Positions 1-12,461 of a DNA stretch of 12,461 nucleotides are shown here, one piece after another. Location: assembly GCA_964588985.1 (NCBI GenBank), contig CAZPQW010000041.1:1-12461 (forward strand). Reading direction: 5' to 3'. The first letter of the stretch is position 1. Every line of letters begins with the position of its first letter. Origin of the DNA: an uncultured Solirubrobacteraceae bacterium. GTDB taxonomy: Bacteria; Actinomycetota; Thermoleophilia; Solirubrobacterales; Solirubrobacteraceae. The notes under the pieces were generated by a model that saw only the letters and a list, made by a program, of their open reading frames with translations, ran no database searches and was not told the DNA's origin. A program made the position numbers and the translations under genes.

Positions 1-52
1 TGGTCCCGACGTTGACGTGCGGCTTGTCGCGCTCGAACTTCTCCTTCGCCAC
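1..52 (-). CDS. tuf: Elongation factor Tu, N-terminal fragment (runs off the window)
   Basis: The minus strand from GTG at 52 reads MAKEKFERDKPHVNVGT, the conserved EF-Tu N-terminus. An AGGAG Shine-Dalgarno lies at 63-67, and the gene is directly downstream of fusA. Confidence 0.97.
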   Translation of the reverse strand, partial: MAKEKFERDKPHVNVGT

Positions 53-195
53 TTTTTACTCGCTCCTGTATCGACTTGTATGTCCGCGCCTCTGTGAGGG
101 CGAACCTCAGAAATCTATCTAAATGTGGTGCTCGGTGACTGCTGCTTGTTTCGTACTACTTCAAGTTGGGACAACATCCGCCCTACTGCAGGCGT

Positions 196-2298
<2,103 letters not shown>

Positions 2299-2335
2299 GT
2301 GTGGATCCGGTGGTTGCGGTGGCTGCTTCAGGGCG

Positions 2336-2359
2336 AAAAAAATGGGCCCCTCGGGCCCA
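2336..2359 (-). terminator. Intrinsic terminator inside the fusA leader
   Basis: The minus strand reads TGGGCCC-GAG-GGGCCCA followed by TTTTTTT. It ends 37 nt before the fusA start. Confidence 0.85.
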
Positions 2360-2395
2360 CGCGCGCTACTGGTCTCGTTGGACCGGTTCGCGTCG

Positions 2396-2416
2396 TTATC
2401 TGCTCGAGGTCTCCAT
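2396..2416 (-). CDS. Putative leader peptide METSSR
   Basis: ATG GAG ACC TCG AGC AGA TAA, placed between the leader 5' hairpin and the terminator. No clear SD, and translation is unproven. Confidence 0.35.
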
Positions 2417-2477
2417 CGTGATTTGCCGACTCGCGGGAAGGCGTGCGCAAGCTGCGTCCACCCGCGACGCGAGGCCG

Positions 2478-2486
2478 ACTATAGCA
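2478..2486 (-). promoter_or_regulatory. Extended -10 promoter for fusA-tuf
   Basis: TG-C-TATAGT on the minus strand followed by GC-rich CGGCCTCG. No convincing -35. Confidence 0.7.
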
Positions 2487-2525
2487 GAGGAATTGCCTCT
2501 CGGAACGGGCTTGCAAGGCCTATCG

Positions 2526-3035
2526 TCAAGGCTGCGTGGGAGCCGCGCCGGGGCCCTTGCAGTCGGCCGTCTCGGGGACTTCCTCGAGCATCGCGCCGAG
2601 GCGTTCGAGGACGCGCGTGGCGGCATCGAGGTCCTCGCCGTCGGTGTCCGCGAGCGCCCGGTGCCAGCGACTCTGCCAGGCCTCGCGCTTGGCCGCGATC
2701 TTGCGTCGGCCCCCGGGAGTGAGGCGCGAGACGACCACGCGCCGGTCGGTCTCCGAGCGCACGCGCTCGACGTGGCCCTGCCCGGCGAGGTGGTCGAGCA
2801 TCTGCGTGACAGTCGCGGGCGTGAGCCGCGCAGCGGCGGCGAGCTCGCCGGCCGCCAGCTCGCCGCGCTCCTCGAGCTCGATCAGCAGCTCGAACTGCGC
2901 GTGGCTGAGCTCCGACCCGCCGAGGTGCGTGTCGCGTCCGCGCAGGCGCGAGAGGGTCCGAAAGACGTGTCGGAAGGCAAGTCCGAGTTCCTTCAGCTGG
3001 GCCTCGCGCGTGTCGGTCGGTGCTGTGGCGCTCAT
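2526..3035 (-). CDS. MarR-family transcriptional regulator
   Basis: C-terminal 169 aa of the listed 710-aa ORF, starting at ATG 3035, 17 nt after the MFS stop. LSHAQFELLIEL, ELAAAARLTPATVTQMLDHLAGQGHVER and SETDRRVVVSRLTPGG form a MarR winged helix with the DRR wing. Confidence 0.93.
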   Translation of the reverse strand: MSATAPTDTREAQLKELGLAFRHVFRTLSRLRGRDTHLGGSELSHAQFELLIELEERGELAAGELAAAARLTPATVTQMLDHLAGQGHVERVRSETDRRVVVSRLTPGGRRKIAAKREAWQSRWHRALADTDGEDLDAATRVLERLGAMLEEVPETADCKGPGAAPTQP

Positions 3036-3052
3036 CGCTCGGTCCGGGCCGG

Positions 3053-4531
3053 CTATGCCCCGAGGGGCTCGACCGCGGCCTCGGCGTTGGCCGCCGCGCG
3101 ACTCAGCCGCGCGTTCGGATTCTCCGCGCGCAGCAGCACGAGGCACGGAATCAGCGACAGCACTGCTATGCCGAGCGACCACCAGTAGGCGTCCTGGAAC
3201 GCGCTCACGGGCTTCACCAAAGCGTGTCCGGTAGCGCGCTGGAGGACCACAGCGAGGACCGCGGTGCCGATCGCGCCGCCGATCCGCTGCAGCACGTTCA
3301 GCTGCGGGGTCGCGTCGGAGAGCTGCTCCGGTCGCAGCGACGCGAACGCCGCGGTCATCGCCGGCATGAACGAGAACCCAATGCCAACACCGCGCAGCAG
3401 CAGCACGAGCGATATCAACGCGATCGAGGTGTGCGCGCCGACGAACGCGAGCGGGATCGTGCCGAGGGCGAGGATCGTCACGCCTCCCATCGCCACGCGG
3501 CCGCCGCCGAAGCGCTGCGTGAGGCGGCTGGTGAGCGGCATCACCAGCAGCATCCCGAGTCCCTGCGGCCCGACCAGGAGCCCGGTGGCGATCACGCTCT
3601 CGTGCCTGATTTCCTGGTAGTAGAGCGGCACGAGGATCATCGCGCCGAACAGCGCAGCACCGAGGCCGAAGGTCGTCAGCGACGCGGCACCGAACACGCG
3701 GTTGGCATACAGCCGCACGTCGAGCAGGGGACGCTCGATGCGCAGCGCGTGCCAGCAGAACACGCCCGCGAGGGTGAGCCCGAGCACCGTGGGCCAAACC
3801 ACGACGGGGGCGGTGAGGCTGGCGTGCGTGCCCGCCTGACTGAGGCCATACACGAGCGCGGTCGACGCGCTCGACAGCAGCGCCAGCCCGCGCACGTCCA
3901 GGCGTCCGGCTTCGCCGGAGTCGGTATGCGGCAGGACGCGCCACGCCAGCGCGAACGCGACCACGCCGATCGGCAGGTTGACGAGGAAGATCCACGACCA
4001 GTGCAGGTTCTGCAGGATCGTGCCGCCGACGATCGGCCCGAAGATCGGCGCGAGCATCGCGGGCATCGAAACGACGCCCATCACCCTGCCCATGCGCTTG
4101 GGACCGGCCACCTGGGCCATGATCAGCTGGCCGACGGGCATGATCATGCCGCCGCCTGCGCCCTGCAGCACACGGAACAGCACCAGCGAGGTGGTCGAGG
4201 CGGCAACCGCGCACAGCCCGGAACCGGCGGTGAAGAGCACCAGCGAGGTCAGGTACACGCGCTTGGCGCCGTAGCGTCGCGCGGCCCAGCCGGTGACGGG
4301 TATGACGGCCGCGAGCGAGAGCAGATACCCGGTCACGACCCACTGGATCTGGGAGATCGAGCTGTGGAGGTCGTGCTGGAGCGTGTGCAGCGCGACGTTG
4401 ACGATCGTCGTGTCGAGGATCGACATGATCATCCCCAGGATCACCACGCCCGCGATCTTCCAAACGATCGGCTCGATGCGGTCGGAGGCGTCCGGGTGGA
4501 AGTCGTGCGCTGTTGTGGCCTGAGAAGACAT
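3053..4531 (-). CDS. MFS drug:H+ antiporter, DHA2 (EmrB/QacA-type, 14 TMS)
   Basis: 492 aa, hydrophobic. Motifs LDTTIVNVAL, GWAARRYGAKR (motif A), APIFGPIVGG (motif C), WSWIFLVNLPIG and PLLDVRLY are typical of DHA2. Confidence 0.95.
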   Translation of the reverse strand: MSSQATTAHDFHPDASDRIEPIVWKIAGVVILGMIMSILDTTIVNVALHTLQHDLHSSISQIQWVVTGYLLSLAAVIPVTGWAARRYGAKRVYLTSLVLFTAGSGLCAVAASTTSLVLFRVLQGAGGGMIMPVGQLIMAQVAGPKRMGRVMGVVSMPAMLAPIFGPIVGGTILQNLHWSWIFLVNLPIGVVAFALAWRVLPHTDSGEAGRLDVRGLALLSSASTALVYGLSQAGTHASLTAPVVVWPTVLGLTLAGVFCWHALRIERPLLDVRLYANRVFGAASLTTFGLGAALFGAMILVPLYYQEIRHESVIATGLLVGPQGLGMLLVMPLTSRLTQRFGGGRVAMGGVTILALGTIPLAFVGAHTSIALISLVLLLRGVGIGFSFMPAMTAAFASLRPEQLSDATPQLNVLQRIGGAIGTAVLAVVLQRATGHALVKPVSAFQDAYWWSLGIAVLSLIPCLVLLRAENPNARLSRAAANAEAAVEPLGA

Positions 4532-4557
4532 TCGGTACCGAAAGTTTAGGTACCGAA
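4531..4557. promoter_or_regulatory. Double-palindrome operator, probably for the MarR protein
   Basis: TTCGGTACCGAA (4531-4542, perfect palindrome) and TTAGGTACCGAA (4546-4557) with a 15-bp period. The whole 27 bp is also a near-perfect inverted repeat overlapping the -10 and the first base of the start codon. Confidence 0.75.
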
Positions 4558-4571
4558 GCTTTGTTCTTCAA
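4543..4571 (-). promoter_or_regulatory. Sigma70-type promoter of the MFS-marR operon
   Basis: TTGAAG (4571-4566), a 17-nt spacer, then TAAACT (4548-4543), 11 nt before the ATG. Confidence 0.75.
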
Positions 4572-4935
4572 CCCCTCTGTGTGCGATCGCACATACGAAA
4601 GCCGTGCCGGTGAAGACAGTCGCCGCGTCGGTTCTAACCCGAGCATGGGTGTCACCACCTATGATCGCTTGCGTCGACCGGCCGCATCGTGCCAACCCGT
4701 CGAGCCACAACGACGAGGACGATATTCCTAGCTGCGCACCGTCTGCGAGTCCTGCAGATCATGGACACCGCACGCCACATCGCCCAGGCGCGACGCGTGA
4801 CACGAGAGCCTCGCCTTTCAGGCGAAACTACTCGACTGATACAGAGCTATTTGATCAAAACCGGTTCGCAATGCATGGCTCAATCCTAACAGGTCCCCAG
4901 GTGCGGCCTGTGGTCCTCTTCGGGCTCCGGATCCT

Positions 4936-4941
4936 TAAACT
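4936..4941 (+). promoter_or_regulatory. -10 box of a leaderless transcript
   Basis: TAAACT lies 6 nt before ATG 4948 with no SD. This is the typical TANNNT-N6-ATG leaderless geometry of actinobacteria. Confidence 0.55.
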
Positions 4942-4947
4942 TTAGGC

Positions 4948-5547
4948 ATGCTTTGGGTCCTCTCGCTCCAAGGATGGGGCGACATTGCTCAGTTTGTCCT
5001 TGCCCTTTCGGGCGTTGCTGCGCTTGGCGGAGCGTACGCGCAGATCCGAACCAGCCAAGCGACCGCCCGTCGAGCACGCGTCTACGACTATGCCGACCTC
5101 CTCAACGGGCTCGAGTTGCTGCGAGCTACGGCGAAGCACAGCGAGCAGTGGCCCAAGTGGACGGCCGCAGACTTCAAGGCGCTTCCGAACATTGAGCAGC
5201 TCGAATGGATGCGGCTTCCAAACATTGTTGAGGAGATAGCGGTCCTCTACAAGCGCGGCATGCTTGACCGCGATGTGGCAGCGGAGCTACTCGGCGTGTA
5301 CGTGGAGCGCCTTTGGAAATCCAGCGAGAAAGTGATCCGGGAACTGCGGGAGGCAGAACAGAGGCCGAGGATCTTTATCGACTGGGAGCAGATGCAGAGC
5401 GACACTTGGAAGAGAAGGGGCGTCGGCGCGCCCCTTGGTGTGGATACCTCAGCGCGTGGTCTAGCTGCACGTCCACCGTCACAGGTTTCCCGCTTGAGAT
5501 GGCTGCTCTCCGCCGAATACCGTCGCTCTATACGAGCGAGTCGTTAA
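4948..5547 (+). CDS. Membrane-anchored hypothetical protein, DUF4760-like
   Basis: 199 aa. An N-terminal TM helix (IAQFVLALSGVAALGGAYAQI) is followed by N..EEIA.LY..G.LD, LW, I.ELR and IF.DWE, a pattern I recognise as resembling DUF4760. Codons are less GC-biased than in neighbouring genes. Confidence 0.75.
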   Translation: MLWVLSLQGWGDIAQFVLALSGVAALGGAYAQIRTSQATARRARVYDYADLLNGLELLRATAKHSEQWPKWTAADFKALPNIEQLEWMRLPNIVEEIAVLYKRGMLDRDVAAELLGVYVERLWKSSEKVIRELREAEQRPRIFIDWEQMQSDTWKRRGVGAPLGVDTSARGLAARPPSQVSRLRWLLSAEYRRSIRASR

Positions 5548-5653
5548 GACCGGTACCAGCCCATCCACTCCATACAAGCACCAAGCAACCCGAGCAGCAC
5601 CCGGAGGGTGCCCTTAAGAAGAAATCGCTACCGCGTCAGTGAGGCTCAGCCCG

Positions 5654-5754
5654 TAGCGGTCCGAGGATCAAGCGAGCCAAGGACGCAGCAAGCGAAGTGT
5701 GCTCCGCACACGAGCGACCGAGGACAACGGTCCGCGCCGGCTATCGGCCCGCTA
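5654..5754. repeat. 101-bp palindromic REP/MITE-like element
   Basis: Terminal inverted repeats TAGCGGTCCGA / TCGGCCCGCTA match at 10/11. A perfect central hairpin GTGTGC-TCC-GCACAC is centred exactly on the element midpoint (5704). The right end overlaps the rpsG stop codon. Confidence 0.55.
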
Positions 5755-6222
5755 CCAGCGGTAGTGCGCGAAGGCCTTGTTGGCCTGCGCCATGCGGTAG
5801 ATGTCGTCCTTGCGCTTGTACGCGCCACCCTGCTGGGACTGAGCATCCATCAGCTCGTTGGCCAACCGCTGAGCCATCGTCTTCTCGCGGCGCTGGCGGG
5901 CGAACTCCACCAGCCAGCGGACTGCAAGTGTGCGGGCGCGACGCGAGGCAACCTCGACGGGCACCTGGTAGGTCGCTCCACCGACGCGGCGGGATTTGAC
6001 CTCGAGCGTCGGGGTCAGCGCCTTGATCGACGCCTCGAGCGTCTCGATCGGGTCTTTGTCGCTGCGCTCAGCCAGCAGCGCGAGCGCGTCGTACACGATC
6101 CGCTCGGCGGTCGACTTCTTGCCGTCCAGCATCACCTTGTTGATCACCTGCTGAACCAGCTTGGAGCGGTGTATCGGGTCCGCCTCCACGGGGCGGATCT
6201 GGGCGGCTGCTCTACGTGGCAT
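5752..6222 (-). CDS. rpsG: 30S ribosomal protein S7
   Basis: 156 aa with [31 protein letters not shown] and [13 protein letters not shown]. Confidence 0.99.
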
Positions 6223-6225
6223 GAC

Positions 6226-6621
6226 TTATTTTTTCTTCACGCCGTACTGCGAGCGGGCCTTCTTGCGGTCGCTCACGCCGGCGGCGTCGAGCGTCCCGCG
6301 CACGACCTTGTAGCGCACGCCAGGGAGATCCTTGACGCGGCCGCCGCGGACGAGCACGACCGAGTGCTCCTGCAGATTGTGTCCCTCTCCGGGGATGTAC
6401 GCCGTGACCTCGATCGAGCCGGAGATGCGCACACGCGCGACCTTGCGCAGGGCGGAGTTAGGCTTCTTCGGGGTCGTCGTGTAGACGCGCGTGCACACTC
6501 CACGTCGCTGCGGGGCCGCGGTCTTCTTCTTGCGGCCTTTCCCAGACTTCAGTCCAGGAGTGGCGACCTTCTTCTTCGGAGTGACGCGTCCCTTGCGGAC
6601 GAGTTGAGAGGTGGTGGGCAT
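6226..6621 (-). CDS. rpsL: 30S ribosomal protein S12
   Basis: 131 aa with [39 protein letters not shown] and [12 protein letters not shown]. Separated from rpsG by 3 nt. Confidence 0.99.
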
Positions 6622-6630
6622 CGGCGGCAG

Positions 6631-6639
6631 ATGCTAGCA
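6631..6639 (-). promoter_or_regulatory. Extended -10 promoter of rpsL-rpsG (near-leaderless)
   Basis: TG-C-TAGCAT lies 9 nt before the rpsL ATG, within a 21-nt intergenic gap with no SD. Confidence 0.6.
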
Positions 6640-6642
6640 GTG

Positions 6643-7521
6643 CTAGGCGGCCTGAGCCACGCCGGCTGCACGAACCGGCGCCGGCATCAGTGCAGAGGCC
6701 ACGATCACGAGCACGAACGCCAGTGCCTGGAGCGCCACCCCGAGGGGGCTGCCGGCCATCGGATCGCCGAACACGATGATCCCGCCCGCGATGCCCGCGA
6801 TGTTCGCCGCGGTGCCCGTCACCGCGATCACCGGGACCGCCTCGCCGTCCTGCAGTCCGCGCGCGGAGGCGAAGAACGCCACGATCGAAGCGAGTACGGC
6901 GACCCCCAGCCACGGGCTCAGCACGAGGCCGAGGAGGCCGTGAGCGCCGGTGATGCCCGTCAGCGCCTTGATCGCCGTGTCGGACACGCCGAAGAGGATT
7001 CCCGACGCCGCGCCGAGCATCACGCCGTGGTGCTCGACCGGGCCACCCATCCGCGGGCCCATGATCAGCAGGCCGCCGATCCCGAACAGGCCGGCCTCGA
7101 AGGAGATCATCGCCGCCTGGGAGAAGTGCGAGTGCGCGCCGTGCATCGCCGGCAGCGTCAGGCCCAGCAGCACCAGGCCCACAGCCGTCAGGCACAGGCC
7201 GATCCACTGGCGCCTGCCCACGTGGAAGCCGAAGATCCTGTCGGCCATCACCGCGATGAACACCACGCCGCCCGCCAGCGACACCTGGATCACCGACATC
7301 GGCGCCAACGCCAGCGCGGCCACGTGCAGACCCCAGCTCGCGGTCGCGGTGATCATGCCGAGCGTGAACCACTTCGACGAGAACAGCGACTTTGCCGAGC
7401 GCAGCGGGTGCAGCACCTGCACCTTCGGCACGTCGTTCGCGCCCCGGAACTTGTAGAAGAAGCCGAGGTTCGCCACGAAGGCGCACAGGAGGGCGAGGAG
7501 TATGCCTAGATCTAGAGTCAT
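6643..7521 (-). CDS. DMT-superfamily (NIPA/EamA-like) membrane protein
   Basis: About 9 hydrophobic segments. HVAALALAPMSVIQ, RRQWIGLCLTAVG and AGGIIVFGD resemble actinobacterial DMT proteins. The start is ATG 7521 (preferred, just before TM1) or ATG 7551. Confidence 0.8.
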   Translation of the reverse strand: MTLDLGILLALLCAFVANLGFFYKFRGANDVPKVQVLHPLRSAKSLFSSKWFTLGMITATASWGLHVAALALAPMSVIQVSLAGGVVFIAVMADRIFGFHVGRRQWIGLCLTAVGLVLLGLTLPAMHGAHSHFSQAAMISFEAGLFGIGGLLIMGPRMGGPVEHHGVMLGAASGILFGVSDTAIKALTGITGAHGLLGLVLSPWLGVAVLASIVAFFASARGLQDGEAVPVIAVTGTAANIAGIAGGIIVFGDPMAGSPLGVALQALAFVLVIVASALMPAPVRAAGVAQAA

Positions 7522-7635
7522 AGTGGGGACGGCTGGAACGCGTGCATCCATCGGCCACGACCACCGGCTGCTTTACTCCGCGCTGGCCGTGTAGGCGAAT
7601 CGACCGTCTCCAGCAGAGTACCCTGCCCAACCTCT

Positions 7636-8208
7636 ATGCACCCTAAAGAGCCGCTCGGCCTCACCGAAGAGGACGCGGGCGAGCCCGTAGGCACTGTGGA
7701 ATCGGCCGCTGAGAAGCCGCTGCTGATGGTGGACATCGACGGCGTCATCTCGCTGTTCGGCGTTTCTCTCCTCGTGGACGCCGACCCGCGACTGGCCGAA
7801 GGGTCGTTCCATTCGATCGAGGGCATACCCCACTTCCTTTCGGCCACCGCCGCCGCGCACCTGCTTGATCTCGGCCCGCTTTTCGAGCTCGTCTGGGCGA
7901 GCGGCTGGGAAGAGCGCGCAAACGACCACCTCCCCCACCTGCTCGGACTGCCAGCAGGCCTGCCGTTCCTGCGCTTCTCGCGCTCAGTCGGGCGCTCAAA
8001 CGCCCACTGGAAGCTCGACGCGATCGAAGCGCACGCCGCTGGGCGGGCGCTTGCATGGGTCGACGACGCGCTCGACGACGAGTGCCGTGCCTGGGCGCAA
8101 GCGCGCCCCGCACCCACGCTGCTCGTGCAGACCGAGCCGCAGCGGGGCCTCACGGCGCGGGAGGCGCGGCTGCTGGCGGACTGGGCGCTTCAGCTGGCGG
8201 CACGCTGA
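7636..8208 (+). CDS. HAD-superfamily phosphatase (Swiss Army Knife RNA-repair-like HAD domain)
   Basis: Motif I LLMVDIDGVI, motif II LVWASGW, motif III WK, motif IV LAWVDD, and a C-terminal GLT. The start is uncertain. Confidence 0.85.
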   Translation: MHPKEPLGLTEEDAGEPVGTVESAAEKPLLMVDIDGVISLFGVSLLVDADPRLAEGSFHSIEGIPHFLSATAAAHLLDLGPLFELVWASGWEERANDHLPHLLGLPAGLPFLRFSRSVGRSNAHWKLDAIEAHAAGRALAWVDDALDDECRAWAQARPAPTLLVQTEPQRGLTAREARLLADWALQLAAR

Positions 8209-9706
8209 GCGGCGTCGCCGCCGGGAGCAGCACTGGCGTGGAGATTGCCGCGCTGCTCCCCGGCGCTCCCGTGTAGAGGGCGCGCAGCCACACGCGGCTG
8301 CGCCCCGTGATCACAGGCGCCGGCAGCGACCACTGTCCCTGCGCGTCGGTCACCGCCTGCGCAACCGTCTGCTCGGACACCAGCTCGCCCCTGCGACGCA
8401 CCGTGCGCAGCTGCACCGCGACCTGGGCGCCCGCGAGCGGCGTTCCGTCGAGCAGCGTCAGCGCGCCGGCCAGCATGGTGGTTGGCGTTGGCGTCGGGGT
8501 GGGTGTGCCGGGCGCTGGTTCGCTCGGCGCAGCCGCGGTGCTCACCACGCCGATCGTCGCCGACACCGGGGTGGGCGCGAGCATCTGGACGCCGGCGCGG
8601 ATGCCCGACAGCTCGCCGTAGAGCACGTTGCCGGGGCAGTCCGTGGAGTCGCCGTCGCGGTGGCCCGCGATCCGCGGGAGCGACACGTGCGCGCCCGCGC
8701 GAAAGCGGCTGTACACCGCGCCCGCCGGGTTCACGCGCACGGTCGTCCGTCCCTGCGCGGGCGCTCCGTGCAGCGCGAGCTTCCACGCGAGTACATGTTC
8801 GAGCGCTCGCCGCGCCGCGGGGGAGATCGGCACGCTCATGAACGACCCCAGCACCGCCACGCCGGTCGACGCGAGGTTGTAGCCGCCCGCGTGCGCCCCC
8901 ACCACCGGCTCGTCGATGCCGCCCGCCCGCGCCTCGAAGATCCGCCCGTACAGGTCGACCACGAAGTTGTAGCCGATGTCGTTCCAGCCGTTCACATAGC
9001 GGTGGAACGCGTAGATCGCGCGCAGCATCGCCGGCACCTCTGCGGGCAGGTAGCCGTTGGGGTTCTCCGTGTGGTGGACGAACGCCATCCGCACCTCCCC
9101 GTATTCGGGGGCCACGCGCGGTCGCGAGACCCACTGTGCCCACGCGCGGCGCGCGATGATCGGCGGCTGGCCGGGTCCGGCGTCGTATGCGGGCGCCGCC
9201 AGCGGCAGGGCCGCGGCAGCGGCGAGAGGCATCAGCGCCAGCCTGCGCGCGCCGACCCCGCCGCTCACGTCAACGAGGTGCAGGCGCACGTCCGCGAGCG
9301 CGCGCGTGGCGCGCAGCTGCAGCAGAACCGTCCCACCGGTCCAGATCGGGTCCCCCACGTGGCGCGTGCCGCTGGCGTGTGGAGCGGCCGTTTCAGGACC
9401 GTGCCCGTGAGCCGCCGCTGAGGCCCACGCGCTCCAGCCTGCGCCCGGGATGCGGAAGCGCAGCTGCACGCCGGCGTCTGCCGGCCCCTGCCATTCGACC
9501 CCCACCAGGTCGGCCGAGCGCCGGAGCTCGACAGTCGTGGCGCCCGGGCCGAGGGCGCCGAGGAAGCGCCGCTCGAGCATCGGGGATAGCGACAGCGCGC
9601 CGAGCGCAGCGAGCGCGCCTGCGGGCCGACGCAGCAACGCGCCGGCCGTCGCGCCGGCGGCCGTTGTGAGCAGCGACCTGCGCGTCAGTGGGCGCGCGGA
9701 GCTCAT
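8150..9706 (-). CDS. Tat-exported N-acetylmuramoyl-L-alanine amidase (Amidase_2/PGRP-like)
   Basis: Twin-arginine signal LTRRSLL. Catalytic motifs FVHHTE, GWNDIGYNFVVD, GAHAGGYN and GHRD..STDCPG retain the Zn ligands H/H/C. A PT-repeat linker precedes a C-terminal beta-sandwich-like segment. Confidence 0.9.
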   Translation of the reverse strand: MSSARPLTRRSLLTTAAGATAGALLRRPAGALAALGALSLSPMLERRFLGALGPGATTVELRRSADLVGVEWQGPADAGVQLRFRIPGAGWSAWASAAAHGHGPETAAPHASGTRHVGDPIWTGGTVLLQLRATRALADVRLHLVDVSGGVGARRLALMPLAAAAALPLAAPAYDAGPGQPPIIARRAWAQWVSRPRVAPEYGEVRMAFVHHTENPNGYLPAEVPAMLRAIYAFHRYVNGWNDIGYNFVVDLYGRIFEARAGGIDEPVVGAHAGGYNLASTGVAVLGSFMSVPISPAARRALEHVLAWKLALHGAPAQGRTTVRVNPAGAVYSRFRAGAHVSLPRIAGHRDGDSTDCPGNVLYGELSGIRAGVQMLAPTPVSATIGVVSTAAAPSEPAPGTPTPTPTPTTMLAGALTLLDGTPLAGAQVAVQLRTVRRRGELVSEQTVAQAVTDAQGQWSLPAPVITGRSRVWLRALYTGAPGSSAAISTPVLLPAATPLSVPPAEAPSPPAAAPPAP

Positions 9707-9815
9707 CTAGGTCCACTACACACCAGCCGTATAAATGTCGCGTCTGTTCCCGATGAGAATGCGCTCACCGGCAGGCGATTCGTTCGCGCGCGGCGCACGC
9801 CCGCCTTAACGAGCT

Positions 9816-9849
9816 GAGGCCGCCCACGCCCGAAGACGTGGACGGCCTC
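9816..9849 (-). terminator. Strong hairpin after rpoC, likely terminator or mRNA stabiliser
   Basis: The minus strand reads GAGGCCGTCCACGTC-TTCG-GGCGTGGGCGGCCTC, a 15-bp stem with two G-U pairs and a C(UUCG)G tetraloop. The U tail is poor. Confidence 0.7.
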
Positions 9850-9873
9850 TCGCCCTACTGCTCAATCTGCTGT

Positions 9874-12461
<2,588 letters not shown>

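Follow-up and report, generated by a model that had tools for sequence, protein, structure and literature searches.

In the trp, his, leu and pheST attenuators, a short translated leader is followed by a terminator and an antiterminator, and the position of the ribosome decides which fold is formed, a ribosome that reaches the stop codon favouring termination. These leaders carry runs of codons for the regulated amino acid, are 14 or more codons long and are built from four RNA segments. The synthesis of translation factors can likewise be set by a small step of translation, as with the RF2 frameshift (prfB), or with IF3 and the AUU start codon of infC.

The leader that precedes fusA, the gene of elongation factor EF-G, in the DNA analysed here is like these attenuators in having a short leader ORF (uORF) and a choice between terminator and antiterminator that would be set by the ribosome. 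Unlike them, it has no codon run, its frame is shorter than one ribosome footprint, and its target belongs to the translation apparatus. With prfB and infC it shares a small step that depends on the translation apparatus, the dependence on EF-G and EF-Tu being only proposed here; prfB and infC act on the translation of their own frame, whereas the fusA leader would act on transcription through a separate mini-frame.

A similar architecture is found in the whiB7 5′ leader of mycobacteria, which also belong to the Actinomycetota and where a uORF, a Rho-independent terminator and a competing antiterminator occur together. According to the passages of PMC10274678 on this leader, efficient translation of the uORF leads to the terminator, and loss of its start codon raises expression. 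As far as those passages go, this logic, in which poor uORF translation gives read-through, is the same that we infer for the fusA leader (PMC10274678). The whiB7 uORF is longer and alanine-rich, its amino-acid content sets the signal, and its target is a transcription factor, whereas the fusA leader has a six-codon uORF with no amino-acid bias, an antiterminator strand inside the uORF, and EF-G as its target. The two were compared by architecture, and no sequence relation was seen.

Within the str operon itself, leaders with a terminator and a putative antiterminator have been described ahead of rpsL and, in streptococci, ahead of fusA (Naville and Gautheret, 2010; PMC2965389); in the parts of that paper that deal with them, no uORF is described, and binding of S7 is suggested as the signal. 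The fusA leader resembles these systems, as they are presented there, in its premature terminator and putative antiterminator, and differs from the rpsL and streptococcal rpsG-fusA leaders in having a uORF, in its taxonomic range and in the lack of any match to the Rfam rpsL families. An Rfam search of the window (the whole 12,461-nt stretch of DNA that was analysed) returned no matches at E ≤ 1, and 20 related loci gave only a chance-level match to SorX (21.2 bits, against a gathering score of 46.6); no covariance model of rpsL_psuedo, rpsL_ricks, the ribosomal-protein leaders or the riboswitches matched. Full-text literature searches found no uORF attenuator described for fusA, and elongation factors are not mentioned in PMC4833913. 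The remark of a first, sequence-only reading of this DNA, that no attenuator of such form was known for fusA, is in agreement with both the Rfam and the literature searches.

The fusA locus and the elements of its leader

The window comprises an entire contig of a draft genome of 3.41 Mb with 68% G+C. On the minus strand, the gene order is rpoC, an amidase gene, rpsL (6621-6226), rpsG (6222-5752), an insert of ~3.2 kb, fusA and the start of tuf. The insert contains two minus-strand genes, one for an MFS transporter (4531-3053) and one of the MarR family (~3020-2526), and a DUF4760 gene on the plus strand (4948-5547). The MFS and MarR genes, located between rpsG and the fusA leader, are likely an efflux-pump/regulator pair inside the str gene cluster; a MarR homologue lies ahead of the leader in 19 of 28 loci of the genus.

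The fusA gene (196-2298, minus strand, ATG at 2298) encodes an EF-G of 700 aa, assigned by its Pfam domains, and is preceded by an intergenic region of 227 nt. No other full-length EF-G gene occurs in the genome, and the nearest named fusA loci are those of uncultured Solirubrobacterales (87-89% protein identity). A second EF-G-like gene, with ~40-44% identity over the full length, is present in most relatives (G001-G060); in the genome of the window, the same EF-G query gave only N-terminal matches to other GTPase genes.

The 5′ end of tuf (GTG AKEKFERDKPHVNVGT...) occupies positions 1-51 of the minus strand, with a start at ~51, 144 nt past fusA, and runs off the end of the contig. The spacer between the two genes (52-195, minus strand) contains the block TTTAGATAGATTT, followed by a hairpin (GGTTCGCC...GGCG), an AGGAG and the GTG of tuf; neither block nor hairpin has a match in Rfam. 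The AT-rich, promoter-like block, at 111-123, is near-invariant in 20 loci of the genus and missing from two loci of another family, and the spacer is probably a separate promoter and 5′ UTR of tuf. Because tuf has this conserved promoter-like block of its own, the leader would control fusA first of all. The sequence-only reading had assigned to the leader the control of fusA-tuf, which should be read as control of fusA plus read-through into tuf.

The leader opens with an extended -10 element of the TGnTAnnnT type (TGCTATAGT, 2478-2486, minus strand as are all the elements that follow), which was read directly from the sequence and from which the position of the transcription start is deduced. 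A consensus promoter scan missed this element, and the only site that it flagged (9/12) lies inside fusA. Next come a 5′ stem-loop, P1 (2430-2473, -22.4 kcal/mol), and an A-rich unpaired linker (2417-2429, consensus nnAAAnCAAnATGGAG), in which there is no Shine-Dalgarno sequence ahead of the uORF. The uORF itself (2396-2416) reads ATG GAG ACC TCG AGC AGA TAA (METSSR*), and a predicted hairpin, P2 (2359-2396), begins at the last base of its stop codon. The intrinsic terminator (2336-2359), detected by a consensus terminator scan, is composed of GGGCCC (2358-2353), a GAG loop, GGGCCC (2349-2344), an A and seven T residues (2342-2336), its hairpin having a predicted energy of -12.9 kcal/mol. From the end of the U7 tract to the fusA ATG there are 37 nt (2299-2335) of unconserved sequence with no TA dinucleotide, and therefore no -10 box follows the terminator. 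An intrinsic terminator is thus interposed between uORF and gene with no promoter after it, as in an attenuator.

The competing fold is formed by the strand CCTCGAGC (2402-2409), which covers codons 3-5 of the uORF, and the strand GCCCGAGG (2349-2356), which spans the loop of the terminator, with part of its 5′ arm on one side and the first base of its 3′ arm on the other. The two strands pair at 7/8 positions, and inside this helix ACGCG (2393-2389) is complementary to CGCGT (2363-2359), with which it forms a stem. Promoter, 5′ hairpin, uORF, U7 terminator, the 7/8 pairing with its nested stem and the absence of a -10-like box ahead of the fusA ATG had all been proposed in the sequence-only reading, and each was found where it had been placed.

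It should be noted that, from this single sequence alone, the leader is not beyond chance, and its reality rests on comparison. Terminator-like sites in 5 kb number 2, against 2.4 ± 1.7 in shuffles, and neither the fold energy of the leader (z = +0.62) nor, taken alone, that of P1 (z = -0.79) is significant. Within the 3.41-Mb genome, TGCTATAGT occurs once, and a simple screen gave 16 sites with a hairpin and T≥6, among which that of the fusA leader is the only one with a short ORF 40-70 nt upstream. Canonical terminators of the hairpin and T≥6 kind are very rare in this genome, and the one in the fusA leader is among the strongest.

Distribution of the leader and of its reading frame

The units of the leader were the same in the first 30 of 30 fusA loci of relatives. 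A covariance model (R1), built on 29 sequences and with uORF, P2 and terminator as its core, matched 139 of 151 genomes of the genus, usually once per genome; this count takes in the unpublished genomes G065 and G174, each of them with a match, and becomes 137 of 149 without them. Among high-quality genomes of the genus the figure is 58 of 59, and the genome of the window has one match. The unit is single-copy and always lies directly 5′ of fusA. The extended -10 element is TGCTATAGT or TGCTATATT in all 28 loci of the genus that reach that far, and in other genera 19 of 21 loci have TGCTAnnnT or TGTTAnnnT.

Outside the genus, the leader was present in 4/4 further genera of the same family. Of 50 loci drawn from six families of Solirubrobacterales, 47 had a uORF of 6-7 codons, located 44-70 nt ahead of the T-run. 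Among the remaining three, the frame of L056 has nine codons, because TAC stands in place of the stop and is followed by an in-frame TAA. L049 and L054, both from a single genus of another family, lack a uORF; these two loci consist of the conserved -10 of the promoter, a small hairpin and a hairpin-U8, with fusA 59-130 nt further on. The leader was found in none of 36 loci of other orders of the class (seven families), in most of which rpsG visibly ends shortly ahead of fusA, and among 80 named fusA loci it was present in the five closest only, three of which are genomes already counted. A single match among 75 more distant fusA loci (L063-L137), in L073, was taken as a probable false positive, its T-run being located 231 nt before fusA.

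On the loci compared, then, the leader is an order-wide feature of Solirubrobacterales, with mutually exclusive folds ahead of fusA as its conserved architecture. The sequence-only reading had linked the leader to the detachment of fusA from rpsL-rpsG, a link that is contradicted by its presence in six families and by L056, where rpsG ends ~40 nt ahead of the same promoter and leader. Since in L056 rpsG adjoins promoter and leader, the leader goes back to the ancestor of the order and did not arise to mend the insertion of the MFS and MarR genes.

The conservation as a block of a ~135-nt unit from promoter to terminator would also suit a stand-alone small RNA gene, with fusA transcribed from elsewhere, and the retention of only promoter and terminator in L049 and L054 could be read in the same way. 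In such a case the downstream gene should have a promoter of its own, whereas the 37-nt spacer lacks any TA, and hence a -10 for fusA. The spacer, moreover, ranges from 36 to 113 nt within the genus and from 27 to 170 nt when all 50 loci are taken together, is as short as 27-30 nt in some relatives, and has sequences that are unrelated between relatives. Transcripts from upstream would also have to pass the terminator, and the unit is single-copy and invariably adjacent to fusA. We therefore regard a separate small RNA gene as most improbable. Four soil metatranscriptomes (the runs came from soil only and shared 0.14-0.19 of the sequence words) gave cover of the fusA coding region only and nothing usable on the leader, so they are not informative about its expression.

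The uORF is maintained as a reading frame. An intact frame of 6-7 codons is present in 132 of 133 loci of the genus, in line with the check on start and stop that the sequence-only reading had called for, and the sole broken frame (L244) has a 4-nt insertion and runs through 10 sense codons to a TGA inside P2. In 125 distinct sequences of the genus, the start is ATG in 124 and GTG in one, the stop is TAG in 67 and TAA in 58, never TGA, and there are six sense codons in 117 and seven in eight, so that the length changes by whole codons. GTG or TTG also replaces ATG in L033, L052 and L060. The leader ORF thus has the conserved start, stop and frame of ribosome-mediated attenuators.

The last codon is more constrained than the rest of the frame. 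The base before the stop is A in 125/125 sequences of the genus, where the last codon is AGA (86), ACA (25), AAA (9), CGA (3), ATA (1) or GGA (1); among 24 leaders from other genera, 20 stop at TAG and four at TAA, and 23 have a last codon with A as its third base. In the genome as a whole, 62% of stops are TGA, A is the final base of 4% of codons, and AGA accounts for 1.2% of Arg codons. The peptide varies freely, with 37 variants in the genus (e.g. METSSR, MKTLST, MEAETG, MTRISTT) in which only the A-ending last codon is constant, and no regulatory codons for a specific amino acid were found among the uORF peptides. Judging from these alignments, it is start, stop, length and frame that are conserved, not the peptide. 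As a guess, slow decoding of a rare A-ending codon and RF1-dependent release may lie behind the bias in last codon and stop. The third base of the stop codon also forms a pair (AU, GU) with a U that lies at the bottom of P2.

This pattern bears on the idea of a switch that binds a protein or another ligand (e.g. S7, or a nucleotide), where the apparent uORF would be an untranslated, conserved single-stranded motif. The lack of a Shine-Dalgarno sequence, the conservation at nucleotide level around the A-TA-R block and the P1 loop, and the S7 binding thought to act on rpsL and fusA leaders of other bacteria, as presented in the relevant parts of PMC2965389, would be compatible with such a switch. 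An untranslated motif, on the other hand, does not account for starts that are swapped only for GTG or TTG, stops that are swapped only between TAA and TAG, and length changes of whole codons; the interior of the motif varies freely save for covarying pairs, and no Rfam family matches. The sequence-only reading had mentioned S7 or another protein as a possible ligand, to which nothing in the analysis points, and we consider a ligand-binding switch very unlikely.

Covariation of the two folds

In an alignment of 29 sequences, 93.1% of the cells of the antiterminator helix (2409-2402/2356-2349) are paired, and three pairs have changed on both sides, in 11 cells; none of 500 shuffles was as good, and sliding the helix by 1-3 columns reduced pairing to at most 66%. 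The same helix was then scored on 96 held-out distinct sequences, which had been aligned to a model without it. Pairing was 91.4%, none of 500 shuffles reached the score, and slid versions paired at 69.6% or less. Cells with a double change numbered 24, against 7.2 ± 2.2 in shuffles, where the double changes trace to few events in roughly 3-5 lineages and relatedness inflates the shuffle control. The antiterminator proposed in the sequence-only reading thus covaries in both sets. The states observed are CCTCG/CGAGG, CCCTG/CAGGG (in 14/14 CAGGG loops), CTTCG/CGAAG and CCTTG/CAAGG, and in three sequences the A·C mismatch is replaced by G-C. The helix is weakened in some lineages of the genus: 13 sequences of the METSIR type retain 5/8 pairs, and those of the METLTR and METTIR types 4-6.

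In the other families, the 5′ strand of the antiterminator begins 6-13 nt past the uORF stop and pairs with the 5′ arm of the terminator, with matching changes next to the loop (GCCCGAA/UUCGGGC, GCCCGGA/UCCGGGC, GCCCUGU/ACAGGGC). As the strand there lies outside the uORF, the geometry, and perhaps the logic, is not uniform. Common to all is an antiterminator strand that a ribosome at the end of the uORF would cover or touch with its leading edge. An antiterminator that excludes the terminator is therefore found within reach of a ribosome on the uORF, as an attenuator requires.

The remaining helices are conserved to different degrees. The stem of the terminator is paired at 99.0% in the 96 sequences, nine of which share one GC-to-AU double change. 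In the same set, the outer stem of P2 is paired at 91.0% and the inner one at 73.6%, with four pairs changed on both sides. From a MAFFT alignment, RNAalifold recovered only the outer P2 pairs and the terminator, and the alignment of P1 is too poor for pair counts; over 127 distinct sequences of the genus, P1 has a mean z of -1.41, with 83% of the values below 0, which supports it as a class, and changes in its stem, from CGCGGG/CCCGCG to CACGGG/CCCGUG or GUGGUGGG/CCCACCAC, can be followed by eye. In a number of loci (e.g. L011, L022, L024, L026, L028 and L030), the apical loop of P1 has a motif, GTGCGAGCA, which by eye resembles the uORF stretch CGAGCA and which is not present in the P1 of the window. 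The minimum free energy (MFE) fold also contains a helix that joins the start codon to the 3′ flank of the terminator; this helix was rejected, since it had no double changes and 422-500 of 500 shuffles were as good.

At the level of sequence, we regard as established the elements of the leader and how they are conserved, the maintenance of its reading frame, and covariation in both folds.

Direction of control and meaning of the leader

Thermodynamic, not kinetic, models were used for folding. The naked leader of the window has an MFE of -53.4 kcal/mol in a fold without the terminator, and of -51.4 kcal/mol in the best fold with it, which answers the energy comparison called for in the sequence-only reading. 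Among 121 distinct leaders of the genus folded naked, the MFE structure contains the full terminator in 55 and nothing of it in 62, the mean difference between the two folds being 1.5 kcal/mol. While the 3′ arm is yet to be made, the uORF is paired with the 5′ arm and loop of the terminator in 67 of the 121. With a mask of ribosome size, the full terminator is formed in 105/121 when the mask is placed at the stop codon, and in 78/121 when it is placed at the start codon. A ribosome footprint covers ~28-30 nt. Because the uORF (21 nt) is shorter than this, any ribosome on the uORF would, in this genus, hide the antiterminator strand.

Geometry, modelled folding and the likeness to whiB7 thus favour a direction in which an occupied uORF would give termination and a free one read-through; as the sequence-only reading had warned, this direction cannot be read from the sequence itself. 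We conclude that the fusA leader is probably a ribosome-dependent, uORF-coupled transcription attenuator with this sign. In the mechanism for which we infer start site, uORF translation, terminator efficiency, direction of control and physiological signal, a dedicated extended -10 promoter would start a leader of ~135 nt, comprising P1, the A-rich linker, the uORF, P2 and the hairpin-U7 terminator. This RNA would have two nearly isoenergetic folds, in which the terminator forms, or codons 3-5 of the uORF pair with its 5′ arm and loop, this latter pairing stacking on P2 to give one long antiterminator. A ribosome anywhere on the uORF, from initiation to stop, would mask the antiterminator strand, and transcription would end at ~2336. 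The rare last codon ending in A and the TAA or TAG stop would probably prolong the time that a ribosome spends there. If the uORF is free when the polymerase makes the 5′ arm of the terminator, the antiterminator would form first and transcription would read through into fusA. The output of EF-G (and in part, by read-through, that of EF-Tu) would then increase when new leaders are poorly loaded with ribosomes, i.e. when translation capacity or the pool of free ribosomes is small, and would decrease when leaders are promptly loaded.

This sign has a weak point. If occupation gives the off state, a shortage of EF-G or EF-Tu that slows a ribosome on the uORF would reduce transcription of fusA, and the result would therefore be positive feedback, not homeostasis. 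With the opposite sign, the leader would behave as a "speedometer" of elongation, in which a ribosome waiting at the rare last codon (AGA) would free the antiterminator and give read-through, while decoding by EF-Tu and translocation by EF-G would put the ribosome on the stop codon, where it blocks the antiterminator and causes termination; this would be a direct negative feedback on EF-G and EF-Tu. Such a device would make sense of the A-ending last codon, kept for any amino acid in 125/125 sequences of the genus and 23/24 other leaders against 4% genome-wide, and of the antiterminator of the other families, whose start 6-13 nt past the stop lies close to where the front of a ribosome on the stop codon would be, as judged from the general footprint. 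In this genus, though, the antiterminator strand is inside the uORF, and it is covered whether the ribosome stands at codon 5, at codon 6 or at the stop; a shift of one codon (3 nt) can barely be resolved by footprint geometry. The opposite sign, which is the main rival, is thus a better fit to the geometry of the other families than to that of this genus, and we consider it unlikely. Taken by itself, the idea that the six-codon frame measures the speed of the elongation factors it controls, by means of its A-ending codon and RF1-read stop, is slightly less doubtful, and we offer it tentatively. The position and dwell of a single ribosome, as set by EF-Tu delivery, EF-G translocation and EF-G/RRF recycling, would in that case select the fold.

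The balance between elongation factors and ribosomes in bacteria is usually explained by operon linkage with ribosomal proteins and by ppGpp. In Solirubrobacterales, a whole order appears to have given fusA its own promoter and a putative switch read by the ribosome. If the attenuator proposed here is real, it would be a minimal sensor of translation capacity, where one ribosome on 21 nt feeds back on the translation apparatus, and it would widen the range of uORF attenuation, known from amino-acid and resistance genes, to include core translation factors. If the leader did measure elongation speed, it would be the first case of EF-G/EF-Tu autoregulation by a test translation event that is read at the level of transcription. 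Natural variants are abundant, with 125 distinct sequences in one genus and alternative antiterminator solutions between families; being small, single-copy and rich in variants, the element is therefore a good model for the evolution of attenuators, and one that is easily tested.
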